From Azospirillales bacterium (GTDB lineage Bacteria; Pseudomonadota; Alphaproteobacteria; Azospirillales; Azospirillaceae), in assembly GCA_044343785.1 (NCBI GenBank), contig JBIJED010000001.1, positions 1 to 33,179 of the forward strand: a DNA stretch of 33,179 bases, written 5' to 3'. Position 1 is the first letter of the stretch. The number at the start of each line of letters is the position of its first letter. Below the pieces are notes generated by a model. That model saw only the letters and a program-made list of their open reading frames with translations. It did no database searches and was not told where the DNA came from. Of this stretch, positions 1 to 33,179 are shown one piece after another. The position numbers and the translations under genes are program-made.

Positions 1-474
1 GTCCTCGTCGGCCACGCCGGGGGTCGCGAGCCACCGCCGGACGAACAGCATCCGGTCGGGCGTCAGTCCGGTTTCCTCGATCGTCTCGCGCCGCGCCGCC
101 TCCTCGATCGTCTCCCCCTCGTCGACCAGGCCGGCCACGCACTCGATCAGCCGCGGTTCCTCGCGGCCCGCCAGGTGGGCGGCGATCCGCAGCTGCCGGA
201 CGAAGACGACGGCGTCCCGGACGGGATCGTAGGGGACCACGACGACCACGAGGCCGAGATGGAGGATCTCGCGCGCGAGCTCGTCGCTCCAGCTGCCGTC
301 GAAGCGTCGGTGGCGGAAGCGATGCAGGCGAACCGGCAGGAATCCCTCGTGAAGGGTCTCCGGCGGCGCGGTCGTGACGATGTCGGCGCCCAAGTCGTTC
401 TCCCCGCGGCGGGATCGTTCCGATCCGCTGTCCCGTTCCCCCCGATCATGGAGACGGGCGGAGGACTTGACCAT
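1..474 (-). CDS. Nudix hydrolase, ADP-ribose pyrophosphatase (NudF)-like; 3' end (C-terminus) lies outside the window
   Basis: It is absent from the ORF track because it runs off the window edge. My minus-strand translation (frame with a codon at nt 1-3) reads MVKSSARLHD...VVPYDPVRDAVVFVRQLRIAAHLAGREEPRLIECVAGLVDEGETIEEAARRETIEETGLTPDRMLFVRRWLATPGVADED. The Nudix box GX5EX7REUXEEXGU is intact (GLVDEGE-TIEEAAR-RETIEETGL). ATG at 474-472. Confidence 0.8.
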   Translation of the reverse strand, partial: MVKSSARLHDRGERDSGSERSRRGENDLGADIVTTAPPETLHEGFLPVRLHRFRHRRFDGSWSDELAREILHLGLVVVVVPYDPVRDAVVFVRQLRIAAHLAGREEPRLIECVAGLVDEGETIEEAARRETIEETGLTPDRMLFVRRWLATPGVADED

Positions 475-538
475 GGGTATCGGATGCGACGACCGGCGCG
501 ATCCACACCGAGGCCGCGGACGGATCGCCGCCCGGCCC

Positions 539-745
539 TCAGGGTCTGGGCAGAAGCGGCAGGACGAGGGCGCGCGTGTTCGGGTGGCCCACGTCGCGAC
601 CGGCCGGGACGCCGTCCGCGACCATCAGCGACACGACGATCTCCAGAAGGCCGGCGAGGACGAGGGCGGCGGCGACCGCGAGGGCGACGAGCGTCCAGCG
701 CGGGCGGCGACGCGATATCCGTGTCTGCGTGGCGCTGTCGCCCAT
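539..745 (-). CDS. Hypothetical small membrane protein (68 aa, one predicted TM helix)
   Basis: Second ATG of ORF 539..760, preceded by GGAGGGG 5-11 nt upstream. Third codon positions are almost all G/C, like the real genes here. Hydrophobic stretch WTLVALAVAAALVLAGLLEIVVSLMV. I recognise no homology. Confidence 0.4.
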   Translation of the reverse strand: MGDSATQTRISRRRPRWTLVALAVAAALVLAGLLEIVVSLMVADGVPAGRDVGHPNTRALVLPLLPRP

Positions 746-871
746 GCCACCCCTCCCCATCTGCGTCAGGAAGGGGACAGCCTAGGCCCGCGGGAACGTG
801 GAGGGGTCGTGCGCAAACGCGTTGCCGCGGAAGGGTTTCCGCGGGACGGGCGTCGCAGGAGGAGGAAAAAG

Positions 872-946
872 TGGCTCCGGGGGTCGGATTCGAACCGACG
901 ACCGAGCGGTTAACAGCCGCTAGCTCTACCGCTGAGCTACCCCGGA
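872..946 (-). tRNA. tRNA-Asn (anticodon GTT), CCA encoded
   Basis: The reverse complement TCCGGGGTAGCTCAGCGGTAGAGCTAGCGGCTGTTAACCGCTCGGTCGTCGGTTCGAATCCGACCCCCGGAGCCA folds as a cloverleaf. Acceptor TCCGGGG/CCCCGGA, D stem GCTC/GAGC, anticodon stem AGCGG/CCGCT with loop CTGTTAA, T stem GTCGG/CCGAC. Confidence 0.95.
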
Positions 947-976
947 ACACCACGCGGACGACGGTCGGGCACCGAG

Positions 977-1050
977 TGGAGGCACGGGGCGGAATCGAAC
1001 CGCCGTACGCGGATTTGCAGTCCGCTGCATGACCACTCTGCCACCGCGCC
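977..1050 (-). tRNA. tRNA-Cys (anticodon GCA), CCA encoded
   Basis: Reverse complement GGCGCGGTGGCAGAGTGGTCATGCAGCGGACTGCAAATCCGCGTACGGCGGTTCGATTCCGCCCCGTGCCTCCA. Anticodon stem GCGGA/TCCGC with loop CTGCAAA, T arm GGCGG-TTCGATT-CCGCC, acceptor with one G-T wobble. Confidence 0.95.
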
Positions 1051-1203
1051 GAACGCCGTCAGCGGCGCGTGTCATAGCGGCGGTCCAAGCACGGGTCAAG
1101 CGCCGCGCTCGTCCGTCCGGACGATTTGCGCGCCGGCCCCGCCCGGGCGGGGGCCGCGAGGCCGGGACCGCCGGTCGCCGCAACGCCGTGCCGCGTCGCA
1201 ACA

Positions 1204-1232
1204 TTGTCAGTCGACGGGAGTAGGGATATAAG
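1204..1232 (+). promoter_or_regulatory. Possible sigma70-type promoter for pcm (TTGTCA-N17-TATAAG)
   Basis: TTGTCA at 1204-1209 and TATAAG at 1227-1232, about 55 nt upstream of the pcm ATG. Pattern match only. Confidence 0.3.
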
Positions 1233-1286
1233 CACGAGGAGAAAATCCGCGCCGTCTCTCGCCGATCGACCGGGGTCGCACGCAGC

Positions 1287-1943
1287 ATGACCGAGTTCGC
1301 AGCCGCCCGCATCAACATGGTCGAGGGGCAGATCCGCCCGAACAAGGTCACCGATCCCGCGATCGTCGACGCGTTCCTGGCGGTCCCCCGCGAACGGTTC
1401 GTCCCGGGTCCGGCGCGCGCGATCGCCTATGTCGACGAGGACATCCCGGTGGGATCGGGCCGGTTCCTGACCGAGCCGATGGTCCTCGCCCGCATGATCC
1501 AGGAGGCCCGCGTCGCGCCGGCGGACAAGGTGCTCCTCGTCGGTGCGGGCACCGGCTACGCCTGCGCGGTGCTCGCCAGGATCGCCGGTGAGGTCGTCGG
1601 CGTCGAAGCGGACCGTGCGCTGGCCGACCGGGCGCGCTCGGCCCTCGGTGACCTCGGCGCGACGGACGTGATCGTGGTCGACGGTTCGCTGCCCGCAGGC
1701 GCGCCCGATCGCGCGCCGTTCGACGTGGTGCTGATCGACGGTGCGGTGGCGGAGGTTCCGCCGTCCCTGCTCGCCCAGGTCGGCGAAGGCGGGCGCCTCG
1801 TCGCCGTCGTGGCCCCGCAGGGACGGTTCGGTCAGGCCGTCCTGTTCGAGCGGCGGGGCGGCGTCGCGTCGCCGCGCGTCCTCTTCGATGCCGGAACCCC
1901 GCTTCTGCCGGGATTCGAGCCGGTCGCTGGTTTCCAGTTCTGA
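1287..1943 (+). CDS. pcm: Protein-L-isoaspartate O-methyltransferase
   Basis: 218-aa ORF with the SAM-binding motif VLLVGAGTGYACAVLA. The N-terminus ARINMVEGQIRPNKVTDPAIVDAFLAVPRERFVP is typical of the alphaproteobacterial pcm found next to tolC. Confidence 0.9.
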   Translation: MTEFAAARINMVEGQIRPNKVTDPAIVDAFLAVPRERFVPGPARAIAYVDEDIPVGSGRFLTEPMVLARMIQEARVAPADKVLLVGAGTGYACAVLARIAGEVVGVEADRALADRARSALGDLGATDVIVVDGSLPAGAPDRAPFDVVLIDGAVAEVPPSLLAQVGEGGRLVAVVAPQGRFGQAVLFERRGGVASPRVLFDAGTPLLPGFEPVAGFQF

Positions 1944-1998
1944 ACGGGGCCGCCCCCGTCCGCGGGTCCCCGCGTTTTCCTCGTCTGGAGGTCGAGTC

Positions 1999-3396
1999 AT
2001 GTCTGGATGTCGGGTCATGGTTGTCACGAGGCGTGGATTTCCAGCGGCGATCACCGGTCGGGGACTGATCGTTCCCGCCATCCTCGCCGCCCTGGGACTG
2101 GCGGCGCCCGCAACGGCCCAGACGCTGCAGGAGGCCCTGGCGCAGGCCTACACGGCCAATCCGCAGCTCGAGGCCCAGCGCGCGGCGCTCCGCGCGGCCG
2201 ACGAACAGGTTCCTCAGGCGCTCTCGAACTACCGGCCGACGGTGGAAGGGACCGCCTCCATCGGTACCGCCGAGACCGACGTGTCCGGCGCGGCCGGGGC
2301 GGGCAACAACGGCGCAAGGACGTCGCAGCCCCGCTCGCTCGGCATCGCGGTGACCCAGCCGATCTATCGCGGCGGCCGGACCGCCGCGCAGGTGAGCCGT
2401 GCCGAAAACGTCGTCCAGGCAAGCCGGGCCCAGCTGTTCGCGACCGAGCAGACGATCCTTCTCAGCGCGGCGACGGCCTATTTCGACGTCGTCCGCGATC
2501 AGGCGACGCTGGAGCTGAACACCAGCAACGAGCAGGTGATCGGTCGCCAGCTCGAGGCGACCCGGGACCGTTTCCGGGTGGGAGAGGTGACGCGGACCGA
2601 CGTCAGCCAGGCGGAATCCCGCCTCGCGGGCGCGACGTCGAACCGGATTCTCTCCGAGGGCAATCTCGCATCGAGCCGCGCGGTCTACGCCCGCATCGTG
2701 GGGTCGACGCCGGGCCGGCTCACGCAGCCCCGGCCCACCTTCTCCCTGCCTGCCTCGATGCAGGAGACGATCGACCTCGCCGTCGCGGCGAACCCGTCCA
2801 TCGTCTCCTCGCAGTTCACCGAGGCCGCGGCGCGGGACGCGATCGATCAGGTGCGGGGTGAGGTGCTCCCGTCGGTCAGCCTCCGTGGCAGCCTGCAGCG
2901 CGGTCTCGAAACGTCGCCGAACGCATTCCGGACCGATGCCGCATCGGTGACCGCGCAGCTGACGGTGCCCCTCTATCAGGCGGGCGCGGTGGCGTCGCGC
3001 GTCCGTGAGGCGACGCAGACGGCCGGCCAGCGGCGCATCGAGATCGATCAGGCGCGCACGCAGACGATCGAGACGGCGATTCGGGCGTGGCAGGCATTGA
3101 CCACCTCGCGCGCAAGCATCCAGTCGCGACAGGCCCAGGTGAGGGCGGCGGAGATCGCGCTCGAAGGGGTGCGGCAGGAAGCGACGGTGGGGTCGCGCAC
3201 CACTCTCGATGTGCTCGACGCCGAACAGGAGCTTCTCAACGCCAGGGTGGGTCTTGTACAATCACAGCGCGACGAACTCGTGGCGGCGTTCCAAATCCTC
3301 GCGGCAACGGGCCAGCTCGGCGCGCGGCAACTCAACCTGCCGGTGCAGGCGTACGACGTTGAAGAGAACTACCGTTCCGTTCGGGATCGGTGGTAG
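1999..3396 (+). CDS. tolC: TolC-family outer-membrane efflux protein
   Basis: In-frame ATG at 1999 within ORF 1741..3396. Signal peptide ...LAALGLAAPATAQ followed by TLQEALAQAYTANPQLEAQRAAL. Two TolC repeat halves (YRPTV..., LPSVSLRGS...). The earlier part of the ORF overlaps pcm and is Arg/Pro/Ser-rich junk. Confidence 0.9.
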   Translation: MSGCRVMVVTRRGFPAAITGRGLIVPAILAALGLAAPATAQTLQEALAQAYTANPQLEAQRAALRAADEQVPQALSNYRPTVEGTASIGTAETDVSGAAGAGNNGARTSQPRSLGIAVTQPIYRGGRTAAQVSRAENVVQASRAQLFATEQTILLSAATAYFDVVRDQATLELNTSNEQVIGRQLEATRDRFRVGEVTRTDVSQAESRLAGATSNRILSEGNLASSRAVYARIVGSTPGRLTQPRPTFSLPASMQETIDLAVAANPSIVSSQFTEAAARDAIDQVRGEVLPSVSLRGSLQRGLETSPNAFRTDAASVTAQLTVPLYQAGAVASRVREATQTAGQRRIEIDQARTQTIETAIRAWQALTTSRASIQSRQAQVRAAEIALEGVRQEATVGSRTTLDVLDAEQELLNARVGLVQSQRDELVAAFQILAATGQLGARQLNLPVQAYDVEENYRSVRDRW

Positions 3397-3495
3397 AAAT
3401 ATCGCCGTATGAAGGTACCGACCGTACACTTTCGGGTTGGCGGTCCGTAGGGTCGCTGTTATGGGTTTTCGGGGCGGGGAAGAACAAGGGTAGCT

Positions 3496-4044
3496 ATGAG
3501 CGATCAACGGTCCCAGCAAGAGCCCTCGATGGAGGAGATCCTTGCGTCCATCCGTCGGATCATCTCCGAGGATGGTGACGGCAACGACGTCGCCCCCGCG
3601 CCGGCGCCCGCCCCGGCCGCCGCAAAGCCCGCCGTCGTCGAGGCGCCGCCGAAGCCAGTCGACGACGACGTCCTCGAATTGACGAACATGGTGCCGGAGG
3701 AGCCGTCCTTCGCGCCGGAACCGTCATGGTCCGACCCCGTTCCCGAACCGCCGCCTCCCCGGCCGGCTTCCCGGCCGGCCCCGACCGCCTACGTCGACGA
3801 CGACAGCCTCATTTCCCCGCAGCCGGCCGCTCAGGCCGCCGCGCACTTCGCCCAGATGTACTCCAACGCCGGCATCGAGAAGGCGTGGCCGCTGGGCAAC
3901 CACATCCGTACCGTCGAGGATGTGGTGAAGGACCTTCTCCGCCCGCTCCTGAAGGAGTGGCTGGACGAGAACCTGCCGTCGCTCGTCGAGCGGCTCGTAC
4001 AGCGGGAACTCGACCGGATGGGGCGCCGCGCCGGCTACGAGTGA
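3496..4044 (+). CDS. popZ: PopZ-like pole-organizing protein (DUF2497)
   Basis: The N-terminus MSDQRSQQEPSMEEILASIRRIISEDGDG closely matches the Caulobacter PopZ N-terminal helix as I remember it. It has a Pro/Ala/Glu-rich linker and the conserved C-terminal block TVEDVVKDLLRPLLKEWLDENLPSLVERLVQRELDR. Its position between tolC and valS is the usual one. Confidence 0.8.
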   Translation: MSDQRSQQEPSMEEILASIRRIISEDGDGNDVAPAPAPAPAAAKPAVVEAPPKPVDDDVLELTNMVPEEPSFAPEPSWSDPVPEPPPPRPASRPAPTAYVDDDSLISPQPAAQAAAHFAQMYSNAGIEKAWPLGNHIRTVEDVVKDLLRPLLKEWLDENLPSLVERLVQRELDRMGRRAGYE

Positions 4045-4060
4045 GCCGGACCCCGACCCG

Positions 4061-4093
4061 AAAAGCCGGGCGCCTCCAGCGCCCGGCTTTTTT
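4061..4093 (+). terminator. Rho-independent terminator after popZ
   Basis: Stem AGCCGGGCGC (4064-4073) / GCGCCCGGCT (4079-4088), 5-nt loop, then a T6 tract. An upstream A4 makes it potentially bidirectional. Confidence 0.7.
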
Positions 4094-4195
4094 GATTCCG
4101 GACCCCGCCCGTTCGAGGGTCGCCTTGCTCCGACCACCGTCACCCGCTAAATCCGCGCCTTGGGCGCAACATCGACAGAACCGGATCCTTCCGAC

Positions 4196-6838
4196 ATGCT
4201 GGACAAGACCTACGAGCCCGCCGCCGTCGAGGGACGCACCTACGAGGCCTGGGAAGCGTCGGGCGTCTTCGGCGCGCAGGTCGGATCGAACCGCGTCCCC
4301 TTCACGGTCATGATGCCGCCGCCCAACGTGACGGGCAGCCTGCACATGGGCCACGCGCTCAACATGACCCTGCAGGACGTCACGATCCGCTATCGCCGGA
4401 TGAAGGGGCACGACGCCCTCTGGCAACCCGGCACCGACCACGCGGGCATCGCCACGCAGATGGTGGTGGAGCGCCAGCTGGCCGAACAGGGCAAGAGCCG
4501 CCAGGACCTCGGCCGCGCCGCGTTCCTCGACAAGGTCTGGGAATGGAAGGCCTATTCCGGCGGGACCATCACCGGGCAGCTTCGCCGCCTGGGCGCGTCG
4601 GCCGATTGGCCGCGCGAGCGCTTCACGATGGACGAGGGGCTCAACCGCGCGGTCCGCAAGGTCTTCGTCGAACTCTACCGCCAGGGCCTGATCTACAAGG
4701 ACAAGCGGCTGGTCAACTGGGACCCGAAGCTGCACACGGCGATCTCGGACCTCGAGGTGGAGCAGCGCGAGGTGCAGGGCAGCCTGTGGCACTTCCGCTA
4801 TCCGGTCGAGGGTATGGAGGGGCGGTTCATCACCGTCGCCACCACCCGGCCGGAGACCATGCTGGGCGACACCGCGGTCGCGGTGCATCCCGACGATCCG
4901 CGCTATGCCGACCTGATCGGGCGCCACGCGGTCCTGCCCATCGTCGGCCGCCGCATCCGCATCGTCGCCGATGACTACGCGGATCCGGAGACGGGGTCGG
5001 GTGCGGTGAAGATCACGCCCGCGCACGACTTCAACGATTTCGAGGTCGGCCGCCGTCACGGGCTCGAACTCATCAACGTGTTCGACCGCGACGCCCGGCT
5101 CAACGAGAACGCGCCCGAGGCCTACCGCGGCCTCGACCGGTACGACGCGCGCAAGACGATCGTCGCGGAGATGGAGGGGCTCGGCCTCGTCGAGAAGATC
5201 GAGCCGCACGTCCACAAGGTGCCGCACGGCGACCGTTCCGGCGTGGCGATCGAGCCGTGGCTGACCGACCAGTGGTACTGCGACGCGGCCACCCTGGCGA
5301 AGCCCGCCATCGCGGCGGTCGAGGAGGGGCGGACGGTGTTCGTGCCCAGGACCTGGGAGAACACCTACTTCGAGTGGATGCGCAACATCCAGCCCTGGTG
5401 CATCAGCCGCCAGCTCTGGTGGGGCCACCAGATCCCCGCTTGGTACGACGGCGACGGCAACGTGTTCGTCGCCGAGACGGAAGCCGAGGCCCAGGCCCTC
5501 GCCCGGGCGAAGCACGGGCGGGACGTGCCGCTGGAGCGCGACGCCGACGTGCTCGACACCTGGTTCTCCTCGGCCCTCTGGCCCTTCTCCACGCTGGGAT
5601 GGCCGGACGATTTGCCCGAGGTGAAGCGCTACTATCCCGGCGACGTCCTCGTCACGGGCTTCGACATCATCTTCTTCTGGGTCGCCCGGATGATGATGAT
5701 GGGCCTGCACTTCATGGGCGACGTGCCCTTCCGCAAGGTCTACATCCACGCCCTCGTGCGCGACGAGCGCGGGCAGAAGATGTCGAAGTCGAAGGGCAAC
5801 GTCATCGACCCGCTGCAGCTGATCGACAGCTACGGTGCGGACGCGCTCCGCTTCACGATGGCGGCGCTGGCCGCCCAGGGCCGCGACGTGAAGCTCTCGG
5901 CCCAGCGTGTCGAGGGCTATCGGAACTTCGTCACCAAGGTCTGGAACGCCGCGCGGTTCGGCCAGATGAACGGCTGCGCACCGGTCGCGGGGTTCGACCC
6001 CCGCACCGTGCGCCTGACGGTCGACCGCTGGGTCATCGGCGAACTGGCCGAATGCGCGCAGCGCACGGCGCAGGCGCTGGAGGCCTTCCGCTTCAACGAC
6101 GCCGCCGGCGCCCTCTACCAGTTCCTCTGGGGCACCTTCTGCGACTGGTACATCGAGGTCTCGAAGCCGATCCTCCAGGGCGAGGACGAGGCGGCCAAGG
6201 CGGAGGTGCGCGCCACCTTCGCCTGGGTGCTCGATCGGGCCCTGCATCTCCTCCACCCGCTGATGCCGTTCGTGACGGAGGAACTCCACGCCCAGTTCCG
6301 GACCGACACGAGCTGGCTCGTCTCCTCGGCGTGGCCCGAGATCGGAGCGGACATGGTCGACGCGGACGCGGCGGCCGAGATGAACTGGGTGGTGCGGATC
6401 GTCTCCGCCGTGCGCACGGCGCGTGCCGAGGTCAACGTGCCGCCGGGCGCGCAGATCCCGCTGCGCCTGAAGGACGCGAGCCCCCTCGTCACGCAGCGCC
6501 TCGACCGCCATCGCGACCTGATCCTGCGCCTCGCCCGCCTGTCCGATGCCGGTGCTCTGGACGGCGACGTTCCGCAGGGCGCCGTCCAGGCGGTGATCGA
6601 GGATGCGACGGTGGTGCTTCCGCTGGCCGGGATCGTCGATCTCGACCAGGAGCGGGCACGGCTGCGCAAGGAGATCGCCAGGCTCGACGACGAGGTCGCG
6701 AAGATCGACCGGAAGCTCGGCAATCCGGACTTCCTGGCGCGGGCGCCGGAAGACGTGGTCGACGAGCAGAAGGCGCGGCGGGAAGAGGCGCAGGAGGTGC
6801 TGTCGCGCCTCAGGGGCGCGCTCGACCGTCTCGGCTGA
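4196..6838 (+). CDS. valS: Valine--tRNA ligase
   Basis: ATG at 4196 (MLDKTYEPAAVE...) inside ORF 4160..6838, whose listed start is TTG. Class I motifs: HIGH-like SLHMGHAL and KMSKSKGN. C-terminal coiled coil. Confidence 0.97.
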   Translation: MLDKTYEPAAVEGRTYEAWEASGVFGAQVGSNRVPFTVMMPPPNVTGSLHMGHALNMTLQDVTIRYRRMKGHDALWQPGTDHAGIATQMVVERQLAEQGKSRQDLGRAAFLDKVWEWKAYSGGTITGQLRRLGASADWPRERFTMDEGLNRAVRKVFVELYRQGLIYKDKRLVNWDPKLHTAISDLEVEQREVQGSLWHFRYPVEGMEGRFITVATTRPETMLGDTAVAVHPDDPRYADLIGRHAVLPIVGRRIRIVADDYADPETGSGAVKITPAHDFNDFEVGRRHGLELINVFDRDARLNENAPEAYRGLDRYDARKTIVAEMEGLGLVEKIEPHVHKVPHGDRSGVAIEPWLTDQWYCDAATLAKPAIAAVEEGRTVFVPRTWENTYFEWMRNIQPWCISRQLWWGHQIPAWYDGDGNVFVAETEAEAQALARAKHGRDVPLERDADVLDTWFSSALWPFSTLGWPDDLPEVKRYYPGDVLVTGFDIIFFWVARMMMMGLHFMGDVPFRKVYIHALVRDERGQKMSKSKGNVIDPLQLIDSYGADALRFTMAALAAQGRDVKLSAQRVEGYRNFVTKVWNAARFGQMNGCAPVAGFDPRTVRLTVDRWVIGELAECAQRTAQALEAFRFNDAAGALYQFLWGTFCDWYIEVSKPILQGEDEAAKAEVRATFAWVLDRALHLLHPLMPFVTEELHAQFRTDTSWLVSSAWPEIGADMVDADAAAEMNWVVRIVSAVRTARAEVNVPPGAQIPLRLKDASPLVTQRLDRHRDLILRLARLSDAGALDGDVPQGAVQAVIEDATVVLPLAGIVDLDQERARLRKEIARLDDEVAKIDRKLGNPDFLARAPEDVVDEQKARREEAQEVLSRLRGALDRLG

Positions 6839-6846
6839 CGGTCCGC

Positions 6847-6880
6847 GTCCCCCCGCCCGGCGCGTGCCGGGCGGGGGGAC
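6847..6880. terminator. 15-bp perfect GC hairpin between convergent valS and aapP (bidirectional terminator candidate)
   Basis: GTCCCCCCGCCCGGC (6847-6861), loop GCGT, GCCGGGCGGGGGGAC (6866-6880). No U-tract on either side. Confidence 0.6.
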
Positions 6881-6886
6881 GGACGG

Positions 6887-7654
6887 TCAGTGCAGGATCT
6901 GCGAGAGGAACAGCTTGGTCCGCTCGGACTGCGGGTTCGAAAAGAAGAGTTCGGGGACGTTCTGTTCCACGATCTCGCCCCGGTCCATGAAGATCACCCG
7001 GTCGGCGACCTGCCGGGCGAAGCCCATCTCGTGCGTGACGCAGAGCATGGTCATCCCCTCGCCCGCGAGGCTGACCATCACGTCCAGCACCTCCTTGACC
7101 ATTTCGGGATCGAGGGCCGAGGTGGGCTCGTCGAACAGCATGACCTTGGGGTTCATGCAAAGCGCGCGGGCGATGGCGACGCGCTGCTGCTGACCGCCCG
7201 AGAGCTGTCCGGGATACTTGTTCGCCTGCTCCGGGATGCGCACGCGCTCCAGGAACCGCATGGCGACCGCCTCGGCGTCCTTCTTCGGCATCTTGCGGAC
7301 CCAGATGGGCGCCAGCGTGCAGTTCTCCAGCACGGTCAGGTGCGGGAACAGGTTGAAGGACTGGAACACCATCCCGACCTCGCGGCGGACGGCGTCGATG
7401 TTCTTCAGGTTCCCGGTCAGCTCGATCCCGTCGACGACGATCTGCCCCTTCTGGTGTTCCTCCAGACGGTTGATGCAGCGGATGAGCGTCGACTTGCCGG
7501 ACCCGGACGGGCCGCAGATGACGATCCGTTCGCCCCGGGTGACGGTGAGGTTGATGTCGCGCAGCACGTGGAACTCGCCGTACCACTTGTGCATGCCGGC
7601 GATCTGGATGAACTCGGGCTGGCCCTGGGCCGGGCCGACGGCGGCGTTTGTCAT
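6887..7654 (-). CDS. aapP: General L-amino acid ABC transporter, ATP-binding protein
   Basis: 255 aa. Walker [10 protein letters not shown], signature [15 protein letters not shown], Walker [12 protein letters not shown]. Polar amino-acid (PAAT) family. Last gene of the aapJQMP-type operon. Confidence 0.92.
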
Positions 7655-7688
7655 GTGATCGGATCCCTGTTCGTCGTCTGGCCGGGCC

Positions 7689-8822
7689 TCAGCGCCGCAT
7701 TCCGCGGTTGAGGTCGACTTCGAGTTTCTGGCTGTACTTGGACATGGCGAAGCAGAAGAAGAAGTAGAGGGTCGCGACCGCGATGTAGGCCTCGACGCCG
7801 AAGCCCTGCCAAGCGGGCTCGATGATCGACGTCTTCGCCGCGTTCAGGATGTCGTAGATGCCGATGATCAGCACCAGCGAGGTGTCCTTGAACATGCCGA
7901 TGAAGGTGTTGACCATCGGCGGGATCACGATGCGCAGCGCCTGGGGCAGGATGATGAACAGCGTCTTGTTCCAGTAGGAGAGGCCGAGCGCGTCGGCCGC
8001 CTCCCCCTGTCCCTTCGGGATCGCCTGCAGCCCGCCGCGGATGACCTCCGCCAGATAGGCGGCGGCGAACAGGATGATGGCGACCTGCGCCCGAAGCAGC
8101 TTGTCGATGTTCAGCCCGTCCGGAAGGAACAGCGGGAACATCACCGACGCCATGAAGAGGATGCTGATCAGCGGCACGCCGCGGATCAGCTCGATGAAGA
8201 CCACGCAGAGCGCCTTGATCGCCGGCATCCCCGTCGACCGCCGGCCGAGCGCCAGCAGGATGGCGAGCGGGAAGGCGCCCACGATGCCGAAGGTCGACAG
8301 GATCAGCGTGATCGGGAGGCCACCCCAGCGCTCCTGGCTGACGTACGCGAGGCCGAGGACGCCGCCCCACATCAGCACGCCGATGGCGGTCAGGCCCCCG
8401 GCCCAGATCGCCATGAGCCACCGGTTCCAGAACCGCTTCATCGCGCTCACCACGTAGAGCGCGATGAAGAGGACGCAGGCGAGCAGCGGCCGCCACTGTT
8501 CGTCGTAGGTGTAGGTGCCGAACAGGATGAAGCGGTGCTTCTCGTTGATCAGGGCCCAGCAGGCCCCGATGCCGCGCGCCTCGCGGCAGGCCGCGGTGTT
8601 GTTGCCGGGCACCGACCAGATCGCGTTCACGAACGCCCAGTCCACGAAGCCGGTGATCCAGCGGACGAGGAAATAGGCGAGCAGCAGCGTGACGGCCGTG
8701 TTGAGCCAGCTGGAGAACAGGTTCTCGCGCATCCAGCCGACGATCCCGCGCTGGGAGCGGGGGGGGAGCAGGTCGGCGGCGCCGGTCCGCAGGTTGGGTC
8801 CGGGAGAGCTCATCGTGGTCAT
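7689..8822 (-). CDS. aapM: General L-amino acid ABC transporter permease
   Basis: 377-aa polytopic membrane protein with the long N-terminal extension typical of AapM/BztC and the EAA-like loop [24 protein letters not shown]. Confidence 0.9.
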
Positions 8823-8826
8823 GGCG

Positions 8827-10020
8827 TCAACGCTCCACCAGCGCGATGCGCTTGTTGTACCAGTTCATGAACAGCGAGATGGACAGGCTGACCGTGAGGT
8901 ATGCCGCCATGATGATGGCGATGCCCTCGATCGCCTGCCCGGTCTGGTTCAGCGTGGTGTTGGCGACCGACACGATGTCCGGATAGCCGATCGCGACCGC
9001 GAGCGACGAATTCTTCGTGACGTTCAGGTACTGGCTGGTCATCGGTGGGATGATCACCCGGAGCGCCTGTGGCAGGATCACGAGGTTGAGGGTGCGGTTG
9101 TTGTGCAGGCCGACCGCCTGCGCCGCCTCCCACTGCCCCTTGGGCACGGCGAGGATGCCGGCGCGGACGATCTCGGCGATGAAGGCCGCCGTGTAGACGA
9201 CGAGGCCGACGGTCAGGGCCGCGAACTCCGGCGTCAGGGTGGCGCCGCCGACGAAGTTGAAGCCGCGCAGGGCCGGCATGTCCCAGGCCAGCGGAGCGCC
9301 GAGCGCCAGCCACACGACGATCGGGAGTGCCACCATCATCCCGAGGTTCGGGAGCAGGACCGGCGGCCGCTTGCCCGTGCGCACCTGCGTGGCGTTGGCG
9401 CTGCGGGTGTAGACCCAGGCGCCGACGATGCCGGCCGCCAGCGCGCCCACGACCCAGACGTGAAGGTCGTCCCAGACCGGCCAGGGCACCTTGATGCCGC
9501 GGTTCGAGAGGAAGACGCCCTCGCCCAGCTTCATCGCCTGCCGCGGTCCGGGAAGCCCCTGGAGCAGCGTGTACCAGAGGAACAGCTGAAGCAGCAGCGG
9601 GGTGTTCCGCACCACCTCGACGTACGCCGACGCGATCCTCGCGAGCAGCCAGTTCTTCGACAGCCGGGCGATGCCGATCACCGTGCCGAGGATCGTCGCC
9701 AGCACGATGCCGACGACGGCGACCTTGAGCGTGTTCAGGAGGCCGACGATCAGGGCGCGCTGATAGCTGTCGGCCGGGGAATAGGCGATCATCGCCTCGC
9801 CGATCGGCAGCCCCGCCTCCCGGCCGAGGAACCCGAAGCCGGTCGCGATGCGCCGGGCCTCCAGGTTGGCGATGGTGTTGCTGACGAGGTACCAGATCCC
9901 CAGCGCGACGATGCCGAGGACGAGAACCTGCCAGAAGATCGCGCGAACTGCCTCGTTCTGGAGCGAGAAGCCGCCCCCTCGGACAGACCGGCGAGACCGT
10001 TCCGTGTTGCTGATGGCCAC
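8827..10020 (-). CDS. aapQ: General L-amino acid ABC transporter permease
   Basis: 397-aa polytopic membrane protein, AapQ/BztB-like. EAA-like loop WEAAQAVGLHNNRTLNLVILPQALR. Stop lies 4 nt before the aapM start. Confidence 0.9.
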   Translation of the reverse strand: MAISNTERSRRSVRGGGFSLQNEAVRAIFWQVLVLGIVALGIWYLVSNTIANLEARRIATGFGFLGREAGLPIGEAMIAYSPADSYQRALIVGLLNTLKVAVVGIVLATILGTVIGIARLSKNWLLARIASAYVEVVRNTPLLLQLFLWYTLLQGLPGPRQAMKLGEGVFLSNRGIKVPWPVWDDLHVWVVGALAAGIVGAWVYTRSANATQVRTGKRPPVLLPNLGMMVALPIVVWLALGAPLAWDMPALRGFNFVGGATLTPEFAALTVGLVVYTAAFIAEIVRAGILAVPKGQWEAAQAVGLHNNRTLNLVILPQALRVIIPPMTSQYLNVTKNSSLAVAIGYPDIVSVANTTLNQTGQAIEGIAIIMAAYLTVSLSISLFMNWYNKRIALVER

Positions 10021-10161
10021 CCTCGACGCTCCCTGTTCACCGCGGCCGCTTCTGTGGCGGTCATGTGCAACCCGCGGACCAATGACGTGACGACGTCACG
10101 CCGTTGACATTAACGCATGACGGCGGGTCACAGCACCCTTCCCCTGACGGACCCGAACGCA

Positions 10162-10193
10162 GGACGCCCCGCGGCGGTGGCCGCGGGGCGTCC
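10162..10193 (-). terminator. 14-bp perfect hairpin between aapJ and aapQ (intra-operon attenuator/mRNA stabiliser candidate)
   Basis: GGACGCCCCGCGGC (10162-10175), loop GGTG, GCCGCGGGGCGTCC (10180-10193), about 30 nt downstream of the aapJ stop. Confidence 0.55.
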
Positions 10194-10223
10194 GTCGATC
10201 GTGCGCGATGCGGTCAGCCGAAC

Positions 10224-11249
10224 TCAGCGAAGCGGCGGCGAGTACATCAGCCCGCCCTTGGTCCACAGGTTGTTGACGCCGCGGGGCAGGCCCAGCGGGA
10301 CGATGTTCCGCTCGAAGCTCTCGCCATAGTTCCCGACGGTCTTGATGATGTTGTAGGCCCAGCGGTTGTCGACGCCGAGCATCTGCCCGAGGTCGCCGGT
10401 CGCGCCGAGGAAGCGGCGCATGGCCGGATTCTCGCTGTTCGCCATGCTGTCGATGTTGGCGGACGTCAGGCCCAGTTCCTCGGCCTCGAGCATGGCGAAG
10501 AAGGTCCAGCGCACGAGGTCCGACCACTTGCTGTCGCCCTGGCGGACGGTGATGGCGAGCGGCTCCTTGGAGATGACCTCCGGCAGGATGACGAAGTCAC
10601 CGGCCTGCGCGCCCTGCGAGGCGCGGGTCGAGGCGAGGCCCGACACGTCGGTCGTGAGCGCGTCGCAACGACCGGCGAAGAAGGCGGCGTTCACCTCCTC
10701 CTGACGCTCGATGACGACGGCCGTGAAGCGCATGTTGTTGGCGCGGAAGTAGTCGGTCAGGTTCAGCTCGGTCGTGGTGCCGGGCTGCACGCAGATCGTG
10801 GCGCCGTTCAGCTCCTTGGCCGAGTTCACGCCCAGGCTCTTCTTCACCATGAAGCCCTGGCCGTCGTAGAAGTTCGTGCCCACGAAGTCGAGGCCGAGCT
10901 GCACGTCGCGCTGGAAGGTCCAGGTCGTGTTGCGGGGCATCATGTCCACCTCGCCCGACTGGACGGCGGTGAAGCGCTGCTGCGCCGTCAGCGGCACGTA
11001 GCGGACCTTGGTCGCGTCGTTGAACATGGCGATCGCGACGGCCCGGCAGGCGTCGACGTCCAGACCGCGCCAGACGCCCTGGCTGTCGGGCTGGGCGAAG
11101 CCGGCGAGGCCGGTGTTCACGCCGCACACGAGGGTGCCGCGCGCCTTGACGGCGTCGAAGATCGGCGACGTGGGCGCCTGGGCGTCGGCGGCGCCGAAGC
11201 CGGCGACCGTGAGCGCGGTGCCGAGCGCGAGAGTACGAAGAACGGACAT
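10224..11249 (-). CDS. aapJ: General L-amino acid ABC transporter periplasmic binding protein
   Basis: 341 aa. Signal peptide MSVLRTLALGTALTVAGFGAADAQA. AapJ/BztA-like body. RBS AAGGAGG upstream of the ATG. Confidence 0.9.
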   Translation of the reverse strand: MSVLRTLALGTALTVAGFGAADAQAPTSPIFDAVKARGTLVCGVNTGLAGFAQPDSQGVWRGLDVDACRAVAIAMFNDATKVRYVPLTAQQRFTAVQSGEVDMMPRNTTWTFQRDVQLGLDFVGTNFYDGQGFMVKKSLGVNSAKELNGATICVQPGTTTELNLTDYFRANNMRFTAVVIERQEEVNAAFFAGRCDALTTDVSGLASTRASQGAQAGDFVILPEVISKEPLAITVRQGDSKWSDLVRWTFFAMLEAEELGLTSANIDSMANSENPAMRRFLGATGDLGQMLGVDNRWAYNIIKTVGNYGESFERNIVPLGLPRGVNNLWTKGGLMYSPPLR

Positions 11250-11439
11250 GGAACCTCCTTGTTTCTGTGCGGACCACGCCCATTGGCGGGTGCGGTCGTT
11301 CTTGACCGACGTGCTGTTAGAGCATCGGAATAGACCGGTCTACACATAGTGCGATGCCAACGGCCCGGAAGGGTGGCCGTCTGGCCCGATGCCCTTCCGG
11401 CCGACGCGGATAAGGTCTAAACAACAGCGAACCTCGAAG

Positions 11440-12639
11440 ATGGACCCGCCGATGACCGACACGCCGTCCCAATCCGACGCCACCCGCCTCGCCCATCTCG
11501 GGCGCGACCCGTCCCGGCAGTTCGGCTACGTCAATCCGCCCGTGGTCCGCGGATCCACCTGGCTGGCGCCCGGCCTCGCCGGCTACGAGGCGAACGTGGC
11601 GAGGCAGACGGAAGAGTACAGCTACGCCCGGATCCGCAACCCGACCTCCAGCGCCTTCGAGGAGGCGGTCGCGGCACTGGAGGGCGGGCACCGCGCCGTG
11701 GTGGCGCCGAGCGGGCTGTCGGCGATCACCACCGCCGTCCTCGCCTTCGTGAAGGCGGGTGGGCACGCCCTCGTCACCGACAGCGTCTACTATCCGACCC
11801 GGCTTTTCTTCGACGGGCTCGTGGCCCGCTTCGGCGTGTCCGTCACCTATTACGACCCCGCGATCGGCGCCGGCATCGCGGCCCTGATGCGGCCGGAGAC
11901 GGGGATCGTCTACGTCGAGTCCCCCGGCTCGATCACCTTCGAGATGCAGGACATCCCCGCCATCGCGGCGGTCGCGCACGCCCACGGGGCGGTGGTGATC
12001 CACGACGGCACCTGGGGCACGCCGCTCCACTTCCGGAGCTTCGAGCATGGTGTGGACGTCTCCGTCCACGCGGCGACGAAGTATCTGGTCGGCCATTCGG
12101 ATGCGATGCTGGGCGTGGTCGTCTGCAACGCGGCGACGTTCGACCGCGTGAAGGCGTCGGCGGTGGGGCTGGGGGTCTGCGCCTCCCCCGACGACGTGTT
12201 CCTCGGCCTGCGCGGCCTGCGGACGCTCGGCGTCCGGCTGGAACGGCACTGGGCGTCGGGCGTGGAACTCGCCCGCTGGCTGGAGACGCGGCCGGAGGTG
12301 GCGCGGGTCCTCCACCCCGCCCTGCCCTCCCATCCCGGCCACGCCATCTGGAAGCGCGACTTCCGGGGTGCGTGCGGGCTCTTCGGGCTGGTGCTGCGCC
12401 CGGTGCCGTCGAAGGCGGTCGAGGCGATGGTCGACGGGCTGTCGCTCTTCGGCGTGGGCGCCAGCTGGGGCGGGTTCGAGAGCCTGATCCTGCGCTCCCA
12501 TCCCCGCACGATCCGCACGGCTGTCCCCTGGACCGAGGAGGGAACCCTTCTGCGGATCCATGTCGGGCTGGAGGACGTGGCGGACCTGAAGGCGGACCTC
12601 GCCGCCGGCTTCGACCGCCTGCGGAGTGCCGCCGGATGA
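11440..12639 (+). CDS. metC: Cystathionine beta-lyase (PLP-dependent, Cys/Met metabolism family)
   Basis: ORF 11389..12639. I prefer the ATG at 11440 (MDPPMTDTPSQSDATRLAHLGRD...) because the 11389 ATG sits inside a 9-bp-stem leader hairpin. PLP-lysine context SVHAATKYLVGHSD. C-terminus LLRIHVGLEDVADLKADL is typical of the family. Confidence 0.88.
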   Translation: MDPPMTDTPSQSDATRLAHLGRDPSRQFGYVNPPVVRGSTWLAPGLAGYEANVARQTEEYSYARIRNPTSSAFEEAVAALEGGHRAVVAPSGLSAITTAVLAFVKAGGHALVTDSVYYPTRLFFDGLVARFGVSVTYYDPAIGAGIAALMRPETGIVYVESPGSITFEMQDIPAIAAVAHAHGAVVIHDGTWGTPLHFRSFEHGVDVSVHAATKYLVGHSDAMLGVVVCNAATFDRVKASAVGLGVCASPDDVFLGLRGLRTLGVRLERHWASGVELARWLETRPEVARVLHPALPSHPGHAIWKRDFRGACGLFGLVLRPVPSKAVEAMVDGLSLFGVGASWGGFESLILRSHPRTIRTAVPWTEEGTLLRIHVGLEDVADLKADLAAGFDRLRSAAG

Positions 12640-13037
12640 GGGCCGTCGACGCGGTCCTCGCCGAACTCCGCTTCGACGACGCCGGGCTCGTCGCCGCGAT
12701 CGCGCAGGACGCCGACGACGGCGAGGTGCTGATGATGGCGTGGATGAACGCCGACGCGGTCCGCGAAACGCTGGAGACCGGCCGCGTCTGCTACTGGTCG
12801 CGGTCCCGCCGGTCGCTGTGGCGCAAGGGCGAGACCTCCGGTCAGGTCCAGGCGCTGGTCGAGTTCCGCATCGACTGCGACGGCGACGCAGTGCTGTTGC
12901 GCATCCGGCAGGAGGGCGTGGCCTGCCACACCGGCCGGCGCAGCTGCTTCTACCGCACGGCGCGCGACGGCGGGCTCGAGGAGCGCCTGCCGGTCACGGT
13001 CCCGCCGGAGCGCCTCTACGGCGGCGGGCGATTCTGA
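12636..13037 (+). CDS. hisI: Phosphoribosyl-AMP cyclohydrolase
   Basis: ATG at 12636 overlaps the metC TGA (ATGA). MRAVDAVLAELRFDDAGLVAAIAQDADDGEVLMMAWMNADAVRETLETGRVCYWSRSRRSLWRKGETSGQVQ...DCDGDAVLLRIRQEGVACHTGRRSCFY is a textbook monofunctional HisI. Confidence 0.9.
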   Translation: MRAVDAVLAELRFDDAGLVAAIAQDADDGEVLMMAWMNADAVRETLETGRVCYWSRSRRSLWRKGETSGQVQALVEFRIDCDGDAVLLRIRQEGVACHTGRRSCFYRTARDGGLEERLPVTVPPERLYGGGRF

Positions 13038-13126
13038 CGGCGCGTACCATCTTTGATCTGGATCAAGGTCCGGGGGCCCGACCCGTCCTATCAAGAGGGC
13101 GTCTCGAACCCTCCAAGTTCGAACTT

Positions 13127-13162
13127 CGCCGGGGCCCGCAAGGACCCCGGCGATTTTCTTTT
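13127..13162 (+). terminator. Rho-independent terminator after hisI
   Basis: CGCCGGGG (13127-13134) / CCCCGGCG (13145-13152) followed by ATTTTCTTTTC. Confidence 0.65.
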
Positions 13163-14130
13163 CAGGCTCCCGGGCCGAGCGTCCGCCCGAGCCGGCCCGC
13201 GAGGTCCTGGACGAACTGCCAGGCCACGCGCCCCGACCGTCCGCCCCGGGTGACCGACCATTCCACCGCCTCCGCCCGCAGCCGTTCGACGGGGACGTCG
13301 AGCCCGTGCGTCGCGGCGTAGCCCTCGATCATGGCGAAGAACGTGTCCTGGTCGCAGACGTGGAAGCCGAGCCAAAGGCCGAAGCGGTCGGACAGACTGA
13401 CCTTCTCCTCCACCGCCTCGCCGGGGTTGATGGCGGTCGCCCGCTCGTTCTCGATCATGTCACGCGGCATCAGGTGGCGCCGGTTCGACGTGGCGTAGAA
13501 GACGACGTTCCCCGGCCGCCCCTCGATCCCGCCCTCCAGCACCGCCTTCAGCGACTTGTAGGTGCTGTCGCCGCCGTCGAAGGACAGGTCGTCGCAGAAC
13601 AGGACGAACCGGCGCGCACTCTCGCGCAGATGCCCGAGGAGGCGCGGCAGCGTGGGGATGTCCTCCCGCGCGATCTCGACCAGCGCCAGCGATCCTGGCC
13701 GCTCCGCGACCACGGCCGCGTGCACCGCCTTGACCAGCGAGCTCTTGCCCATGCCGCGCGCACCCCACAGAAGCGCGTTGTTCGCCGGCAGCCCGGCGGC
13801 GAAGCGGCGCGTGTTCTCCAAAAGGATCTCGCGCTGGCGCCCGATCCCCTGGAGGAGCACGAGGTCGACGCGGTTGACCGTGCGGACCGGGTCGAGGCGA
13901 TCCGGTCCGGTGTGCCAGACGAAGGCGTCGGCCGCGTCGGTGTCGACGCCGCCGGTCGTGGGCGGCGCCAGCCGTTCGAGGGCTTCGGCGATCCGGACGA
14001 GCAGCGGCAGCAGGATCTCGGTTTCCGGGAGAGGGTTTGGCACGGCGGCGGAACACCCATGTAGATGTGCGAGCGCGCGGGACCGTATCACGGTGCCGTC
14101 GCGTGGCAACCGGGCGGGTTCGGTTTGCAA
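13162..14130 (-). CDS. DUF815-family AAA-type ATP-binding protein
   Basis: 322-aa ORF (its listed start is TTG). Walker A LLWGARGMGKSSLVKA, Walker B-like FVLFCDDLSFD. Divergent from yajC-secD, as is common in alphaproteobacteria. The start is uncertain; a GTG at 14043 would give about 293 aa, closer to the usual family length. Confidence 0.8.
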   Translation of the reverse strand: MQTEPARLPRDGTVIRSRALAHLHGCSAAVPNPLPETEILLPLLVRIAEALERLAPPTTGGVDTDAADAFVWHTGPDRLDPVRTVNRVDLVLLQGIGRQREILLENTRRFAAGLPANNALLWGARGMGKSSLVKAVHAAVVAERPGSLALVEIAREDIPTLPRLLGHLRESARRFVLFCDDLSFDGGDSTYKSLKAVLEGGIEGRPGNVVFYATSNRRHLMPRDMIENERATAINPGEAVEEKVSLSDRFGLWLGFHVCDQDTFFAMIEGYAATHGLDVPVERLRAEAVEWSVTRGGRSGRVAWQFVQDLAGRLGRTLGPGA

Positions 14131-14226
14131 CCGCCGGAACGGTCGCTATAGTCCGCCGGCCTTCGGGCCAAACGAATTCAGCCGGCCGGCGGTCCGCCGT
14201 CGGTGTGCGCACGACGAGGGGTTCCC

Positions 14227-14667
14227 ATGTTCATCTCGACCGCCTACGCCCAGGCCGGCGGCGCGCCCGGCGGCGCGTTCGACCTGGTGTCGTTCCTCCC
14301 GCTCATCCTGATCTTCGTGGTCTTCTACTTCCTGCTGATCCGCCCGCAGCAGAAGAAGATGAAAGAGCACCGGTCGATGCTCGACGCGCTGCGCCGCGGC
14401 GACCGCGTCGTCACCGGCGGCGGCATCGTCGGCACGGTGGTCAAGGTCGGGACCGACGACGAGGTGATGATCGAGATCGCCGAGGGCGTGCGGGTGCGCG
14501 TCCTGAAGCCCACCATCACCACCGTGCTCGCCAAGCCCGATCCGGCCCGGAAGGGCGGCGGCGGGACGACCGCGAACGACGAGCCGGCCAACGCCGACGG
14601 CGCCGCGCCGGCCCCGGCGGTCCAGCCCGCGCCGACGGGCCTCGCCAGGCTGTTCGGCCGCAAGTGA
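14227..14667 (+). CDS. yajC: Preprotein translocase subunit YajC
   Basis: ATG at 14227. MFISTAYAQAGGAPGGAFDLVSFLPLILIFVVFYFLLIRPQQKKMKEH...GDRVVTGGGIVGTV is the YajC signature. Low-complexity Ala/Pro/Gly C-terminal tail. Confidence 0.9.
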   Translation: MFISTAYAQAGGAPGGAFDLVSFLPLILIFVVFYFLLIRPQQKKMKEHRSMLDALRRGDRVVTGGGIVGTVVKVGTDDEVMIEIAEGVRVRVLKPTITTVLAKPDPARKGGGGTTANDEPANADGAAPAPAVQPAPTGLARLFGRK

Positions 14668-14705
14668 GACTTTCCCTTTAGGACGCCGTCCGGGACCCCG
14701 TCGCG

Positions 14706-16271
14706 ATGCTCCAGTTCCCCCGTTGGAAGATCATCACCATCATCGTCGCGTGCCTGCTCGGCTTCGTGTACGCGGCGCCGAACGTGCTTCCGCGGAGCGT
14801 CACCGACCGGCTCGAGGGGCTCCCCTCCTGGCTTCCCGGACGGACGATCAGCCTCGGTCTCGACCTTCAGGGTGGCTCGCACCTGCTGCTTCAGGTCGAA
14901 TCCCGCGCGGTCGTCCAGGAGCGGCTGAACGGCCTGCTCGACGAGATGCGGACGCGGCTGAGGACGGCGAACATCGGCTATCTCGACCTGCGCGTCGAAG
15001 GAAACGGCGTCGTCTTCACGGTGCGCGAGGCCGCCCAGATCGCACGGGCGCAGGAGGCGGCCCGCGCGGCCGAGAGCGATCTCGTCACCTCGGCCGACGG
15101 AACCCGCGTGACCGTCGCCCTGACGGAGGCGGCCATCACGGCCCGCCGGCGGCAGGCGGTGGACCAGTCGATCGAGATCGTGCGCCGCCGCGTCGACGAG
15201 ACGGGGACGCGCGAACCCCTCATCCAGCGGCAGGGCGAGGACCGCATCGTCCTCCAGTTGCCCGGCATCGACGATCCGGAGCGGGTCAAACGCCTGCTCG
15301 GCCAGACGGCCAAGCTCAGCTTCCGCTTCGTCGACGAGACGGTGGGCCCGCAGGACCTCGCCCAGGGACGCGTGCCCGCCGGGATCGAGGTCCTGCCCAA
15401 CGCCGACCGCGGCGGCCTGATCGCCGTTCAGCGGCGGGTGATGGTCAGCGGCGACACGCTGGTCGACAGCCAGCCGTCCTTCCAGAACGGTCAGCCGGTC
15501 GTCAGCTTCCGCTTCGACAGCATCGGCGCGCGCCGGTTCGCCGACGCGACCCGGGACAACGTCGGGCGTGCCTTCGCCATCGTGCTGGACGACCGGGTGA
15601 TCAGCGCCCCCGTCATCCGCGAGCCGATCCTGGGCGGGTCGGGCGTCATCTCCGGAAGCTTCACGACCCAATCGGCCAGCGACCTCGCGCTGCTGCTGCG
15701 TGCGGGCGCCCTGCCCGCCCCCCTCACGGTGCTGGAGGAGCGGACGGTCGGCCCGGGCCTGGGCGCCGATTCGATCGCCGCGGGCGAGATCGCCTCCATC
15801 GCGGGCCTCGGGCTCGTCGTCGTGCTGATGGTGGTCGGCTACGGCCTGTTCGGCGTGTTCGCGATCGCCGCGCTCCTCATCAACATGGTCTTCATCTTCG
15901 CCTTCATGTCGCTCCTCCAGGCGACGCTGACGCTGCCGGGCATCGCCGGCATCGTGCTGTCGATCGGCATGGCGGTGGACGCGAACGTGCTGATCTACGA
16001 GCGCATGCGGGAGGAGATGCGGGCCGGGCGGTCGGTCATGGCCGTCATCGACGCGGGCTACAGCCGCGCGATGAGCGCCATCGTCGATTCGAACATCACC
16101 AGCCTGATCGCCTGCCTCCTGCTCTACGCCTTCGGAACCGGGCCGGTGCGCGGCTTCGCCGTCACCCTCGGCGTCGGAATCACCGCGTCGATGTTCACCG
16201 CCATCATGGTCACCCGCCTGATGATCGTGACGTGGATGCGCCGCACCCGTCCCAAGGCGATCCCCATCTGA
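14706..16271 (+). CDS. secD: Protein translocase subunit SecD
   Basis: 521 aa. N-terminal TM helix, large periplasmic domain, C-terminal six-TM block (LPGIAGIVLSIGMAVDANVLIYERMREE...). Confidence 0.95.
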   Translation: MLQFPRWKIITIIVACLLGFVYAAPNVLPRSVTDRLEGLPSWLPGRTISLGLDLQGGSHLLLQVESRAVVQERLNGLLDEMRTRLRTANIGYLDLRVEGNGVVFTVREAAQIARAQEAARAAESDLVTSADGTRVTVALTEAAITARRRQAVDQSIEIVRRRVDETGTREPLIQRQGEDRIVLQLPGIDDPERVKRLLGQTAKLSFRFVDETVGPQDLAQGRVPAGIEVLPNADRGGLIAVQRRVMVSGDTLVDSQPSFQNGQPVVSFRFDSIGARRFADATRDNVGRAFAIVLDDRVISAPVIREPILGGSGVISGSFTTQSASDLALLLRAGALPAPLTVLEERTVGPGLGADSIAAGEIASIAGLGLVVVLMVVGYGLFGVFAIAALLINMVFIFAFMSLLQATLTLPGIAGIVLSIGMAVDANVLIYERMREEMRAGRSVMAVIDAGYSRAMSAIVDSNITSLIACLLLYAFGTGPVRGFAVTLGVGITASMFTAIMVTRLMIVTWMRRTRPKAIPI

Positions 16272-16299
16272 GCCGGGGCGGCGCCCCGGCGGAGGCCCG

Positions 16300-16677
16300 A
16301 TGGTCGACATCACGCCGATCATTCCCGCCGACCGGCAGGTCATCGACACCTACGGTCCCGGCATCTTCCGTGTCGCGAACACGATCCACCGGACACCGCT
16401 GATCGTGTTCCCCGACCGGACGCTGCCCTGGTCGCCCCCGGCGTTCGAGGCCCTGTCGGTGGCCGACTTCGCCCCGGTCGTCGAGCGCGCGGCGGAGGTC
16501 GGGGTGGTCCTGCTGGGCTGCGGTCCGCGGATGCTTCCCGTGCCACGCGCGCTGCGCCAGGCCGTGCGCGACGCCGGCATCGTCATGGATCCGATGGACA
16601 CCGGGGCCGCCTGCCGGACCTACAACGTGCTCCTCGCCGAGGGGCGGCGCGTCGCGGCCGTGCTCTACATGGTCTGA
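16300..16677 (+). CDS. Mth938-like/DUF498 protein (NDUFAF3 homologue)
   Basis: 125 aa. IDTYGPGIFRVANTIHRTPLIVFPD...VVLLGCGPRMLPVPRALRQAVRDAGIVMDPMDTGAACRTYNVLLAEGRRVAAVL matches the DUF498 pattern, including AACRTYN. Confidence 0.85.
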   Translation: MVDITPIIPADRQVIDTYGPGIFRVANTIHRTPLIVFPDRTLPWSPPAFEALSVADFAPVVERAAEVGVVLLGCGPRMLPVPRALRQAVRDAGIVMDPMDTGAACRTYNVLLAEGRRVAAVLYMV

Positions 16678-16710
16678 GTTCAGTCAGGCCGCACAGGACG
16701 GATTCCGCCT

Positions 16711-17604
16711 TCATCCCGTGACGAGGTGAAGGGCGGTGTCCGATGGGGCGACGGTCACGCGCCGTCCCCAGTCGAACGGGAGATAATCCTGTTCCATGCC
16801 ATCGGCGAATATCACGCCACCATCGTTCATCCGCGACGTGACCTCGATCGACGTACCGACGAGTTTGCCGGCCCGCAGGCTCGTGCCGGTCACGATGCTC
16901 GGGAACGGCTCCCGAACGAAGTACGCAACGGCCTGCTCGTCTGGAGCGAGGGCCACCTGCATCCCCACCGATTCCATGATCGAACGGGCCCAACCGGTGG
17001 CGCCGGTGCCCGAGGCGACGATCAGGCCGCTGGAACTCTGGTTCTCCTGCCCGTCGCCGACCGCGAGACCGTAGCGCGCCGACTGGTGGCTTCGATGCCC
17101 GACGAACACTTCGTTGAGCGCAAGCAGGCGTTCGCCGGAATCGAGCCGAGCCTCGACCATCGTCCGGCGGTCGACCGGGGCTTGTCCGCTCGCCGCGGCA
17201 CGCAGCAGGTCCGCCAGACGCCGCGCCGGCACCCGAACCAGAACGCCGTCGTAAAGGTCCGGCGACGGGTTCACGCCGAGCACGGGCTGGCCGGCGAGGT
17301 ATTTGGCGACGTTGGCGACCAGACCGTCCTGGCCGACGGGCACGATGACGTCCTCCGGCCCGAACTGGAACCTGTCGAGATCGGGACGGCGCACGTGAGC
17401 CTGCCGCCAGTCCTCCGGCACCGCGAGCCGCGCCAGTCTCAAGGCGTCGCGCAACTGACGGTCGCGCGACTCCAACGCCTCGATGCTCTGGCCACGGGTC
17501 TCCAGGAAGAACCGGGCCTGCTCGCGCGTGGAGTGCCGCGCGAGCAACAGTTCGTGGTCACTCTCCCGCGTGACGAAGACCGCACGAGGGCTGTTGGTCG
17601 GCAT
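16711..17604 (-). CDS. NAD-kinase-fold (ATP-NAD kinase/DAGK superfamily) protein, non-canonical
   Basis: ATG at 17604 (MPTNSPRAVFVTRESD...) with GAGG 7 nt upstream. The longer 17667 start would overlap the SPFH gene by 56 nt. NADK-family motifs are present in variant form: VIVPVGQDGLVANV (the GGDG motif reads GQDG), LALNEVFVGH (NE motif), SSSGLIVASGTGATGWARS (Gly-rich motif). Confidence 0.75.
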   Translation of the reverse strand: MPTNSPRAVFVTRESDHELLLARHSTREQARFFLETRGQSIEALESRDRQLRDALRLARLAVPEDWRQAHVRRPDLDRFQFGPEDVIVPVGQDGLVANVAKYLAGQPVLGVNPSPDLYDGVLVRVPARRLADLLRAAASGQAPVDRRTMVEARLDSGERLLALNEVFVGHRSHQSARYGLAVGDGQENQSSSGLIVASGTGATGWARSIMESVGMQVALAPDEQAVAYFVREPFPSIVTGTSLRAGKLVGTSIEVTSRMNDGGVIFADGMEQDYLPFDWGRRVTVAPSDTALHLVTG

Positions 17605-17611
17605 GGCCGCC

Positions 17612-18598
17612 TCACTGTGCGGGGAGTGTGGGGACCTGGCGTCGGAACTCGCCCAGGATGCTGGCAAGCAGATCCGGCGTGATGTTCAGATGCTCGATCT
17701 TGTCCACCTTCCCCGCCAGCTGGCGCGCGGCGAGGCCGAGCAGGATCGATGGCGGCAGATCGCTGTAGACGGCGACGCGCGCCCGTTCGGCGTCCGCCTT
17801 CGCGCCCTCGACGAGGCGGATGCGCTCCGCCTCGGCCGCCGCCTCGATCTGCTTCGCCGCGGCGGCGCCCGCCGAGCGCGCACGGGCGATCGCAGCCTCC
17901 TCCGCCACGAGCTGTTGCGCACGACGGGCGAGTTCGGTCTTGTTGGCGAGTTCGTTTTCGGCGATCGCGCGCTCCTTCTCGACCGCGAGAGCGCGACGTT
18001 CGAACGTCGCCTGATCCGCCTTCTGCTGGAGCGCCTCGAACGTCGGCGCTTGGAGTGCGCGTTCCAACTCGGTGCTCGGCGCGAGGCCGGTGAGCCGAAC
18101 CGCGACGACCTCGAGGCCGATCTCTCCCAGACCGGGGTCGTTGGCCAGCGCGTCCATCAGCGCGACGCGCAGGGCGCCCGGACCCGCATCGAGGAGCGCC
18201 TGCACGGAAGCCCGCGCGAGGTATTGGGTCACCGCCTGATTGACCAGCCCAGCGAAGCGCGTCTCGATCCGCTGGATGGGCTCGGCGGTCCAACGTCCGT
18301 TTTGCAGGCTGATGGTGAAGTCGACGCGCGCGGCGAGACGTTCCGGGTCGGCGACCCGCCAGGTCAACGTGCCCTGCACCGCGACGGTCTGGAAATCCTG
18401 GCTCCGACTCTTCACGAACAGCGCCATCTCGCGGTCGTCCATCGGGACCTCCGCGATGCTTGCGGTCTCAGGCCGGAACCAGAAGACAAGACCGCGTCCG
18501 CTCTGCAGCACGCGCCCCTTGCCGTACTGGATGACGTGGCTGCTCGCGTCGGCGCGCAGTTGGGCGGCGAGGCCGTAGTTGCGCATCTGTGCCATCAT
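17612..18598 (-). CDS. SPFH/Band-7 (stomatin-prohibitin-flotillin) domain protein with C-terminal coiled coil and no N-terminal TM helix
   Basis: Start ATGATG at 18598/18595, preceded by AAGGAGAGGA. The rest of ORF 17612..18937 is a spurious upstream extension over the nrtR-like gene. SPFH core: VIQYGKGRVLQSGRGLVFWFRP...VAVQGTLTWRVADPERL...GLEVVAVRLTGLAPSTELERALQAP. This is followed by an Ala/Glu/Arg-rich coiled coil. Confidence 0.8.
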   Translation of the reverse strand: MMAQMRNYGLAAQLRADASSHVIQYGKGRVLQSGRGLVFWFRPETASIAEVPMDDREMALFVKSRSQDFQTVAVQGTLTWRVADPERLAARVDFTISLQNGRWTAEPIQRIETRFAGLVNQAVTQYLARASVQALLDAGPGALRVALMDALANDPGLGEIGLEVVAVRLTGLAPSTELERALQAPTFEALQQKADQATFERRALAVEKERAIAENELANKTELARRAQQLVAEEAAIARARSAGAAAAKQIEAAAEAERIRLVEGAKADAERARVAVYSDLPPSILLGLAARQLAGKVDKIEHLNITPDLLASILGEFRRQVPTLPAQ

Positions 18599-19329
18599 TC
18601 CTCTCCTTCCGTCTTGCGGTAGCGATAGAGTTCGGCCGGACGGAACGAGGCACCCGTCTCGCGCTCGCCCGTCGCCTCCAGACAACCGCGATCGAGCATG
18701 CGGCGTCGGAAGGCAGGTTTGTTGAGCTTGGTGTCGAGGATCGCCTCGTGGATGTCCTGCAGCGCGCGCAGGGTGAAGCGCTCGGGCAGCAGGGCGAAGG
18801 CGATCCCGGAATAGTCCAGCTTGCCGCGCAGGCGCCGGACCGCGAGGCCGAGCATCGTCCCGTGATCGAACGCCAGCGGCAGGGGATCGCCGTCGCCGAG
18901 ACGCGCCTCGACGGGGCCGCCCCTGGCGCCGGCCCACGGGACGCCGATCTCCGCGAGCGCCAGCCCGGGTGCGGATTTCAGGGCCGCCGCGAACCGGTCC
19001 GCCGGCAGGAGCGCGAAATAGGCCACGCTGACGATCCGCATCCGCGGATCGCGATCGACCGCCCCGAAGGTGTAGAGCTGCTCGAGATAGGCGTCCGTCA
19101 TCCGGGCCTTGGCCGAGAGAATGCGCCGTGCCGCATCGTCGAGGCTTTCGCCGATGCCGACGAAGCCGCCCGGTAGTGCCCAGGCTCCCGCGAATGGATG
19201 GCGCTCGCGTCGTGTCAGAAGGACGGCGGGCGATCCTTCGACCACGCTCATCAGGATCAGGTCCACGGCGACGGACGGCCGAACGAAGGCCGTGGCGTCA
19301 TCGCTTTCGAGATACTCGGCCTCGCTCAT
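18595..19329 (-). CDS. nrtR: NrtR-type regulator: degenerate Nudix domain fused to a C-terminal winged-helix DNA-binding domain
   Basis: ATG at 19329 (the ORF track starts one codon earlier, at a GTG). The Nudix box region GGFVGIGESLDDAARRILSAKARM keeps GX5E but has lost the REUXEE glutamates. The C-terminus FTLRALQDIHEAILDTKLNKPAFRRRMLDRGCLEATGERETGASFRPAELYRYRK matches the NrtR wHTH signature as I remember it (FTL..LQ..YE..LG..LDK.NFRRK....L...G.....RPA.LY.F). Confidence 0.8.
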   Translation of the reverse strand: MSEAEYLESDDATAFVRPSVAVDLILMSVVEGSPAVLLTRRERHPFAGAWALPGGFVGIGESLDDAARRILSAKARMTDAYLEQLYTFGAVDRDPRMRIVSVAYFALLPADRFAAALKSAPGLALAEIGVPWAGARGGPVEARLGDGDPLPLAFDHGTMLGLAVRRLRGKLDYSGIAFALLPERFTLRALQDIHEAILDTKLNKPAFRRRMLDRGCLEATGERETGASFRPAELYRYRKTEGEE

Positions 19330-19359
19330 CACCGCGCACCTTACATCTAAGATGCACGT

Positions 19360-19388
19360 TACATATTTCTATCTTGCATATATGTCAA
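19360..19388 (-). promoter_or_regulatory. Sigma70-type promoter of the nrtR-SPFH-NADK-like operon, overlapped by an inverted repeat
   Basis: On the minus strand: perfect -35 TTGACA (19388-19383), 17-nt spacer, -10 TATGTA (19365-19360), about 30 nt upstream of the ATG. It lies in the only strongly AT-rich island of this part of the window. The inverted repeat ACATAT (19361-19366) N13 ATATGT (19380-19385) spans the -10 to -35 region. Confidence 0.45.
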
Positions 19389-19572
19389 GGGGTGCGTGCC
19401 GGGTGTGCCTCCGCAACGCGACCGCCACGGTCATGAGGGCGGGCTTCAGGTGTCCGAACGGTTCGACGATGGAGGAACGAACCCGTCCTGGCGACGCGCC
19501 CGGCGCCACAAGGTCCATGGTGTCCGTGTGCCCGCCGGTCGGAAGGCACACGGAGGGCGGTTGCCCGGAATG

Positions 19573-19600
19573 AGAAAGGGGCCCCGAAGGGCCCCTTTCA
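19573..19600. terminator. Bidirectional rho-independent terminator downstream of sodB
   Basis: AAAGGGGCCC (19575-19584), loop CGAA, GGGCCCCTTT (19589-19598). Minus-strand reading gives GAAAGGGGCCC-TTCG-GGGCCCCTTTCTCATT. Confidence 0.7.
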
Positions 19601-19624
19601 ATCACCGGCGCTGCCGGGACAGGC

Positions 19625-20227
19625 TCACTTCGCCTCGGCGAGCTTCTGGGCCACGAACTCCCAGTTCACCAGATTGTCGACGAAGGCCTTCAGGTAGTCG
19701 GCGCGGCGGTTGCGGTAGTCGATGTAGTAGCTGTGCTCCCACACGTCGCAGCCGAGGATGGCGTGCTGCCCGTGGACCAGCGGGTTCTCGCCGTTCGGGG
19801 TCTTCGTGACCTTCAGCTTGCCGCCGTCGACGACCAGCCAGCACCAGCCGCTGCCGAACTGGCCGACGCCGGCCTGGACGAACTGCTCCTTGAACGCATC
19901 GACCGACCCGAAGTCGGACTTCAGGCGGCTCTCGAGTTCGGAGGGGATCGCCCCGCCGCCGTGCGGCTTCATCGCCGGCCAGAACAGCGCGTGGTTCCAG
20001 TGCTGGCCCGCATTGTTGAAGATCGCCTGCTTCGACGCGTCGCCGAACGACGCCTTGCAGACCTCCTCGAGGCTCTTGCCGGCGAGCGGCGTGTCCTTCA
20101 CGAGGTTGTTCAGCGCCGTGACATAGGCCTGATGGTGCTTGTCGTGGTGGAACTCGAGGGTCTCCCGCGACATGTAGGGCCCCAGCGCATCGTGCGCGTA
20201 CGGCAGCGGCGGCAGTTCGAAAGCCAT
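19625..20227 (-). CDS. sodB: Iron superoxide dismutase
   Basis: ATG at 20227 with AGAGGA RBS. MAFELPPLPYAHDALGPYMSRETLEFHHDKHHQAYV...NNAGQHWNHALFW...FGSGWCWLV...DVWEHSYYIDYRNRR. The remainder of ORF 19625..20350 is an upstream extension. Confidence 0.95.
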   Translation of the reverse strand: MAFELPPLPYAHDALGPYMSRETLEFHHDKHHQAYVTALNNLVKDTPLAGKSLEEVCKASFGDASKQAIFNNAGQHWNHALFWPAMKPHGGGAIPSELESRLKSDFGSVDAFKEQFVQAGVGQFGSGWCWLVVDGGKLKVTKTPNGENPLVHGQHAILGCDVWEHSYYIDYRNRRADYLKAFVDNLVNWEFVAQKLAEAK

Positions 20228-20312
20228 GGTTGGTCCTCTGGCGTTGTGATCGGGTCCGAACCCGACGTTCACATATGTCGGCGCGCGCGGCGTGTGAAGC
20301 CTCGATCGCCGC

Positions 20313-21224
20313 TCAGGCGCGGGCGAAGGTGGACACCCACCCTTTCGCATGCACGACGAGACGCTGGCCGGCGGACAGCTGCACCCGGCGGGCCAGCGGA
20401 TCCGCCCGGCCCAGGCGGCGGCGCAGCGCCTGCGCCTCCAGCAGCTGTGCCCGGGCCTCCGCCCGGAGCCCGCGGTCCTTCAGCAGGGCGGGCAGCGGCG
20501 CCGAGCGCTCCAGCAGCCCGTCCACCTGCCGCAGCATCCGGTCGAAGACGGCGCGGACGGTCGCGTCGCTCGACCGCTCGACGAGCCGCTCGACCGACAC
20601 GCCCGCCTCGTCGAACCACTGGACGGGAATGTAGCAGCGCCCGAGTTCGGTCCAGTCGGACCGGCTGTCGCGCACCGTCCCCAGGATGTGGACCGCCGCG
20701 CAGAGCGCGTCGGCCGCCGGCGCGGTGGCCGACGTGTTCTCGCCATGCTGTTCCAGAACGAAGCGCCCGCCCGGCGCCGCCGCGTAGCGGCAATAGAGGA
20801 GGAGGTCGCTCCACGAGCGGCACACCTGCCCGACGGCGTCCTTGCGGACGGCCTGAAGGACCTGTCGCGCGTGCCGGTCGCCGATTCCCAGCTCGACGAG
20901 CGCCTCGCGAAGCTCGACGCCGACCTTGAGGTAGGGCCGCTTCGCACGGCCTTCGACCAGTGACTTCTCGAGGGCGTCGACGTGGTGCAGCTTCGCCTCG
21001 GGCTCGAGCAGAGGGTCGTCGGCGATGCCCTGCGCCAACTGGACGAAGCGCGCGAAGGTGAGGACGTGGGCCCTGTGGCGGCGCTTGAGGAAGCGGGGAT
21101 TCAGGAGGGCGCCCTCCCGCGGGTGGCGGGGCCGCGCCGACGGGTCGCCGGGCTTCAGCGTGATGGGGAGCGGCTTGCCGCCCCGATCGGGGTCCGTGAA
21201 GGGAGCGACGCGATGTTCAGCCAT
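20313..21224 (-). CDS. Squalene/phytoene synthase family protein (isolated, atypical first Asp-rich motif)
   Basis: 303 aa. FARFVQLAQGIADDPLLEPEAKLHHVDALEKSL resembles the HpnC/PSY N-terminal block, but the usual ADDxxD reads AQGIADD. The second motif is present: ILGTVRDSRSDWTELGRCYIP (DxxxD). Confidence 0.75.
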   Translation of the reverse strand: MAEHRVAPFTDPDRGGKPLPITLKPGDPSARPRHPREGALLNPRFLKRRHRAHVLTFARFVQLAQGIADDPLLEPEAKLHHVDALEKSLVEGRAKRPYLKVGVELREALVELGIGDRHARQVLQAVRKDAVGQVCRSWSDLLLYCRYAAAPGGRFVLEQHGENTSATAPAADALCAAVHILGTVRDSRSDWTELGRCYIPVQWFDEAGVSVERLVERSSDATVRAVFDRMLRQVDGLLERSAPLPALLKDRGLRAEARAQLLEAQALRRRLGRADPLARRVQLSAGQRLVVHAKGWVSTFARA

Positions 21225-21337
21225 GGAGGGCGGTCCCGACTGCGAGGGGCATCGACGCGAGGTGGCCGGAACGCCCGTCCGGGACTATACAGAACCCGGA
21301 CCCGCTCCAGAAACCCCCACGAAAAGAAACCGCGTTC

Positions 21338-22183
21338 ATGTCGGACGGTGCCCTCGCTCTCCCGTCATGCGGGCGTCTCGTCCGGACGCACGACCCCGAT
21401 CGGTTTTCCGCGAGCCTGTTCGCACCGTCGGACCGGCGCGAGGATCTGTGGGCCGTCCATGCCTTCGCCCACGAGGTCGCCAAGACGCGTGAGGTGGTCA
21501 GCCAGCCGGTGATGGGCACCATCCGCCTGCAATGGTGGCGGGAGGCGATCGACGGCATTTACGCCGGCACCCCGCGCCGGCACGAGGTGATCGACGCGTT
21601 GGCGATCGCCGTCGATCGGCGGCGCCTGCCGCGGGACCCCTTCGACGCGCTCATCGACGGCCGCGAGCGCGATCTCGAGGACGCGCCGCCCGCGACGCTC
21701 GACGACCTCCTGACGTACGCCGAGGCGACCGGGGGCCCTCCCGCGGAACTCGCGGCCCTCGTCCTGGGGGCGCCCCGTGCGATCCCGTCGGCGCGCGCGG
21801 CGGGGGCGGCCCATGCGCTCGCGGGGCTGATGCGCGCGGTGCCCTTCCACGCCCGTGCCCGCCGCCTCTTCCTGCCGGCCGATCTGCTCGCGGCGTCCGG
21901 TGTGTTCACGAACCAACTCTTCGACCTGAAGGCGCCGGCGGGGCTGGCGACCGTCGTCCGTGCGGTCGCCGAAGCGGCCGCCGCGCGCCTGTCGGACGCG
22001 CGTGCCGCCCGCGCGACCGTCCCGGGGGACGCGAGGGCGGCCGTGCTGGTCGGCACGCTCGCCGGCCTTCATCTGTCGACGCTCGCGCGGGCGGGATGGA
22101 ACCCGTTCGAGCCCCGGGTCGCCATGCGTCATCCCGCGACCCCGCTGCGCCTCGCGTGGGCGGCCGCGACGGGGCGCTGGTGA
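21338..22183 (+). CDS. Squalene/phytoene synthase family protein, NDUFAF6-like
   Basis: 281 aa. LWAVHAFAHEVAKTREVVSQPVMGTIRLQWWREAIDGIY is the pattern of the alphaproteobacterial NDUFAF6-like subgroup, which has no catalytic DDxxD. It is normally a neighbour of the Mth938-like gene and trmFO. Confidence 0.8.
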   Translation: MSDGALALPSCGRLVRTHDPDRFSASLFAPSDRREDLWAVHAFAHEVAKTREVVSQPVMGTIRLQWWREAIDGIYAGTPRRHEVIDALAIAVDRRRLPRDPFDALIDGRERDLEDAPPATLDDLLTYAEATGGPPAELAALVLGAPRAIPSARAAGAAHALAGLMRAVPFHARARRLFLPADLLAASGVFTNQLFDLKAPAGLATVVRAVAEAAAARLSDARAARATVPGDARAAVLVGTLAGLHLSTLARAGWNPFEPRVAMRHPATPLRLAWAAATGRW

Positions 22184-22187
22184 CGGG

Positions 22188-23552
22188 TCAGGCGGCGCGC
22201 CGCGCGCCCCCGCCGAGCCAGCCGTCGATGTCCGCCAGCGCGCGTGCGGACATCGACGCCTTCCGGTCCCGGCCCCTCGGCTCCTTCCCGTCCGCCCCCC
22301 GCGGCGGCGGCGGGAACAGGCCGAAGTTCACGTTCATCGGCTGGAACGTCTCCGCATCCGCCCCGCCGGTGATGTGGCCGAGCAGCGCGCCCATCGCCGT
22401 CGTCGCCGGCGGGGCCGTCGGCACGCCGCCGAGGCGCTCGGCCGCGGCGAAGCGGCCGGCCATCAGACCCACCGCCGCACTCTCCACATAGCCCTCGCAA
22501 CCGGTGATCTGGCCGGCGAAGCGCAGCCGCGGCTCCGCCTTCAGGCGAAGCGCGCCGTCCAGAAGCTTGGGCGAATTGAGGAACGTGTTCCGGTGCAGGC
22601 CGCCGAGGCGCGCGAACTCCGCGCCCTCCAGCCCCGGGATCATCCTGAACACCCGGGCCTGCTCCGCATGCTTCAGCTTCGTCTGGAACCCGACGAGATT
22701 GTAGAGCGTTCCCAACGCGTTGTCCTGGCGGAGCTGGAGCACCGCATGAGGACGGCGGCCGGTGTGCGGGTCGGTCAGGCCGACCGGCTTCATCGGCCCG
22801 TAGCGCAGCGTGTCGATCCCGCGCGACGCCATCACCTCGATCGGCAGACAGCCCTCGAAATAGGGCGTGTTCGCCTCCCACTCCTTGAACTCGGTCTTCG
22901 GCGCGTCCAGCAGGGCGTTGATGAAGCCGAGATACTGCTCCTTGTCGAAGGGGCAGTTCACGTAGTCCTTGCCGGTGCCGCCCGGCCCCGCCTTGTCGTA
23001 GCGCGACTGGAACCACGCCTTCGTCAGGTCGATCGTGTCGAAGTGGACGATCGGCGCGATGGCGTCGAAGAAGGCGAGCGCGTCCTCGCCCGTCAGGCCG
23101 CGGATCGCCTCGGCCAGCGCCGGTGAGGTCAGCGGACCGGTCGCGAGGATCACGCTGTCCCAGTCGGCCGGCGGCAGGCCCGCCACCTCGCCCCGCTCGA
23201 TCGTCACCAGCGGGTGCGCCGCCAGCGCGGCCGTCACGGCGGCCGAGAAATGGTCGCGGTCGACCGCGAGCGCCCCGCCGGCGGGAAGCTTGTGCTCGTC
23301 GCCGCAGCGCAGGATCAGCGAGCCGGACCGGCGCATCTCCTCGTGCAGGAGACCGACGGCGTTGTAGGCCGCGTCGTCCGAGCGGAACGAATTGGAACAG
23401 ACGAGTTCGGCGAAGCCCTCGGTCGAATGCGCCTCGGTCATCCGCACGGGCCGCATCTCGTGCAGCACCACCGGCACGCCGGCCTCTGCGATCTGCCAGG
23501 CGGCCTCGCTGCCGGCGAGGCCGGCCCCGACGACGTGGACGGGGTTCGTCAT
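22188..23552 (-). CDS. trmFO: Methylenetetrahydrofolate--tRNA-(uracil-5-)-methyltransferase
   Basis: ATG at 23552 ([25 protein letters not shown]..., FAD-binding GxGxxG). Gid/TrmFO body throughout. The first 20 codons of the listed ORF are an extension. Confidence 0.95.
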
Positions 23553-23571
23553 GGATCTGTCACTCCCGGGC

Positions 23572-23603
23572 GGACGTCCCGCTGATGTGGCGGCGGGACG
23601 TCC
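23572..23603 (-). terminator. 11-bp hairpin between the ABC permease gene and trmFO
   Basis: GGACGTCCCGC (23572-23582) / GCGGGACGTCC (23593-23603), 10-nt loop. No U-tract, so function is uncertain. Confidence 0.35.
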
Positions 23604-23633
23604 CCGGGACAATGCCGGTCGGCGCCGGTCGCC

Positions 23634-24437
23634 TCAACTGCCCGTGGCGAACTGGGTGCCCTGCTGGCCGCGGGTGGCCCAGCCCGTCATCCGGCGCTCG
23701 ATCGCCGCGAAGAAGACGTAGGTGACGACGCCCATGACCGCGATCACCACGACGCCGGCGAACATCAGCGGGATGCGGAACTGGCTCGACGCCTGCAGCA
23801 TCAGGAACCCGATCCCTTCGTTCGAGGCGATCGTCTCGGAGATGACGGCGCCGACGAAGGCGAGCGTGATGGCGACCTTCAGGGAGGCGAAGAAATAGGG
23901 CATCGAACGCGGCAGCCCGATCTTCATCAGGATGTCGAGCTTGCTGGCGCCGAGCGAGCGCAGCACGTCCTCGATCTCCGGCTCCACCGTCGCGAGGCCG
24001 GTCGCCACGTTCACCGCGATCGGGAAGAAGCAGATGAGGAAGGCGGTCGCGATGGCCGGGGCCTGGCCGATGCCGAGCCAGAGCACCAGGATCGGCGCGA
24101 TCGCCACCTTGGGGATCGAGTTGAACCCGATCAGGACGGGATAGAGACCGTTGTAGACCAGCCGGGACGAACCGATCGCGACGCCCAGCAGCAGGCCGAA
24201 GACGATCCCCAGCCCGAACCCGGAGAGCGTGTTCACCAGCGTGAACATCGCGTGGCCCATGATCGGCCCGCGGAACTGGACGAAGGCCTGCGCGATCGCG
24301 GTCGGGGACGGCAGCACGAAGGGCTGGATCTTGCCGACGACGACGACGAGTTCCCACACGACGAAGATGCCGATCGTGACGATCCAGGGGATCGCCAATT
24401 CCATCTGCCGGCGGGTGATGCGGTTGGAGAGGGCCAT
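23634..24437 (-). CDS. ABC transporter permease, NitT/TauT (nitrate/sulfonate/taurine-type) family
   Basis: ATG at 24437 (MALSNRITRRQMELAIPWIV...). Six-TM BPD-type permease with the EAA-like segment EDVLRSLGASKLDILMKIGLPRSMPYFFASLK. Confidence 0.9.
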   Translation of the reverse strand: MALSNRITRRQMELAIPWIVTIGIFVVWELVVVVGKIQPFVLPSPTAIAQAFVQFRGPIMGHAMFTLVNTLSGFGLGIVFGLLLGVAIGSSRLVYNGLYPVLIGFNSIPKVAIAPILVLWLGIGQAPAIATAFLICFFPIAVNVATGLATVEPEIEDVLRSLGASKLDILMKIGLPRSMPYFFASLKVAITLAFVGAVISETIASNEGIGFLMLQASSQFRIPLMFAGVVVIAVMGVVTYVFFAAIERRMTGWATRGQQGTQFATGS

Positions 24438-24438
24438 C

Positions 24439-25269
24439 TCAGGCGACCTTCGCGACGGGGCGCGCGACCGTCTCCGCCGCACGTGCCTCGCTGCGGACCT
24501 GGCTGATCTGGTCGCGGATGGCGTGGACGAGGGAGACGAATTCGGGCTTGTAGGTGTCGTCGAGCGAGCGCGGCCGCGGGATGTCGACGCGGTGGGTCGC
24601 GATGATGCGACCGGGCCGCGCGCTCATGACGAAGATCTTGTCGGCGAGGAAGGCCGCCTCGCGCAGGTCGTGGGTGACGAGGATGCAGGTGAACTTCCGC
24701 TCCAGCCACAGGTCCTGCATGACCTGCCAGAGTTCCTCGCGCGTGAAGGCGTCGAGCGCGCCGAACGGCTCGTCCAGCATCAGGAGTTCCGGCTCGTGGA
24801 TGAGCGAGCGGCAGAGGTTCGCCCGCTGCTGCATGCCGCCGGAGAGCATCCAGGGGTGTTTCTGTTCGAAGCCGTTCAGGCCCACGGTGCGAAGCAGGTC
24901 CTTCGCCTTCGCTTCGTAGACGGCCCGCTCCTGGCGCAGACGGGACCGGTGGGGCTGCACGATCTCCAGCGGGAGCATGACGTTCCGCAGCGTGGTGCGC
25001 CACGGCAGCATCGTCGGGTTCTGGAAGGCCATGCCGACGATCTTCAGCGGCCCGCCCACCTCGCGACCGGCGACGATGATATTGCCCTGGGTCGGCGGCA
25101 TCAACCCCGTCACGAGCTTCATCAGCGAGGACTTGCCGCAGCCGGACGGGCCCACGACGGCCGCGAACTCCCCCTTCTCGAGCGAGAGGCTCGTCTGGTC
25201 GAGGGCCAGGGTGCCCCCGTCCCCGCCGTAGCGGAGGCTGACGCGGTCGAGTTCGACGAAGGATGACAA
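24439..25269 (-). CDS. ABC transporter ATP-binding protein, NitT/TauT family
   Basis: 276 aa. Walker A GPSGCGKSS, signature LSGGMQQRANLCRSL, Walker B LLMLDEPFGALD. Stop lies 1 nt before the permease start. Confidence 0.9.
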   Translation of the reverse strand: MSSFVELDRVSLRYGGDGGTLALDQTSLSLEKGEFAAVVGPSGCGKSSLMKLVTGLMPPTQGNIIVAGREVGGPLKIVGMAFQNPTMLPWRTTLRNVMLPLEIVQPHRSRLRQERAVYEAKAKDLLRTVGLNGFEQKHPWMLSGGMQQRANLCRSLIHEPELLMLDEPFGALDAFTREELWQVMQDLWLERKFTCILVTHDLREAAFLADKIFVMSARPGRIIATHRVDIPRPRSLDDTYKPEFVSLVHAIRDQISQVRSEARAAETVARPVAKVA

Positions 25270-25292
25270 AGGCGGCTCCCAGTGGATCGGTT

Positions 25293-25317
25293 GGCCGGCC
25301 CCGCGGTAGGGCCGGCC
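25293..25317 (-). terminator. 9-bp GC hairpin between the SBP and ATPase genes (intra-operon attenuator/stabiliser candidate)
   Basis: GGCCGGCCC (25293-25301), 7-nt loop, GGGCCGGCC (25309-25317), immediately downstream of the SBP stop codon. Confidence 0.45.
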
Positions 25318-25327
25318 GGTCCGGTCG

Positions 25328-26362
25328 TCAGGTGAACTTCAGCAGGCTGCGGTCCGGGAGCCAGGTCGGATCGTAGACGTCGGACGCCTTCAGCGGGGTC
25401 GTGACGTTGAACGCCGCCTTCATCGTGTCGATCATCTCCTGCATCCCGGCCTCGGTCACCGGGGAGAGGCCGTCCTTCAGCACGTTCGCCGTGCGGACGA
25501 ACTCGTAATTCATCGCGAGGCGCTCCTTCTCCAGCGCCCGGTCGGTCAGCGGGTCGGCCTTCGCGAGCGACGCGACGGCGCCGTCCAGGTCCTTGAAGGC
25601 CGCGATCTGCGCCCGCGCGATCGCCTTGACCATGCCCGTGACGACGCGCGGATTGGCCTGCGCGTAGCTCCGGCGGACGATCACCGAGGTCGAGTAGAGG
25701 CGCACGCCCGCGTCGGCGTACTTGAAGGAGATGATGTCACCCGGCGCGACGCCGGCGGCCCGCAGGCCGAACACGCCCGACGTCATGAAGCCGGAGATGG
25801 CGTCGGCCTGGCCCTGCGCCAGCATCGTCTCGCGCAGCTGCGGGGTGACGGTGATCCAGCTGATCTTCGAGGCATCGATCCCGGCGGCCTTGGCGAAGGC
25901 GGGGAAGAGCTGGCGGCCGGCGTCCGTCTCGGGCGCCGCGATCTTCCGGCCTTCGAGCTGCTTGGGCGTGGTGATGCCCGAGCGCTTCGTCGTCATCGCG
26001 GCGAGCTGCGTCGCCTCGGTGATCACGAACGGGGTGATGAGGTCGCTCGTCGGGTTCTCGAGCTTCAGGCGGATCGTCGGGCTGAGATCGGCGATCCCGA
26101 TGTCGTAGGCGCCGGTCGCGACCTTCACCGGAACGTCGCCCGAGCCGAAGCCGCGGTCGACCTTCACGTCCAGTCCCTCGTCGCGATAGAAGCCCTTCTC
26201 CAGCGCGTAGAGATAGACGGACTGCGGTCCCTGGAACGCCCAGTCGAGGGTGAACTTCACCGGGATCAGCGACTGCGCCCGCACGATGTGCGGAAACCCG
26301 GCGACGAGACCCGCGCCGGCCAGTGCGGCCCCTCCGGTGAACGCCCGACGGCTCAGCTTCAT
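25328..26362 (-). CDS. ABC transporter substrate-binding protein, NMT1/THI5-like, Tat signal
   Basis: ATG at 26362 with GGAGGA RBS. MKLSRRAFTGGAALAGAGLVAGFPHIVRAQS is a twin-arginine-type signal. The body FTLDWAFQGPQSVYLYALEKGFYRDEGLDVKV is NMT1/SsuA-like. The upstream 172 codons of the listed ORF overlap puuD in another frame and are junk. Confidence 0.85.
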   Translation of the reverse strand: MKLSRRAFTGGAALAGAGLVAGFPHIVRAQSLIPVKFTLDWAFQGPQSVYLYALEKGFYRDEGLDVKVDRGFGSGDVPVKVATGAYDIGIADLSPTIRLKLENPTSDLITPFVITEATQLAAMTTKRSGITTPKQLEGRKIAAPETDAGRQLFPAFAKAAGIDASKISWITVTPQLRETMLAQGQADAISGFMTSGVFGLRAAGVAPGDIISFKYADAGVRLYSTSVIVRRSYAQANPRVVTGMVKAIARAQIAAFKDLDGAVASLAKADPLTDRALEKERLAMNYEFVRTANVLKDGLSPVTEAGMQEMIDTMKAAFNVTTPLKASDVYDPTWLPDRSLLKFT

Positions 26363-26543
26363 GTCATCCTCCGATCGACCAGGGCCGGCACGTGCCGCCC
26401 GCTCGCCTCCCCCGTCAGCAAGTCCCGTACCAAGCACCGCCCGGCGGCCGGGCGGGATGCGCCGGGCGGTGGCGTGGTCACGATCTGGTCGAAGGACGGG
26501 CGTTTGCCCATGGAATAGGCAGTTGCCGCCGTTGTGATCCCCC

Positions 26544-27749
26544 CTACCGCGTGGGGGCTCCCGCCGCGGTCCACGCCGCGAGGATGGCGCGTTCCTCGGC
26601 CGTGATCTCGGTGACGTTTCCGGGCGGCATCGCGGCGGAGTGCACCGCCTGGAGCGCGATCGTCCGGGCCTGCCGCGCGATGTCCGCGGCATTGTCGAGC
26701 ACCACGCCGCGCGGCGGAGCGGCGATCCCGTCCCACGCCGGCTCGACCGCGTGGCACATGGAGCAGCGCGCGAGGACCACCTCCTCCGCCTGCGCGAAGG
26801 CGACCGGGGCGGACGGGCGCGCGTCGGCGGCCCGGGCGGCCCGCGGGCCCTGGGCCGAGAGCCAGCCGATCGCGACAAAGCCCGCCGCCGCGACGGCCCA
26901 CGTCCACCAGGGGCTGCCCGTGCCCGCGTGGCGGGAATTGAAGAAATGCCGGATCAGCGGCCCCATCAGGAGGACGATGGCCACGATCAGCCAGTTGTAG
27001 CGGGTGCCGAACAGCAGCGGATAGTGGTTCGCCAGCATGAGGAACACGACCGGCAGCGTCAGGTAGTTGTTGTGCAGCGACCGCTGCTTGGCCTGCTTGC
27101 CCCAGATCGGGTCCGGCTTCTCGCCCGCGATCAACGCCGCCACCGTCTTGCGCTGGTTCGGGATGATGGTGACGAAGACGCTCGCCACCATGATCGTCCC
27201 GATCAGCGCGCCGATCTGGATGAAGGCGCCGCGGCCGCTGAAGACGTTGCAGAACAGGAGCGTGAGAAGGACGAGCGCCACGTAGAGGATCACGCCCACC
27301 AGGAGGTCGTTCCGCCCGAGCCGCGACCGGCACAGCGCCTCGTAGCCCAGCCAGGGCAGGATGAGCCCGGCGAGGCTGACGGCCACCGCCTGCCAGGGCT
27401 CCATCGGCATGTGCGCGTGGTCGATGAGGAAGAGGCTCGCGCCCAGATAATAGACGACCACCAGAAGCGCGAAACCCGACAGCCACGTCGTATAGGCCTC
27501 CCACTTGAACCAGGTGAGTTCGTCCGGCATCCGCGCCGGCACCACGAGGTACTTCACCATGTTGTAGAAGCCGCCGCCATGGACCTGCCACGCCTCGCCC
27601 TGCACGCCGGCCGGCAGGTCGTCCCGCTTCTTCAGGCTCAGGTCGAGCGCGATGAAATAGAAGGACGATCCGATCCACGTGATCCCGGCGATCACGTGCA
27701 GCCAACGGATCGCCATCCCCGCCCATTCGATCAGAATTGCCTCGTACAT
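26544..27749 (-). CDS. puuD: Membrane-bound urate hydroxylase PuuD-like protein with C-terminal cytochrome c domain
   Basis: ATG at 27749 (MYEAILIEWAGMAIRWLHVIAGITWIGSSFYFIALDLSL...). Multi-TM body and a C-terminal CSMCH (CXXCH) haem-binding motif. Divergent from the HIU hydrolase gene. Confidence 0.8.
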   Translation of the reverse strand: MYEAILIEWAGMAIRWLHVIAGITWIGSSFYFIALDLSLKKRDDLPAGVQGEAWQVHGGGFYNMVKYLVVPARMPDELTWFKWEAYTTWLSGFALLVVVYYLGASLFLIDHAHMPMEPWQAVAVSLAGLILPWLGYEALCRSRLGRNDLLVGVILYVALVLLTLLFCNVFSGRGAFIQIGALIGTIMVASVFVTIIPNQRKTVAALIAGEKPDPIWGKQAKQRSLHNNYLTLPVVFLMLANHYPLLFGTRYNWLIVAIVLLMGPLIRHFFNSRHAGTGSPWWTWAVAAAGFVAIGWLSAQGPRAARAADARPSAPVAFAQAEEVVLARCSMCHAVEPAWDGIAAPPRGVVLDNAADIARQARTIALQAVHSAAMPPGNVTEITAEERAILAAWTAAGAPTR

Positions 27750-27958
27750 CCCGCCCTCGTCACCCGTCGTCGCATCGTCACGACCGCCCCGACCCAAGGC
27801 ACGTTCCGTGCCATCCGAGGTGGCGGTCCGGCAATCGTCGCGACGTCGCGCCCGCGACGATCGGCGGACTTGCCTGCGCGCCCCCAACCGCAACACTGTG
27901 CCCGGATCCTACGTCAGCGCGGCCGACGCCATCGTCCAGAAGCAGGAGAGGAACCCGC

Positions 27959-28315
27959 ATGGGCCGCCTGACCACCCACGTCCTCGACACCTCCCGCGGG
28001 CTTCCGGCCGCCGGCCTGCACATCGAGGTCATGTCGCTCGAGGAGAACGACGCGGTCCATCCGTTGAAGGAGGTCGTGACCAACGCCGACGGACGGACGG
28101 ACCGGCCGCTCCTCGACGGCCCGGAGTTCACGGTCGGCGAGTACGAGCTGCGTTTCCATGCCGGCGCCTATTTCCGGACGATCGGCCTCGTCCTGCCCCA
28201 CCCGCCGTTCCTCGACATCGTATGCGTCCGCTTCGGCGTCGCGAACGCGGAGCGCCACACCCACGTGCCTCTCCTCGTGAGCCCTTACGGCTATTCCACA
28301 TATCGCGGCAGTTGA
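27959..28315 (+). CDS. uraH: 5-hydroxyisourate hydrolase (transthyretin-like)
   Basis: ATG at 27959 with AGGAGAGGA RBS. MGRLTTHVLDTSRGLPAAG...HVPLLVSPYGYSTYRGS, with the diagnostic C-terminal YRGS. Confidence 0.92.
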   Translation: MGRLTTHVLDTSRGLPAAGLHIEVMSLEENDAVHPLKEVVTNADGRTDRPLLDGPEFTVGEYELRFHAGAYFRTIGLVLPHPPFLDIVCVRFGVANAERHTHVPLLVSPYGYSTYRGS

Positions 28316-28334
28316 GCCGGCGCGCCCGGAGGGG

Positions 28335-28419
28335 TGGTAGGGACGAGGGGGCTCGAACCCCTATGGCTGCCGCCGGCGGATTTTAAGTCCGCTCCGTCTA
28401 CCAGTTCCGGCACGTCCCC
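28335..28419 (-). tRNA. tRNA-Leu (anticodon TAA), class II long variable arm, CCA encoded
   Basis: Reverse complement GGGGACGTGCCGGAACTGGTAGACGGAGCGGACTTAAAATCCGCCGGCGGCAGCCATAGGGGTTCGAGCCCCCTCGTCCCTACCA. Anticodon stem GCGGA/TCCGC with loop CTTAAAA, T arm AGGGG-TTCGAGC-CCCCT. Confidence 0.93.
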
Positions 28420-28540
28420 CGATCGACCGGTGGGGACCGGCCGTCCGGCGTAACCCTAGTTCGGTCGACCGCCCGTCGCAAGCCGCCGCGCCTTACGCCA
28501 CGGTCTTGTCGCAACCCGGGCGCGAGGCCATCTGGCCTGC

Positions 28541-28705
28541 ATGGAAATGGCCCAGATCGCCGGCCTCGTCGGCGCCCTCGTCGCTCTCGTGATCCTCGTG
28601 CCCCGGGTCCGGCGGATCGGGGGCGGCGCGATGCTCCGCGCGATCGCCGGCTGGCTCGCGTTCGCGGTCGTGCTCGCCCTGGCCTATCGGTTGTGGGCCG
28701 GCTGA
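28541..28705 (+). CDS. Possible small two-TM membrane protein (54 aa)
   Basis: Below the ORF-track size cut-off. My translation: MEMAQIAGLVGALVALVILVPRVRRIGGGAMLRAIAGWLAFAVVLALAYRLWAG. Strong G/C third-position bias and two hydrophobic helices separated by a basic loop. No clear RBS. Confidence 0.35.
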   Translation: MEMAQIAGLVGALVALVILVPRVRRIGGGAMLRAIAGWLAFAVVLALAYRLWAG

Positions 28706-28717
28706 CGGGATGCGCCC

Positions 28718-29485
28718 TCAGCCCTGGCCGGCCTCGACCACGGGATCGCCACCGAGCCCGCTGACGAGGTCGGCCACCGCCGCCGTCGCCGCCTCCAGCC
28801 CCGCCTCGTCGGTCGCGCGCAGCACCAGAGACACGCCGAAGGACTGGTTCCTGTAGAAGGGATAGCTGCCGATCTCGACCGCCGGGAACCGGTCCTGGAT
28901 CGCCGACAGCCCCTCGGCGATGATCCCTTCCGGCAACAGGCAGCGGACGGTGCGGGCGTGCATCGGCGGCCCGCCGACGAGCGTGGGCGCGATCCCGTCG
29001 AACATCGCGTGCATGATGGAGGGAACGCCCGCCATCACGTGGACGTTGCCGATCCGGAAGCCGGGCGCCTTGCTGACGGGGTTGTCGATCAGCGCGGCGC
29101 CGACGGGCGCGTTCGCCATCCGCAGCCGCGCGGCGTTCAGCTGTCCCGGCGGATAGTGCGCCTCCAGCCGGCGGCGCGCCTCCTCGTTCTGTTCGAGCGG
29201 GACGCCGAACGCCTCGGCGACGCACTCGGCCGTGATGTCGTCGTGGGTGGGGCCGATGCCGCCCGTGGTGAAGACGTAGGTCCAGCGGGACCGCAGCGCG
29301 TTCACCGCGGCGACGACGTCGGCCTTCACGTCGGGCACGACGCGCGCCTCGCGCACGCGGATGCCGAGCGCGCAAAGCCGTTCGGCGAGCCAGCCGAGGT
29401 TCGCGTCCTTGGTCCGGCCGGACAGGATCTCGTTGCCGATGACGAGGATGGCGGCGGTGGGGGCGTCGTGGGGCGTGTCGGTCAT
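28718..29485 (-). CDS. CinA N-terminal-like / MoCF-biosynthesis (MoaB-MogA fold) domain protein (COG1058-type)
   Basis: ATG at 29485 (MTDTPHDAPTAAILVIGNEILSGRTKDANLGWLAERL...FTTGGIGPTHDDIT...). Confidence 0.85.
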   Translation of the reverse strand: MTDTPHDAPTAAILVIGNEILSGRTKDANLGWLAERLCALGIRVREARVVPDVKADVVAAVNALRSRWTYVFTTGGIGPTHDDITAECVAEAFGVPLEQNEEARRRLEAHYPPGQLNAARLRMANAPVGAALIDNPVSKAPGFRIGNVHVMAGVPSIMHAMFDGIAPTLVGGPPMHARTVRCLLPEGIIAEGLSAIQDRFPAVEIGSYPFYRNQSFGVSLVLRATDEAGLEAATAAVADLVSGLGGDPVVEAGQG

Positions 29486-29577
29486 GGTGGCCGGACGATT
29501 CCACGGCGGGCCGGTCCCGCGCAACCGCCGCCCGCCGGTCTTGAACGACGCGGGGCCCAGCGGATAGGGTCCCGGCG

Positions 29578-30318
29578 ATGCGCTTTCCCGCCCCCCTCCT
29601 CCCCGGCCGCCTGCTGCGTCGCTACAAGCGATTCCTGGCCGACGTCGATCTCGTCGGCGTCGGCCCGGTCACCGTGCACTGCCCGAATCCGGGCGCGATG
29701 ATGGGGCTCGATACGCCCGATTCGGACGTGTGGGTGTCGCCGGCCCCAGGCGCTGGGCGGAAGCTGGCCTGGACGCTGGAGATCGTCCGGGCCCCGGCCG
29801 AGCAGGGCGGCGGCCTCGTCGGGATCAACACCGGCCATCCGAACCGGATCGCGGCCGAGGCGATCACGGCCGGCGGGATCCCCGCGCTCGCGGGCTACGC
29901 GACCGTCCGGCGGGAGGTCCGCTACGGCGTGAACTCACGCATCGACCTGCTGCTGGAAGCCGACGGCAGGCCGCCCGCCTATGTGGAGGTGAAGAACGTC
30001 CACCTGCGGCGGGGCGCCTCCACCGTGGCGGAGTTCCCGGACTGCGTGACGGCCCGCGGCGCCAAACATCTCGACGAACTCGCCGCGATGGTGGCCACAG
30101 GCGCGCGCGCGGTCATGCTCTACGTCGTCCAGCGCGGGGACTGCGACCGGTTCGCCGTCGCCGCCGACATCGACCCCGCCTACGCCGCGGGCCTCGCCCG
30201 GGCGACGGCGGCGGGGGTGGAGGCGATCTGCCACGCCTGCGCGGTGACGACCGACGGCATCGTCCTCGACCGGCCCCTCCCGGTCGTCCTGCCCGCCGTC
30301 GCGGACCGCGCCGCGTGA
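29578..30318 (+). CDS. sfsA: Sugar fermentation stimulation protein A (DNA/RNA nuclease SfsA)
   Basis: 246 aa. MRFPAPLLPGRLLRRYKRFLADVDL...VEVKNVHL...FPDCVTARGAKHL is the SfsA signature. Confidence 0.92.
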   Translation: MRFPAPLLPGRLLRRYKRFLADVDLVGVGPVTVHCPNPGAMMGLDTPDSDVWVSPAPGAGRKLAWTLEIVRAPAEQGGGLVGINTGHPNRIAAEAITAGGIPALAGYATVRREVRYGVNSRIDLLLEADGRPPAYVEVKNVHLRRGASTVAEFPDCVTARGAKHLDELAAMVATGARAVMLYVVQRGDCDRFAVAADIDPAYAAGLARATAAGVEAICHACAVTTDGIVLDRPLPVVLPAVADRAA

Positions 30319-31127
30319 CCGGCTCCGCACGCCTGCGCGCCGAGAAGATCCCCCTCCAAGGGCCCGAGGGGTTCGACGGACTGCGGGCCGCTGGGCGCCT
30401 CGCCGCGGCCACCCTCGACATGGTGACCCCCTACGTCCTCCCGGGCGTCACGACCGGCGATCTCGACCGGCTGTGCGAGGCGTTCATCCGCGGCCATGGC
30501 GCCCTCCCCGCCCCGCTCGGCTACCGCGGCTTTCCCAAGGCGACCTGCATCTCGCTCAACAGCGTCGTCTGCCACGGCATCCCCGGCGACCGGCGGCTGG
30601 AGACCGGCGACATCCTCAACATCGACGTCACCGCCATCCTCGACGGCTGGTATGGCGACACGAGCCGCATGTTCGTCGTCGGCGGGTGCTCGGGTGCCGC
30701 GACCCGGCTGATCGACACGACCCATGCCGCGATGCTCGCCGGCATCGCGGCCGTCCGGCCCGGGGCGACGCTCGGCGACATCGGATGGGCGATCCAGTCG
30801 ATCGCCGAGGCGCGGCGGTACAGCGTCGTGCGGGAGTTCTGCGGCCACGGCATCGGCCGTGCCTTCCACCAGCCGCCGACCGTCCTGCATCACGGAACGC
30901 CGGGGCGCGGCCTCGTTCTCGAACCCGGGATGGTCTTCACGGTCGAGCCGATGATCAACGCCGGCCGGCGCGAGGTGACGGTGCTCGCCGACGGCTGGAC
31001 CGCCGTCACCCGCGACGGGAGCCTCTCGGCCCAGTTCGAGCACACCGTCGGCGTCACGGACCGCGGCTGCGAGGTCTTCACCCTGTCGCCCGCCGGCCAC
31101 ACCAGGCCGCCCTACCGGACGGACTGA
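30315..31127 (+). CDS. map: Type I methionine aminopeptidase
   Basis: In-frame GTG at 30315 overlaps the sfsA TGA (GTGA). Metal-ligand contexts are present (NIDVTAILDGWYGDTSRMF, FCGHGIG, FTVEPM, SAQFEHTV). The earlier part of ORF 29730..31127 overlaps sfsA and is junk. Confidence 0.9.
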   Translation: MTGSARLRAEKIPLQGPEGFDGLRAAGRLAAATLDMVTPYVLPGVTTGDLDRLCEAFIRGHGALPAPLGYRGFPKATCISLNSVVCHGIPGDRRLETGDILNIDVTAILDGWYGDTSRMFVVGGCSGAATRLIDTTHAAMLAGIAAVRPGATLGDIGWAIQSIAEARRYSVVREFCGHGIGRAFHQPPTVLHHGTPGRGLVLEPGMVFTVEPMINAGRREVTVLADGWTAVTRDGSLSAQFEHTVGVTDRGCEVFTLSPAGHTRPPYRTD

Positions 31128-31180
31128 CACCGCCGGTCGTGTCGCCCTATATTCGGGGTTGTGGCGCGAGGAGGCGATCG

Positions 31181-31888
31181 GTGGGCGACGGCGGGCTTCG
31201 TGACGGCGAGGAGGACGGCCCGCACTGGCTGGGGCACCGCCAGCGGTTGCGTGGCCGTTTCCTGGAGGCCGGGGGCGACGCGCTGCAGGACTACGAGCTG
31301 CTGGAGCTTCTCCTCTTCTCCGCGATCCCCCGACGCGACGTGAAGCCCGTCGCCAAGGCGCTGCTCAAGGAATTCGGGAGCCTCTGGGCCGTGGTGAACG
31401 CCTCCCCCGCCGAACTGGTCCGCCGTGGGGGGCTCGGCGAGACCGCCGCGACCACGGTCTCGGTCGTCGCATCCGTCTCGCGTCGGATGCACTGGCGCCA
31501 GCTGAAGGACCAGCCGGTGCTGGGTTCCTGGGCCCGGCTCGTCGAATACGTCGAGCGGGCGATGGCGCACGAGCCGGTGGAGCAGTTCCGGCTGCTGTTC
31601 CTCGATCGGAAGAACAAGCTCCTGGCCGACGAGGTGCAGCACCGCGGCACCGTCGACCACACGGCCGCCTACCCGCGGGAGGTGGTGCGCCGGGCGCTGG
31701 AGCTGGGCGCGTCGGCCGTCATCCTGGTCCACAACCATCCGTCCGGCGACCCGGAGCCGAGTCGCGCCGACATCGAACTGACGAAGGAGATCGTCGCGGC
31801 GTGCCAGACGCTCGGCATCACCGTCCACGACCATCTGATCGTGGGAAAGGGCCGGCAGGTCAGTTTCAAGGCGAAGGGGCTGATGTGA
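31181..31888 (+). CDS. radC: RadC-family JAB/MPN domain protein
   Basis: GTG at 31181, 6 nt after GAGGAGG. HhH-like N-terminal part (YELLELLLFSAIPRRDVKPVAKALLKEFGSL). JAMM motif ILVHNHPSGDPEPSRADI. Confidence 0.88.
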   Translation: MGDGGLRDGEEDGPHWLGHRQRLRGRFLEAGGDALQDYELLELLLFSAIPRRDVKPVAKALLKEFGSLWAVVNASPAELVRRGGLGETAATTVSVVASVSRRMHWRQLKDQPVLGSWARLVEYVERAMAHEPVEQFRLLFLDRKNKLLADEVQHRGTVDHTAAYPREVVRRALELGASAVILVHNHPSGDPEPSRADIELTKEIVAACQTLGITVHDHLIVGKGRQVSFKAKGLM

Positions 31889-31898
31889 CCCGGACAGG

Positions 31899-32138
31899 TC
31901 AGGCGATCTCGATCGCGTAGTCCTCGACGACGAGGTTGGCCAGCAGCTTGCGGCACATCTCCTCGACGGCTGCACGGGCCTTCTCGCGGTCGGTCTCGGC
32001 CAGTTCGAGCTCGATCACCTTTCCGGCCCGCACCTCTCCCACCTGCGGGAAGCCGAGGCCGTGGAGCGCGTTGGTGATCGCCTTGCCCTGCGGGTCGAGA
32101 ACGCCGCGCTTCAGCGTGACGGTGACCCTCGCCTTCAT
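31899..32138 (-). CDS. purS: Phosphoribosylformylglycinamidine synthase subunit PurS
   Basis: 79 aa. [30 protein letters not shown]...[10 protein letters not shown]. Its ATG overlaps the purC TGA (ATGA). Confidence 0.93.
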
Positions 32139-32899
32139 TGCATCACCTTCGGGCCGGAGACGTCCGCGGGCCCGCCCTCGGGAAGGATGCCGAGACGGCG
32201 CGCCACCTCCTGGTAGGCCTCCTCGACCTTGCCGAGATCCTGTCGGAACCGGTCCTTGTCGAGCTTCTCGTTCGTCTTCGAGTCCCAGAGGCGGCAGTTG
32301 TCCGGGCTGATCTCGTCGGCGAGCACGATGCGCATCTGCTCGTCCTCCCACAGCCGCCCGTACTCGACCTTGAAGTCGACGAGCTTGAGGCCGATGCCGA
32401 GGAAGAGGCCGGACAGATAGTCGTTGATGCGCAGGGTCATGGAGATCATGTCGTCCATGTCCTGCGTGTCCGCCCAGCCGAAGGCGGTGATGTGCTCCTC
32501 GGTCACCATCGGGTCGCCGAGTTCGTCGGACTTGTAGTAGAATTCGAGGATCGAGCGCGGGAGCTGCGTGCCCTCGGCGATGCCGAACCGCTTCGACAGC
32601 GACCCGGCCGCGACGTTGCGGCAGACCACCTCGATCGGAATGATCTCCACCTCGCGCACGAGCTGCTCGCGCATGTTCAGACGGCGCACGAAGTGCGTGG
32701 GGATCCCCATCTCGCCCAGCCGGACCATCAGATATTCCGAGATCCGGTTGTTGAGGACGCCCTTGCCGGTGATGACGCCCTTCTTCTGGTTGTTGAACGC
32801 CGTGGCGTCGTCCTTGAAGTACTGCACGAGGGTCCCCGGCTCCGGTCCTTCGAACAGGACCTTCGCCTTGCCCTCGTAGATCCGGCGGCGTCTCGTCAT
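32135..32899 (-). CDS. purC: Phosphoribosylaminoimidazole-succinocarboxamide (SAICAR) synthase
   Basis: ATG at 32899 ([36 protein letters not shown]...). 254 aa, typical PurC. The upstream part of ORF 32135..33157 is an extension. Confidence 0.95.
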
Positions 32900-32960
32900 C
32901 TTGGCTTCCAGGCTGGCAGGAACGGGCACGGGACGCCCGCCCTGGGAAATCGCCTTACCG

Positions 32961-32989
32961 CATATAGCAATTGCCGACGGTCGGCACAA
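32961..32989 (-). promoter_or_regulatory. Possible purC-purS promoter (TTGTGC-N16/17-CTATAT/TATATG) containing a 15-bp palindrome
   Basis: On the minus strand: TTGTGC at 32989-32984 and CTATAT at 32967-32962. The palindrome TGCCGAC-G-GTCGGCA (32972-32986) occupies the spacer and overlaps the -35 by 3 nt. Pattern match only. Confidence 0.3.
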
Positions 32990-32993
32990 TCGC

Positions 32994-33006
32994 GGGGGGG
33001 GGGGGG
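32994..33006. repeat. Homopolymeric G13 (C13 on the minus strand) tract in the divergent purC / DUF1476 intergenic region
   Basis: Counted directly: G at 32994-33000 (7) plus 33001-33006 (6), flanked by ATCGC and CGTCGCGG. Confidence 0.9.
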
Positions 33007-33110
33007 CGTCGCGGATCGCGTCCGGGGGTGGCGCCTTCCGGGCCATCGCCGGGTAGGTTATATGAAGGGCGACCGCGCGGCCCGGCCCGCGCCCCAGCAG
33101 GGACGCCCCG

Positions 33111-33179
33111 ATGACGACCTTCGACGACCGCCAGCAGGCCTTCGAGAACAAGTTCAAGCACGACCAGGAACTCCAGTTC
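33111..33179 (+). CDS. DUF1476 protein (F1-ATPase inhibitor zeta-subunit-like), 5' fragment; continues beyond the window
   Basis: My translation from the ATG at 33111: [23 protein letters not shown]. It closely resembles the N-terminus of the Paracoccus zeta subunit/DUF1476 family as I remember it (MTTFDDRERA.E.KFAHD.EL.FK). This family is commonly adjacent to purC in alphaproteobacteria. Confidence 0.7.

Follow-up and report, generated by a model that had tools for sequence, protein, structure and literature searches.

What is the function of a bacterial operon that combines genes for an NrtR-type regulator, an SPFH/Band 7 protein and a protein with the NAD-kinase fold? The question is raised by a locus in a 33,179-nt stretch of DNA from an Azospirillales bacterium, referred to here as the window. 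Such a combination of genes is not new. Table 1 of Rodionov et al. (2008, NAR; PMC2330246) has entries for nrtR<#>nrtX-nrtY, with a '?' in place of a function, in Streptomyces, Kineococcus, Frankia, Proteus mirabilis and Hahella, and a predicted nrtR-nrtX-nrtY regulon is included in the supplementary table of Leyn et al. (2016, Microb Genom) and in RegPrecise. There, NrtR is accompanied by nrtX, which encodes a Band 7 protein, and nrtY, which encodes a protein with a PpnK-type kinase domain, and their function is given as unknown or as 'putative NAD metabolism'. These listings contradict the preliminary description of this DNA, whose author was aware of no described NrtR regulon with an SPFH protein and an NADK-fold kinase. 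By its published definition, the regulon comprises clustered genes for NrtR, Band 7 and PpnK-type kinase-domain proteins behind a candidate NrtR site, all of which are found in the window, and the locus is an instance of this already listed regulon. It shares with the published cases the same three families linked by candidate NrtR sites, although those cases, from Actinobacteria and Gammaproteobacteria, are mostly divergons whereas the present locus is a co-directional operon with overlapping or near-abutting gene junctions.

Gene organization of the locus

Reading of the strand together with the list of open reading frames placed all three genes on the minus strand (Table 1). The nrtR stop codon (TGA, 18597–18595) and the nrtX start codon (ATG, 18598–18596) overlap in an ATGA at 18595–18598, and the nrtX stop codon (TGA, 17614–17612) is followed after a gap of 7 nt by the nrtY start codon (ATG, 17604–17602). 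The nrtR frame opens with GTG at 19332; gene callers prefer the ATG at 19329, which yields a protein of 244 aa. They also prefer an alternative ATG for nrtX (18595–18593), which leaves a 1-nt overlap and a product of 327 aa. The nrtY start at 17604 can be regarded as fixed because, among the 120 matches listed, nearly all homologues are 297 aa long and most align across the whole query.

Table 1. Features of the nrtR-nrtX-nrtY locus (positions within the window).
Feature	Position	Strand	Description
nrtY	16711..17604	-	NAD-kinase-fold protein, NADK2/C5orf33 type
GAGG ribosome-binding site for nrtY	17610..17613	-	Read directly; overlaps the nrtX stop codon
nrtX	17612..18598	-	SPFH/Band 7 protein without membrane anchor
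nrtR	18595..19332	-	NrtR-family regulator: Nudix-like sensor domain and winged helix
Shine-Dalgarno-like AAGGTG	19337..19342	-	Read directly; 7 nt before the nrtR ATG (19329)
Candidate operator region	19344..19381		Overlapping AT-rich palindromes; motif scan and related loci
Candidate -10 TATGTA	19360..19365	-	Read directly; 17 nt after the -35; 3/6 match to TATAAT
-35 hexamer TTGACA	19383..19388	-	Read directly
Terminator-like hairpin	19574..19599	-	3' of the upstream sodB gene; 5' boundary of the unit

At the other end, a DUF498/Mth938 gene (16300–16677, plus strand) is convergent and ends 33 nt from the nrtY stop codon; a search for an intrinsic terminator at this 3' end of the operon found none. 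The hairpin at the 5' boundary has a G+C-rich stem of 11 bp closed by a UUCG loop, with UUUCUCAUU after it (MFE -38.8 kcal/mol, z = -3.8 versus shuffles). Beyond these limits the window carries housekeeping genes, e.g. secD, yajC, valS, sodB and squalene-synthase-like genes. The preliminary description had reported a compact minus-strand unit with the ATGA overlap, the 7-nt gap and the GAGG, a convergent end against the Mth938 gene and an operon of these three families; each of these points was borne out, the families as NUDIX plus NrtR_WHD, Band_7 and the NAD-kinase fold.

Distribution and conservation of the cassette

A scan of 185,579 species genomes confirmed relatives in at least 525 stretches, and the comparative set comprised 80 loci from about ten phyla. 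In all 80 of them nrtX is directly upstream of nrtY whereas the flanking genes are unconserved, and nrtR adjoins the pair in about 70, so that the three families co-occur far beyond chance, the outcome on which the preliminary description had made its interpretation depend. The order is nrtR-nrtX-nrtY in 60 loci, mostly from Alphaproteobacteria and Myxococcota; nrtR is divergent in six and downstream of nrtY in two, and four complete loci with nrtX-nrtY have no nearby nrtR. The median gap between nrtX and nrtY is 4 nt in the 76 related loci measured, 20 of which show an overlap, and the two genes are usually translationally coupled. Pairwise divergence correlates more closely between NrtX and NrtY (r = 0.91) than between either protein and NrtR (0.73–0.76).

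In three loci labelled Sphingomonas and a fourth labelled Sphingobium, the cassette lies between a divergent pncA and pncB, the latter 8–9 nt downstream, which reinforces its link to NAD. The cassette is also found on megaplasmids and chromids. Its patchy distribution over many phyla, in variable genomic neighbourhoods, is consistent with horizontal transfer of a self-contained mobile unit.

The promoter region and the candidate operator

The segment 19341–19390 has a G+C content of 32%, compared to 70% for the window, and contains the perfect TTGACA (19388–19383) of the single AT-rich promoter that had been described. A consensus scan calls no full sigma-70 promoter here because the -10 element is weak, the best one being TATGTA at 19365–19360. 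Among the related loci listed, most have TTGAC(A/T) at the corresponding position before nrtR, and many have a TAAGG element shortly upstream of the nrtR start. A near-identical public contig has TTGATA, not TTGACA, as its -35 hexamer.

Two sites of the ATATGCA-N3-TGCATAT type, at 19365–19381 and 19350–19366, overlap each other and the promoter, and the candidate operator region further includes the palindrome CATCTTAGATG at 19344–19354. The two sites are the only matches to the motif (up to 3 mismatches) in the entire window, where 0.04 would be expected. Across the 80 related loci, motifs of this class are enriched ∼160-fold in promoter zones (61 matches in 27.5 kb versus 12 in 874 kb elsewhere), and AT-rich palindromes spanning -35 to +1 of the nrtR promoter are conserved across phyla. 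The core of the candidate operator is TG-N7-CA, with ATATGCA half-sites, in contrast to the 21-bp palindrome with a GT-N7-AC core that is typical of characterized NrtR regulons. NrtR operators are known to diverge in a lineage-specific manner (Rodionov et al., 2008; PMC2330246).

The NrtR regulator

NrtR has both expected domains (PF00293, 41.9 bits with a cut-off of 21.1; PF21906, 76.2 bits with a cut-off of 27) and matches over its full length Shewanella NrtR (3gz5, E = 1e-29) and Bacteroides AraR (5bs6, E = 3e-33), so that its best solved relative is an arabinose-sensing protein. The Nudix box is degenerate (GX5EX7-RILSAKAR), the REUxEE core reading RILSAK; family-wide, this core follows the consensus R(V/I)Lx(E/D)K, and 68 of 72 sequences have Lys where the EE pair would have its second Glu; the corresponding box of MsNrtR is RQUxEK. 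Judged from these residues, NrtR is a winged-helix regulator of Nudix descent that has lost catalytic activity. Its orthology to the ADP-ribose (ADPR)-responsive type is not assured, because it scores 153 bits against the NCBIfam equivalog model NF050029 ('ADPR responsive repressor'), for which the cut-off is 400.

The characterized NrtR regulons are those of Shewanella (prs-nadV), Synechocystis (nadA/nadE/nadM-nadV), Mycobacterium (nadABC) and Pseudomonas (pncAB-nadE). The present locus resembles them in the architecture of the regulator, the dead Nudix box, the putative autoregulation and the palindromic operators over the promoter. It differs in that its targets are not enzymes of NAD synthesis or salvage, apart from pncA and pncB in the four related loci mentioned above.

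NrtX, an SPFH protein without a membrane anchor

Residues 25–201 of NrtX match PF01145 with 49.9 bits (cut-off 23.6), and profiles link the protein only marginally to HflK and stomatin (E about 2e-3). None of 77 members of the NrtX family has an N-terminal hydrophobic segment or anchor; hydrophobic windows above 1.6 are found only inside the SPFH domain, around residues 147–165. SPFH proteins are membrane-associated as a rule, and in the operons of HflK/C with FtsH and of stomatin with NfeD the SPFH gene is tightly coupled to that of a partner enzyme. Unlike those proteins, NrtX lacks a transmembrane segment and is paired with a soluble nucleotide kinase rather than a membrane protease. One natural NrtX-NrtY fusion protein was found (P0160), in which the first ∼14 residues of NrtY are deleted; it may be an assembly artefact.

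NrtY, an NADK2-type protein

No Pfam family was detected in NrtY at E ≤ 0.01, and all NCBIfam NAD-kinase models failed on it (17–38 bits versus cut-offs of 211–470). The fold is nevertheless recognizable in the AlphaFold2 model (pLDDT 96). The top Foldseek matches are structures of human NADK2 (7r4l/7r4j; E = 8e-21, TM 0.74–0.75), compared to TM values of 0.55–0.63 for canonical NadK, and the best 50 (E from 8e-21 to 3.5e-14) are all NAD(H) kinases save the 'putative kinase' 2an1. The NrtY family profile likewise gives 86 bits (E = 2e-23) with NADK2 and at most 40 bits with canonical NadK. NrtY has the two-domain fold of NAD kinases and is specifically related to mitochondrial NADK2 (C5orf33; PDB 7r4j, 7n29), its best match in sequence, profile and fold.

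The conserved residues of NrtY include D93, N164, S191/S192 and W205. Three of the residues with known roles in NADK2 (PMC9245612; PMC3535332) have equivalents: the catalytic D161 corresponds to D93, the diphosphate-binding K76 to R13 and the nicotinamide-stacking W319 to W205. S192, T203 and the invariant W205 align with S306, K317 and W319 of NADK2. The two proteins have in common the C5orf33-type Ser/Thr/Trp, where canonical NadK has Asp/Thr/Tyr; they also share the catalytic Asp, and motif 1 (PVLGVNPSP) is nearly matched. With canonical NadK/PpnK, NrtY shares the two-domain fold, the NE/D motif (NE is present and N164 is invariant) and the region of the third, Gly-rich motif, which is STPTGSTAY-like in canonical NadK and reads SSSGxIVxTGTGxTGW in NrtY. 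Identity to NADK2 is only about 20%, and NrtY lacks the targeting peptide and the EMKA or 'additional region' dimerization insert of 22–47 residues, having only about 10 residues there; at the EMKA point NADK2 has about 24 residues more than the NrtY family profile. Furthermore, unlike NADK2, NrtY is encoded with an SPFH partner under a predicted NrtR repressor.

Two deviations bear on the substrate, which could differ because the GGDG motif is GQDG in NrtY (G(Q/R/P)DG family-wide, with the Asp at least 90% conserved and the second Gly variable) and NADK2 H191 is not conserved, V121 being found in its place. NrtY might then be specific for NADH, or phosphorylate ADP-ribose, NaAD, a different dinucleotide or, as in the related DAG/sphingosine kinase fold, a lipid, with NrtX placing it at membrane microdomains. 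We regard this reading as unlikely. It would fit the absence of a Pfam NAD_kinase match, the low NCBIfam scores and the habitual membrane association of SPFH proteins, and plant NADK3, which is related to C5orf33, phosphorylates NADH (PMC3535332). However, there is no lipid kinase among the best 50 Foldseek matches, the invariant W205 is the counterpart of the nicotinamide-stacking Trp of NADK2, which argues for a nicotinamide dinucleotide over ADPR or a lipid, and a location at membrane microdomains is at odds with the missing anchor of NrtX.

Proposed function of the nrtR-nrtX-nrtY operon

With moderate confidence we propose that nrtR-nrtX-nrtY is an autorepressed, NAD-metabolite-responsive operon for an auxiliary NAD(H) kinase and its SPFH scaffold. 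NrtR would repress the operon by occluding its promoter and would be released by an NAD-derived nucleotide, by analogy with characterized NrtRs most likely ADP-ribose. NrtY would act as an auxiliary NAD(H) kinase beside the housekeeping NadK, supplying NADP(H) at times of high NAD turnover, and NrtX would form a soluble or peripheral SPFH oligomer that binds NrtY and scaffolds, gates or stabilizes it. In favour of this proposal are the family assignments, the degenerate Nudix box, the operator motifs, the constant nrtX-nrtY order with its short gaps and co-divergence, the relationship to NADK2, the coexistence with a canonical NadK in P. mirabilis, the pncA and pncB neighbours, the earlier regulon predictions and the single fusion protein. 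Against it count the low equivalog score and AraR-like match of NrtR, the subthreshold scores, GQDG and V121 of NrtY, the TG-N7-CA core, the possible artefact in the fusion and the four loci that lack a nearby nrtR. A bolder version, which we consider unlikely, holds that NrtX builds a soluble SPFH cage or ring to which NrtY binds or in which it is enclosed, the whole being an inducible assembly for NADP(H) production that is gated by a metabolite; it also derives the mitochondrial NADK2/C5orf33 lineage from the bacterial NrtY family. Such an assembly would be without precedent as an SPFH scaffold of a soluble metabolic kinase and would give bacteria a second, regulated NAD kinase.

Defence NADases yield ADPR, and the cassette could conceivably be an anti-phage or NADase-conflict module in which ADPR released by infection lifts repression and NrtX and NrtY safeguard nucleotide pools, restore them or induce dormancy. 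The patchy distribution over many phyla in variable neighbourhoods, which fits horizontal transfer, and the occurrence on megaplasmids and chromids would agree with such a role, which the preliminary description had raised as a speculation; it has gained no support and we judge it improbable. PADLOC has no match for NrtX or NrtY (for NrtR, PADLOC-DB gives only a marginal Nudix match, E = 0.0085), no relative was found in 2.9 million viral contigs, and no defence or mobile-element family recurs among the genes directly next to the cassette in about 70 loci, pncA and pncB of NAD salvage being the only recurrent neighbours; in the window, the flanks are housekeeping.

Finally, the protein goes by 'NAD kinase' or 'NAD(+)/NADH kinase' in some sources, but it is highly improbable that NrtY is an ordinary housekeeping NAD kinase beside unrelated SPFH and regulator genes, a reading contradicted by the invariable SPFH adjacency amid unconserved flanks and by P. 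mirabilis NZ_OL790812.1 (4.09 Mb), in which an NrtY homologue (3281520–3282416) coexists with a canonical NadK (2698627–2699493; 74% identical to E. coli NadK); moreover, E. coli NadK as a query matches nothing in the window (E ≤ 1) or in the 80 loci (E ≤ 1e-5), and relatives occur in the at least 525 stretches noted above. The preliminary distinction between NrtY and the housekeeping NadK therefore stands.

Implications

In the prevailing view, bacterial NADP(H) is made by a single NAD kinase (PMC9245612). In the cassette, a second kinase, which is NADK2-like, is under a putative repressor responsive to NAD metabolites, and its constant companion is an SPFH protein without an anchor. The arrangement is present in at least several hundred species from many phyla and has been listed with a question mark for its function since 2008. 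That function is now directly testable, given NrtY as a likely bacterial counterpart of mitochondrial NADK2, the strict coupling of NrtX to NrtY and a defined candidate operator. If NrtX indeed scaffolds NrtY, the range of known roles of SPFH assemblies would be widened.

Layout and boundaries of the unit

Positions 16500–19700, read together with the ORF table, hold three co-directional genes on the minus strand, encoding a regulator (nrtR), an SPFH protein (nrtX) and a kinase-fold protein (nrtY). The ATGA overlap, the 7-nt gap, the GAGG and the convergent end against the Mth938 gene are all as given in the preliminary description; this DUF498/Mth938 gene lies 33 nt away. Gene callers choose the second of the two nrtX starts. 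The start of nrtY is fixed by its homologues, which are 297 aa long in nearly all of the 120 matches listed and mostly align across the whole query. Consensus scans of 16200–19800 for sigma-70 promoters and terminators gave no match, and the 33 nt between the convergent genes form no significant hairpin (z about −1), so that no terminator was detected at the 3′ end. The upstream gene sodB ends in a strong terminator-like hairpin, missed by the simple terminator scan, and the unit therefore has its own promoter.

Coordinates of features in the window and in related loci
Feature	Position	Strand	Remarks
−35 hexamer TTGACA	19388–19383	−	direct read
Operator palindromes	19350–19366; 19365–19381		ATATGCA-N3-TGCATAT, ≤3 mismatches
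nrtR	start 19332 (GTG) or 19329 (ATG); stop TGA 18597–18595	−	direct read
nrtX	ATG 18598–18596 (ATGA overlap with nrtR) or ATG 18595–18593; stop TGA 17614–17612	−	direct read
GAGG ahead of nrtY start	17613–17610	−	direct read
nrtY	ATG 17604, 7 nt past nrtX stop; end 16711	−	direct read
Hairpin 3′ of sodB	19574–19599	−	11-bp G+C stem, UUCG loop, U-rich tail; z = −3.8
hpnC/hpnD-like genes	20313–21224; 21338–22183	−; +	divergent
CinA/COG1058-like gene	28718–29524	−	MoCF_biosynth + FLAD1_M
pncA and pncB	L002, 3711–4244 and 6903–8207		likewise L003, L010, L017
NadQ-like element	L023, about 4900–4920		Brevundimonas
Full cassette	L039, 4122–6894		'Halobacteria archaeon' MAG
nrtR<>nrtX-nrtY	L086, 2094–6841		Moraxella osloensis pNP7-1
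nrtR<>nrtX-nrtY	L083, 4094–8828		Proteus mirabilis
Truncated 3′ nrtY beside tetR(H)	L088, 53–1131		A. pleuropneumoniae pAP8_1

Distribution of the cassette

Single genomes representing each species were scanned with DNA patterns, and tblastn then verified kinase relatives in at least 525 stretches, the best 80 of which were used for all locus statistics; the patterns came from a 9-sequence alignment, a 26-sequence one (A1) being too diverse. These 80 loci belong to Sphingomonadales, Hyphomicrobiales, Caulobacterales, Rhodobacterales, Kiloniellales and Acetobacteraceae, and to Myxococcota, Planctomycetota, Acidobacteriota, Solirubrobacterales, Chloroflexia, Eremiobacterota and Spirochaetales. 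The predicted co-occurrence across genomes was borne out: an SPFH gene lies immediately 5′ of the kinase gene in 80/80 loci, amid unconserved flanks. nrtR precedes nrtX on the same strand in 60 loci, is divergently oriented in 6 and follows nrtY in 2; three more have a same-strand regulator match fitting neither pattern, and 7 (three of them incomplete contigs) show no regulator in the fetched DNA. The two downstream genes are separated by a median of 4 nt, with 20 overlaps, and nrtR and nrtX by a median of 16.5 nt. Pairwise divergences of NrtX and NrtY are correlated at r = 0.91, those of either with NrtR at 0.73–0.76.

When all flanking ORFs were clustered, no further genuine gene family recurred beyond five of the 80 loci, and the genes closest to the cassette on either side gave only scattered housekeeping families in Pfam. 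The exceptions are four loci (three labelled Sphingomonas, one Sphingobium) with the order pncA<#>nrtR-nrtX-nrtY-pncB, in which a nicotinamidase-like pncA, divergent on the 5′ side, shares an operator region with nrtR and pncB follows nrtY by 8–9 nt. Annotated records of Ralstonia, Rhizobium and Moraxella show the arrangement NUDIX<>SPFH-'sugar kinase', as do ORF calls in Proteus; in Treponema the SPFH-kinase pair alone is annotated, with no NUDIX gene.

The complete cassette also occurs in one MAG labelled 'Halobacteria archaeon', where NrtY shares 53% identity with the window protein; mis-binning or recent transfer from bacteria is the probable cause. The nrtR<>nrtX-nrtY cassette abuts tetR(H)-tet(H) on a Moraxella osloensis plasmid and tet(J) in Proteus mirabilis, and truncated nrtY fragments occur on small Actinobacillus tet(H) plasmids and on plasmids of Psychrobacter and Proteus vulgaris. 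The tet(H) unit seems to have been mobilised along with a piece of nrtY.

NrtY is a predicted NADK2-type kinase

Profile searches, and Foldseek with AlphaFold for NrtY, upheld the NrtR, SPFH and NAD-kinase-fold assignments made earlier. NrtY has no Pfam match and only sub-threshold matches to NCBIfam NAD-kinase models. Modelled by AlphaFold2 with 55 homologues, the protein reached pLDDT 96 (a single-sequence model, at pLDDT 38, was discarded), and the structural matches listed for the 55-homologue model are almost exclusively NAD kinases, led by human mitochondrial NADK2 (E 8e-21, TM 0.74–0.75), with bacterial NadK at TM 0.55–0.63. The family profile likewise scores 86 bits with NADK2 versus 40 bits or less with canonical NadK.

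Alignments of the two proteins were read against the NADK2 literature (PMC9245612, PMC3535332). The catalytic D161 of NADK2 corresponds to D93 of NrtY (at least 90% conserved), the nicotinamide-stacking W319 to the invariant W205, the diphosphate-binding K76 to R13, and the C5orf33-specific S306 and K317 to S192 and T203. In contrast, H191 has no equivalent (V121 takes its place), the GGDG of NADK2 and NAD kinases is GQDG, and the EMKA insert of animal NADK2 is missing. By this profile, fold and active-site comparison, NrtY is a predicted bacterial NADK2/C5orf33-type kinase, most plausibly acting on a nicotinamide dinucleotide.

The alternative that NrtY is simply the only housekeeping NadK does not hold for Proteus mirabilis, whose 4.09-Mb record encodes a separate canonical NadK, 74% identical to that of E. 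coli, about 580 kb from nrtY. That record, taken as a complete Proteus genome, is one of several in PLSDB (NZ_OL790812.1, NZ_OL790811.1 and NZ_OL790696.1; 4–4.8 Mb) that are labelled 'plasmid' and are evidently whole chromosomes. NrtY is thus not just a housekeeping NAD kinase, at least not generally. An E. coli NadK query matched neither the window nor any one of the 80 loci, and no pncA, pncB or canonical nadK was found elsewhere in the window.

NrtX and NrtR

NrtX is an SPFH/Band 7 protein by Pfam. A hydrophobic segment at the N-terminus is missing from all of 77 relatives, phmmer found no match among PDB sequences, and the family profile matched HflK and stomatin only marginally. Fusions of NrtX to NrtY are not common, as only one of nine long homologues contains both domains. 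This metagenomic protein (P0160, 574 aa) joins an NrtX-like SPFH part (19–288) to an NrtY part (279–570) lacking the first ∼14 residues at the junction, and could be a natural fusion or an artefact of assembly or deletion.

In NrtR, a NUDIX domain and a winged helix of the NrtR type both score past Pfam thresholds, and the protein aligns over its full length with both Shewanella NrtR (3gz5, E 1e-29) and Bacteroides AraR (5bs6, E 3e-33). Because the Nudix box core in 72 family members reads R(V/I)Lx(E/D)K, two catalytic glutamates have been lost, as in the characterised, non-hydrolytic MsNrtR. Against the NCBIfam ADPR-responsive equivalog NrtR scores 153 bits, below the 400-bit cut-off.

Promoter and operator

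The AT-rich promoter proposed earlier stands as regards its perfect TTGACA, lying within 50 bp whose G+C content is 32%, compared with 70% over the window as a whole, but the best −10 (TATGTA) is weak and the consensus scan therefore called no full sigma-70 promoter. A 99–100% identical locus (L001, contig SRR34360306_21612) has TTGATA in place of the window's TTGACA at 19383–19388, a natural single-base −35 variant. In the related loci, the 130 bp 5′ of nrtR keep one layout from phylum to phylum: after TTGAC(A/T) come overlapping palindromes, AT-rich and with half-sites of the ATATGCA/TGCATAT type, which extend into a TAAGG Shine-Dalgarno. The window contains only two matches to ATATGCA-N3-TGCATAT with at most three mismatches (0.04 expected by chance), and across the 80 loci the motif occurs 61 times in 27.5 kb of promoter zones versus 12 times in 874 kb elsewhere, an enrichment of about 160-fold. 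Its geometry is similar to that of the 21-bp palindromes of the NrtR family, although its core reads TG-N7-CA in place of GT-N7-AC. This arrangement fits a putative autorepressor that would occlude its own promoter, as already proposed for NrtR in general.

Four loci without nrtR have no clear operator 5′ of nrtX, except for a NadQ-like ATGCTC-N5-GAGTAG in Brevundimonas, the only palindrome there. Elements of the type ATGCTC-N5-GAG(C/T)A(T/G), matching the published NadQ consensus ttATRCTCannntGAGYATaa, also lie upstream of nrtR in two Methylobacterium loci (L026 and L028). Such elements hint at cross-talk with NadQ, or its replacement of NrtR, in some alphaproteobacterial loci.

Genomic surroundings

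The suggestion of a defence role found no backing: PADLOC had no match for NrtX or NrtY, a scan of viral contigs no relatives, and no family of defence or mobile-element genes recurs among the immediate neighbours in related loci. On either side of the operon the window carries housekeeping genes (a TolC-like gene, valS, an amino-acid ABC transporter, yajC, secD, sodB, a trmFO-like gene and two squalene/phytoene synthase-like genes, hpnC/hpnD-like, that adjoin sodB as ordinary context). Its patchy distribution and megaplasmid location mark the cassette as accessory and transferable, but not as a defence system. About 9 kb from the operon lies a gene for a CinA/COG1058-like protein, of a family that includes ADP-ribose pyrophosphatases.

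A model for the regulon

We give slightly better than even chances to the following reading as a whole. NrtR, judging by the conserved palindromes, would bind over the promoter and repress nrtR-nrtX-nrtY; a NAD-derived nucleotide, most likely ADP-ribose, would free it from DNA; NrtY would then supply extra NAD(H) kinase capacity; and NrtX, as an anchor-less SPFH oligomer, may physically partner NrtY.

The preliminary description was thus sound in its observation and partly supported in its interpretation, and mistaken in its premise that no such NrtR regulon had been described. Rodionov et al. (2008; PMC2330246, Table 1) listed '#nrtX-nrtY' or 'nrtR<#>nrtX-nrtY' in Streptomyces, Kineococcus, Frankia, Proteus mirabilis and Hahella, and both genes also appear in Leyn et al. 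(2016). We found no later functional study of nrtX or nrtY, or of SPFH proteins with NrtR, Nudix or NAD kinase, and no full-text literature on NrtR-SPFH or SPFH-NAD kinase operons; the earlier description carries the names nrtX and nrtY. The locus is a further member of a regulon type already catalogued and biochemically uncharacterised. The association has long been known; the NADK2-type identity predicted for NrtY and its invariant pairing with an SPFH protein make it a tractable problem.
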